Source of the DNA: a virus | Lineage: Monodnaviria; Loebvirae; Hofneiviricota; Faserviricetes; Tubulavirales; Inoviridae | Virus record (IMG/VR): IMGVR_UViG_2718218102_000001 | Reading direction: 5' to 3' (one strand) | DNA length: 8,349 bases | Shown: positions 1 through 8,349 of the stretch, piece by piece | Layout of the letters: the number at the start of each line of letters is the position of its first letter | Numbering within the stretch: the first letter of the stretch is position 1 | The notes under the pieces: model-generated | What the model was told of the DNA's origin: nothing | Seen by the model: the letters and a program-made list of their open reading frames with translations, nothing else | Database searches by the model: none | Made by a program: the position numbers and the translations under genes

Positions 1-69
1 TGGATAGCGGGTAGGTGCGTGAGCCCTGCTCGCTATCCATCAAATGGACATTATTGATTGGGGTAACTA

Positions 70-378
70 ATGGATTCTTATGGGATTTTATCTGCTCTGG
101 CAGAACGAACGATTACAGCGGAAGAAGCAAAAACAATGACACTTGCAGCCAGAAGTTCTTCGGCTCAGGTAAATGAAGCATCACTTGCTCTGTTACTGAT
201 TGATAATACTCTGGATGCGATCAAAGCAGCTGCCAGTGAAGGGAAAGGATACACTTTACTTCCTTCTTATGAGATTTCTTTAAAAGCCATTGATTTAGCA
301 GAAGAATTTTTAAGGAAACAATGCGGCTATGTTATTGATAACCAGAATGGCGTAAGGACGGTCTATTGGTTTATATGA
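70..378 (+). CDS. hypothetical protein (102 aa), left flank of the phage
   Basis: ATG at 70 follows in-frame stops at 55-57 and 64-66; ends TGA 376-378 followed directly by TAA. GGGG 9 nt upstream as a weak RBS. No family recognised. Confidence 0.45.
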   Translation: MDSYGILSALAERTITAEEAKTMTLAARSSSAQVNEASLALLLIDNTLDAIKAAASEGKGYTLLPSYEISLKAIDLAEEFLRKQCGYVIDNQNGVRTVYWFI

Positions 379-381
379 TAA

Positions 382-422
382 CCCCGGACAGTGACAAAAC
401 TTGCTTTTGTTAGTGTCCGGGG
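382..422 (+). other. stem-loop immediately after the stop of the 70..378 ORF
   Basis: Positions 382-399 pair with 405-422 (9 bp, one mismatch, then 8 bp with one G-T), loop CTTGC. No adjacent T-tract on the + strand, so function is unclear (terminator variant or REP-like element). Confidence 0.4.
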
Positions 423-495
423 TTGGCCAAGCCGAACAATTCTGTTTTTTTAGCGTTATTGCTGATTCGGCGCGGCAGCATTACGAGGAGATAAA

Positions 496-729
496 ATGCA
501 ATTTTTCACATCCAGCGATACTGTAATGTTATGTGCGAAGACCTGCGATCGCTGTGGTCGCCATGCGAAGACGGTGGTAGATGACATTGAGTTCAATGAG
601 TTTCTGTCTGTTAATCACTTAGCTGGATACGGTTCAATTTTTGGTGACAGTAATCGCTTAAAACTGGATTTATGCCAACATTGCCTGAAAGACGTCCTGG
701 GCCAGTGGATTACGGTCTGTGACCAATGA
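496..729 (+). CDS. hypothetical small protein with two CxxC pairs (77 aa), possible zinc-binding
   Basis: ATG at 496 preceded by GAGGAG with about 7 nt spacing. Protein contains CDRC and CQHC about 40 residues apart. Stop TGA 727-729. Confidence 0.5.
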   Translation: MQFFTSSDTVMLCAKTCDRCGRHAKTVVDDIEFNEFLSVNHLAGYGSIFGDSNRLKLDLCQHCLKDVLGQWITVCDQ

Positions 730-765
730 CGGCACCGGTAACGCCAGTTCCCACCATCCTTACCA

Positions 766-863
766 TTGGTGCGCATAATGTTCGACTCGTTATGTTGAAA
801 AGGCCGCTGCGATAATTGAATCCCGCAGCGGCCTCTTTAGCATAACGTCATTGTGCGAACCAA
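766..863. other. dif-like Xer recombination site pair in inverted orientation around a palindrome (candidate folded attP or prophage left junction)
   Basis: 768-778 GGTGCGCATAA equals the E. coli dif XerC arm, and with TG at 779-780 gives a 13-nt exact match to dif. 790-800 TTATGTTGAAA matches the dif XerD arm TTATGTTAAAT at 9/11. The spacer 779-789 is 11 nt, not 6. 801-811 and 824-834 form a perfect 11-bp inverted repeat with a 12-nt loop. On the minus strand 861-835 reads GGTTCGCACAA-TGACG-TTATGCTAAAG, a second dif-like site. In single-stranded form 768-778 pairs with 851-861 (9/11) and 790-800 with 835-845 (8/11), leaving an asymmetric 11 vs 5 nt internal loop. Confidence 0.6.
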
Positions 864-872
864 GTTTTGAAT

Positions 873-1205
873 CTAATAATCTGAATCCATAACTTCGACC
901 ATTTCATCAACATTTTGTTGGAATTGATAGTTTAAATGATTCCAGCCAAAATCACCGGGTTCAAATATATAAGTGTTCCCTTTCTTCTTAGATGTTAGTT
1001 CAAAATAATACTCTGTTGAGCTATTGGCGTTTAAAGTGATGTCATACCAACCAAGATATTTAACTTCCAGCACAGCCATTAGCTGGCTATTGACTTCATT
1101 AAAGACATGCGTCTTACTCATACCAGGGACGGGTTTTCCGTAGATGAAAACCCCATCTTGTGCAGTCCTAACCCTAACCCCATAAACCCTTGATTTTTTT
1201 GCCAT
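873..1205 (-). CDS. hypothetical soluble protein (110 aa), last gene of minus-strand accessory operon
   Basis: ATG is the reverse complement of 1203-1205, stop TAG is the reverse complement of 873-875. Starts 11 nt downstream of the preceding minus-strand gene. The + strand ORFs over this region look like antisense artefacts. Confidence 0.5.
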   Translation of the reverse strand: MAKKSRVYGVRVRTAQDGVFIYGKPVPGMSKTHVFNEVNSQLMAVLEVKYLGWYDITLNANSSTEYYFELTSKKKGNTYIFEPGDFGWNHLNYQFQQNVDEMVEVMDSDY

Positions 1206-1216
1206 TTCAACACTCT

Positions 1217-1570
1217 CTATTTTGATAAGTCATTTCTCATGGACTCGATTAGTTTATTAAAAGCATTGTTTCTTTCTTCTCTCGGACCATCGTTTGTATC
1301 AACTATTTTTTGTGCATAATGTGTGACTTGTTTTGAACCAAACAATGAGCAATGTGTTTGCCACAAGGCATATTCTTTAGATGCTTCGTCCGATGGTGAG
1401 ACCGCTGATTTATGGATTGATGACAATAATCCTAAGTACGCTTTTCTTTTTTCTTCATATAGGCGCTCTTCTTTTTTAGACTTTTTATTTAAAAGGTTTG
1501 TAATGGTTGAATTCAACATCGTCCCTATGCCTAATCCCCCAACAATTCCTAATATCATGTTGTAATCCAT
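1217..1570 (-). CDS. hypothetical membrane-anchored protein (about 117 aa)
   Basis: Start chosen at the ATG giving MDYNMILGIVGGLGIG..., 7 nt after the stop of the upstream gene. The track ORF extends to 1630 but would overlap that gene by 53 nt. Predicted N-terminal transmembrane helix followed by a charged, probably helical domain. No clear RBS, so the start is uncertain. Confidence 0.45.
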   Translation of the reverse strand: MDYNMILGIVGGLGIGTMLNSTITNLLNKKSKKEERLYEEKRKAYLGLLSSIHKSAVSPSDEASKEYALWQTHCSLFGSKQVTHYAQKIVDTNDGPREERNNAFNKLIESMRNDLSK

Positions 1571-1577
1571 AATATTA

Positions 1578-2000
1578 TTACCAGTAATATGAGTTTCTTC
1601 TGTGCCACCAATAAAGCAGGCCATATCCAACGATAAGAATCCCTAAAAACATAAGAGACATTCCCCAGCCAGTTCCATACCACGAAATCATATCATAGAA
1701 AACTAGCCCGCCCATTTCACGAACTCCGGCAGCTTCTTTAAGAATTGGTTTGAATACCGGAATCAGAAAGGCGATAGCCAGCGGTGTACCCCATCGAACA
1801 AGGCCGGTTTCCATTTTGATCCCGAAAAAGATCCCGCCACCGACAGCAAGAAGCCAAAAAATCAGGTTTGGCGCTGTTTCCAGAGCTGTTTGCCATTCAA
1901 CATCGAATGTCTTCATCAGCCAGAGAACGATGACTAAGGAGAAAATGGCTACACCACCAAAAACTAGTTCGACGCTACTTATTTCATTATTTCTGTTCAT
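1578..2000 (-). CDS. hypothetical small integral membrane protein (140 aa, about 4 predicted TM helices)
   Basis: ATG is the reverse complement of 1998-2000, stop TAA is the reverse complement of 1578-1580. Four hydrophobic segments and a Trp/Tyr-rich C-terminus. AAGGA lies immediately upstream with very short spacing. Confidence 0.55.
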   Translation of the reverse strand: MNRNNEISSVELVFGGVAIFSLVIVLWLMKTFDVEWQTALETAPNLIFWLLAVGGGIFFGIKMETGLVRWGTPLAIAFLIPVFKPILKEAAGVREMGGLVFYDMISWYGTGWGMSLMFLGILIVGYGLLYWWHRRNSYYW

Positions 2001-2041
2001 TCCTTCGATCCTTTTATTCGTTCAAAAATCGCGCAATTTAA

Positions 2042-2072
2042 AAACGTGCAGTGTAGGTAATACTGCACGTTT
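2042..2072 (-). terminator. candidate rho-independent terminator or attenuator on the minus strand, between the regulator gene and the accessory operon
   Basis: Perfect 11-bp inverted repeat (2042-2052 with 2062-2072), 9-nt loop. On the minus strand the stem is followed by UUUUUAAAUU. Lies 17 nt downstream of the stop of the 2089..2271 gene. Confidence 0.5.
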
Positions 2073-2088
2073 GTACCATTCGTGGTAC

Positions 2089-2271
2089 TTAATCCTTTTG
2101 TTTGGCAGACATGAGATCTTCTGCTGCATCTTTAGAGTAGTTATCAATCAGATAACCTAAAATCTCTGTCCATGTAATTGTTTTTCCTAGTTTTACACTG
2201 GCATTTATAGCCAGTCGTTCTAGTTTCATTTTTCTTTCTTCCGTCACGTTATAAGTCGTGCGCTTTGCCAT
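2089..2271 (-). CDS. putative ribbon-helix-helix (Arc/MetJ/CopG-like) DNA-binding regulator (60 aa), divergent from gII
   Basis: MAKRTTYNVTEERKMKLERLAINASVKLGKTITWTEILGYLIDNY fits a beta-strand, helix, G-x-T turn, helix pattern. Placement is divergent from the replication gene, as for repressors of other filamentous prophages (for example RstR of CTXphi, by analogy only). Confidence 0.5.
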   Translation of the reverse strand: MAKRTTYNVTEERKMKLERLAINASVKLGKTITWTEILGYLIDNYSKDAAEDLMSAKQKD

Positions 2272-2440
2272 TTTTTACGCTCGTTCAATGCAATATTTGA
2301 AGTGAGTATACATGCTCATGAACTCATATCATCCAAGCCTCTTGAACTCACTAGCTCACTGATGTAATGTTAAAACACTAATGAACTACTGAACTCATGT
2401 GTTAGTAAGTCGTCATTTTTGCAATTTTGAGGATTTATTC
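2272..2440. promoter_or_regulatory. divergent promoter/operator region with iterated motifs; possible (+) strand origin
   Basis: Four copies of TGAACT(C/A) at 2319, 2343, 2382 and 2390. CTCACT is repeated at 2347 and 2355. Candidate sigma70 promoter for gII: TTGAAC (2342-2347), 17 nt, TAATGT (2365-2370). GAGGA at 2429-2433 lies 7 nt before GTG 2441. Confidence 0.4.
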
Positions 2441-3493
2441 GTGATCGATTGGCTTACCGGGATTTTCCCTTGCACACACAAACCGCTTCCGGCGGGGAGT
2501 GTTGTCAGCGTTGATGCTGACGGTGCAATTGAGTGGGAAACCGTTAAGCGACTGACTGTTCGCGGCTCGCATGAAGCAACGATGAAAGTACGATCGATAG
2601 GATCTAATGGCGAAGGTAAAGCGACACATTTGTACATTGATGGTAATCCGTCCAAGTTTTTGCAGGGGCATTCTGTTGTTGGGTCGGATGATATACAAGG
2701 GCTCATGTTGACGGTCTATGCCAGGATTTTATCCTTATTGAATATTCCTCATGATTTAGCGTCTTATAAAGCTGTTATAGCAGGTCAGTATAAAATTTCA
2801 CGTGTTGACATTAATTACATGTATTCATTATCTACGCTAGAAAATGTCAGATCATGGCTTTATGCCGCCGAATTTAAAGCTAAAACACGCCATGGTCGCG
2901 CATGTGGGAAAGGCGGTACAGTTTATTTAGGTAAAAACTCCCGTCGATGGAGTCTGAAATTTTATTCAAAATATGATGAACACGTTTCGGGTAAAAAAGG
3001 GCACCAGATAGCCGAAGATTTTGTACGAGCCGGGTTACTGGACTGGACGAAAGATAAATTACGTATTGAATTAACATTAAGAACAACTGAGCTTATTGAT
3101 TTAAATTTAACGCTTGGCGCTAACTGGAATATGAAAACACCACGTCAATTATTCTCTGAATATGTAGGGAGAATAGAAATGAATCAGAATGCTATTTTAA
3201 GTGATGAAAAAATAACGAAACTGCCAAGAAAAATACAGTCAACTTATTTACTTTGGAAACAAGGGGCTAACATGAAAGAAATGTTACCTCATAACACTTT
3301 TTATCGCCATAGAAGAGAATTGCTTTCGTTCGGTATCGATATTAATTTCTATTGTGATTCACCAGACTCTAATAACGTTGTTCCGCTAATAAGAACGCTG
3401 GAAGCCAAGCCAGTGGAAATCCCCTTATGGATTTATGAGAAAGGTTTTATTTTCGATTACAACCGTATTTCGCACGCCAGTAGCTGGCATTAA
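2441..3493 (+). CDS. gII: replication initiation (rolling-circle nickase) protein, Ff gene II-like (about 350 aa)
   Basis: N-terminus (M)IDWLTG resembles Ff pII MIDMLVL; KFLQGHSVVG resembles KVLQGHNVFG; C-terminal NNVVPLIR resembles NNVVPLVR (M13 recalled from memory). GTG 2441 chosen over GTG 2399 because of the GAGGA RBS. Stop TAA 3491-3493. Confidence 0.75.
   Translation: MIDWLTGIFPCTHKPLPAGSVVSVDADGAIEWETVKRLTVRGSHEATMKVRSIGSNGEGKATHLYIDGNPSKFLQGHSVVGSDDIQGLMLTVYARILSLLNIPHDLASYKAVIAGQYKISRVDINYMYSLSTLENVRSWLYAAEFKAKTRHGRACGKGGTVYLGKNSRRWSLKFYSKYDEHVSGKKGHQIAEDFVRAGLLDWTKDKLRIELTLRTTELIDLNLTLGANWNMKTPRQLFSEYVGRIEMNQNAILSDEKITKLPRKIQSTYLLWKQGANMKEMLPHNTFYRHRRELLSFGIDINFYCDSPDSNNVVPLIRTLEAKPVEIPLWIYEKGFIFDYNRISHASSWH
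3179..3493 (+). CDS. gX: gene X-like product from an in-frame internal start within gII (104 aa)
   Basis: In-frame ATG at 3179 preceded by AGGGAG with 7 nt spacing. Context IEMNQNAILSDEK aligns with the Ff pX start region DSMNIYDDSAVLD. Confidence 0.5.
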   Translation: MNQNAILSDEKITKLPRKIQSTYLLWKQGANMKEMLPHNTFYRHRRELLSFGIDINFYCDSPDSNNVVPLIRTLEAKPVEIPLWIYEKGFIFDYNRISHASSWH

Positions 3494-3504
3494 AGGAAAG
3501 TAAT

Positions 3505-3822
3505 ATGTCTAATTATGGTCTTTTCGTTAAGGGTAAAATGTTGGGAGCCCGCCAACGTAATAAAGTTAATGGTCAGGGCTATTATAATGAAATTGGTATT
3601 GGCCTTGAAATACCTGATGGTTTTGGTGGTACAAAGCAGGATCAAATTATTATTCGAGTTTCTCAGACTCTCGTTAACGCAGGTCTAATGAACCAGGCGA
3701 ATGCTTTCATTGGGAAATTAGTTCAAATTCCTGTCTATGTCCGTGCGTGGTCAATGGAGGGTAGGGAAGGTGTAACTTATAATGTTTCTTCCGATGGTGG
3801 CATCGCAGAGATCAAAGGTTAA
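3505..3822 (+). CDS. putative ssDNA-binding protein in the gene V position (105 aa)
   Basis: ATG 3505 with AGGAA RBS at 6 nt spacing, 11 nt after the gII stop and 2 nt before gVII. Assignment is by position only; I see no obvious similarity to Ff pV. Confidence 0.5.
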   Translation: MSNYGLFVKGKMLGARQRNKVNGQGYYNEIGIGLEIPDGFGGTKQDQIIIRVSQTLVNAGLMNQANAFIGKLVQIPVYVRAWSMEGREGVTYNVSSDGGIAEIKG

Positions 3823-3824
3823 AT

Positions 3825-3911
3825 ATGGACGATGTTATTCAAATTTTGATAGCGTCTGGCATCGTTATTTCTTTTGGCCTCGGCGCGATTACTGCGGGGG
3901 TCTTTCGTTAA
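3825..3911 (+). CDS. gVII: minor coat protein pVII-like (28 aa)
   Basis: Not in the ORF track (too short). Hand translation gives MDDVIQILIASGIVISFGLGAITAGVFR, hydrophobic with a GxxxAG motif like Ff pVII. Stop TAA 3909-3911 overlaps the next ATG (TAATG). Confidence 0.6.
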   Translation: MDDVIQILIASGIVISFGLGAITAGVFR

Positions 3912-4006
3912 TGTATATCGTTTATTTCTTCGGGGCTTATACCTTTGGTTTTGCCCTTTTCTATGCGGTCGGTTCATTTAAATCATTTTCTGACCGATTA
4001 ATGTAA
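3911..4006 (+). CDS. gIX: minor coat protein pIX-like (31 aa)
   Basis: ATG 3911 overlaps the gVII stop. Product MYIVYFFGAYTFGFALFYAVGSFKSFSDRLM is hydrophobic and ends RLM, like Ff pIX. It corresponds to the C-terminal part of track ORF 3782..4006. Confidence 0.6.
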   Translation: MYIVYFFGAYTFGFALFYAVGSFKSFSDRLM

Positions 4007-4025
4007 CCTTAATGGAGTTATTCCT

Positions 4026-4268
4026 ATGAAAATTCTGTCTACTGTTAAATATAAAGTTGCTCTGGCTTCAACTGCGCTTTTTGTTTCTGCAAGTTCTTTT
4101 GCGGCTGAAGGCGCTACAGGTGGTACTGATTATGCAGGTCAGGCAATGGATGCTTTGTTGACTCAGGCAAATGATCTCATTGGTAAAGTATGGCCTGTTG
4201 TTGTGGCTGTGGTTGGCGCTGGGCTTGCCATTCGTATTTTCAAAAAATTCTCTTCAAAAGCGGTTTGA
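4026..4268 (+). CDS. gVIII: major coat protein pVIII precursor (80 aa)
   Basis: GGAG RBS 8 nt upstream. Signal peptide ending SFA|AEG, acidic N-terminus, hydrophobic core, basic C-terminus [12 protein letters not shown] typical of Ff/IKe-class major coat proteins. Confidence 0.9.
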
Positions 4269-4277
4269 ATTTCACTC

Positions 4278-4300
4278 AGGGGCACTCGTTGCCCCTTTAT
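4278..4300 (+). terminator. rho-independent terminator after gVIII
   Basis: AGGGGCA (4278-4284), loop CTCGT, TGCCCCT (4290-4296), then TTATT. Ff phages have a strong terminator at this position (established knowledge). Confidence 0.65.
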
Positions 4301-4314
4301 TAAAGCGGGTTACT

Positions 4315-5640
4315 ATGAAAAGGAAAATATTAATTCTTTCCGCTGTCCTCATTTCTCCTTTTTCACATGCTGAGTCATGGGAAAGCATTACTAAATCCAC
4401 TTATCAAAGCTCTGCCTACGCTGAAAGTAAGCAAATAACCAATCAGGATGGCTCTAAGTCAACGGTTTACTATATTGATGCTGCTATGCAGGCCTCCGCT
4501 TGTCAGGGTGCTAAATCCAGTGCTCAGAGTGTATTTACTCAGGTTAAACCAACTTATGAGGGTATCTGGCCTGATTCTGAATTCCGTCTTGTTTTTACTG
4601 GTGATTGTACTTACAGCGATTCACCAGGGCAGAAGGATAAATATTGGTCTTTAACGGCTTATATTGTTGGTGATATTCAGCGTTCTGTTCCTGATGAAAA
4701 ACCTACTGACCCGACACCAGAAGAAATTTGTGAAGCGAAGCCGCCAGAAGAAGGTGTATTTAATAATGTTGATTCATATGATGGTGGTCGTTATATCTAC
4801 TATAACGGCTGTGAATATGAGGCTACTGGTGTCATTGTTTGTCAGGGTGATGGTACTGTTTGCGCTGCAACATGGAAGCCTACAGGTACTGTAGCTGACC
4901 CCTCTGATAAACCCTCAACCCCCCAAAATGGTGGTGGTGAGTCTGGCGGTGGTGAGTCTGGCGGTGGTGAGTCTGGCGGTGGTGAGTCCGGTGGCGGTAG
5001 TTCTGGCGGTGGTGAGTCCGGTGGCGGTAGTTCTGGCGGTGGTGAGTCCGGTGGCGGTAGTTCTGGCGGTGGTGAGTCCGGTGGCGGTAGTTCTGGCGGT
5101 GGCTTTAGTGGTTCCAGTCTTTCTAAAGGTGATATTCAGTCTGCTATCGAAGGTGCTTCACCCAAAATAGCCAGCGATATTCATGATAAATTAACGGAGA
5201 AAGACACTTCATCAGATGATAAAAAAAATGCCGATGAACAAACTAGGAATAATATAAATCGTCTTGACGATTCCATTAACAATCTTACGCGGGGGGCTGG
5301 CCGTTTTGCTGACCCTTCAGGTGGTGATTCTCGTTATGGAAAGGGCGACTCTGAATTAGATGGCGCTTCTACTTTGGCTGATTCTGAATTGGGAATTGAA
5401 AAGGATTCTCACGGTGCTTTATGGGAAGCATTTTTAAATAAAGGTGCTATGCTGCCTAATTTACCCAATGGTAACGGCTGCTCTGATTTTATTATTTTTC
5501 CCGGAGAGGTTTATCAGATTGATATTGGTTGCGATAAATTACTGACTATTAAAGATGTTCTTTCATGGGTTTTTTATTGCCTTACGTTCTGGTATGTCTT
5601 TACTTCTTTAACTTCATTGCTTCGCAAAGGGGGTGAGTGA
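4315..5640 (+). CDS. gIII: minor coat / adsorption protein pIII (about 441 aa)
   Basis: Start set at the in-frame ATG 4315 giving signal peptide [19 protein letters not shown]; the track ORF begins upstream inside gVIII. Cys-rich N-terminal domain, long Gly-rich linker, and a C-terminal anchor resembling the M13 pIII C-terminus (CDK...YVF...LRxK). Stop TGA 5638-5640 overlaps the gVI ATG. Confidence 0.9.
4936..5100 (+). repeat. in-frame tandem repeat, 11 copies of a 15-nt unit, encoding the Gly-rich pIII linker
   Basis: GGTGAGTCTGGCGGT x3 (4936-4980), then a 30-nt unit GGTGAGTCCGGTGGCGGTAGTTCTGGCGGT x4 (4981-5100). Encodes alternating GGGES and GGGSS. Confidence 0.9.
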
Positions 5641-5981
5641 TGCCTTTATTATTAGGTATTCCTGCATTGTTGCGTTTTCTTATTGGTCTTGTTCCTTTGT
5701 TTATTGGCTATGTGGCGAGTTTTTTAGCTCGACTTGCTACCAGAACAGGATTAATCGCCTTTGCATTGGTCGCATTAATTACAACAACTGTTACGCTTTT
5801 AATGCAGTACCTTGCTGAGGTCATGTATAACGGTTTACCTGCTGATTTCTCCCATTTAATGGCGTCTGTATTGCCTGACCATTTTCAGGCGTGTGTTAAC
5901 GTTATTATGGTTACTCGTATCAGTGTTTTTGTTTTCGATTTAAAACAAAAATTTCTTGATTATGCAAACAGGGTGATTTAA
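5640..5981 (+). CDS. gVI: minor coat protein pVI (113 aa)
   Basis: [17 protein letters not shown]... resembles M13 pVI MPVLLGIPLLLRFLG... (recalled). ATG 5640 overlaps the gIII stop (TGATG); the track used GTG 5637. Stop TAA 5979-5981 abuts the gI ATG. Confidence 0.85.
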   Translation: MPLLLGIPALLRFLIGLVPLFIGYVASFLARLATRTGLIAFALVALITTTVTLLMQYLAEVMYNGLPADFSHLMASVLPDHFQACVNVIMVTRISVFVFDLKQKFLDYANRVI

Positions 5982-7076
5982 ATGGCGGTTCATGTAGTAA
6001 CAGGCAAATTAGGCTCAGGCAAGACACTTGTTAGTGTTTCCAGAATACAGGAAAGACTTGCTAAGGGTTGTCCTGTTGCCACTAATCTTGATCTTAAATT
6101 GCATAATATGCCTATGGTTGGGCGTTATGCGAAAAAAACGCGCGTTATTCGCATTCCTGACAAGCCTTCATTAAATGATTTACTTGCTATTGGTATTGGG
6201 AATACATCTTACGATGAATCCCGTAATGGCCTCCTTGTACTTGATGAATGTGGTACTTGGTTTAATTCCCGCTCATGGGGTGATAAAGACAGACAACCTG
6301 TTATTGACTGGTTTTTACATGCCAGAAAATTAGGCTGGGATATTATATTTTTGATTCAGGATATTTCGATAATGGATAAGCAAGCTCGTCTGGCGCTTGC
6401 TGAGCATGTTGTTTATTGTCGCCGTTCAGATAAATTAAACATTCCTTTTGTTGGCTCCATTATGAATTTGGTTTCAGGGGCGCGATTTTCTTTACCAAAG
6501 GTACACTTTGGCATTGTCAAATATGGTGATAACGTTAATTCAATTACTGTTGATAAATGGATATACACCGGAAAATCATTATATTCCGCCTACAATACAA
6601 AACAGGTTTTTACTGATAACTATCCGCATGGTGCTTATTCGCTTTTGCCACCATTTATCACGCACGGTCAATTTTCTGTTCACAGAGGATTTAATTATTA
6701 TATGCGCCTCACGAAAATTTATTTTCGCAAATCGAACCGTCTTATATTAATGCTTTCTTTTTTGGCGCTGGGGCTTGCGCTTGGTTTCTGGCTCCAGTCT
6801 GGAAAGAATGTTGATGAAATCTCCGCTATTAAATCTGCTTATGCTGAACAGGCGAGGGCGGTAACGCCTGATTCGTCCAGTGACTTACCCCGACTTTCTA
6901 TTAATTCTTTTTCACAACTTGGCTTTGACGTTTCCGTTACGTTTGTTGATGCAAAAGGTACGAAATATCAGTATTTTGATTTGATTAAAGATGGTTATTC
7001 CGTTGATATTAAAGATGCCTGTCGTGTTGTTATTAGAAAAGGCCGTTATTTACAGACTGTTATCTGTCAGGAGTAA
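5982..7076 (+). CDS. gI: assembly ATPase pI (Zot-like), 364 aa
   Basis: Walker A motif GKLGSGKT at residues 8-15. Long colinear similarity to M13 pI (MAVYFVTGKLGSGKTLVSV..., LLVLDECGTWFN..., FLHARKLGWDIIFL...; recalled). C-terminal membrane segment. Confidence 0.9.
   Translation: MAVHVVTGKLGSGKTLVSVSRIQERLAKGCPVATNLDLKLHNMPMVGRYAKKTRVIRIPDKPSLNDLLAIGIGNTSYDESRNGLLVLDECGTWFNSRSWGDKDRQPVIDWFLHARKLGWDIIFLIQDISIMDKQARLALAEHVVYCRRSDKLNIPFVGSIMNLVSGARFSLPKVHFGIVKYGDNVNSITVDKWIYTGKSLYSAYNTKQVFTDNYPHGAYSLLPPFITHGQFSVHRGFNYYMRLTKIYFRKSNRLILMLSFLALGLALGFWLQSGKNVDEISAIKSAYAEQARAVTPDSSSDLPRLSINSFSQLGFDVSVTFVDAKGTKYQYFDLIKDGYSVDIKDACRVVIRKGRYLQTVICQE
6702..7076 (+). CDS. gXI: pXI-like product from an in-frame internal start within gI (124 aa)
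   Basis: In-frame ATG at 6702 (pI residue 241, the same position as the M13 gene XI start), just before the TM segment LILMLSFLALGLALGFW. AGAGGA lies 12 nt upstream. Confidence 0.5.
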   Translation: MRLTKIYFRKSNRLILMLSFLALGLALGFWLQSGKNVDEISAIKSAYAEQARAVTPDSSSDLPRLSINSFSQLGFDVSVTFVDAKGTKYQYFDLIKDGYSVDIKDACRVVIRKGRYLQTVICQE

Positions 7077-7083
7077 TATTATT

Positions 7084-8349
7084 ATGCGCTCTGTTATTGT
7101 TGCTTTTTTATTTGCCTGTTCATTCTGCGTTTCTGCTGAAACTGTTAATTTAAACAATTCATCTGTTCGCTCATTTGTTCAGTGGTATTCTTCAAAAACT
7201 GGCAAGCCTGTTATTGTTAATCCTGATATTAAAGGAAACGTAACCGTATTTAATGCTGATGTTAATCCAACAAATATTGATGATTTCTTTAAGTCTGTTC
7301 TGAATGCTAACGGTTTTGTCATGCTTTCTGGCAATCCTGCGGTAGTCTCTTTGCCGTCTAAATTACCTTCACAGATGGTTTCGGATTCCGATGATTCTGA
7401 TAACCAGTCTTATGATACTTTTCCTTCTGAGCCATCTTACCAGCCAGTACCTGTGGCGCTTACGGTCAGAAATTTTAAGCTGACAAAAGTTAGATCGTCC
7501 GATGTTCAGCAACTGATTAAAATTTATCTTGATTCTAATGGTGGTGGTAATGTCGTGGATTATCCAGGCAATAACTCGCTGATTGTTTCTGCGCCTGACG
7601 AGCTGCTGCCGGTTCTGTCCGATTTTATCAATTCTGTGGATGTTGCCCGCGATCAGGTTCTCATTCAGTCGCTGATGTTTGAAACCAGCTTGTCTGATGG
7701 CGTTGATTTATCGTTTGCGGCAGGTTCTGCATCCGGTCATAAGGTTGCGGGGGGCTTTAATACTTCTGCACTGGGTAGCGCTCTTTCTACGGCGGGCGGT
7801 TCTTTTGGTATTTTTGATGGTAACGTGTTGGCGCTGTCTCTGCGTGCTGTCCAGAGTAATTCACGCTCTAAGGTGATTTCAACGCCGCGTATTCTTACTC
7901 AGTCTGGTCAGACTGGTTACATTTCCGTAGGTAAGAATGTGCCGTTTATCACCGGAAAGGTAACGGGCGAATCTGCCGGGGTAAATAATCCGTTTCAGAC
8001 TATCGAGCGTCATGATGTTGGCGTTTCTCTCAAGGTAACGCCTGTTGTCATGGGTAACGGGCAACTAGTTCTGACTATCGACACTCGCGCTGATTCAATC
8101 AGCAATGATGATCAGGCATCCGATATTATTACTAATCAGCGCCAGATTCAGACGACAGTCCAGATTAAGGATGGTCAGACGTTGTTATTGGGGGGGCTTA
8201 TCGATTCATCGTTTAGCAATGCTGAGCGTTCAGTTCCAGTTATAAGTAAAATTCCTCTTATAGGCTGGATTTTCAGTAGCAAGGCAGACAGCAATGAACA
8301 GCGTATTATGTATATTTTGCTTACAGCACATATCATTCGTCCACTTTGA
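7084..8349 (+). CDS. gIV: outer-membrane secretin pIV (about 421 aa)
   Basis: Start set at ATG 7084 giving signal peptide MRSVIVAFLFACSFCVSA|ET; the track ORF starts upstream inside gI. Strong similarity to M13 pIV throughout (NVPFITGKVTGESAGVNNPFQTIER, DGQTLLLGGL, SKIPLIGWIFSS). Stop TGA 8347-8349 is the window end. Confidence 0.9.
   Translation: MRSVIVAFLFACSFCVSAETVNLNNSSVRSFVQWYSSKTGKPVIVNPDIKGNVTVFNADVNPTNIDDFFKSVLNANGFVMLSGNPAVVSLPSKLPSQMVSDSDDSDNQSYDTFPSEPSYQPVPVALTVRNFKLTKVRSSDVQQLIKIYLDSNGGGNVVDYPGNNSLIVSAPDELLPVLSDFINSVDVARDQVLIQSLMFETSLSDGVDLSFAAGSASGHKVAGGFNTSALGSALSTAGGSFGIFDGNVLALSLRAVQSNSRSKVISTPRILTQSGQTGYISVGKNVPFITGKVTGESAGVNNPFQTIERHDVGVSLKVTPVVMGNGQLVLTIDTRADSISNDDQASDIITNQRQIQTTVQIKDGQTLLLGGLIDSSFSNAERSVPVISKIPLIGWIFSSKADSNEQRIMYILLTAHIIRPL

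Follow-up and report, generated by a model that had tools for sequence, protein, structure and literature searches.

A CTXΦ-type folded attachment site as the probable substrate of XerCD integration at dif in a CUS-1/YpfΦ-like filamentous phage of Escherichia coli

Does a 98-nt segment of an inovirus genome, in which two dif-like sites face each other across a palindrome, serve XerC and XerD, two recombinases of the host, as an attachment site, and if so, would the substrate be the folded single strand or the duplex? This question arises at positions 766–863 of an 8349-nt stretch of inovirus DNA, all of which was analyzed and which is referred to hereafter as the window. The original prediction, made from the letters alone, had proposed either a folded attP of the CTXΦ type or a prophage junction. 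We found good support for the identity of the locus, i.e., at 766–863 a filamentous E. coli phage of the CUS-1/YpfΦ type has its attachment site. As to how this site works, the combined analyses make it very probable that it is an attP(+) recombined with dif by XerCD through a CTXΦ-type fold.

All elements of the proposed module were recovered at the same positions by direct reading of the 98 nt. On the + strand, a conserved phage right end (...CCATCCTTACCATT, 742–767) lies directly 5′ of the XerC-binding arm of the first site, attP1 (GGTGCGCATAA, 768–778), which is identical to the E. coli dif arm at 11 of 11 positions. The exact match to dif extends through TG (768–780), or one position further to T781 with the third central base included, and XerC cleavage is predicted after A778, i.e., at the 778/779 border. 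The 11-nt central region of attP1 (TGTTCGACTCG, 779–789, + strand) opens with the TGT that also starts the TGTATA of dif, while its XerD side (...ACTCG) has no match to the ...ATA of dif; it is followed by a XerD-like arm on the same strand (TTATGTTGAAA, 790–800) that agrees with the dif XerD arm at 9 of 11 positions. The sequence thus bears out the 13-nt exact match, the 11-nt spacer, and the 9/11 XerD arm of the original prediction.

Past this arm, an inner hairpin (801–834), the strongest inverted repeat in the window, closes the fork at the XerD side with a perfect 11-bp G+C-rich stem (801–811, AGGCCGCTGCG; 824–834, CGCAGCGGCCT) and a 12-nt variable loop. The second dif-like site, attP2, is inverted and reads GGTTCGCACAA TGACG TTATGCTAAAG on the − strand from 861 to 835. 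Specifically, it consists of a XerC-like arm (851–861, 9/11 vs. dif), a 5-nt central region (TGACG, 846–850; 6 nt in the relatives L017, L018, and L042), and a XerD-like arm (835–845, 9/11 vs. dif) that pairs with 790–800. Both the palindrome and the opposite-strand site were correctly anticipated. Outside the arms, T766 and T767 pair with A862 and A863, a 2-bp stem extension that carries the element to 863, and conservation between phages stops at the XerC end of attP2, with divergence from ~864 on.

We evaluated how often such a pair would appear by chance through 1000 dinucleotide-preserving shuffles of the window, allowing ≤2 mismatches per arm and a spacer of 4–14 nt. The window itself contained two sites forming one inverted pair, while none of the 1000 shuffles contained an inverted pair and single dif-like sites averaged 0.011 per shuffled window. 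Chance resemblance to dif was rejected accordingly.

With its 8349 nt, the window corresponds to a single, complete unit of a CUS-1/YpfΦ-like inovirus, circularly permuted, as seen from its alignment to the prophage array of E. coli F11. In this array, position 8349, at which the gIV secretin gene ends with its stop codon, runs straight into window position 1, and 1–765 is therefore the phage's own right end. Prophages in E. coli chromosomes (UM146, F11, and others) match the window at 97–99% identity over ~91% of its length, and at least 80% of the window is covered in 44 complete genomes. The gII protein is 85% identical to its Yersinia pestis copy, gene order was constant in every relative examined, and a free 7938-bp circular Salmonella replicon, annotated as a plasmid, displays the same arrangement as the window. 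A search of INPHARED returned no CUS-1/Ypf record; the matches there were short, confined to gIV, and came from IKe and Erwinia PEar phages.

Two small + strand ORFs precede the site: a 102-aa ORF (70–378, phrog_4115), which by position would be YPO2280a or YPO2281 of the YpfΦ right end (PMC4266046), and a 77-aa ORF with a CxxC…CxxC pattern (496–729, phrog_5435), the last gene before attP. These two small ORFs follow gIV in every integrated copy, in agreement with the placement of YPO2280a/YPO2281 (PMC4266046). One record (H25) lists “mobilome CxxCx(11)CxxC protein” as the product name under a match to the window. On the other side of the site, four − strand ORFs (110, 137, 140, and 60 aa; 873–2271) form a variable cargo/regulatory module, the attP2-proximal part of which is swapped between variants; at high identity, the window's version of this module was absent from complete E. 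coli genomes, and it was located by an exact-protein look-up. The + strand then encodes a gII-type rolling-circle replication initiator (2399–3493; Phage_CRI 6e-69, G2P_X_C 5e-29) and the core virion and assembly genes in the order gV to gIV (3505–8349): gV (3505–3822), gVIII (4026–4268), the gIII attachment protein (~4315–5640), a DUF5455 gVI-like protein (5637–5981), gI/Zot (5982–7076), and the gIV secretin (~7084–8349). The gII, gV, gVIII, DUF5455, and secretin genes were identified with Pfam, NCBIfam, and PHROGs, and the Zot and G3P attachment protein genes through precomputed Pfam hits of identical genes in related contigs. As expected from the original prediction, gII and all of these core genes lie on the + strand, and it was for this reason that the + strand was taken as the packaged one. 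Searches of the ORFs against Pfam, NCBIfam, and PHROGs found no integrase or other recombinase family for any ORF searched.

Where, then, does this phage integrate? The UM146 and F11 prophages lie directly after hipBA, in the dif neighborhood. When host left flank, 28-bp dif, and host right flank were joined into one composite, phage-free strains (including Nissle 1917 and ATCC 11775) matched it at 100% over 328 nt, which means that the prophage has inserted precisely into dif. At the left junction, the host flank passes into GGTGCGCATAA, then into the phage spacer and the whole module, with homology to the window starting only at 766. At the right junction, the phage end (...CCATCCTTACCATT) is followed by GGTGCGCATAA, TGTATA, TTATGTTAAAT, and host DNA, i.e., by a perfect, regenerated dif. 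Hence attP1 and attP2 lie together at the left end of the prophage and dif is regenerated at its right end. In nine of ten regenerated dif sites the 742–767 sequence comes directly before dif, and in the tenth (L019) a near-identical variant does; the right end recurs in nine further loci, one of them a contig that carries the window's own cargo genes. Phage–phage junctions within tandem arrays have the same sequence as the window; the F11 array contains four or more prophages, which belong to two types.

Natural polymorphisms in the XerC arm and central region allowed us to map the crossover. Every site located after the canonical phage end (21/21, i.e., 12 modules and 9 regenerated dif sites) carries GGTGCGCATAA, while the variant arms all lie behind non-phage flanks: the AGTG type AGTGCGCATAA (nine cases), the GATG type GATGCGCATAA, and GGTGCACATAA in Y. 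pestis. The XerC arm thus follows the sequence upstream of it, whether host flank or phage end, and in a single prophage (L021) the left end has AGTG, the right end GGTG. In one chromosomal array (L051), the first unit reads TGTACG, while the second, whose module is 100% identical to that of the window, carries TGTTCG, the loop ATAATTGAATCC, and the window's cargo. Since the polymorphisms at T782 and in the loop travel with the downstream phage in this array, so does the central region. Taken together, the variant arms, the L021 prophage, and the L051 array place the crossover between arm position 6 and central position 4, i.e., at 774–781 of the window, an interval that contains the canonical XerC cleavage point 778|779. 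The A found at arm position 6 in Y. pestis is probably host-derived, judging from the host flank. When the literature was searched for GGTGCACATAA, the presumed native arm of Yersinia, all matches were irrelevant primers, and PMC10354491 is silent on the dif sequence.

We then asked whether the + strand of the module forms the fork that a CTXΦ-type substrate calls for. Folded as single-stranded DNA, 760–870 adopts exactly the forked hairpin that had been anticipated, at −30.2 kcal/mol (z = −6.85; none of 200 shuffles equally good), and 766–863 reaches −29.6 kcal/mol (z = −7.24). The XerC arms form 9 Watson–Crick pairs, 1 G·T pair, and 1 mismatch, and the XerD arms 8 Watson–Crick pairs, 2 G·T pairs, and 1 mismatch, the same Watson–Crick counts as the 9/11 and 8/11 originally given. 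Between the arms, T779 is paired with A850, G780 with C849, C788 with G847, and G789 with C846, and the remaining 7 nt are bulged. In silico, the minimum-free-energy fold of the + strand hence rebuilds one XerC and one XerD arm duplex.

To follow this fold beyond the window, we collected 31 distinct variants of the module through a search of viral contigs for the architecture only and through relatives found via gII in genomes. Viral contigs contained no exact copy of the window's 33-nt attP1 string; relaxing it by one base, and then searching for the architecture, gave matches. Hosts among the 31 variants include E. coli, Yersinia, Brenneria, and metagenomic hosts, and overall the architecture also occurs in phages whose hosts include Klebsiella, Salmonella, and Brenneria, among others. 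Across the variants, 95.3% of the cells of the forked hairpin were standard pairs, vs. 28–55% when the partners were slid against each other, and 13 pairs changed on both sides, values reached by none of 500 shuffles; these shuffle statistics are not to be read as probabilities, because the variants are mutually related and the search pattern that yielded them held the arm cores fixed, though the covarying positions lie outside the fixed bases. Covariation includes the inner stem, which in Brenneria has compensating indels, and, where the central region meets the XerD arm, two pairs whose CG/CG is replaced by AGA/TCT in L018. The loop of the inner hairpin varies between variants. The spacer lengths are kept at 11/5 nt, or at 11/6 and 9/6 nt in more distant relatives; within the attP1 spacer, positions 4–9 vary freely while the length of 11 is retained, and any of A, G, T, or C occurs as the fourth central base. 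In the Brenneria phage, the XerC arm of attP1 is GGTTCGCATAA, i.e., the Pectobacterium-type dif arm, and the arm tracks the dif of the host across genera.

Complementarity of the arms alone would also be expected if both sites had merely kept the Xer-binding consensus. The parts that argue specifically for folding are instead the pairs at the spacer ends, the inner stem, and a bias between the strands. Arm positions that depart from Watson–Crick pairing comprised 77 G·T pairs and 60 mismatches when read on the + strand, vs. 22 G·T pairs and 115 mismatches on the − strand, and in six of six divergent variants the + strand fold exceeded that of the − strand in stability, by 2.5–4.9 kcal/mol.

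By analogy with CTXΦ, the following course of events can be proposed. In the packaged + strand, the inverted half-modules attP1 (768–800) and attP2 (861–835) would anneal into a forked hairpin closed by the 801–834 stem-loop, yielding one XerC and one XerD arm duplex with 11 nt opposite 5 nt between them. Host XerC and XerD would bind this dif mimic and synapse it with the chromosomal dif; XerC would then cut after A778 of the phage and after the XerC arm of dif, and one pair of strands would be exchanged, with the shared TGT stabilizing the exchange. Replication would turn the resulting pseudo-Holliday junction into an integrated prophage, whose left end would hold attP1 and attP2 in duplex form and whose right end would hold a functional dif. 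Given their spacers of 11 and 5 bp, the duplex attP1 and attP2 should not act as substrates for Xer, and the functional dif regenerated at the right end makes tandem arrays possible. The folded CTXΦ-type attP of the original prediction fits the precise insertion into dif, the junctions, the crossover interval, the covariation, the + strand bias, and the absence of a recombinase. Because recombination through a duplex attP1 would give the same topology, the case for a single-stranded substrate is built on spacer geometry, covariation, strand bias, and precedent; from the same proposed course, we infer that catalysis would be by XerC only and integration irreversible.

This duplex route is the first alternative to be weighed. 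In double-stranded integration of the VGJΦ type, the replicative form would recombine through attP1 alone, and attP2 and the hairpin would be incidental, e.g., a second weak Xer site and a terminator. Such a route would yield not only the same junction topology but also the same crossover interval, and a free circular duplex form of the phage exists. It could also draw on the work of Derbise & Carniel, in which a superinfecting YpfΦ tended to enter between resident copies, not at the regenerated dif (PMC4266046), which the CTX model leaves unexplained. YpfΦ was also mostly extrachromosomal in E. coli and Y. pseudotuberculosis in that work, and neither observation is predicted by a simple CTX model. 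We nonetheless consider the duplex route improbable, first on geometric grounds: the attP1 spacer spans 11 bp, vs. 6 in dif and a ~7-bp center in the 29-bp attP-VGJ, and CTXΦ duplex sites are non-functional for the same geometric reasons. Even with ≤5 mismatches allowed, the window contained no duplex dif-like site with a spacer of 6–8 nt, and a single duplex site of the VGJ or TLC type was rejected as a candidate for want of any canonical single site in the window. An incidental attP2 would also sit poorly with the retention of this site and of the unequal spacers across hosts while the spacer sequence drifts, with the attP1–attP2 covariation that reaches the spacer ends, and with wobble pairs and fold stability that favor the + strand, the latter in six of six variants.

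The hairpin could alternatively be mainly a terminator, a packaging signal, or a complementary-strand origin, in which case its likeness to dif would be coincidental and integration would proceed otherwise, e.g., by homologous recombination. The region does lie between convergent gene sets, and its G+C-rich stem is followed on the − strand by TTTTC; in ~430 plasmids, moreover, a cargo gene has the hairpin and attP2 retained directly downstream of it, a terminator-like position. Filamentous phages also require hairpin signals in their + strand. A coincidental likeness is nevertheless very hard to credit: it would have to produce an inverted dif-like pair absent from all 1000 shuffles, prophage ends that fall exactly within the dif-identical bases and regenerate dif, and a XerC arm that follows the host dif across genera, and other hairpins are available for these roles at 1–39, directly after gIV, and at 380–424. 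A second role of the inner stem, as a terminator, packaging, or replication signal, may still exist and is compatible with its being part of attP. In particular, since TTTTC trails the stem on the − strand, the stem may terminate the convergent − strand cargo genes; a simple terminator scan did not flag the inner hairpin, whose 12-nt loop exceeds the 8-nt limit of that scan.

Finally, the other option of the original prediction, i.e., that the window copy is the left host/prophage junction and 1–765 dif-proximal host DNA, has the look of such a junction in its favor (an exact host-type XerC arm beside a non-canonical spacer, as at L002 position 1828) and yet carries next to no probability, since 1–765 is phage rather than host DNA (it aligns to the right-end genes downstream of gIV in every prophage and is absent beside dif in phage-free genomes), true host junctions show homology to the window only from 766 on, the same arrangement recurs in the free 7.9-kb circle and at phage–phage junctions, and 8349 joins 1 in tandem copies.

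The folded, CTXΦ-type reading that we favor is not new to this lineage. CUS-1Φ and YpfΦ were placed in the CTX-type, ssDNA-integrating class by Das et al. 2011, Das 2014, and Derbise & Carniel 2014 (PMC3089051, PMC4246890, PMC4266046), which settles the question, raised with the original prediction, of whether the mechanism was already described here. In its passage on these phages, PMC3089051 notes features of direct ssDNA integration in CUS-1Φ/YpfΦ and cites Val et al. 2005; PMC4246890 lists YpfΦ and CUS-1Φ as related members of the CTXΦ class, and PMC3442271 treats them as enterobacterial IMEXs related to CTXΦ. Across these sources, the mechanism is proposed for YpfΦ/CUS-1Φ, not demonstrated (PMC3089051, PMC4246890, PMC4266046, PMC3442271). 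What our analysis adds is independent support for it at the sequence level, namely the covariation of the fork, the wobble pairs specific to the + strand, and the crossover mapped from natural variants.

The window belongs to the same phage family as CUS-1Φ (E. coli O18:K1:H7) and YpfΦ/CUS-2Φ (Y. pestis), and its module differs from that of a Y. pestis array (L016) only by one spacer base and the loop. Relative to CUS-1Φ/YpfΦ, the window has T instead of A as the fourth central base (T782; TGTT vs. TGTA), and both its loop (ATAATTGAATCC) and its cargo module beside attP2 differ. It is thus a variant of a known lineage, as defined by T782, loop, and cargo module, and reveals no new kind of system.

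Comparison with the CTXΦ attP(+) of Vibrio cholerae indicates a shared logic of the site. In CTXΦ, attP1 is AGTGCGTATTA / 12 nt / TTATGTTGAGG and attP2 is AATGCGTATTA / 7 nt / TTATGTTACGG (PMC3089051), the range given for the attP2 spacer being 5–7 nt. The window likewise has an inverted dif-like pair with a long attP1 and a short attP2 spacer (11/5), a central region starting with TGT that matches the host dif beside the XerC arm, an attP1 XerD arm that begins with TTATGTTGA, and a G·T wobble at arm position 8. Both phages also have the two sites at one prophage end and a regenerated dif at the other, form tandem arrays, and do without a phage recombinase, and in one relative of the window phage (L042) the XerD arms are identical to those of CTXΦ. 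The differences are in scale and backbone: the inter-site distance is ~34 nt vs. ~90 nt in CTXΦ, so the folded module spans 98 nt vs. ~150 nt. Unlike CTXΦ, the window has XerC arms of the enterobacterial type and an Ff/IKe-like backbone whose gII is of the Phage_CRI/G2P_X_C type and which encodes a gIV secretin of its own. Beyond the logic of the site, no shared sequence was detectable between the two phages.

IMEXs of the VGJΦ and TLCΦ types are, like the window phage, filamentous or satellite phages with XerCD integration at dif, but they are excisable and rely on a single duplex site of 28–29 bp, and the window contains no canonical single site. TLCΦ further relies on a XerD-first exchange with its own activation factor, and the duplex attP of TLC-type elements has a defective XerD arm; a Pfam scan of the window ORFs gave no match to a TLC-type Xer activation factor, and both sites of the window have XerD-like arms matching dif at 9 of 11 positions. 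The window displays every feature of CTX-type IMEXs that can be read from sequence, and not the feature set of the VGJ or TLC type.

CUS-1/YpfΦ-type prophages have been associated with fitness in extra-intestinal E. coli K1 and in pandemic Y. pestis (PMC4266046), and the attachment site governs how such prophages enter the terminus region, stack into arrays, and import cargo. The second phage type in the F11 array is structurally different and shares only the module and the 742–767 block with the window. One could tentatively read the 98-nt module together with ~25 nt upstream as a portable cassette that is not tied to any single phage, a possibility that we regard as open to considerable doubt. 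If the cassette features were general and functional, and not mere by-products of the mechanism, the site would drive modular exchange among enterobacterial IMEXs and plasmids.

Some further observations behind this cassette reading concern the two flanks of the site. Upstream, each integration would overwrite the host XerC arm with the phage arm, as the arms of Y. pestis and of AGTG-type hosts suggest. Downstream, cargo genes are swapped immediately after attP2, where the module would mark the edge of a hotspot, and the half of the module comprising the hairpin and attP2, along with a cargo gene, is also present on ~430 conjugative plasmids.

The attachment module (window 766-863) also occurs at the dif locus of E. 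coli F11 (L002 and L003, comparison loci from other records; NZ_CP076123.1 ~1646600-1680000), at which at least four filamentous prophages lie in tandem. These belong to two structurally different types, the second of which has in common with the window only positions 742-863, i.e., the module and ~25 nt upstream of it, and the replication initiator gene gII (80% identity). Such restricted sharing suggests that the attachment module has been swapped between phage backbones.

The region right after the second dif-like site (861-835) is a hotspot of cargo swapping. When compared to the corresponding stretch of L001-L013 and L050, the window diverges completely immediately past this site, from 864 to ~1570, and the cargo found there on the - strand differs from phage to phage. 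Products named in the records at this position include a death-on-curing family toxin, STM4504/CBY_0614, a PD-(D/E)XK nuclease domain protein, a helix-turn-helix protein, and an ECs_2282 zinc-binding protein. The arrangement resembles that of CTXΦ, in which ctxAB occupies a comparable spot adjoining attP.

Parts of the module were also found on plasmids: ~430 plasmid records, mostly of conjugative plasmids and with E. coli, Klebsiella, and Salmonella as the main sources, include a ~72-nt match (~90% identity) to window 791-862, i.e., to the inner hairpin (801-834) and the second dif-like site. The single plasmid examined, the IncF plasmid p94EC-1 (NZ_CP047577.1 15658-15728, corresponding to L049 2501-2571), lacks the XerC arm of the first site and has an "STM4504/CBY_0614 family" gene directly upstream of the match. 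The plasmid-borne hairpin and second site look like a captured fossil of a phage left end.

The same architecture occurs in more distant form at L017 5019-5142 (Klebsiella spallanzanii), L018 1-110, and L042 113-218, with central-region spacers of 9/6 and 11/6 nt (first/second site) and inner hairpins unlike that of the window. The two XerD-like arms vary jointly in these versions, reading CTATGT... in L017. Those of L042 (TTATGTTGAGG / TTATGTTACGG) are identical to the CTXΦ XerD arms.

At integrated copies, the host's own XerC arm appears to be overwritten upon integration. We compared the XerC arms of L016 (Y. pestis; 1041 and 9783), L021 (141 and 8385), and L017 (5021 and 14173): the arm at the host-side junction is GGTGCACATAA (Yersinia) or AGTGCGCATAA, and the arm of the regenerated dif is the phage-type GGTGCGCATAA. 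The Y. pestis CO92 "dif" as listed in PMC2731167 also displays an arm of the phage type.

One locus, L011, displays a degenerate module (4419-4500), in which the second site is lost but the first is kept together with half of the hairpin, ~1.5 kb from a perfect dif (5949); this module is probably the remnant of a decayed prophage. Separately, the E. coli UM146 RefSeq sequence (L001 5760-6008; NC_017632.1 ~1980435-1980683) contains a run of ambiguous bases that spans the left junction and the end of hipA. What can be read there resembles a mix of host and phage-end sequence, as though the assembly had collapsed a tandem array. This enterobacterial phage was also detected on contigs binned to unlikely hosts, i.e., L014 (MAG Candidatus Nanosynbacter) and L018 (MAG Aerococcus). 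These host labels probably reflect metagenome binning contamination, and L014 carries an E. coli-type flank (CCTTGGTTTATGTT) immediately 5' of dif.

Finally, the window includes two other strong hairpins on the + strand, one at 1-39, directly 3' of the stop codon of the secretin gene gIV (TGGATAGCGGGTAGG / CCTGCTCGCTATCCA), and one at 380-424, 3' of the 102-aa ORF (AACCCCGGACAGTGACAAAA / TTTTGTTAGTGTCCGGGGTT), both of which are candidates for terminators, a packaging signal, or a complementary-strand origin.

What the first reader, a model, noticed from the sequence alone, without database searches (positions are those of the whole stretch)
873..2000. Three-gene minus-strand accessory operon of small membrane proteins between the att site and the regulator
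Three tightly spaced genes (7 and 11 nt gaps) run antisense to the packaged strand: a 140-aa protein with about 4 TM helices, a roughly 117-aa protein with an N-terminal TM anchor, and a 110-aa soluble protein. They can only be expressed from the double-stranded prophage or replicative form. They sit where CTXphi-like phages carry lysogeny functions and where prophages often carry cargo. I recognise no family for any of them. Superinfection exclusion, a membrane-acting toxin/immunity set, or an anti-phage defence module are all plausible, but this is inference only.
Basis: inference. Interest (0 to 1): 0.7.

Follow-up and report, generated by a model that had tools for sequence, protein, structure and literature searches.

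The report
Mosaic accessory genes in a filamentous prophage
The three small minus-strand genes are real and conserved, but they are a membrane protein that always accompanies the phage regulator plus a swappable two-gene cargo sitting in this phage family's variable slot; their functions remain unknown, with protection against other phages the likeliest guess.

Summary
Three co-oriented minus-strand ORFs lie at 1578-2000 (140 aa, 4 TM), 1217-1570 (117 aa, N-terminal TM) and 873-1205 (110 aa, soluble), with 7- and 11-nt gaps. All are under purifying selection (dN/dS 0.03-0.14).

The window is a complete 8349-nt genome unit of a CUS-1/YpfPhi-type inovirus that integrates at dif.

The "three-gene operon" is a mosaic:
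- TM140 (phrog_4174, function unknown) follows the regulator in 20 of 24 related viral loci (23 contigs) and precedes about ten alternative cargo sets.
- Homology to sister phages breaks at 863-872, 1573-1578 and 2040-2043, so the exchangeable cargo here is exactly P117+P110.
- In sister phages the same slot holds AbiJ-like, DpnII-MboI nuclease, Fic/Doc and other genes.
- P117 belongs to a widespread unnamed family (273 clusters at 50% identity) with no conserved neighbour.
- P110 is rare, is seen only in inoviruses, and is always the gene next to att.
- The trio order recurs in Rosenbergiella, and the P117+P110 pair recurs in Pectobacterium.

No Pfam, NCBIfam, PADLOC or PDB relative was found for any of the three. 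P117 is a membrane-tethered four-helix bundle, and P110 has no recognisable structural neighbour.

Function is inferred only: lysogen-expressed protective or accessory genes. The module is a new occupant of a known kind of hotspot.

The parts
766..863 (+). attP region. The dif-like core lies at 768-800 (GGTGCGCATAA-TGTTCGACTCG-TTATGTTGAAA), inside a roughly 98-nt forked hairpin of the + strand that pairs two XerC-like and two XerD-like arms. Its central stem (801-838) also acts as a terminator-like hairpin for minus-strand transcripts.
   Evidence: DNA fold -30.2 kcal/mol, z = -7.8. RNA fold of the minus strand -29.1 kcal/mol followed by UUUU. Inverted repeat I1. Prophage junctions in E. coli 16843, with a perfect dif at the right end.
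863..872 (.). Left homology breakpoint of the cargo slot; backbone identity to sister phages ends here.
   Evidence: blastn against L024, L025, L001 and L003.
873..1205 (-). P110: a 110-aa soluble, mildly acidic (pI 5.6) alpha/beta protein. It belongs to a rare family seen only in inoviruses and is always the att-proximal last gene of the leftward unit.
1217..1570 (-). P117: a 117-aa protein with an N-terminal TM helix (GGLGIG motif) continuous with a probably cytoplasmic four-helix bundle. It is a member of a widespread unnamed family.
1573..1578 (.). Inner homology breakpoint. Similarity to sister phages that carry TM140 resumes at the TM140 stop codon, so the exchangeable cargo is 873-1572.
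1578..2000 (-). TM140: a 140-aa inner-membrane protein with four TM segments. It is a semi-core partner of the regulator in this inovirus lineage (phrog_4174, function unknown).
2039..2075 (-). Hairpin followed by U5 on the minus strand, between the regulator and TM140. It is terminator/attenuator-like. It is also the outer homology breakpoint (2040-2043) in sister phages that lack TM140.
   Evidence: RNA fold -15.7 kcal/mol, z = -2.7. Inverted repeat I3. Breakpoints.
2089..2271 (-). 60-aa regulator-type gene (phrog_2503), at the position where the YpfPhi review places the RstR-like YPO2273. It is the first gene of the leftward unit.
2305..2332 (-). Sigma-70-like promoter candidate upstream of the regulator (ATGATA-16-TATACT). 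It is the only consensus match placed to drive the leftward unit.
   Evidence: This is a weak, consensus-only match; the number of matches in the region is not above the shuffle expectation.

Best explanation
The block is the lysogeny-side (leftward) accessory region of a CUS-1/YpfPhi-type, dif-integrating filamentous phage, and it is composite. (1) TM140 is a four-pass inner-membrane protein that belongs to the regulator module of this phage lineage. It sits directly downstream of whichever regulator the phage carries and is dispensable for episomal replication. Its most likely role is a lysogen-expressed membrane function, such as exclusion of superinfecting filamentous phage or another immunity-type activity. 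(2) P117+P110 is the current occupant of the family's exchangeable cargo slot (873-1572), bounded by the attP hairpin on one side and the TM140 stop codon on the other. Cassettes there appear to be swapped by recombination in the conserved flanks. P117 is a membrane-tethered, probably cytoplasmic four-helix-bundle protein that also moves on its own as a single-gene moron. P110 is a small soluble protein restricted to inoviruses. The three genes appear to be transcribed with the regulator by read-through of a weak terminator and to end at the strong hairpin in attP, so they would be expressed in the lysogen. By analogy with the Abi-, nuclease- and Fic-type genes that fill the same slot in sister phages, P117+P110 most likely protects the lysogen or prophage against other phages or mobile elements. 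Shown: gene reality, architecture, slot boundaries, separability and distribution. Inferred: co-transcription, topology and all functions.
For: The element is identified by the backbone gene set (Phage_CRI/G2P, G5P, Zot, secretin). It has 97-99% identical relatives in 44 complete E. coli genomes, next to hipBA/dif and often in tandem. The YpfPhi review already describes a variable attL-adjacent segment of unknown function. TM140 follows the regulator in 20 of 24 IMG/VR inovirus loci (L063 and L074 are the same contig, so 23 contigs). The regulators there are of at least three types, and a 37%-identical TM140 homolog shows the same layout in a divergent phage. TM140 is followed by about ten different cargo sets. 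A 7.9-kb circular Salmonella record of this phage lacks TM140 altogether. The breakpoints are sharp, at 863-872, 1573-1578 and 2040-2043. A TM140/DpnII-MboI chimera documents recombination in this region. Alternative cargo has defence-type domains: AbiJ_NTD4+DUF7014, DpnII-MboI (PADLOC Aga_Helical-REase, PDC-S35), Fic/Doc, and PADLOC candidate families PDC-S23/S32/S64. An accessory hotspot enriched in defence genes is published for Vibrio filamentous prophages. P117 has 273 clusters at 50% identity, nearly all 110-125 aa. It has no conserved neighbour in 29 loci. It sits as a moron inside a Mu-like prophage and beside Aeromonas inoviruses. Purifying selection acts on all three genes. Hairpins bracket the block.
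Against: There is no experimental or expression evidence. None of the three proteins matches any PADLOC, Pfam or NCBIfam model, so the defence reading rests only on location. Outside Enterobacterales and Aeromonas, many P117 relatives are flanked by housekeeping genes and not by recognisable mobile elements. The trio order is conserved in Rosenbergiella on an unrelated backbone, and the P117+P110 pair persists in three lineages despite allele reshuffling. That could mean functional coupling that the 'independent cassettes' view underrates. No convincing promoter was found for the block, and the promoter scan was not above the shuffle expectation.
Confidence: 0.55

Rival explanations
1. The three genes form one functional system. 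For example, TM140 is a membrane effector (pore or depolariser) controlled by P117 and P110 as sensor or regulator, giving an abortive-infection or toxin/immunity set.
For: The spacing is tight and the genes are co-oriented. The same TM140-P117-P110 order occurs in Rosenbergiella although the replication protein is essentially unrelated. The position after a repressor resembles lambda cI-rexA-rexB.
Against: Each gene occurs without the others in several lineages. TM140 is paired with about ten unrelated cargo sets. P117 has no conserved neighbour in 29 loci. TM140 shows no homology to RexB. There are no PADLOC hits.
Confidence: 0.15
2. The genes are lysogenic-conversion factors that benefit the bacterial host (colonisation, virulence, envelope properties) and have nothing to do with phage-phage conflict.
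For: YpfPhi and CUS-1 give modest in vivo fitness advantages, and the terminal ORFs of unknown function were flagged as candidates. Two of the three proteins are membrane proteins. Relatives are common in extraintestinal pathogenic E. coli such as UTI89 and UM146.
Against: The same slot in sister phages is filled mostly with nuclease, Abi and Fic-type genes. P117 relatives occur in environmental Alphaproteobacteria, Cloacimonadota and Bdellovibrionales, which have no link to animal hosts.
Confidence: 0.15
3. P110 is an integration/excision helper for Xer recombination at the adjacent attP (a functional analogue of XafT), and TM140 and P117 are unrelated passengers.
For: P110-family genes are found only in inoviruses and are always the terminal gene, starting about 10 nt from the attP hairpin, on at least five different backbones. 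In CTX-I/TLC-type elements the att-proximal terminal gene of the leftward operon is XafT.
Against: Most family members integrate at dif, often in tandem, without any P110. P110 has no HTH or DUF3653 match, is acidic and has no DNA-binding-like structural neighbour.
Confidence: 0.07
4. TM140 is a core phage function (membrane assembly or replication anchoring) and not an accessory or immunity gene.
For: It is conserved next to the regulator across divergent inoviruses, including a 37%-identical homolog. It is under purifying selection.
Against: It is absent from a circular 7.9-kb Salmonella record of this phage and from one of two tandem copies in E. coli 16843. It is transcribed with the regulator on the strand opposite the morphogenesis genes.
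Confidence: 0.08

Closest known systems
CUS-1 (E. coli O18:K1:H7) and YpfPhi (Yersinia pestis) filamentous prophages, specifically their attL-adjacent ORFs (orf1/orf1a; YPO2271/YPO2272)
   Same: Same backbone family. Integration is at dif next to hipBA, often in tandem. A leftward regulator is followed by ORFs of unknown function that differ between phages. UTI89 (CUS-1 type) carries a TM140 homolog followed by a 369-aa gene.
   Different: The cargo here (P117+P110) differs from that of both named phages. P117 is absent from all 5,426 complete E. coli genomes searched. I could not read the original CUS-1 paper, so the mapping of orf1/orf1a onto TM140 is inferred from UTI89.
Accessory-gene hotspot / hypervariable region of Vibrio filamentous (and tailless) prophages (ISME J 2024, PMC11630473; Commun Biol 2025, PMC12715192)
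   Same: A defined variable locus lies between conserved flanks near the lysogeny module and attP. Cargo is frequently defence-type, and exchange by recombination in identical flanks has been proposed.
   Different: This is a different host group and phage lineage. Here the slot is nested: an inner cargo slot plus an optional TM140. TM140 is a constant membrane partner of the regulator, which I did not see described in the passages of those papers that I read.
Lambda immunity operon cI-rexA-rexB (RexB: 144 aa, four TM segments)
   Same: A repressor gene is followed, in the same lysogen-expressed transcription unit, by a protein of about 140 aa with four TM segments.
   Different: There is no sequence or profile similarity (hhalign probability 0.3%; no Pfam or PADLOC hit). 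There is no RexA-like partner. The resemblance is positional only.
Single-pass inner-membrane superinfection-exclusion morons of temperate phages (e.g. HK97 gp15; from my own knowledge)
   Same: P117 is a small protein with an N-terminal anchor and a probably cytoplasmic domain. It is inserted as a lone, oppositely oriented gene in the late region of a Mu-like prophage and in inoviruses.
   Different: Homology was not tested, and no function is known for P117. Many P117 relatives are not in recognisable prophages.

Membership tests
CUS-1/YpfPhi-type dif-integrating inovirus (the element as a whole) | Inovirus core genes: pII-type Rep, ssDNA-binding protein, major coat protein, Zot-like pI, secretin | tested here: met
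   Phage_CRI+G2P_X_C, Putative_G5P, Zot and Secretin hits. 97-99% identity to annotated E. coli prophages.
CUS-1/YpfPhi-type dif-integrating inovirus (the element as a whole) | dif-like attP and integration at chromosomal dif, with dif regenerated at one end | tested here: met
   The site is at 768-800. In L001 a perfect dif lies at the right end and phage-type sites at the left and inter-copy junctions. The attP hairpin folds well.
Accessory-gene hotspot of filamentous prophages | Variable gene content between conserved flanks in closely related phages | tested here: met
   About ten cargo sets occur at the same place, with sharp breakpoints.
Accessory-gene hotspot of filamentous prophages | Cargo recognisable as defence genes | tested here: inconclusive
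   Sister cargo has AbiJ-like, DpnII-MboI, Fic/Doc and PADLOC candidate families. P117 and P110 themselves have no significant PADLOC hit.
PHROG 4174 (TM140) | Full-length profile match | tested here: met
   E = 1.3e-72 over 1-140 of 140. The family has no annotated function.
Lambda RexB | Sequence or profile homology to RexB | tested here: not met
   hhalign probability 0.3%. No Pfam or PADLOC match at E<=1.
Lambda RexB | RexA-like partner gene in the same operon | tested here: not met
   The neighbours are P117/P110 or other cargo, and none matched a PADLOC model named Rex. I did not confirm that PADLOC contains a Rex model.
Type II toxin-antitoxin pair (P117+P110) | The two genes co-occur strictly | tested here: not met
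   P117 lacks a P110 neighbour in 27 of the 29 clustered family loci. P110 occurs without P117 in L016, L018, L063 and three E. coli genomes.
Type II toxin-antitoxin pair (P117+P110) | Match to a known toxin or antitoxin family | tested here: not met
   No Pfam, NCBIfam or PADLOC hit. No PDB sequence or fold relative for P110.
XafT (DUF3653) Xer activation factor (P110) | DUF3653 HTH domain | tested here: not met
   No Pfam hit except DUF2846 at E = 0.078, below the cut-off.
XafT (DUF3653) Xer activation factor (P110) | Terminal gene of the leftward operon adjacent to attP | tested here: met
XafT (DUF3653) Xer activation factor (P110) | Stimulates Xer catalysis | not testable with these tools
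   This needs a recombination assay.
Superinfection-exclusion membrane morons (HK97 gp15-like) | Blocks DNA entry of incoming phage | not testable with these tools
   Only the architecture (N-terminal anchor, moron context) could be examined.

The most novel reading that the evidence does not exclude
P117, alone or with P110, is a new, widespread, single-gene-sized anti-phage or exclusion determinant: a membrane-tethered four-helix bundle spread by temperate phages across several bacterial phyla. In addition, or alternatively, TM140 is a constant membrane effector of the CUS-1/YpfPhi regulator module that works with interchangeable downstream cargo, a RexB-like logic reached without homology.
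Probability: 0.2. Interest if true: 0.65.

Novelty: new member of a known kind. Interest (0 to 1): 0.4.

Why it matters
CUS-1/YpfPhi-type prophages sit at dif in many extraintestinal pathogenic E. coli and in pandemic Y. pestis, and they give small fitness advantages whose genetic basis is unknown. This analysis shows that their attL-adjacent region is a nested exchange slot with defined boundaries. It identifies a constant membrane partner of the regulator (TM140). It also singles out P117 as a compact, highly conserved family that has no entry in any library searched here and moves between very different mobile elements. That gives three small, easily cloned candidates for exclusion or defence assays, and a precise recombination framework for surveying inovirus cargo in Enterobacterales.

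Tried and rejected
1. Named-family assignment failed. Pfam, NCBIfam and PADLOC gave nothing significant for the three proteins. PHROGs matched only TM140, to a family of unknown function.
2. Sequence search of the PDB with family profiles found nothing, or only noise: the best hit for P110 was E = 0.02, to a cyclodipeptide synthase.
4. Deposited phage genomes hold no DNA match to the module and no tblastn match to P117.
5. The idea that the TM140-P110 linker in P117-less phages is a remnant of the P117 3' end was rejected. The local alignment score was 15 against a shuffle mean of 16.6.
6. The direct repeat of the att core inside P117 (1311-1335, 80% identical) is treated as chance, because it is not conserved in the Pectobacterium homolog.
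7. RexB homology was rejected.
8. P117 and P110 are not related to each other.
9. Rfam gave only sub-threshold matches on the attP hairpin.
10. The promoter scan found no more matches than expected by chance, so no internal promoter is claimed.
11. A single Bro-N::P117 fusion (P0218) was noted but not relied on, since it may be a gene-calling artefact.
12. The original CUS-1 paper is not held in the library.
Full report
**What the window is**

The + strand encodes an inovirus gene set:
- pII-type replication protein, 2399-3493 (Phage_CRI + G2P_X_C)
- G5P-type ssDNA-binding protein, 3505-3822
- major coat protein, 4026-4268
- a glycine-rich adsorption protein ending at 5640
- pVI-like protein, 5637-5981
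- Zot-like pI, 5982-7076
- a secretin whose stop codon is the last triplet of the window (8347-8349)

The first + strand gene (70-378) is the one that follows the secretin in relatives. The 8349 nt are therefore one complete genome unit.

Forty-four complete E. coli genomes hold prophages that cover at least 80% of the window, at about 97-99% identity in the listed hits. In the examples examined the prophage lies next to hipBA, and in several it is in tandem. Exact copies of the whole module occur in an E. coli assembly and in metagenome contigs.

The literature identifies this lineage as the CUS-1/YpfPhi family. These phages integrate at dif through XerCD. Their attL-adjacent ORFs differ between the two named phages and have no known function (PMC4266046).

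**Checking the observation**

The three minus-strand ORFs are at the stated coordinates, with 7- and 11-nt gaps.
- TM140 has four hydrophobic segments.
- P117 has one weak N-terminal hydrophobic segment containing an invariant GGxGxG motif.
- P110 has none.

The 117-aa start is supported by family lengths and the conserved N-terminus. Gene callers elsewhere chose a 135-aa start that overlaps TM140.

All three genes are under purifying selection. dN/dS is 0.11-0.14 for TM140, 0.03 for P117 and 0.04 for P110. In the more distant pairs synonymous sites are saturated while non-synonymous divergence stays low.

**Anatomy of the leftward unit**

In transcription order on the minus strand:
- A promoter-like site lies at 2332-2305. 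It is a weak, consensus-only match.
- The 60-aa regulator lies at 2271-2089 (phrog_2503).
- A hairpin at 2075-2039 is followed by U5 (-15.7 kcal/mol).
- TM140, P117 and P110 follow.
- A strong hairpin at 838-801 is followed by U4 (-29.1 kcal/mol).

I found no convincing promoter between the first hairpin and TM140. The simplest reading is attenuated read-through from the regulator's promoter, which would mean expression in the lysogen. This is inference.

The strong hairpin is the core of a larger structure. The + strand from 766 to 863 folds as DNA into a forked hairpin (-30.2 kcal/mol, z = -7.8). It pairs two XerC-like arms and two XerD-like arms around a bulge. That is the CTXphi-style folded attP the review proposed for YpfPhi.

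In E. coli 16843 the right prophage end carries a perfect dif. The left and inter-copy junctions carry the phage-type site seen at window 768-800.

**The block is a mosaic**

DNA comparison with sister phages gives sharp breakpoints.
- The left flank (97-99% identity) ends at 863-872.
- Similarity resumes at 1573-1578 (the TM140 stop) in phages that have TM140. There the TM140 gene is only 83-92% identical, against 96-99% for the backbone in the closest relatives.
- Similarity resumes at 2040-2043 (the first hairpin) in phages that lack TM140.

The exchangeable cargo in this window is therefore exactly 873-1572, that is, P117+P110.

I took a census of 24 IMG/VR inovirus loci from 23 contigs; L063 and L074 are the same contig.
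- TM140 lies directly after the regulator in 20 loci.
- In three others my ORF picker chose the antisense shadow ORF.
- The remaining locus, L073, is a divergent phage; its layout was read separately (below).
- The regulator is the 60-aa type, a 148-aa HTH type, or a more distant type.
- TM140 is followed by about ten alternative cargo sets:
  - DpnII-MboI-type nuclease + DUF6953
  - an STM4504-family protein
  - an ECs_2282 zinc-ribbon protein + a 159-aa protein
  - a 159-like + 123-aa pair
  - a 91-like + 230-like pair
  - a 101-aa protein + a 230-like protein
  - a 369-aa protein (CUS-1/UTI89)
  - a 368-aa protein
  - P110 alone
  - P117+P110

A 37%-identical TM140 homolog in a divergent inovirus keeps the same layout: small regulator, TM140-like protein, another gene, then convergence on the secretin.

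Some family members lack TM140. One is a circular 7.9-kb Salmonella record with only a Fic/Doc gene in the slot. Another is one of the two tandem copies in E. coli 16843. A database protein that fuses the first 62 residues of TM140 to a DpnII-MboI C-terminus documents recombination inside the region.

**P117**

Relatives at 50-88% identity occur in Rosenbergiella, Edwardsiella, Aeromonas, Vibrio, Rhizobium/Agrobacterium, Devosia, Legionella, Bdellovibrionales and Cloacimonadota. They also occur on Piscirickettsia, Ralstonia, Yersinia ruckeri and Citrobacter plasmids.

An exhaustive profile search found 273 clusters at 50% identity, 155 of them with E<=1e-10. Nearly all are 110-125 aa. The few longer members show no recurrent fused domain; there is one Bro-N fusion.

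Contexts vary.
- In Edwardsiella the gene sits alone, in opposite orientation, between the protease/scaffold and tail genes of a Mu-like prophage.
- In Aeromonas it sits next to an integrase, with or without an adjacent CTX-like inovirus.
- Across 29 loci no neighbour is conserved beyond species groups.
- A bulk Pfam scan of 119 neighbours gave 108 different families, many of them housekeeping.

P117 is absent from all 5,426 complete E. coli genomes at blastn sensitivity and from 50,697 deposited phage records.

**P110**

The large database holds only five clusters. There is also a 57%-identical copy in Rosenbergiella and roughly 85%-identical copies in three complete E. coli genomes.

Every occurrence is in an inovirus, and P110 is always the last gene before the terminator/attP:
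- after P117 (this window, Pectobacterium, Rosenbergiella)
- after TM140 directly (L063, APEC E19057)
- after a DpnII-MboI nuclease (Providencia)
- after a 46+91+230-aa set (metagenomic inovirus)

**Are the three genes one system?**

The evidence points both ways.

*Against an obligate unit:* every gene occurs without the others (see above).

*For some linkage:*
- The trio order recurs in Rosenbergiella although the replication proteins are essentially unrelated (E = 0.002).
- The P117+P110 pair persists in three lineages even though the alleles are reshuffled. P117/P110 identity is 88%/57% against Rosenbergiella but 76%/87% against Pectobacterium.

I therefore describe TM140 as a semi-core partner of the regulator, and P117+P110 as a two-gene cargo whose members can also stand alone. 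I keep the single-system reading as a rival at 0.15.

**Function**

Nothing here is shown. The best-supported inference comes from location. The same slot in sister phages carries:
- AbiJ_NTD4+DUF7014
- DpnII-MboI nucleases, which match PADLOC Aga_Helical-REase and PDC-S35
- Fic/Doc
- a Lar-like zinc ribbon
- other PADLOC candidate families

A defence-enriched accessory hotspot is published for Vibrio filamentous prophages.

YpfPhi lysogens are partly protected against superinfection by the same phage, and no gene has been assigned to this. I could not confirm whether YpfPhi itself carries TM140. A lysogen-expressed inner-membrane protein coupled to the regulator would be a natural candidate for that role.

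The lambda cI-rexA-rexB operon is a positional analogy only. TM140 shows no homology to RexB.

Rivals kept:
- host-directed lysogenic conversion (0.15)
- P110 as a Xer helper, a XafT analogue by position but with no DUF3653 and absent from most integrating relatives (0.07)
- TM140 as a core phage function (0.08)

**Novelty and verdict**

Already known:
- the phage family
- the variability of its attL-adjacent segment
- the general idea of accessory hotspots in filamentous prophages

What this analysis adds:
- the nested slot and its exact boundaries
- the constant regulator-TM140 coupling
- the P117 family, widespread and conserved but with no entry in any library searched here
- the rare, att-proximal P110, which has no recognisable structural neighbour

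I rate the finding as a new member of a known kind, with interest 0.4.

Noticed in passing
window 766-863: The + strand folds as ssDNA into a roughly 98-nt forked hairpin (-30.2 kcal/mol, z = -7.8). It pairs a XerC-like arm (768-780) with an inverted copy (about 850-862), and a XerD-like arm with its inverse, around a bulge. This is a CTXphi-style folded attP. Its inner stem doubles as the terminator of the leftward unit.
   Followed up: partly
window 772-863; L075 2501-2572; L076 2501-2592: About 70-90 bp of the attP region matches more than 400 enterobacterial plasmids, mostly conjugative IncF-type, at 90-96% identity. In pMS20659 the match abuts a truncated STM4504/AbiJ-like gene, which is one of the alternative cargo genes. 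In a Klebsiella plasmid it abuts an HTH 'DNA recombination' gene. These look like relics of inovirus/IMEX att-proximal modules on plasmids.
   Followed up: partly
L002 (Klebsiella pneumoniae plasmid NZ_CP132684.1): A CUS-1-type inovirus is present in tandem copies inside a 248-kb IncFIB/IncHI1B plasmid rather than at chromosomal dif. It carries TM140 + DpnII-MboI nuclease + DUF6953 cargo.
   Followed up: no
protein P0034: A database protein is a chimera of the first 62 residues of TM140 and the C-terminal half of a DpnII-MboI-type protein. It marks a recombination or deletion event inside the cargo region.
   Followed up: no
L001 (E. coli 16843) 1924-3343 and 10241-11717: Two tandem prophage copies with near-identical backbones carry different cargo: a 46+91+230-aa set without TM140, versus TM140+ECs_2282+159 aa. 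One lysogen therefore holds two cargo alleles side by side.
   Followed up: partly
window 70-378 and 496-729 (+ strand): Two small conserved ORFs lie between the secretin and attP (phrog_4115 and phrog_5435, both of unknown function). The second has a CxxC...CxxC zinc-ribbon-like pattern, and some E. coli relatives list a 'mobilome CxxCx(11)CxxC protein' (not shown to be this ORF). They correspond to the attR-adjacent ORFs of unknown function in YpfPhi.
   Followed up: no
window 770-794 and 1311-1335: A 25-nt direct repeat of the att core (80% identical) lies inside the P117 coding sequence. It is not conserved in the Pectobacterium homolog and is probably chance.
   Followed up: partly
L012, L015 versus L013, L014 (Aeromonas): The P117 homolog and an adjacent tyrosine integrase occupy the same chromosomal site with or without a neighbouring CTX-like inovirus. 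The inoviruses have two different Rep types (Rep_trans and Phage_GPA). This suggests a small integrase island that recruits inoviruses, or is left behind by them.
   Followed up: no
protein P0218: One distant P117 relative is fused to an N-terminal Bro-N domain, a phage-associated DNA-binding domain. It is a single case and could be a gene-calling artefact.
   Followed up: no

Follow-up and report, generated by a model that had tools for sequence, protein, structure and literature searches.

Upstream of gene II in this phage genome, two modules are likely to lie side by side in a layout resembling that of CTXφ: an immunity switch operated by a small ribbon-helix-helix (RHH) regulator at 2089-2440, and a core of the viral-strand replication origin at 2042-2088. 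The window, i.e., the whole stretch of 8349 bp that was analyzed, is a complete filamentous-phage (inovirus) genome of a temperate, dif-integrating, UPΦ-type phage of E. coli. All the features listed for this region in an earlier note, namely a regulator gene, TGAACT and CTCACT repeats, a gene II promoter, a palindrome, and a hairpin, are present and non-random in repeat, fold, and shuffle tests.

Gene II (2441-3493, + strand) starts with GTG and encodes the rolling-circle initiator pII of 350 aa, which matches the Pfam families Phage_CRI (E = 3e-70) and G2P_X_C (E = 5e-29). It is followed by genes V (3505-3822), VIII (4026-4268), III (4315-5640), VI (5637-5981), I (5982-7076), and IV (7084-8349), with two small + strand ORFs after gene IV, and a block of minus-strand ORFs spans 873-2271. 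The GTG at 2441 agrees with the RefSeq relatives and with the Phage_CRI alignment, which begins at residue 1, and a Shine-Dalgarno sequence, GAGGA, is found 8 nt upstream of it (2428-2432, + strand); a longer version of the gene starting from GTG-2399 was rejected on the same three grounds. The genome fits the published description of the UPΦ group, in which the structural genes are IKe-like, genes II and V are ~85% identical to those of YpfΦ, integration occurs at dif, and the accessory ORFs are in reverse orientation; the repressor and the origin are not discussed in that paper (PMC7307601). Near-identical copies (97-99%) are integrated at dif in 44 complete E. coli genomes, the copy in UM146 adjoining hipBA, and the prophage junctions overlap at 760-781 of the window, within a dif-like site. 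A Salmonella relative, a circular “plasmid” of 7938 bp, is evidently a replicative form. In DNA searches of phage collections, the sole matches were short ones in gene IV, to IKe and PEar phages, with none for 1950-2500, and an Rfam search of 1-2600 gave no family.

The regulator gene (2089-2271, minus strand) encodes a 60-aa protein and is divergent from gene II, a synteny kept in all homologues examined, which are in inoviruses. The protein matches PHROG 2503, where no function is assigned, and a word-based search found close relatives only, all labelled hypothetical. Searched by sequence against Pfam and PDB, the 60-aa protein gave no significant match, and neither a match to an HTH family nor homology to RstR, the CTXφ repressor, was found. 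A profile search of 1.8 billion representatives gathered 76 small proteins, and the AlphaFold (AF2) model made with this deeper alignment reached a pLDDT of 95; the model has an extended N-terminus (residues 1-10) followed by two helices (11-28 and 34-59), i.e., the β-α-α topology. Profile comparisons point in the same direction: weak ParG matches are seen in 7 of 64 family members (best E = 0.019), the PDB profile matches of the family, also weak, are to TTHA0139 (E = 0.046) and ParG (E = 0.21), and hhalign aligns the regulator with ParG over the whole domain at 71% probability, the ParG query sequence being approximate. At the sequence level, the family stays below the threshold for every curated Pfam and PDB entry. 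The predicted ribbon, KRTTYNVT, has polar residues at positions 2, 4, and 6 and follows the pattern common to the ribbons of ParG, KRVNVNFD, and CopG, KRLTITLS (PMC3413123). On this model the RHH fold is accepted, and together with the kept synteny it bears out the earlier proposal of a small RHH-type regulator divergent from gene II. The family is unannotated, and its member here is a candidate immunity repressor, presumably acting on gene II. An omega-like RHH ORF has been noted, without study, in another filamentous phage (PMC10534721).

The intergenic region between the two divergent genes (2272-2440, 169 bp) carries TGAACT at 2319, 2343, 2382, and 2390, the only four + strand copies in the 8349-bp window. 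The exact 8-mer TGAACTCA occurs three times in this region and once elsewhere in the window, while shuffles of the whole window contain 0.29 copies on average and four copies are reached in none of 200. These repeats fall into three clusters on the + strand. O1 (2311-2326) is composed of a degenerate unit CATGCTCA (2311-2318) and TGAACTCA (2319-2326); O2 (2343-2358) of TGAACTCA (2343-2350) and a degenerate unit CTAGCTCA (2351-2358); and O3 (2382-2405) of TGAACTAC, TGAACTCA, and TGTGTTAG in an 8-bp register. In relatives, O1 is kept in position, 24-25 bp from O2, with its orientation flipped in some, and the place of O3 is taken by two or three 8-mers in the same register and in either orientation. 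From these arrangements, the predicted operator unit is an 8-bp pseudo-palindrome, TGA(A/G)(C/T)TCA; its use in either orientation would suit a symmetric RHH dimer. The CTCACT direct repeat listed in the earlier note does exist (2347 and 2355). It is not kept in the Brenneria or Phytobacter relatives, and was rejected as a separate signal; it makes more sense as a component of the 8-bp register.

Both genes have a promoter candidate in this region, and the clusters lie on them. The predicted gene II promoter (2342-2370, + strand) consists of a -35 element TTGAAC (2342-2347), a 17-bp spacer, and a -10 element TAATGT (2365-2370). It is weak by consensus, scoring below the threshold of the consensus scan. 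The geometry proposed in the earlier note is conserved: diverged relatives all have TTGAAC as the -35 and a spacer of 17 bp, and four of the five have a -10 of the form TAnnnT (TTATAT in the fifth, L023), and the same geometry is kept also in relatives with a different pII. The only match to the consensus promoter in the intergenic region faces the regulator gene (2305-2332, minus strand), with a -35 ATGATA (2332-2327), a 16-bp spacer, and a -10 TATACT (2310-2305), and relatives retain a hexamer resembling a -10 at the same place. The spacer of this regulator promoter-like site contains O1, O2 overlaps the -35 of the gene II promoter, and O3 is located at about +5 to +28 of the predicted gene II transcription start. 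This overlap with the gene II promoter agrees with the repressor-controlled replication switch that had been suggested, of the type found in temperate inoviruses.

What the repeats belong to can be read from two complementary comparisons, each on a small sample of about a dozen loci. In the first, pII is similar and the regulator differs. A CUS/YpfΦ-like replicative form (L003), a Klebsiella plasmid copy (L004), and YpfΦ of Y. pestis (L007/8) share with the window the segments 2442-3829, i.e., genes II and V at 80% nucleotide identity, and 1570-2099, which contains the 140-aa ORF together with the hairpin and palindrome, and the homology is lost exactly at 2100-2441. At that slot these three encode an HTH regulator of 148 aa, next to an intergenic region of 171 bp that is unrelated to the window's and contains TTGAC(A/T) and GCTCA repeats. 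The 148-aa protein is presumably YPO2273, the RstR-like regulator of YpfΦ, for which control by RovA has been reported (PMC4266046). The YPO2273 region of YpfΦ and CUS-1 resembles that of the window in its slot, flanked by the hairpin/inverted repeat on one side and by a gene II of 85% identity on the other, and in the gene for the same 140-aa membrane protein downstream, and differs from it in the regulator and the intergenic region. Klebsiella spallanzanii, whose homology to the window likewise covers 1570-2099 and 2442-3829 and breaks off at 2100-2441, has a third type of regulator and intergenic region with a pII 99% identical to that of YpfΦ. The intergenic regions of YpfΦ, the CUS-like phage, and K. 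spallanzanii, whose pII are 85-99% identical, are unrelated and without the TGAACT motif. The regulator and the intergenic region, as judged from these loci, are exchanged as one cassette between phages with conserved flanks.

In the second comparison, the regulator is related and pII is not. RHH homologues 59-86% identical to that of the window, with the same ribbon, are found divergent from genes for pII of 371-381 aa that are only ~22% identical to the window's. These loci have the exact TGAACTCA or its complement TGAGTTCA at O1, O2, and O3, with the O1-O2 spacing of 24-25 bp, further units in the 8-bp register, and the TTGAAC-17-TAnnnT geometry all kept. In one homologue with an altered ribbon, KRTTMAIT (L016), the repeats are different and no TGAACTCA is present. 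Since the repeats are kept with the RHH family and lost beside near-identical pII, the TGAACT repeats are best taken as putative operators, i.e., binding sites of the RHH protein. From this co-variation of ribbon and 8-bp unit, the regulator is predicted to act as a dimer that places an antiparallel ribbon in the major groove of short repeated sites.

The earlier note had also offered these repeats as iterons of the origin, so that pII would bind and nick within 2272-2440. Their position directly upstream of gene II, like that of the Ff origin, and their strongly non-random occurrence would agree with this, but repeats of such an origin should co-vary with the initiator, and here they do the opposite: they are missing from the phages with 85-99%-identical pII and retained in RHH-family phages with an unrelated one. 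The units also overlap both promoters in an operator-like manner. We regard an iteron origin as very improbable.

In having a small RHH protein, here predicted to be a dimer, with a K-R-x-polar-x-polar ribbon, and arrays of short units in a fixed register, direct or inverted, over a promoter, the operator reading has counterparts in ParG of TP228, omega of pSM19035, and CopG of pMV158. CopG likewise controls the synthesis of a rolling-circle initiator, RepB. The differences are that the window's protein has no match to a curated family, a longer helix 2 (34-59), and no ParF partner, that the unit it presumably recognizes is TGA(A/G)(C/T)TCA, and that its gene is divergent from, rather than co-transcribed with, the initiator gene. 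ParG sites are composed of ACTC boxes and 4-bp spacers, which gives an 8-bp register (PMC3413123). This likeness of the arrays, and the protein's sequence being most similar to ParG, might suggest that the 60-aa protein is a ParG-like partition (centromere-binding) protein, or, as one relative has a Doc-family toxin gene just downstream, an antitoxin or another regulator of neighboring cargo, instead of an immunity repressor. Such roles seem improbable: no ParA/ParF-type ATPase is encoded in the genome, the cargo varies among relatives while the RHH gene stays, and the Doc gene is ~150 bp away, past the hairpin. Moreover, the sites sit on two divergent promoters, and the cassette occupies the slot of the RstR-like HTH regulator in YpfΦ. 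The repressor role remains the preferred one for the protein.

The second module adjoins the regulator gene at its 3′ side. A hairpin with an 11-bp stem and a 9-nt loop, detected by repeat and fold tools (2042-2072, + strand), is the candidate nick hairpin of the viral-strand (+) origin, and an inverted repeat GTACCA-TTCG-TGGTAC found by the repeat search (2073-2088, + strand) is the candidate pII binding site. The conserved part of the stem (2044-2052/2062-2070) is ACGTGCAGT/ACTGCACGT, and the loop (2053-2061) is GTAGGTAAT. Folded as DNA, the two stem-loops give -16.8 kcal/mol (z = -5.3), and none of 200 shuffles folds as well. The window has a single hairpin with a 6-bp inverted repeat directly behind it, an arrangement seen in 5 of 200 dinucleotide shuffles. 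Where loci with an RHH regulator were examined, the pair was found either abutting the regulator stop codon or no more than ~12 nt from it; in YpfΦ-type loci it is located 12 nt beyond the regulator stop.

The pair follows pII in both comparisons. The hairpin is invariant except for one loop base in all phages with the 350-aa pII, whatever regulator or cargo they carry; the YpfΦ/CUS-like phages and K. spallanzanii keep ACGTGCAGT-GT(A/T)GGTAAT-ACTGCACGT-TT and then the palindrome. The palindrome is GTACCA..TGGTAC in the pII clade of the window (93-100% identical) and, whatever the regulator type, GTCTCA-TTCC-TGAGAC in the clade whose pII is 85% identical. Because its variant does not follow the regulator type, the palindrome was rejected as an operator of the regulator. 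In the RHH-family phages with a pII of 371-381 aa, the hairpin is different, GTTCGGG(G)-loop-(C)CCCGAAC followed by TTT and a variable palindrome. Within the clade with the 371-aa pII (clade B) the hairpin is invariant, while five of seven palindrome pairs are changed on both sides among five sequences; an invariant hairpin next to compensatory palindrome changes is the pattern expected of a catalytic target beside a co-evolving binding site. As the hairpin and palindrome variants follow pII and not the regulator, both elements appear to belong with pII.

Furthermore, the pair resembles domain A of the origins of Ff (M13/f1/fd) and IKe: both have a hairpin with a T-AATA loop, TT, and a 6-bp inverted repeat of the form GTnnCA-N3/4-TGnnAC, located 5′ of gene II on the viral strand. 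Written as left arm, loop, right arm, TT, and inverted repeat, the element is GAGTCCAC, GTTCTTTAATA, GTGGACTC, TT, GTTCCA-AAC-TGGAAC in M13; GAGTCCAC, TATGTTTAATA, GTGGACTC, TT, GTTGCA-TTT-TGCAAC in IKe; ACGTGCAGT, GTAGGTAAT, ACTGCACGT, TT, GTACCA-TTCG-TGGTAC in the window; and ACGTGCAGT, GTTGGTAAT, ACTGCACGT, TT, GTCTCA-TTCC-TGAGAC in YpfΦ. Twenty columns of this alignment are invariant, and the window hairpin shares TAATA and right-arm bases with those of M13 and IKe. The GenBank record of IKe annotates the equivalent elements as stem-loops of the viral-strand origin. Ff pII nicks TTCTTT^AATA in the loop of the origin hairpin and binds the adjacent inverted repeat. In Ff the nick position lies 14 nt before the inverted repeat, and so does the equivalent position here, T2058^A2059. 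For CTXφ, mapping has placed the nick at G^T, within the apical loop of the ori(+) hairpin (PMC4439123). The CTXφ hairpin, as read from its sequence, is ACCCCCGT-CTAGTATT-ACGGGGGT plus CACAG-AGC-CTGTG. The nick in the window is accordingly placed, as a prediction, at T2058^A2059 by analogy to Ff or at G2057^T2058 by analogy to CTXφ. Ff and IKe have other sequences in the stem and in the middle of the inverted repeat, and the AT-rich enhancer of Ff is replaced by the regulator gene and the operator region between the origin and gene II. The pII of Ff and IKe is only distantly related to the window's, and the likeness could partly reflect convergence on short motifs. Taken as a nick-type hairpin followed by an inverted repeat on the viral strand, 5′ of gene II, and as a single site in the window, 2042-2088 is probably the core of the viral-strand replication origin. 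An origin within the interval had been anticipated in the earlier note. It probably lies there indeed, but at the element that had been called a terminator, not at the iterons.

That note saw in this pair an attenuator gating the downstream genes. In the rival reading developed from it, the hairpin with its U-run and the palindrome would form a terminator or attenuator that ends the regulator transcript and gates the accessory genes, and the origin would lie elsewhere. The window does offer material for this reading. As minus-strand RNA the two stem-loops fold at -21.6 kcal/mol (z = -3.4), again with none of 200 shuffles folding as well, the minus strand after the hairpin reads TTTTTAAATT, and the RNA tail after both hairpins is UUUUUAAAUU, a good U-run. 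The 140-aa ORF starts 41 nt past the hairpin, a gap that leaves no room for a promoter of its own, so that it probably relies on read-through. The tail is strongly U-rich in the window and in one relative (L001) and moderately so, TCTTTATTGTG, in several E. coli relatives, but YpfΦ, Brenneria, Phytobacter, and all clade-B phages have no U-run (L006, L007/8, L013, and all clade-B loci). The combination by which an intrinsic terminator would be recognized, a G+C-rich stem with a U-run retained in relatives, was not found; the 9-nt loop exceeds the limit of the terminator scan. In addition, the loop is conserved in sequence, something for which a terminator has no need, the element varies with the type of pII and not with the regulator or the cargo, and it aligns with the Ff/IKe origin core. 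The boundary of variable cargo against the Salmonella replicative form is at 2040, and hence the hairpin belongs to the replication backbone. A terminator or attenuator as the conserved function is therefore unlikely, and the origin core is preferred; a secondary terminator role in this particular phage is possible.

The two functions may also be combined. The origin core lies in the 3′ untranslated part of the presumed repressor transcript and directly upstream of the variable cargo, so it could be a dual-use element, acting both as an RNA terminator and as a coupling element in DNA, and, with repressor cassettes and inverted-repeat variants shuffled independently of each other, this would give a two-key compatibility code. 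This extension is speculative and, in our estimate, has a low chance of being right. If it holds, the RNA form would be a lineage-tunable terminator setting cargo expression from the autoregulated repressor promoter; transcription across the core, or pII bound on the inverted repeat, would couple initiation of replication to repressor and cargo expression; and enterobacterial inoviruses would have a code of two keys, an immunity group and an origin-specificity group.

As a whole, the two-module arrangement corresponds to that of CTXφ in the order of origin, reverse repressor gene, operator region, and initiator gene. In both phages an operator/promoter region separates the repressor gene from a divergent gene for the rolling-circle initiator, and, as in the RstR-type switch of temperate inoviruses, the sites predicted here overlap both divergent promoters. 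In both, a cassette of repressor and intergenic region (rstR/ig-2 in CTXφ) varies between otherwise similar phages, and integration occurs at dif through the host Xer system. The CTXφ initiator RstA nicks the origin in Ig-1, which adjoins rstR, so that, seen from the initiator gene, the (+) origin is beyond the repressor gene (PMC8265649), as is the candidate in the window. The nick of CTXφ is in the apical loop of a hairpin (PMC4439123), the place predicted here. On the other hand, RstR is an HTH repressor without sequence homology to the 60-aa RHH protein, which by its predicted fold and the lack of an HTH family match would be an analogue and not a member of the RstR family. Ig-1 is 167 bp long, whereas the Ff-like origin candidate here is a compact 47 bp, and a further difference is that no LexA box was found in the intergenic region of the window.

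From these features the following scheme can be proposed. RHH dimers would bind the 8-bp TGA(A/G)(C/T)TCA units of the three clusters in their 8-bp register; at O1, in the spacer of the regulator promoter, binding would bring about autoregulation, and at O2 and O3 it would cover the -35 and the transcript start of gene II, respectively. Occupied operators would turn off the synthesis of pII, and of pV downstream, and this would lower replicative-form replication and virion output. The outcome of repression would be a quiet prophage or a low-copy replicative form, together with superinfection immunity, and swapping of the regulator and intergenic region as a unit would make the immunity cassette-specific, like that of rstR/ig-2 of CTXφ. 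When pII is made, it may bind the inverted repeat GTACCA-TTCG-TGGTAC and then nick the adjacent hairpin loop around G2057/T2058/A2059. From there, rolling-circle replication would proceed to the right, across the regulator gene, which is antisense, and gene II; on a replicative form it would stop on return to its starting site, and in a tandem prophage on reaching the following copy of that site. Of all this, the analysis directly shows the sequence features, the predicted fold, the synteny, the way each DNA element co-varies with its protein, and the likeness to the Ff/IKe origin; that the regulator binds DNA and represses, where the nick falls, and any side-role as a terminator are predictions drawn from sequence comparison.

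Prophages of the UPΦ and YpfΦ types are frequent in extra-intestinal E. coli, Salmonella, Klebsiella, and Yersinia pestis, and the present analysis bears on what silences them and where their replication starts. A candidate repressor (PHROG 2503, with no Pfam family) is assigned and its putative operator code is read out, the putative immunity cassettes are shown to be swapped between the UPΦ lineage and the plague-phage lineage, and the probable origin is placed beside the repressor gene as in CTXφ. By these elements, prophages could be sorted into immunity groups and origin-specificity groups. The operator code, the cassette swap, and the origin placement appear to be undescribed for UPΦ and YpfΦ phages; the underlying logic is already known and no new principle is involved.

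Further conserved non-coding blocks are found at 377-482 and 742-863 of the window. Where they lie and how they are shaped suggest packaging or minus-strand signals and the attP site, and they may contribute origin functions.

A third cassette, in which a regulator gene and its intergenic region are combined, is found in the relatives from K. spallanzanii (L009) and from a MAG (L010), beside a pII that shares 99% identity with pII of the Y. pestis phage YpfΦ. Therefore, this replication module is shared by at least three immunity types.

A 23-nt direct repeat of 78% identity is also present at the regulator gene and gene II of the window. One copy, at 2252–2274, spans the start codon of the regulator; the other, at 2406–2428, is located in the 5′ UTR of gene II, adjoining the Shine-Dalgarno sequence. 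The two divergent mRNAs would be complementary at this repeat, which makes an antisense interaction between them possible. Or the repeat could be a chance resemblance.

The layout of a hairpin followed by an inverted repeat is common to the candidate origin of the window and Ig-1 of CTXφ. At 3565–3607 of the CTXφ locus (L024), the origin hairpin, ACCCCCGT-CTAGTATT-ACGGGGGT, is followed, starting 6 nt after it, by CACAG-AGC-CTGTG, and the CTXφ hairpin loop TAGTATTAC is similar to the window loop TAGGTAATAC.

Between attP and the origin hairpin of the window lies a variable cargo slot (873–2039) bounded by homology breaks at 872 and 2040. The window has three ORFs in this slot, of 110, 137, and 140 aa; the 140-aa product is a membrane protein (PHROG 4174). 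The same slot is occupied by a Doc-family toxin in the Salmonella circular replicative form (L001), and by the ECs_2282 zinc-binding protein and a 159-aa ORF in the copy integrated in E. coli UM146. The dif-like attP lies in 760–863: GGTGCGCATAA at 768–778, identical to the XerC arm in dif of E. coli, is followed 11 bp beyond by TTATGTTGAAA at 790–800 and then by a hairpin with an 11-bp stem (801–834). The prophage junctions overlap at 760–781. Furthermore, the 92-bp segment 772–863 has matches of 90–96% identity in more than 400 plasmid records, mostly of conjugative plasmids, where it carries no annotation.

There are two other hairpins, each of which may be the packaging signal or the origin of the minus strand. 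The long hairpin CCCCGGACA...TGTCCGGGG (380–424) lies within a block (377–482) showing 88% conservation relative to YpfΦ-like phages, and the other, with a 9-bp stem, is found within 1–40, directly 3′ of gene IV.

The gene III linker (4928–5100) is a long tandem repeat, whose copy number varies among the relatives, so BLAST matches are split into pieces. Two contigs that contain this enterobacterial phage, L005 and L010, are placed in “Candidatus Nanosynbacter” and “Aerococcus” metagenome bins; probably, these labels reflect binning contamination.

Follow-up and report, generated by a model that had tools for sequence, protein, structure and literature searches.

Positions 2441-8349 of the window (the whole stretch of 8,349 bp analysed here), together with a hairpin on positions 1-49, almost certainly belong to a temperate filamentous phage of the UPφ group and make up its entire, apparently functional core. 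This group comprises Lineavirus-like inoviruses that integrate into the chromosome at dif; their hosts are E. coli, Salmonella, Klebsiella, Citrobacter and Yersinia enterocolitica. Like them, the element is a dif-integrated temperate prophage and not a classical episomal Ff/IKe phage. It is built from two evolutionary modules, a replication module of I2-2/YpfΦ type (2441-3822) and an assembly module of IKe/I2-2 type (3825-8349 plus the hairpin). This gene set has already been described in the UPφ group and is ordinary.

A first-pass annotation had proposed a complete module, and all the genes and junctions it listed were present and intact. Gene order in the window is II-(X)-V-VII-IX-VIII-III-VI-I-(XI)-IV, the same as in Ff (M13, f1, fd; genus Inovirus) and If1, as had been claimed:

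Gene II, 2441-3493, plus strand: pII rolling-circle replication initiator, 350 aa, GTG start, I2-2/YpfΦ type
Gene X, 3179-3493, plus strand: putative product of an in-frame internal start at pII Met247, 104 aa
Gene V, 3505-3822, plus strand: ssDNA-binding protein, 105 aa, I2-2/YpfΦ type
Gene VII, 3825-3911, plus strand: leading-tip minor coat protein, 28 aa
Gene IX, 3911-4006, plus strand: leading-tip minor coat protein, 31 aa
Gene VIII, 4026-4268, plus strand: major coat protein precursor, 80 aa
Terminator-like hairpin, 4278-4301, plus strand: between gVIII and gIII, read from the sequence
Gene III, 4315-5640, plus strand: attachment and termination protein, 441 aa, with a repeat linker and the IKe/I2-2 domain order
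Gene VI, 5640-5981, plus strand: trailing-tip minor coat protein, 113 aa
Gene I, 5982-7076, plus strand: inner-membrane assembly ATPase, 364 aa
Gene XI, 6702-7076, plus strand: putative product of an in-frame internal start at pI Met241, 124 aa
Gene IV, 7084-8349, plus strand: outer-membrane secretin with signal peptide, 421 aa
Packaging (morphogenetic) signal hairpin, 5' arm, 8339-8349, plus strand: shares bases with the gIV stop; the rest lies at window positions 1-49
Packaging signal hairpin, loop and 3' arm, 1-49, plus strand: same fold and conservation evidence as the 5' arm

Neither frameshifts nor internal stops were found in the nine translated ORFs, all nine products matched a Pfam or PHROG family, and exact copies of all nine proteins are present in public collections. 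Best hits did not fall outside Inoviridae and no core gene was broken.

A replication module of I2-2/YpfΦ type

The whole of 2441-8349 had been taken for a morphogenesis module of an Ff/IKe-class inovirus. This was borne out for 3825-8349, whose structural and assembly products are homologous to those of that class, but not for 2441-3822, whose gII, gX and gV are of another type; the true assembly cassette begins at gVII, not at 2441. Gene II has a GAGGA 8 nt 5' of its GTG start, and RefSeq annotates gII of the prophage copy in strain UM146 from the same start. Its product matches Pfam Phage_CRI (3e-70) and G2P_X_C (5e-29) as well as phrog_702 (1e-118), and is 86% identical to pII of YpfΦ and 55% to that of I2-2, against 20-22% for M13 and IKe and the same range for Ff and If1. 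Similarly, pV belongs to PF17426 (7e-51), as does I2-2 pV, while M13 and IKe pV match a different family, PF02303, and no Pfam family was matched by If1 pV; identities are 93% with YpfΦ, 38% with I2-2 and 18-21% with Ff/If1. The I2-2 phage has the window's type of pII, pX and pV, whereas IKe and the Erwinia phages (PEar) carry Ff-type pII and pV.

We also looked at the internal start of gene X, which was said to be conserved. A GGGAGA lies 7 nt 5' of the Met247 codon (3179), an aligned ATG was found in 20 of 20 loci with the same pII type, I2-2 gene X is annotated from the equivalent pII residue 247, and phrog_17464, a 100-aa profile, covers residues 247-346. Taken together, the comparisons show that 2441-3822 is a replication module that is neither Ff- nor IKe-type but of I2-2/YpfΦ type.

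The similarity to YpfΦ could mean that the element belongs with CUS-1 and YpfΦ, the second kind of filamentous prophage that integrates at dif in extraintestinal E. coli and Y. pestis. Both integrate at dif, and their overall layout is alike: the transcription units are opposed, the dif site is partial and both ends carry cargo. They also share a candidate origin hairpin and attP-region blocks, and the noncoding blocks 377-482 and 742-863 are common at 88-94%. However, a tblastn search (E <= 0.01) of the YpfΦ locus of Y. pestis gave no match to pVII, pIX, pVIII, pIII, pVI or pI, and its structural and assembly genes are unrelated to those of the window except for a distant secretin (pIV, 27%). 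The same pattern is reported for the UPφ viruses in their description (Shapiro & Putonti 2020, Virus Evolution 6:veaa030, PMC7307601), with gII and gV more than 85% identical to YpfΦ and less than 20% identity outside these two genes. We consider a CUS-1/YpfΦ identity barely credible for the element; it was rejected for 3825-8349 and holds only for the replication module.

An assembly module closer to IKe and I2-2 than to Ff

Global identities of pVII to pIV are 51-72% with I2-2, IKe and PEar1, and 22-54% with both M13 and If1. The view that pI, pIV, pVI and the pIII C-terminus are clearly Ff-like stands as to homology, while the proteins are closer to IKe/I2-2 than to M13; the assembly module is IKe/I2-2-like (Lineavirus) rather than Ff-like.

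The two tiny genes VII and IX, proposed to be real, were unbroken in each of the related loci compared (28 of 28), and their joint dN/dS is 0.03-0.08. pVII matches PF19978 (Inovirus_G7P_2, 3e-11) and is 70-74% identical to pVII of IKe, I2-2 and PEar1; pIX matches phrog_28333 (8e-9) and is 53-60% identical to its counterparts in the same phages. In the gIX stretch only the gIX frame is stop-free with an excess of synonymous change, the other two frames containing stops and showing no such excess. These patterns show that gVII and gIX are real genes under strong purifying selection. Both had been reported as missing from the ORF list, which is not strictly so for gIX, as it is nested in a 74-aa ORF (3782-4006) opened by an upstream ATG within gV. 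RefSeq carries no gIX annotation in UM146, ECONIH2, ERP001 or the Salmonella plasmid.

Gene junctions are compact as in Ff, but their form is not identical. VII/IX overlap by 1 nt (TAATG, 3909-3913), as do III/VI (TGATG, 5638-5642), and VI/I abut (TAAATG, 5979-5984); in M13 all three differ (ATGA, a 2-nt spacer and a 1-nt spacer, respectively). In addition, Ff and If1 have overlaps of gIX with gVIII and of gI with gIV that the window lacks. Of the window's three junctions, only the 1-nt III/VI overlap also occurs in IKe, I2-2 and PEar1. The TAATG form of VII/IX is specific to the UPφ clade, ATGA being found in Ff, If1 and classical Lineavirus.

Among the coat proteins, pVIII (PF19199, 5e-19; phrog_1646, 5e-33) is 60-63% identical to that of IKe and PEar1; reading of the cleavage site predicts that a 26-aa signal peptide is removed to give a mature protein of 54 aa. 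Its gene is followed by a putative terminator, GGGGCA-CTCGT-TGCCCC then TTTATT (4278-4301), a position at which Ff and If1 also have a terminator. Its fold energy is -12.2 kcal/mol, compared with -15.9 for the stem-loop annotated at the same position in IKe and -16.1 in M13, and a scan for consensus terminators did not list it. The attachment protein pIII (phrog_4150, 4e-275) carries the PF21443 pilus-binding domain at 22-125 and PF05357 at 135-176, and it contains the repeat linker. The domain order is the same in IKe and I2-2, whereas M13 and If1 carry PF05357 at the N-terminus and Ff/If1 pIII is 22-25% identical to that of the window. Full-length pIII is 54% identical to IKe and I2-2, the linker 68-73% and every other segment 47-64%; as the whole protein, N-terminus included, has the IKe/I2-2 architecture, pIII is divergent only relative to Ff. 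pVI matches DUF5455 (Pfam, 7e-9) and phrog_1944 (1e-43), with 52-56% identity to Lineavirus and 35% to M13.

In pI, a Walker A motif (GKLGSGKT) and LLVLDECG can be read directly. It matches Zot (Pfam, 3e-40) and phrog_1675, "morphogenesis (protein I of M13)" (9e-177), and is 64-65% identical to Lineavirus pI and 54% to pI of M13 and If1. The gXI start codon (6702) shares its alignment column with Met241 of M13 pI, whose methionines occur only at 1, 169 and 241, confirming the proposed correspondence. That column is invariant in alignment A1, and among 80 relatives, down to 51% pI identity, the aligned codon is always a start codon (79 ATG, 1 GTG). pXI would have a basic N-terminus followed by a hydrophobic segment; the Shine-Dalgarno-like AGAGGA of gXI is 12 nt away from its start codon, a greater spacing than usual. 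Like Ff and If1, the window encodes its own secretin: pIV matches Secretin (Pfam, 6e-43), GspD N0, Secretin_N and phrog_1012, "assembly (protein IV of M13)" (2e-153), and is 69-72% identical to Lineavirus, 50% to M13 and 49-50% over Ff/If1.

When the window ends are joined, the packaging hairpin folds as DNA at -24.5 kcal/mol. Its core, GGGTAGGTGCGTGAGCCCTGC, matches the annotated morphogenetic signals of IKe (6141-6196) and I2-2 (2260-2330), and the exact join is present in the UM146 prophage and in a 7.9-kb Salmonella circle. The hairpin straddles the window ends, its 1-49 part lying outside the coordinates given in the first-pass annotation.

In the replication module, pII acts as initiator by nicking the DNA, pX would be produced from the internal start, and pV covers the single strands of progeny DNA. 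By homology with Ff and IKe, assembly may proceed as follows. The export channel would consist of an inner-membrane ATPase complex of pI and pXI together with the outer-membrane secretin pIV, pVII and pIX would begin assembly on the packaging hairpin, pVIII would take the place of pV during extrusion, and pVI with pIII would cap and release the filament. During infection, the N-terminal domain of pIII would bind a pilus and the second domain TolA. The 1-nt overlaps (VII/IX, III/VI), the abutting VI/I genes and the short spacers could allow translational coupling.

Relatives at the dif locus and the UPφ group

Among 5,426 complete E. coli genomes, 44 contained 80% or more of the window (97-98.7% identical), and a circular form of 7,938 bp was found in Salmonella. 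If gIII repeat number is left aside, identity of the module to ECONIH2 and two other loci (L009, L010) reaches 99.4-100%; the number of GGGES units varies among near-identical prophages. A hipA gene adjoins the prophage copies, single in UM146 and tandem in ECONIH2. Three further loci (L021, L022, L026) combine this assembly cassette (pI identity 94-95%, TAATG junction present) with another pII, and L026 has an Ff-type pV as well.

As most copies are chromosomally integrated, we asked whether the locus could be a decaying, non-functional remnant with its Ff-like ORFs out of use, all the more as in the ERP001 relative the attachment protein is truncated and pI is shortened, and in one genome IS1 has inserted into gII. 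This is very unlikely, since all eleven reading frames of the window, X and XI included, are intact, strong purifying selection acts on the tiny genes, and the internal starts and packaging hairpin are conserved. The free 7.9-kb circle in Salmonella also speaks against decay, as does the DNase-resistant phage DNA reported for UPφ in culture supernatants (PMC7307601).

The prophage could in principle be a strain of IKe or I2-2, classical species of Lineavirus that do not integrate. These are its best phage matches (at the nucleotide level I2-2, 67.8% over 70% of the region), and together with PEar1-6 they share the gene order, the III/VI overlap, the core of the packaging hairpin and a pIII with a pilus-binding domain followed by a TolA-binding domain. 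Against this, protein identity is just 51-72%, and no megablast-level similarity extends past about 190 nt of gIV. The window exceeds these genomes by 1.5 kb and carries six additional ORFs and a dif-like site, while I2-2, IKe and PEar have neither accessory ORFs nor such a site; related copies sit at the chromosomal dif locus. The VII/IX junction and the pVII and pIX lengths also differ from all seven classical Lineavirus-like loci compared (ATGA, 29-32 aa and 33 aa in I2-2, IKe and PEar; TAATG, 28 and 31 aa in the window). Membership in IKe or I2-2 is exceedingly improbable and was rejected at the species level; whether UPφ should be assigned to the genus Lineavirus is for taxonomists to decide.

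The UPφ viruses, with UPφ901, fit throughout. Their description (PMC7307601) reports core genes I-X in Ff order, closest relationship to I2-2 and IKe, YpfΦ-like gII and gV, GGGES repeat variation in g3p, two ORFs of unknown type after gIV and reverse-strand ORFs beside a partial dif, all likewise found in the window; tandem copies at dif and the same host range are shared with the window's group. In the text consulted we found no discussion of junction forms, gXI or the packaging signal. UPφ901 was compared through its description, and membership rests on the match of all described features together with the near-identity of the window to prophages found at this chromosomal locus. The window differs from UPφ901 in gIII GGGES unit number and in length (8,349 vs 7,560 bp), the latter because of different reverse-strand cargo (873-1630); it is a cargo variant, not UPφ901 itself.

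Gene content, internal starts and the tiny genes VII and IX

From 2441 to the last base of the window, the plus strand holds an unbroken run of reading frames, gII to gIV, in which neither frameshifts nor internal stops were found:

2441-3493, plus strand: gII, GTG start with GAGGA 8 nt upstream, encoding pII (350 aa)
3505-3822, plus strand: gV
3825-3911, plus strand: gVII, encoding pVII (28 aa, MDDVIQILIASGIVISFGLGAITAGVFR)
3911-4006, plus strand: gIX, encoding pIX (31 aa, MYIVYFFGAYTFGFALFYAVGSFKSFSDRLM)
4026-4268, plus strand: gVIII
4278-4301, plus strand: terminator-like hairpin with TTTATT, between gVIII and gIII
4315-5640, plus strand: gIII
5640-5981, plus strand: gVI
5982-7076, plus strand: gI
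7084-8349, plus strand: gIV

The gene order II(X)-V-VII-IX-VIII-III-VI-I(XI)-IV on a single strand is that of the annotated M13, IKe, I2-2, If1 and PEar1 records, and the RefSeq annotation of one prophage copy from E. coli has the same gII and gIII starts. All nine products matched the expected Pfam or PHROG families, namely Phage_CRI and G2P_X_C (pII), PF17426 (pV), PF19978 (pVII), PF19199 (pVIII), PF21443 and PF05357 (pIII), DUF5455 (pVI), Zot (pI), secretin domains (pIV) and, for pIX, which has no Pfam family, phrog_28333. By blastp, the structural and assembly proteins matched those of Lineavirus (the IKe, I2-2 and PEar1 group) with E values from 1e-10 (pIX) to 0 (pIV), and pVIII, pIII, pVI, pI and pIV also matched M13. 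The first-pass annotation had read 2441-8349 as a complete Ff/IKe-class morphogenesis module (Ff being M13, f1 and fd). Its observation is confirmed: the core genes are all present and intact, their order is that of Ff/IKe, and each structural or assembly protein has an Ff/IKe homologue. Its interpretation is supported with refinements.

For gVII and gIX, we considered 28 loci, 21 of them similar to UPφ (the published dif-integrating filamentous prophages of E. coli and their relatives) and 7 classical Lineavirus-like. Homologues of both genes lie intact between gV and gVIII in every one of the 28. Against diverged UPφ-like loci, dS was 0.19-0.93 and dN 0-0.076, giving a dN/dS of at most 0.08, while in the gIX stretch the other two frames contain stops and no excess synonymous change was found. 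Together these results indicate that the tiny genes, proposed earlier from the sequence alone, are real and coding; conservation and dN/dS rule out chance ORFs.

We also observed that in every prophage copy inspected (the prophage-bearing genomes UM146, ECONIH2 and ERP001 and a circular Salmonella relative) the RefSeq annotation includes gVII ("tail virion protein G7P-2") and leaves out gIX. The gIX stretches concerned are 3911-4006 of the window and, in the comparison loci, 7222-7337 of L001, 4847-4962 of L002 and those of L088 and L089. Only 24 contigs have the exact pIX sequence on record, whereas the proteins beside it are recorded on about 1,000. [quoted passage not shown] The coordinates and conservation evidence could serve to correct the annotation of gIX, which is systematically absent from RefSeq for these prophages.

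The in-frame starts of gX and gXI are conserved, as had been claimed. Met241 of the window pI (6702) is aligned with Met241 of M13 pI, a protein with methionine at 1, 169 and 241 only, and it is at Met241 that M13 pXI begins (pI 348 aa, pXI 108 aa). All 80 IMG/VR loci of the comparison set, fetched with a pI alignment and reaching down to 51% pI identity, have a start codon at this position (79 ATG and one GTG, the latter keeping initiation and not methionine). In pII, each of the 20 loci with this type of pII has ATG at the codon aligned with Met247 (3179, with GGGAGA upstream), and gene X of I2-2 is annotated from the same residue 247. From this conservation we infer that pX and pXI would be translated from the internal starts.

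Kinship of the assembly cassette and of the replication genes

Global protein identities show that the assembly genes are Lineavirus-like rather than Ff-like.

Global identity (%) of window proteins to those of reference phages
Protein	I2-2	IKe	PEar1	M13	If1
pVII	69	62	70	35	39
pIX	52	55	58	22	31
pVIII	51	60	63	42	41
pIII	54	54	53	25	22
pVI	53	52	56	35	30
pI	64	65	65	54	54
pIV	72	69	70	50	49

The pI, pIV, pVI and pIII C-terminus, described earlier as clearly Ff-like, are indeed homologous to M13, but from pVII to pIV the proteins are nearer to Lineavirus (51-72% vs 22-54%). In pIII, the pilus-binding domain PF21443 at residues 22-125 is followed by the TolA-binding domain PF05357 at 135-176, the same domain order as in IKe and I2-2 (21-125 and 135-177), whereas in M13 and If1 PF05357 was matched at residues 1-65 and PF21443 was not matched. 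As each segment of pIII is 50-73% identical to IKe, its N-terminus is divergent relative to Ff only.

Directly after gIV, a packaging-signal hairpin (8339-8349 plus 1-49, -24.5 kcal/mol) spans the gIV stop, and its core is common to the annotated morphogenetic-signal stem-loops of IKe and I2-2. The joined window ends form an 80-nt string that occurs exactly in the UM146 prophage and in the 7.9-kb Salmonella circle, indicating that the window represents a circular genome linearised at the gIV stop.

The gene junctions were said to match Ff, and the sequences TAATG (VII/IX), TGATG (III/VI) and TAAATG (VI/I) are exactly as quoted, with Ff-like compactness; their exact form, however, differs.

Gene spacing (nt; negative values are overlaps; Lineavirus is I2-2, IKe and PEar1)
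Junction	Window	Lineavirus	M13	If1
VII/IX	-1 (TAATG)	-4 (ATGA)	-4 (ATGA)	-4 (ATGA)
III/VI	-1	-1	+2	+2
VI/I	0	+1	+1	-1
I/IV	+7	+2	-23	-20

All 21 UPφ-like loci, and none of the 7 classical Lineavirus-like ones, combine TAATG with a 28-aa pVII and a 31-aa pIX.

The replication proteins have another kinship. pII is 55% identical to that of I2-2 and 20-22% to those of M13, IKe and PEar1. For pV, identity is 38% with I2-2 and about 18% with M13 and IKe; this protein falls in PF17426 in the window and I2-2, and in PF02303 in M13 and IKe. Replication proteins of Ff/IKe type (pII of about 410-420 aa, pV of PF02303) are thus absent from the window, whose pII has 350 aa and whose pV is PF17426. This does not exclude membership in the Ff/IKe class, which comprises Inovirus, Lineavirus and Infulavirus, since I2-2, an accepted Lineavirus, has the same type. 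A genome scan with pII led to the YpfΦ prophage of Yersinia pestis, with pII 86%, pV 93% and pIV only 27% identical. An identity with CUS-1/YpfΦ, another group of dif-integrating filamentous prophages, was suggested by the UM146 copy, the dif locus and the layout. For the assembly genes it is rejected, both by tblastn at the Y. pestis YpfΦ locus, which gave no match for pVII, pIX, pVIII, pIII, pVI or pI, and by the published comparison (PMC7307601).

Because pII and pV differ in kinship from the assembly genes, the morphogenesis module does not begin at 2441, as was first proposed: 2441-3822 is a replication module of I2-2/YpfΦ type, and the assembly cassette, which starts with gVII at 3825, is best taken to comprise gVII-gIV together with the packaging hairpin. 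Close relatives (pI 94-100%, all with TAATG at VII/IX) carry this cassette with at least three replication sets. In one, pII and pV are both of I2-2/YpfΦ type; in another, that pV accompanies a different pII, of 375 aa; in a third, pII has 396 aa and pV is Ff-type. The break lies at or just upstream of the gV/gVII boundary. Three IMG/VR loci (L021, L022 and L026) have a window-type cassette (pI 94-95%) behind a different pII (375-396 aa); in L026 pV is also Ff-type, and in L021 and L022 pIII is only 50% identical. As judged from these comparisons, the three loci are evidence that replication modules and the receptor protein were exchanged recently. We propose, tentatively and with some doubt, that gVII-gIV and the packaging hairpin form a portable cassette with fixed joints, that the window is an unnamed UPφ cargo variant produced by ongoing module shuffling and not a separate lineage, and that the IKe-like N-terminal domain of pIII predicts a conjugative-pilus receptor. 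Such an IKe-type domain provides a concrete hypothesis for the receptor of UPφ, which occur in uropathogenic E. coli.

Relation to the UPφ prophages

Megablast against 50,697 phage records matched only about 190 nt of gIV, with no close relative deposited as phage. Of 5,426 complete E. coli genomes, 44 match 80% or more of the window with an identity of 97-98.7%, and the module is 98-100% identical to the prophages of these 44, which served as a stand-in for a comparison with UPφ901, the reference member of UPφ. A 7,938-bp circular Salmonella replicon is 98.7% identical to the window, and 2441-8349 is 99.4-100% identical to ECONIH2 and two related loci (L009 and L010), the number of GGGES units in gIII aside. 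Exact copies of all nine proteins occur in public collections under the names E. coli, Salmonella, Klebsiella, Citrobacter and Y. enterocolitica.

The prophage copies, single in UM146 and tandem in ECONIH2, adjoin hipA, a locus that from the E. coli map and the UPφ paper (PMC7307601) we take to be chromosomal dif. The window has GGTGCGCATAATGT at 768-781, identical to the 14 nt with which E. coli dif begins. With up to 3 mismatches allowed, no full E. coli dif was found in the window; the site present is a composite, dif-like one.

UPφ were described as integrating at dif, in tandem, with core genes nearest to I2-2 and IKe, gII and gV more than 85% identical to YpfΦ, a variable number of GGGES repeats in g3p, two unknown, group-specific ORFs (h1 and h2, formerly an intergenic region) between gIV and dif, reverse-strand ORFs beside a partial dif with about the first 15 bases matched, and phage DNA shed into supernatants (PMC7307601). 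The window likewise combines a core nearest to I2-2 and IKe with YpfΦ-like gII and gV (pII 86%, pV 93%), and it shares the partial dif and the tandem copies beside hipA in ECONIH2. The ORFs at 70-378 and 496-729, without Pfam family, are kept in UM146, ECONIH2 and the Salmonella circle and occupy the position of h1 and h2, with which they were compared by place only. The window is longer than UPφ901 (8,349 vs 7,560 bp) because its reverse-strand cargo differs. In the features described for them, the element matches the UPφ viruses (Shapiro & Putonti 2020), UPφ901 being compared by its published description. The feature is already known: public databases contain prophage sequences essentially identical to this module, and a 2020 paper had described the phage group, how its genes are ordered and its relatedness to IKe/I2-2 and YpfΦ (PMC7307601).

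Predicted assembly pathway, noncoding elements and cargo

Intact genes, homology, selection, conserved starts and hairpin, and chromosomal and episomal forms are all seen here; the mechanism is drawn by homology with Ff and IKe. pII would nick the replicative form and pV sequester the single strands, while pI/pXI and the pIV secretin would make up the export machine. Assembly would be started by pVII and pIX at the packaging hairpin, pV being replaced by pVIII during extrusion of the DNA, and ended by pVI and pIII, which would release the filament. Entry through pIII would be pilus-dependent and TolA-dependent.

A hairpin at 2043-2074 (ACGTGCAGT-GTAGGTAAT-ACTGCACGT, followed by TTGT), located about 370 nt upstream of gII with a reverse-strand ORF on either side, is near-invariant in all elements with this pII type: I2-2 (at 2667-2699, in its intergenic region), the related locus L034, YpfΦ and a Klebsiella spallanzanii prophage. 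This makes the hairpin a candidate for the plus-strand origin or for the site nicked by pII. Another, strong hairpin, at 380-424, lies just after the first post-gIV ORF and precedes a T-run (380-470 folds at -22.7 kcal/mol); 377-482 is 88% identical to YpfΦ and to a Klebsiella prophage and may be a minus-strand origin or a terminator. Rfam gave no family at gathering threshold on either strand. Consensus scans are uninformative here, as fewer promoter-like sites were found than in shuffled sequence (10 vs 20.9) and the gVIII terminator hairpin was not listed.

Within 768-863, the dif-like site GGTGCGCATAA-TGTTCGACTCG-TTATGTTGAAA has a centre of 11 nt, not 6, with a GC-rich hairpin (801-837) after it. 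About 400 plasmids, most of them conjugative, contain sequence 90-95% identical to 772-863. Two plasmids of IncF type were inspected: there the stretch lacks annotation and adjoins small cargo genes. One of these, for example, encodes an STM4504/CBY_0614 family protein, a kind of cargo that some UPφ prophages carry too. The 768-863 region may be a Xer-site-bounded cassette common to filamentous prophages and plasmids.

On the minus strand, 873-1630 contains two ORFs (110 and 137 aa), which are the part of the window that prophage copies in E. coli leave uncovered. In UM146 and ECONIH2, their place is taken by an ORF of 159 aa and a zinc-binding protein of the ECs_2282 family, in the Salmonella circle by a death-on-curing toxin; 873-1630 is a variable cargo slot. 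The accessory ORFs gave nothing above threshold in Pfam or PADLOC; the two at 873-1630 had no significant Pfam match and, in PADLOC, only a weak REase_II match to the 110-aa ORF (E = 0.002).

Two contigs carry unexpected host labels. One, from a MAG named Candidatus Nanosynbacter (Saccharibacteria; L090), holds a UPφ prophage with proteins 98-100% identical, and the other, from an Aerococcus MAG (L094), a related gII/gV pair. Both most likely reflect binning contamination from Enterobacteriaceae DNA, not the true host.

Follow-up and report, generated by a model that had tools for sequence, protein, structure and literature searches.

Exchange of gene modules among filamentous phages, termed "module evolution", was reportedly described for phage I2-2 by Stassen et al. 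in 1992. A modular split of genes II and V was subsequently stated for the UPΦ phages (Shapiro and Putonti, 2020; PMC7307601), in a study that also describes I2-2 as a non-integrating phage without a dif site. For YpfΦ, the filamentous phage of Yersinia pestis, disruption of the gene II homologue YPO2274 abolishes phage production (PMC4266046), and for the Ff phages the active-site role and chemistry of Tyr-197 of gpII have been reported (PMC5405960).

Here we analysed an 8,349 nt stretch of inovirus DNA (IMG/VR record IMGVR_UViG_2718218102_000001), referred to as the window. Positions 2441–3822 comprise genes II, X, and V, the cassette for DNA replication in a filamentous E. coli prophage of the UPΦ type (Table 1), and the region 2272–3822 is 100% identical in prophages of E. 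coli F11, ECONIH2, and other strains. Our explanation for the window as a whole, to which we assign a probability of roughly 0.88, is that it represents a UPΦ-type, dif-integrating (pro)phage of Enterobacteriaceae, in which an I2-2/YpfΦ-type replication module is combined with IKe/I2-2-like (Lineavirus) coat and assembly genes. The UPΦ assignment was made by the published criteria (PMC7307601) and the layout of E. coli prophages rather than by the sequence of UPΦ901.

Table 1. Features of the replication cassette and its flanks (window positions).
Feature	Coordinates	Strand	Remarks
Hydrophobic protein gene, 140 aa	1578–2000	-	Forms one conserved block with the candidate origin hairpin (1570–2099)
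Candidate plus-strand origin hairpin	2039–2075	+	TAAAAACGTGCAGT-GTAGGTAAT-ACTGCACGTTTGTA
Putative regulator gene, 60 aa	2089–2271	-	Divergent from gene II; within the swappable regulator cassette 2100–2441
Divergent control region	2272–2440		Between the regulator gene and gene II
Shine-Dalgarno sequence GAGGA	2429–2433	+	7 nt 5´ of the gene II GTG; read from the sequence
Gene II	2441–3493	+	350-aa rolling-circle replication initiator, G2P/rep_II_X family; GTG start
Gene X candidate	3179–3493	+	Internal in-frame ATG (Met247 of pII); 104 aa, the pII C-terminal domain
Gene V-position protein gene	3505–3822	+	105 aa; member of PF17426; SSB-like OB fold by structure prediction
Right-hand module junction	3823–3829		Between the gene V stop and the gene VII start at 3825

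In BLASTP comparisons with IKe, the window pVII, pIX, pVIII, pIII N-terminal part, pVI, pI, and pIV were 70, 57, 60, 55, 52, 66, and 71% identical, respectively, and the range across pVII to pIV against IKe and I2-2 was 52–73%. In contrast, pII was only ~23% identical to its Ff and IKe counterparts and pV gave no match. Both proteins instead resemble those of other phages: pII and pV are 56% (over 344 aa) and 40% identical to those of I2-2, and 86 and 93% identical to those of YpfΦ. An identity matrix of five or six taxa placed pII and pV in the groups window with the YpfΦ-type element, I2-2 with the inovirus record L018, and IKe with M13, whereas pI and pIV were grouped as window, I2-2, IKe, and M13 on one side and the YpfΦ-type element with L018 on the other, such that the replication genes and the assembly genes are incongruent. 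Both structural backbones carry both pII alleles among the IMG/VR contigs and genomes. At the DNA level, similarity to the YpfΦ-type element starts at 2442, in the gene II start codon, and stops at 3829, 7 nt beyond the gene V stop; the right end of this similarity falls at 3782–3829 in other contigs, and similarity to the structural DNA of I2-2 and to IKe begins at 3849 and 3857, respectively. By sequence comparison, the replication module thus is of the I2-2/YpfΦ type, not the Ff/IKe type, and its lineage differs sharply from that of the coat and assembly genes. These contrasts bear out the suggestion, made in a preliminary description of the sequence, of modular mosaicism with a replication and regulation block from another lineage. 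The same description called the structural module Ff-like; it is IKe/I2-2-like (Lineavirus) and not Ff-like in particular. The swap is real but ordinary, since the same exchange has already been published for I2-2 (1992) and for UPΦ/YpfΦ (2020).

The gene II product was recognized over its whole length by two Pfam profiles, PF05144 (Phage_CRI; profile positions 2–231 of 232, 232.7 bits against a cut-off of 21.7, E = 6e-69) and PF05155 (G2P_X_C; positions 1–86 of 88, 101.1 bits against a cut-off of 25, E = 5e-29). It also matched the NCBIfam model TIGR01629 (rep_II_X) with 253.5 bits (cut-off 29) and PHROG 702, "replication protein" (E = 1e-118), while a comparison of pII with the PDB returned chance-level matches only. 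At 350 codons, the protein compares with 410 aa for pII of M13, 421 aa for IKe, and 344 aa for I2-2, in agreement with the lengths initially estimated for the window and Ff proteins. The difference of ~60–70 residues from Ff and IKe is due to about nine scattered small deletions, with no domain lost. An alignment of 11 pII sequences contains 27 invariant residues, distributed from residue 1 to residue 328, with central motifs SP-K-LQGH, R-D, SR..Y-K..E, and R-E. Among them is Tyr175 (codon 2963–2965), which aligns with Tyr197 of M13, is invariant in 11/11 sequences, and is the predicted catalytic residue. The earlier impression that only short N- and C-terminal motifs are common to this protein and Ff pII therefore has to be given up, since both Pfam domains are matched end to end and the invariant residues occur throughout; to judge from these alignments, pII has diverged strongly from Ff pII but is homologous to it along its whole length.

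An internal start for gene X was found within gene II, and a pX product is predicted from it. The candidate ATG is preceded by GGGAG at 3167–3171, and a Met aligns with Met247 in I2-2 as well as in the YpfΦ-type element, L018, and the related sequence L012. In I2-2, gene X is annotated as starting at exactly the matching residue (position 3829 of I2-2), and the candidate pX is 46% identical to I2-2 pX. PHROG 17464 covers residues 247–346 of pII, the stretch that also is spanned by the G2P_X_C domain.

The ORF in the gene V position is preceded by a Shine-Dalgarno sequence (AGGA), and its product matched PF17426 (Putative_G5P, the I2-2 gene V family) over the complete profile (positions 1–108 of 108; 171.2 bits, cut-off 25). 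All family members (40/40) matched the profile; 38 of these are distant representatives, and one is the gene V protein of I2-2. A PF17426 gene lies directly downstream of gene II in the window, I2-2, the YpfΦ-type element, L018, and other inovirus records. Pfam yielded nothing on pV beyond PF17426, with no SSB-family match at E ≤ 1; searches of the PDB gave no match at E ≤ 10 with the single sequence and only sub-threshold matches with a 40-sequence profile, for example PrgE with E = 0.17. As the preliminary description had remarked, the protein has no visible resemblance to Ff pV: BLASTP gave no match to pV of M13 or IKe, although these two are 44% identical to each other, and hhalign of PF17426 (40 sequences) against an alignment of Ff-type gene V proteins (gVp, the helix-destabilising proteins of M13, IKe, PEar, and Xanthomonas phages; seven sequences) returned a probability of 0.3%.

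Ff gVp is a β-barrel protein of the OB type. The structural model of the window protein, predicted from a shallow alignment of 12 closely related sequences, is a confident OB fold with the topology β1-β2-β3-α-β4-β5. Nearly all of its top structural matches are ssDNA-binding SSB, PriB, and mtSSB domains, and Ff gVp is absent from the top 50–60. In this model, the pV fold is closer to the cellular SSB/PriB domains than to Ff gVp. Placing pV within the SSB family was considered and rejected, since at the level of sequence there was no SSB Pfam match; the likeness is one of fold. The conserved aromatic and basic positions F40, W82, Y92, R16, and K71 are of a kind typical of ssDNA-binding OB surfaces, and the predicted fold and the gene position together suggest that pV is an ssDNA-binding and packaging protein. 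The literature searched held no report of ssDNA binding by any PF17426 protein.

The PF17426 and Ff gVp families possibly have a distant common origin. In another scheme, to which we give somewhat less than even odds, PF17426 is an SSB/PriB-like OB protein that was recruited independently of Ff gVp, and the TAATA-loop hairpin origin together with rep_II_X (with or without gene V) constitutes a plasmid-type rolling-circle replicon. This replicon would be swapped repeatedly among inovirus backbones that are unrelated, and its breakpoints would be fixed at the gene II start codon and the gene V/gene VII junction. If independent recruitment is true, filamentous phages acquired a protein for packaging single strands on two or more occasions.

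Upstream of gene II, the 60-aa putative regulator matched PHROG 2503 (function unknown) and no Pfam or NCBIfam family. An AF2 model from the single sequence, of moderate confidence, has an extended N-terminus followed by helices, and the protein is possibly of the ribbon-helix-helix type. An unrelated 148-aa HTH gene occupies the same position in the YpfΦ-type element, and in Brenneria alni a Ypf-like backbone carries the 60-aa gene of the window (98%). The divergent control region contains three to four direct repeats, CTNNTGAACT(CA), found by a repeat search at 2315, 2339, 2378, and 2386, and we infer that these CTNNTGAACTCA repeats are possible operator sites. A promoter and terminator scan of 1950–4100 gave 3 promoter-like sites compared to 6.3 expected from shuffles. 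Further to the left, the block 1570–2099 has 83% DNA identity to the YpfΦ-type element; the 140-aa protein encoded there matched PHROG 4174 (function unknown). The adjoining accessory cassette (873–1572) was absent from all 5,426 of the 5,426 complete E. coli genomes searched. A dif-like site with an 11-nt central region is present at 768–800, while no exact E. coli dif was found in the window at ≤3 mismatches, nor at ≤8 substitutions in an ungapped search. No Rfam family reached its gathering score anywhere in the window.

Within this conserved block, the hairpin at 2039–2075 is the probable plus-strand origin, with a nick site predicted at T2058^A2059 by analogy with Ff. It consists of a 14-nt inverted repeat (93% complementary; DNA fold energy -13.4 kcal/mol) and is 94% identical to positions 2667–2699 of I2-2, in intergenic DNA that is otherwise unalignable. 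The hairpin was found on the Rep-coding strand in the YpfΦ-type element, L018, and ~2-kb plasmids of Acinetobacter, E. coli, and Pseudomonas, and all IMG/VR contigs with the motif (32/32) have a pII homologue downstream on the same strand. The exact motif is missing from V. cholerae p42, a related small plasmid, and from Pseudomonas RF. The hairpin also aligns with the plus-origin cores of M13 and IKe with a score that was reached by 4–10 of 1000 shuffles, a short and moderately significant likeness; the core common to the hairpin, the annotated viral-strand origin stem-loop of IKe, and the nick-site hairpin of Ff is TAATA-(C/G)TG-(C/G)AC-NN-TTGT.

Several other readings of these data were weighed. 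Genes II and V might have been inherited vertically from an Ff/IKe-like ancestor, without exchange but with very fast evolution, in line with the remaining homology of pII to Ff pII and with a gene order in the window that is identical to that of Ff and IKe. Between M13 and IKe, however, pII and pV (60 and 44% identical) diverge about as much as pI and pIV (51 and 46%), a baseline very different from the steep drop between pI and pIV on the one hand and pII and pV on the other when the window is compared to IKe. The same gene II–gene V pair (86–100% identity) also occurs with the YpfΦ backbone, for which BLAST gave no match between its pI and the window pI, and the quartet of window, YpfΦ, I2-2, and L018 is incongruent between replication and assembly genes. 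Given the identity matrix and the sharp DNA breakpoints at 2442 and 3829, we rejected fast vertical divergence, which we regard as scarcely credible, in favor of exchange of the replication module. It likewise is very unlikely that gene II starts elsewhere, whether upstream, at the in-frame GTG at 2399 (for a product of 364 aa), or at an ATG further downstream. The mechanically called ORF does begin at 2399, and GTG is a minority start codon among bacteria, but the 2399 codon lacks a Shine-Dalgarno sequence, in contrast to 2441, and sits in non-conserved DNA, as the sequence upstream of 2442 is unrelated in the YpfΦ-type elements. The Pfam match opens at the residue encoded at 2441, and all relatives (9/9) begin with M-IDW, from an ATG, at the residue aligned with the window GTG; starting at the first downstream in-frame ATG would cost the invariant N-terminal residues MID...G42. 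RefSeq/PGAP calls the same 1053-nt CDS in the prophages that are 100% identical over 2272–3822. Based on the position of the Shine-Dalgarno sequence and the aligned starts of the relatives, the alternative starts were rejected, and the GTG at 2441, the start proposed in the preliminary description, was retained.

The 105-aa protein could be a small protein with a different DNA-binding or regulatory function that just happens to sit in the gene V slot, given that no sequence link to Ff gVp and no solved relative were found, that PHROG 1547, which it matches, is labelled "unknown function", and that even the Pfam name is "Putative". We consider this improbable: I2-2, YpfΦ, UPΦ, and Pseudomonas inoviruses all conserve its position between genes II and VII, neither I2-2 nor the window has another candidate for the essential gene V function, and both the OB model with its SSB, PriB, and mtSSB matches and the five conserved aromatic and basic residues fit an ssDNA-binding surface. 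A role as a gene V protein is the reading we prefer. For the hairpin, it is unlikely, though worth keeping in view, that it is only the terminator of the regulator gene and that the true origin lies elsewhere. The 60-aa gene ends 14 nt before the hairpin, and a T-run (TTTTTAAATT) comes after it on the minus strand; the hairpin could instead, or additionally, be an intrinsic terminator of that gene. Against a terminator alone, the hairpin is conserved as a sequence, beyond mere structure, in I2-2, YpfΦ, and UPΦ, is retained by ~2-kb plasmids that have no regulator gene, always on the Rep-coding strand, co-occurs with pII without exception in the 32 contigs, and has the TAATA core in common with the IKe and Ff origins. 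An origin function is preferred here.

We infer a scheme that covers nicking by pII, the function of pX, and the ssDNA-binding and regulatory roles of pV. In the replicative form, pII would nick the plus strand at an origin of its own (most probably the hairpin), join to the 5´ end through Tyr175, and prime rolling-circle synthesis. By analogy with Ff, pX, the separately made C-terminal domain, probably restrains replication. The 105-aa protein would be the functional counterpart of Ff pV, coating new plus strands and diverting these from replication into assembly, and possibly represses gene II translation. The cassette, comprising the origin, the swappable regulator gene, genes II/X, and gene V, would recombine between unrelated inovirus backbones, and the same pair of pII and origin would also drive ~2-kb plasmids.

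The main value of these results lies in annotation and classification, with the window representing a UPΦ-type prophage with I2-2/YpfΦ-type replication genes; current understanding of filamentous phage biology is unchanged. Because genes II and V move independently of the virion genes, they are unfit for the taxonomic placement of such phages. Immunity and replication control seem to be exchanged apart from the replication genes, on the evidence of the GTG start and the swappable regulator cassette. The analysis also provides a testable prediction of the origin and nick site for a module common to the plague-associated YpfΦ, the ExPEC phages CUS-1 and UPΦ, and many tiny plasmids, and flags PF17426 as an uncharacterised and, from the structural model, probably SSB-like ssDNA-binding family.

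Among described phages, UPΦ (UPΦ901; PMC7307601) has the same dif-like site, two extra forward genes after gene IV, and reverse-strand accessory ORFs, all of which we found in the window, along with a gene layout identical to that of E. coli prophages. As in the window, the UPΦ coat and assembly genes are I2-2/IKe-like (~65–73% identical) and genes II and V are YpfΦ-like (>85% identical), whereas the accessory cassette of the window (873–1572) is a different one. I2-2 (NC_001332) combines the same type of replication module with the same Lineavirus-type structural backbone; its pII, pX, and pV (344, 98, and 108 aa, compared to 350, 104, and 105 aa) are 56, 46, and 40% identical to those of the window, the gene X start falls on the equivalent residue, and I2-2 likewise has the origin-type hairpin. 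In I2-2, by contrast, gene II starts with ATG, and the homologue of the 60-aa gene carries a frameshift in the record, where it is not annotated.

YpfΦ of Y. pestis and CUS-1 of E. coli K1 (YPO2274–YPO2275) resemble the window in pII and pV (86 and 93% identical) and have the same origin hairpin with the adjoining 140-aa gene block, but their structural and assembly genes have little or no relationship to those of the window (no match for pI, 27% for pIV), a 148-aa HTH protein takes the place of the 60-aa regulator, and gene II starts with ATG. gpII and gpX of Ff (M13/f1/fd) and IKe belong to the same family (PF05144 with PF05155, TIGR01629) and have three features in common with the window, each predicted for the window here: the catalytic Tyr, a gene X start inside gene II, and a hairpin that bears a TAATA core at the nick site; they differ in the low identity of pII (~23%), the additional 60–70 residues, and the GTG start of the window gene. 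Their gene V protein (PF02303; solved structures) occupies the same genomic slot and is similarly small, yet has no sequence or profile similarity to the window protein, the model of which contains a helix between β3 and β4 like the classical SSB domains. The Reps of the rep_II_X plasmids (pMM1 of P. aeruginosa, ~2-kb plasmids of A. baumannii, and pVCG4.1 of V. cholerae) are 37–41% identical to pII over the full length, closer than Ff pII. These plasmids, which carry neither a gene V homologue nor virion genes, have the same hairpin on the Rep-coding strand, and a relationship between pVCG4.1 and I2-2 has likewise been reported (PMC3399079).

The window is one complete (pro)phage unit of the filamentous type, 8349 nt long. 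Chromosomal prophages of extra-intestinal E. coli (UM146, F11, 16843 and ECONIH2), often tandem and adjoining hipBA, are 97-98.5% identical to it over ~92% of its length, and several are 100% identical across 2272-3822. The layout and identities also agree with those published for the UPΦ phages (PMC7307601). The pII encoded by a Salmonella enterica 'plasmid' (NZ_CP140410.1, 7938 bp) is 98.9% identical to that of the window, and what was deposited here as a plasmid is probably a UPΦ-type phage in its extrachromosomal replicative form. A near-identical phage copy lies on a 25-kb contig (L051, JARKOR010000214.1) in a 'Candidatus Nanosynbacter sp.' MAG bin (pII 98%, pIV 100%, 60-aa protein 100%), and another copy (contig L056) is binned as Aerococcus sp.; in both cases the most likely cause is enterobacterial DNA that contaminated the bins, not a new host. 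A long run of amino-acid repeats in gIII, the glycine-rich linker of pIII, accounts for a local G+C rise and overlapping BLAST pieces at ~4960-5100.

Coordinates of genes and other features in the window
Feature	Coordinates	Strand	Remark
Small gene 1	70-378	+	ORF
Small gene 2	496-729	+	ORF
dif-like site	768-800		
Plasmid-shared element	791-862		~72 nt
Accessory cassette	873-1572		
Minus-strand ORF 1	873-1205	-	110 aa
Minus-strand ORF 2	1217-1630	-	137 aa
Origin block	1570-2099		
Minus-strand ORF 3	1578-2000	-	
Candidate origin hairpin	2039-2075		
Minus-strand ORF 4	2089-2271	-	
Regulator cassette	2100-2441		
Direct repeats	2315-2397		
Imperfect palindrome	2406-2437		
gII	2441-3493	+	
gX	3179-3493	+	
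gV	3505-3822	+	
gVII	3825-3911	+	
gIX	3911-4006	+	
gVIII	4026-4268	+	
gIII	4315-5640	+	
gIII linker repeats	4900-5110		
gVI	5640-5981	+	
gI	5982-7076	+	
gIV	7084-8349	+	

The preliminary description set the limits of the replication genes exactly, from the GTG at 2441 to the end of the gV stop codon at 3822, and rightly noted a short gII product: pII has 350 aa versus 410 in M13 and 421 in IKe (344 in I2-2), the difference from Ff consisting of about nine scattered deletions in the alignment. The GTG start it proposed is well supported by a GAGGA 7 nt upstream, a Pfam match from the same residue and an identical 1053-nt CDS in PGAP; the gX start is likewise directly supported. All nine relatives examined have M-IDW at the aligned start, each with an ATG codon. 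DNA similarity to the YpfΦ-type element starts at 2442, so a different cassette lies upstream and ends with the G of the GTG. The gII Shine-Dalgarno sequence is overlapped by an imperfect palindrome with 19-nt arms of 74% complementarity, which could modulate translation from the GTG or be a repression target. The claim that pII keeps only short N- and C-terminal motifs in common with Ff pII was wrong, as the profiles PF05144 and PF05155 are matched along their whole length and TIGR01629 gives 253 bits. MAFFT alignments contain 27 invariant residues between positions 1 and 328, and place the predicted catalytic Tyr175 opposite M13 Tyr197, the residue to which the 5' end becomes attached on nicking in Ff (PMC5405960). 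Among characterised phages, I2-2 (NC_001332) has replication proteins 56% (pII, over 344 aa), 46% (pX) and 40% (pV) identical to those of the window; YpfΦ of Yersinia pestis is much closer (pII 86%, pV 93%, checked against the NCTC5923 tandem prophage and a 9.6-kb E. coli replicative form).

The 105-aa protein in the gene V position was described as lacking visible likeness to Ff pV, and this was borne out: no BLASTP match to M13 or IKe pV was found, while these two are 44% identical to each other, and profile-profile comparison with the Ff-type gVp family gave a probability of 0.3%. It belongs to PF17426, a small family (a library of 1.8 billion proteins contains 62 representatives at 50% identity) that was the sole family matched by 40/40 members scanned, the annotated I2-2 gene V product among them. 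The AlphaFold2 model (pLDDT 88.4; β1-β2-β3-α-β4-β5) matched bacterial SSBs with Foldseek (E ~1e-5), and a fold search of a viral library returned phage SSBs, including that of Thermus inovirus OH3; Ff gVp was in none of these top lists. Given SSB-type matches without Ff gVp, we therefore treat pV as a predicted OB-fold ssDNA-binding protein that would do the job of Ff pV from outside the Ff gVp family. Membership of the SSB family itself was rejected, the likeness being one of fold only and the sequence-level membership test having failed.

Matches to the I2-2 intergenic region form two short islands. One, 9-38, falls within the annotated I2-2 morphogenetic signal and was assigned from that position to the assembly module. 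The other, 2043-2074 (94% identical to I2-2 2667-2699), lies in a hairpin with a 14-bp stem, TAAAAACGTGCAGT-GTAGGTAAT-ACTGCACGTTTGTA, also present in the YpfΦ-type element, in L018 (a comparison inovirus element) and on ~2-kb plasmids of A. baumannii, E. coli and P. aeruginosa (pMM1) that encode little besides a rep_II_X protein 37-41% identical to the window pII. The hairpin is always on the Rep-coding strand, and its linkage to pII was observed directly in an exact-pattern scan: 32/32 IMG/VR contigs carrying it also encode a homologue of pII, downstream and in the same orientation. It can be aligned to the nick-site hairpin of Ff (GTCCAC-GTTCTTT^AATA-GTGGAC) and to the stem-loop annotated as the IKe viral-strand origin, the three having TAATA-(C/G)TG-(C/G)AC-NN-TTGT in common (score reached by 4-10/1000 shuffles). 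We infer a plus-strand origin at 2039-2075, with a predicted nick at T2058^A2059; possibly the hairpin also, or alternatively, serves as a terminator of the upstream 60-aa gene. Ff biology (PMC5405960, together with established knowledge of gpII, gpX and gpV) suggests that pII would nick the hairpin, become linked to the DNA via Tyr175 and drive rolling-circle synthesis. By the same analogy, pX would moderate replication, and pV would coat plus strands for export and might repress gII translation. Disruption of YPO2274 in YpfΦ abolishes particle production (PMC4266046), which provides genetic support for this mechanism from a close relative.

Modular mosaicism, with a replication block of another lineage, was the main point of the preliminary description and is correct. 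The window and IKe are similar in structural and assembly proteins (pVII 70, pIX 57, pVIII 60, pIII-N 55, pVI 52, pI 66 and pIV 71%; pI 64 and pIV 73% with I2-2), versus 23% for pII and no match for pV; M13 and IKe pII are 60% identical. I2-2 and IKe are split in the same way (structural proteins 69-93%, pII 23%, pV no match). A six-taxon identity matrix was incongruent, grouping {window, YpfΦ}, {I2-2, L018} and {IKe, M13} for replication genes, and {window, I2-2, IKe, M13} and {YpfΦ, L018} for assembly genes. Because the window-YpfΦ and I2-2-L018 replication pairs cross for assembly genes, the pattern requires two or more exchanges. Module exchange is still under way among IMG/VR contigs and genomes: UPΦ-type structural genes carry pII alleles of both ~99% and ~86% identity, and YpfΦ-like structural genes occur with alleles of 91-94% (e.g. 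Brenneria alni). Recurrent breakpoints at ~2085-2100, 2441/2442 and 3782-3829 directly mark the module boundaries.

The regulator cassette, between the origin block and gII, contains the gene for the 60-aa protein, possibly a ribbon-helix-helix, and CTNNTGAACTCA repeats; it is unrelated in YpfΦ, where a 148-aa HTH protein takes this position. Between the divergent 60-aa gene and gII are 3-4 direct repeats CTNNTGAACT(CA), at 2315, 2339, 2378 and 2386, which are possible operator sites. In I2-2, the 'intergenic region' (2700-2920, minus strand) contains an unannotated homologue of the 60-aa putative regulator (43% over 35 aa, E 7e-8). As in the window, this homologue adjoins the conserved hairpin of origin type. 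A frameshift splits it in the deposited sequence, which means either a pseudogene or an error in the 1992 sequencing.

A dif-like site, GGTGCGCATAA-TGTTCGACTCG-TTATGTTGAAA, has a perfect XerC arm, a near-perfect XerD arm and a central region of 11 nt, not 6 nt. Its position, with the second post-gIV gene on one side and the reverse accessory ORFs on the other, is the one expected for attP or a tandem junction. The element directly after it, with a GC-rich hairpin GGCCGCTGCG...CGCAGCGGCC, is ~90% identical to unannotated DNA of about 430 plasmids, mostly conjugative and IncF-type, from E. coli, Klebsiella and Salmonella. One of these plasmids has it directly at the 3' end of an 'STM4504/CBY_0614 family protein' gene, a product name also found beside a UPΦ prophage in E. 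coli NCTC9104; possibly the element is the tail end of a mobile cassette of accessory genes. The two minus-strand ORFs of the accessory cassette had no matches in family searches, and the cassette was absent from 5,426/5,426 complete E. coli genomes searched and 31/32 related IMG/VR contigs; related prophages have other genes there, such as those for a 159-aa protein and an ECs_2282-family zinc-binding protein.

The replication module thus described is real and already known, all of its elements being on record and both the pII and pV families being in Pfam and NCBIfam. Incremental additions are the predicted SSB-like fold of PF17426, the conserved candidate origin hairpin common to tiny plasmids, the precise breakpoints and the evidence of repeated, continuing exchange. 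For I2-2, Stassen et al. in 1992 reportedly proposed that the replication module had been replaced with one from another rolling-circle replicon. Genes II and V are the only ones in which phage UPΦ901 has >85% identity to YpfΦ (Shapiro & Putonti 2020, PMC7307601).

Follow-up and report, generated by a model that had tools for sequence, protein, structure and literature searches.

Gene III of the filamentous phage genome analysed here, an 8,349-nt stretch referred to below as the window, raises two questions. The first is what kind of receptor-binding head its product pIII carries, residues from about 20 to 200 having been set down in the preliminary description as a divergent, cysteine-rich receptor domain that could not be aligned to pIII of M13. 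The second is whether the repeat-built, glycine-rich linker behind this head differs in copy number between isolates and, if it does, what such a difference would mean for the protein and for the phage.

The open reading frames of the window follow the usual inovirus gene order. The core set of IKe and I2-2 (pII, pV, pVII/IX, pVIII, pIII, pVI, pI and pIV) is present and in order (Table 1), and the RefSeq annotation of an identical prophage agrees with both the set and the order. Prophages that are 98–100% identical to the window over 86–92% of its length are present in at least 44 complete Escherichia coli genomes, and a 7,938-bp circular "plasmid" (7.9 kb) of Salmonella enterica, which looks like a replicative form, also matches. 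In E. coli BH100N, the prophage is flanked by hipBA on one side and by an exact dif site of 28 nt on the other. Tandem copies, at least three in ECONIH2 and two in RIVM_C029670, adjoin hipBA in both genomes. When compared with the BH100N-type prophage, the window turns out to be a circular permutation of it: positions 1–781 pick up at the gene IV stop and extend into dif, of which they include the first 14 nt, positions 2043–8349 form the prophage core, and the minus-strand accessory module in between (864–2042) differs from that of BH100N. At the nucleotide level, the whole window shares only around 115–190 nt, in gene IV, with the IKe and PEar phages.

The E. coli prophage matches, the dif site, the tandem copies, the Salmonella circle and the GGGES motif of the linker fit the published UPΦ viruses (PMC7307601), and the element is therefore a UPΦ-type filamentous phage of the Inoviridae, a relative of the Lineavirus phages IKe and I2-2 that integrates at dif. 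According to Shapiro & Putonti (2020, Virus Evolution 6:veaa030; PMC7307601), the UPΦ viruses resemble IKe and I2-2 and form tandem repeats inserted at dif in E. coli, Salmonella, Citrobacter, Klebsiella and Yersinia; IKe itself does not integrate (PMC7307601). With UPΦ901, the window has in common the integration at dif, often in tandem, the likeness to IKe and I2-2, and E. coli and Salmonella as hosts; the UPΦ901 query used in PMC7307601 measures 7,560 nt against the 8,349 nt of the window. UPΦ viruses also contain two additional group-specific ORFs (h1 and h2) after gene IV, where the IKe genome is intergenic (PMC7307601). In the window, ORFs 70–378 and 496–729 directly follow gene IV. A Pfam search with the six accessory ORFs, these two among them, had no significant match; for ORF 496–729 there was a hint of a zinc finger, below the threshold. 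An Rfam scan of the whole window returned zero matches at E ≤ 0.1.

Table 1. Coordinates of the genes of the window, of the pIII domains and of the hairpin preceding gene III.
Feature	Position (nt)	Strand	Residues or motif	Basis and remarks
pII	2399–3493			ORF list
pV	3505–3822			ORF list
Small pVII/pIX ORFs	between pV and pVIII in gene order			ORF list
pVIII	4026–4268		stop codon 4266–4268	ORF list
GC-rich hairpin	4279–4301	+	GGGGCA-CTCGT-TGCCCC, then TTTATT	between gene VIII stop and gene III start; read from the sequence
Gene III, attachment protein pIII/G3P, IKe type	4315–5640	+	441 aa	tblastn, RefSeq
Signal peptide	4315–4371	+	1–19	aligns with the annotated 19-residue IKe pIII signal peptide; low pLDDT
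N2, IKe-type pilus-binding domain	4372–4698	+	20–128; Cys pair C63, C98	4eo0, PF21443
Pro-rich hinge	4699–4722	+	129–136; KPTDPTPE	joins N2 to N1; IKe alignment
N1, TolA-binding domain	4723–4899	+	137–195; Cys 139, 166, 176, 183	4eo1, PF05357
Pro/Ser-rich spacer	4900–4929	+	196–205	precedes the repeat; fixed left anchor for all alleles
Gly-rich linker repeat array	4930–5109	+		Tandem Repeats Finder, unit table, pLDDT, allele comparison
C-terminal domain	5119–5637	+	269–441	helical; hydrophobic anchor at residues ~377–438 (5443–5628)
pVI	5637–5981			ORF list
pI	5982–7076			ORF list
pIV	6991–8349			ORF list

The product of gene III is 53–55% identical to pIII of IKe, I2-2 and PEar over its full length (tblastn). 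This relationship is visible at the protein level only, as a megablast search of gene III against the phage collection gave no match. The gene is 100% identical to one in E. coli BH100N, annotated by RefSeq as "attachment protein" (WP_065377559.1), and the exact protein is present in public databases as P0068. An in-frame ATG further upstream, at 4171, where the ORF list places the start, was rejected: homology to the IKe protein sets the start at 4315, from where the sequence begins MKRKILIL, like the MKRKIIAI of IKe. An ORF in another frame (4928–5170) was also rejected as a gene and is a by-product of reading the repeat out of frame. The hairpin that precedes gene III is probably a partial transcription terminator, which would lower the expression of pIII, and at the corresponding place the IKe record annotates a "stem loop structure, pot. 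transcription termination". The hairpin was not among the calls of a promoter and terminator scan of positions 4000–5700, which reported a single weak terminator-like site, within gene VIII, fewer than in shuffled sequences.

In a global alignment, pIII and its IKe and I2-2 counterparts are colinear over their whole length, signal peptide included, with nine of nine cysteines aligned and with 48%, 75% and 52% identity to IKe in the N2, N1 and C-terminal domains, respectively. The order of signal peptide, N2, hinge, N1, a single Gly-rich linker and C-terminal domain is the same as in these Lineavirus proteins, and the linker occupies the same position. N2 matches the IKe pilus-binding domain (PDB entry 4eo0) with a phmmer E-value of 1.4e-26 and the Pfam family PF21443 ("G3P, pilus binding domain") over the full model length (E 6.3e-26, 91 bits against a cut-off of 27). 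For the following domain, residues 130–195 match the IKe TolA-binding domain (PDB entry 4eo1) with an E-value of 4.3e-25, and N1 scores 25.8 bits with PF05357 (cut-off 20.8). The structures of these IKe domains were reportedly described by Jakob et al. in 2012 (Mol Microbiol).

An AlphaFold2 model, built on an alignment of 47 sequences, has pLDDT values of about 90 for N2 and about 85 for N1, with a dip to about 75 in the hinge. Searched with Foldseek, the modelled N2 superposes on 4eo0 with a TM-score of 0.96 and an r.m.s.d. of 1.0 Å (47% identity), and the modelled N1 on 4eo1 with a TM-score of 0.88 and an r.m.s.d. of 1.1 Å (73% identity); on the N1–TolA complex of IF1 (PDB entry 2x9a), the TM-score of N1 is 0.87. 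Structure prediction thus leads to characterised receptor-binding domains, those of IKe, and the supposedly divergent region aligns with IKe pIII from end to end. The C-terminal domain is helical in the model, contains three conserved cysteines and caps the virion tip together with pVI. The match of pIII to PDB entry 8b3o has an overall E-value of 1.1e-21, and residues 377–438 align with residues 342–403 of the fd protein, the region seen in the cryo-EM structures of the tip (PDB entries 8b3o, 8ixk and 8jwx), so that the Ff-like anchor noticed in the preliminary description is borne out. In residues 206–270, the pLDDT falls below 30, and this stretch, the linker, is predicted to be disordered.

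The relationship to the Ff phages (M13, fd and f1) is of a different kind. For residues 20–128, neither sequence (phmmer) nor fold (Foldseek) searches give a counterpart in the Ff N2 domain; the Ff structures match through N1 only, where residues 137–193 align to fd/M13 N1 (PDB entries 1fgp, 1g3p, 2g3p and 1tol) with E-values from 1e-10 to 1e-15, that for 1fgp being 1.4e-10. The reported failure to align the region to M13 therefore holds for its first part and not for its second, and it probably arose because the IKe-type plan differs: its order is N2, N1, linker and C-terminal domain, and its N2 has a fold unrelated to Ff N2. In Ff G3P the order is N1, linker 1, N2, linker 2 and C-terminal domain, and the F-pilus-binding N2 has another fold; here N2 comes first, and there is one long Gly-rich linker and none between N2 and N1. 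The two types share a homologous N1 and carboxy-terminal anchor, and Ff G3P, five copies of which are at the virion tip, likewise has flexible linkers, of the EGGGS/GGGS type. It has to be considered whether the first 200 or so residues could be a novel receptor-binding domain, unrelated to those characterised in other pIII proteins. The lack of detectable similarity between residues 20–128 and Ff N2 would be expected in that case, but the highly significant matches to the crystallised pilus-binding and TolA-binding domains of IKe, in sequence as well as in fold, refute this reading, to which we give practically no credence.

A database search yielded 67 pIII homologues, from Escherichia, Salmonella, Citrobacter, Yersinia, Pantoea, Proteus, Providencia and others. 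Among the distant homologues, N2 is the least conserved folded domain, with a mean identity of 36% compared to 67% for N1 and 68% for the anchor; on the level of sequence, this fits a role of N2 in receptor contact. Nearly all of the homologues, about 60 from Enterobacterales, contain a Gly-rich segment of 18 to 63 residues at the same position, the segments in homologues being delimited by a maximal-segment score. The repeated unit is specific to the lineage: the closest relatives have GGGES, a clade of about 79% identity has GGGDT, and IKe and I2-2 have GG(G)DT/ST/SS. Among 22 proteins sampled from the two closest protein clusters, there are 17 distinct linkers of the GGGES type, between 24 and 73 residues long.

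In the window, the tandem array at 4930–5094 is made up of eleven exact, in-frame 15-nt units, arranged as three units of 15 nt followed by four of 30 nt, exactly as the preliminary description had it; both Tandem Repeats Finder and a table of the units agree. The encoded peptide consists of seven GGGES and four GGGSS units. The first unit is GGTGGTGGTGAGTCT and the second and third are GGCGGTGGTGAGTCT; the 30-mer GGCGGTGGTGAGTCC-GGTGGCGGTAGTTCT is then present in four exact copies (4975–5094), and a degenerate twelfth unit, GGCGGTGGCTTTAGT, encodes GGGFS (5095–5109). Tandem Repeats Finder reports a period of 15 nt with 11.6 copies (4929–5102) and a period of 30 nt with 5.8 copies (4930–5102, 95% matches, score 286). 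All repeated 15-mers and 30-mers of the 8,349 nt fall within positions 4933–5102, which shows that the array is not due to chance. The linker of IKe, by contrast, is composed of imperfect GG(G)DT/ST/SS units over 51 amino acids, and its repeats are far less pure at the DNA level, with a best Tandem Repeats Finder score of 101. The g3p of UPΦ901 has the same GGGES repeat in a Gly-rich region between the amino- and carboxy-terminal domains, and the same hypervariability in repeat number; the window allele, set beside this published account, has the 30-nt compound unit four times and ends in GGGFS.

An 801-nt query spanning the repeat finds matches in 47 E. coli genomes, the matched span varying between 678 and 819 nt. 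Between fixed DNA anchors, the linkers of 15 alleles, all from complete E. coli genomes, measure 63, 66, 93, 111, 123, 141, 147, 153, 156, 165, 171, 180, 186, 192 and 204 nt. The alleles differ by whole units of 12, 15 or 30 nt: the 15-nt GGGES unit occurs one to eight times (one to nine over all related alleles), the 12-nt GGSS unit zero to five times and, in the lineage of the window, the 30-nt compound unit one to four times. As these units are all multiples of three, the length of the linker shifts and the reading frame is kept, and the 15 intact alleles are all in frame, encoding proteins of 400–447 amino acids. A phase-variable contingency locus, switched on and off by the repeat, can be rejected on these grounds; the locus is a length polymorphism. 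In an alignment of 16 alleles, 57 columns vary within the linker and 11 elsewhere in pIII.

The rate of these changes is apparent from five alleles that do not differ by a single SNP in 1,415 flanking nt and yet have repeats of five lengths: 186 nt (window and BH100N), 156 nt (BH100 MG2014), 171 nt (FDAARGOS_1257), 141 nt (Combat2C1) and 111 nt (ECONIH2). It is clear that the length changes much faster than point substitutions accumulate, and that the repeat number is not invariant among isolates. Between the substrains MG2014 and MG2017 of BH100, a single 30-nt unit is the sole difference in the 1.6 kb compared. Units inside one array are identical at synonymous sites, and the codon variant that has been amplified differs from lineage to lineage (TCT-GGC-GGT-GGT-GAG or TCC-GGT-GGT-GGT-GAG), which indicates expansion and contraction at the DNA level and not selection on the peptide alone. 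The expectation that the array would be a substrate for slippage or recombination, and vary in copy number between isolates, thus agrees with the strong variation seen across related genomes.

Low-complexity repeats are difficult to assemble, and the differences might in the main be artefacts of sequencing or assembly, with the true number nearly constant. Many public entries for pIII are partial proteins of about 190–215 amino acids, ending where the repeat starts, which suggests that short-read, draft assemblies break or collapse there; copy numbers from short reads are to be distrusted, and some apparent differences could be assembly errors, the two assemblies of the one strain BH100, 30 nt apart, being a case to consider. 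For the alleles compared, artefact is nevertheless a very improbable explanation. Their genomes are of complete level, and the intact alleles differ by whole in-frame units with zero frameshifts. The same allele recurs in independent genomes (a span of 756 nt, for instance, is common to 11 records), the tandem prophage copies within one genome carry one allele (ECONIH2 and RIVM_C029670), and the arrays differ from each other in the order of units and in codon variants as well as in length. Variation of this kind has also been described by others for isolates of their own (PMC7307601).

The reading that best accounts for these results, and that we consider very probable, is that pIII is an IKe-type attachment protein of a UPΦ phage, with a disordered linker that serves as a tether and in which gain and loss of units alter the length but not the frame, with nearly neutral effect in a tolerated range. 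By analogy with IKe and Ff, N2 would catch the tip of a retractile pilus of the conjugative type, and retraction of the pilus would bring N1 to TolA in the periplasm; the C-terminal domain would then insert into the inner membrane for entry of the DNA, and would also end assembly. The C-terminal domain would anchor five copies of pIII in the virion tip, and the linker would tether the receptor-binding head flexibly to the virion, letting several of the five heads reach a receptor. Whole units would be gained or lost by replication slippage or by unequal recombination between the direct repeats, a mechanism suggested by the pattern of alleles.

Most likely, the length of the linker is nearly neutral within the tolerated range, which is about 21–73 residues in the alleles seen. 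The IKe linker diversified rapidly in the laboratory, and a naturally arisen variant with an extended Gly-rich region had no observed fitness effect in a test that did not extend to host range (Bruno & Bradbury 1997, in the summary given by PMC7307601). It is on this one study, as summarised by the UPΦ authors, that near-neutrality rests (PMC7307601). The opposite case, in which the linker length is under selection, the copy number setting how far the five pIII heads reach or how avidly they bind, perhaps to match a particular pilus type or the span to TolA in a given host envelope, and so serving as an evolvability device for host range, appears unlikely to us. Gene III is by far the most variable gene of the UPΦ viruses, whose authors raise this possibility themselves (PMC7307601), and the range of linker lengths is bounded, with none shorter than about 21 or longer than about 73 residues, which suggests some constraint. 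The gene of the co-receptor, tolA, has a variable intragenic tandem repeat in E. coli; this tract is likewise in frame and minisatellite-like, with a copy number that varies between strains and alters the length of an extended or flexible segment, although in a different protein and with a different unit (PMC3477136). Against selection, the IKe study, as far as its summary goes, found no fitness effect of a longer linker (PMC7307601), alleles one to five units apart share an identical phage backbone and come from similar clinical E. coli, and the receptor-binding N2 is almost invariant inside the UPΦ901-like clade, with 4 variable columns.

As to the receptor, the function of N2 is predicted from its modelled fold, at an identity to IKe N2 of only 48%. 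The N2 domain being IKe-type, it is reasonable to suppose, from sequence, that the F pilus is not the one used, and to this extent the earlier proposal of a different pilus or receptor specificity was well founded; 48% identity is too low to name the actual pilus. IKe uses IncN (and IncI2) pili (PMC7307601). For UPΦ, the authors suspect IncI pili, because an IncI plasmid was present in every one of their own E. coli strains infected with UPΦ901, and they failed to obtain new infections (PMC7307601). We see little likelihood in a copy number that tunes infectivity or host range, the tether being matched to the pilus or to a TolA of variable length, or in a UPΦ N2 that recognises a pilus other than IncN/IncI2.

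Both the IKe-type receptor head and the repeat variation were already known, having been published in 2020. The g3p gene of UPΦ varies mainly in the number of GGGES repeats, with 95 variants in 229 genomes (Shapiro & Putonti 2020; PMC7307601), and UPΦ901 differs from sister isolates by one "GGGES" repeat (PMC7307601). A literature search for later work on UPΦ found citing reviews only, and a survey of plasmid-dependent phages contained nothing on IKe-type g3p. What is added here is confirmation of the IKe-type head at the level of the fold and a measurement of repeat change against SNPs, and no new kind of feature. The importance of the locus is limited in this respect: the divergent receptor domain is the well-characterised head of IKe type, and the instability of the repeat is real and documented for UPΦ. 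In practice, the repeat breaks or distorts short-read assemblies, with the result that annotations of gene III often read partial or "hypothetical". For the design of phage display on IKe-type scaffolds, it is useful to know that linkers of about 21–73 residues are tolerated in nature. For the UPΦ phages themselves, the repeat is a fast-evolving marker, which separates prophages that are otherwise identical.

Between gene VIII and gene III, the latter encoding the attachment protein pIII, lies a GC-rich hairpin followed by a T-rich tail. A potential terminator is annotated in the related phage IKe at the matching position; a consensus scan made no call at the hairpin in the window. Further downstream, reading the gene III repeat in another frame gives rise to an open reading frame of 80 amino acids. 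Since each repeat allele would give it a different length, this frame almost certainly does not represent a gene, and it was rejected as a candidate.

The repeat itself appears to disturb the assembly of gene III, and possibly also its automatic annotation. Two assemblies of substrains from one clinical E. coli strain, BH100 substr. MG2014 (L004) and BH100N substr. MG2017 (L003), differ over the 1.6 kb of gene III compared by a single 30-nt unit and nothing else, which represents either a laboratory-timescale change or an assembly difference. Many of the public pIII entries in the protein clusters of the homologues P0001 and P0002 are labelled partial, containing about 186–217 amino acids and ending where the repeat starts, and several full-length alleles carry the RefSeq label "hypothetical protein" instead of "attachment protein".

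Some prophage copies of the gene are altered or unusually placed. In the homologue P0062 (508 amino acids, from an E. coli TPA assembly), secretin domains (PF03958 and PF00263) and a G3P pilus-binding domain are present in one predicted protein. In E. coli PEC422 (L016), gene III is a pseudogene with a truncated carboxy-terminus and a different gene downstream. Both are rearranged or decaying prophage copies. A prophage with two attachment-protein genes is located on NZ_CP141085.1 (E. coli KE48 "plasmid unnamed1", 385,579 bp; L017), a prophage-bearing replicon of 385 kb labelled as a plasmid; its linker, at 63 nt, is the shortest among the alleles seen.

The window, which ends exactly on the stop codon of gene IV (position 8349), is circularly permuted relative to the prophage: in the BH100N chromosome, position 8349 continues into positions 1–781. 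Rather than an arbitrary genomic slice, the window probably represents a complete phage genome in circularised form. The content of the accessory module varies among prophages that are otherwise near-identical: at its position BH100N contains open reading frames other than those of the window, E. coli ECONIH2 contains a third set, and the circular form from Salmonella contains a Doc-family toxin. A Pfam search of the accessory open reading frames of the window returned no match for any of them.

Coordinates of the features discussed (window positions unless a locus is named)
Feature	Position	Strand	Remarks
ORF for CxxC...CxxC protein	496-729		
Junction hairpin	766-866	+	folded as single-stranded DNA
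Module common to phage and plasmids	772-863; locus L021 2501-2592 and 3958-4292		
Accessory module	864-2042		minus-strand ORFs 873-1205, 1217-1630, 1578-2000
GC-rich hairpin with T-rich tail	4279-4301	+	between gene VIII and gene III
Alternative-frame ORF	4928-5170	+	over gene III repeat

The prophage junction is placed at a second hairpin. Folded as single-stranded DNA, this region forms one long hairpin with a dG of -30.2 kcal/mol (z -6.9 against shuffled sequences), a stability equalled in none of 200 shuffles. In it, a dif XerC-arm sequence, GGTGCGCATAATG, pairs with an inverted partner, CATTGTGCGAACC, beyond which an internal loop leads to a XerD-arm-like stem, TTATGTTGAAA, and then to a GC-rich terminal hairpin. 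This structure resembles the folded (+)ssDNA attP of XerCD-using phages of the CTXΦ type.

Matches to the hairpin region, 72–92 nt long with 90–96% identity and unannotated there, are found in about 430 plasmids, mostly of E. coli and Klebsiella, 393 of which are predicted to be conjugative. In the plasmid pINF078-VP, the match is located 1.4 kb from a homologue of the phage open reading frame for a CxxC...CxxC protein, which is probably h2, one of the two UPΦ group-specific frames after gene IV. UPΦ phages and conjugative plasmids have a module in common here.
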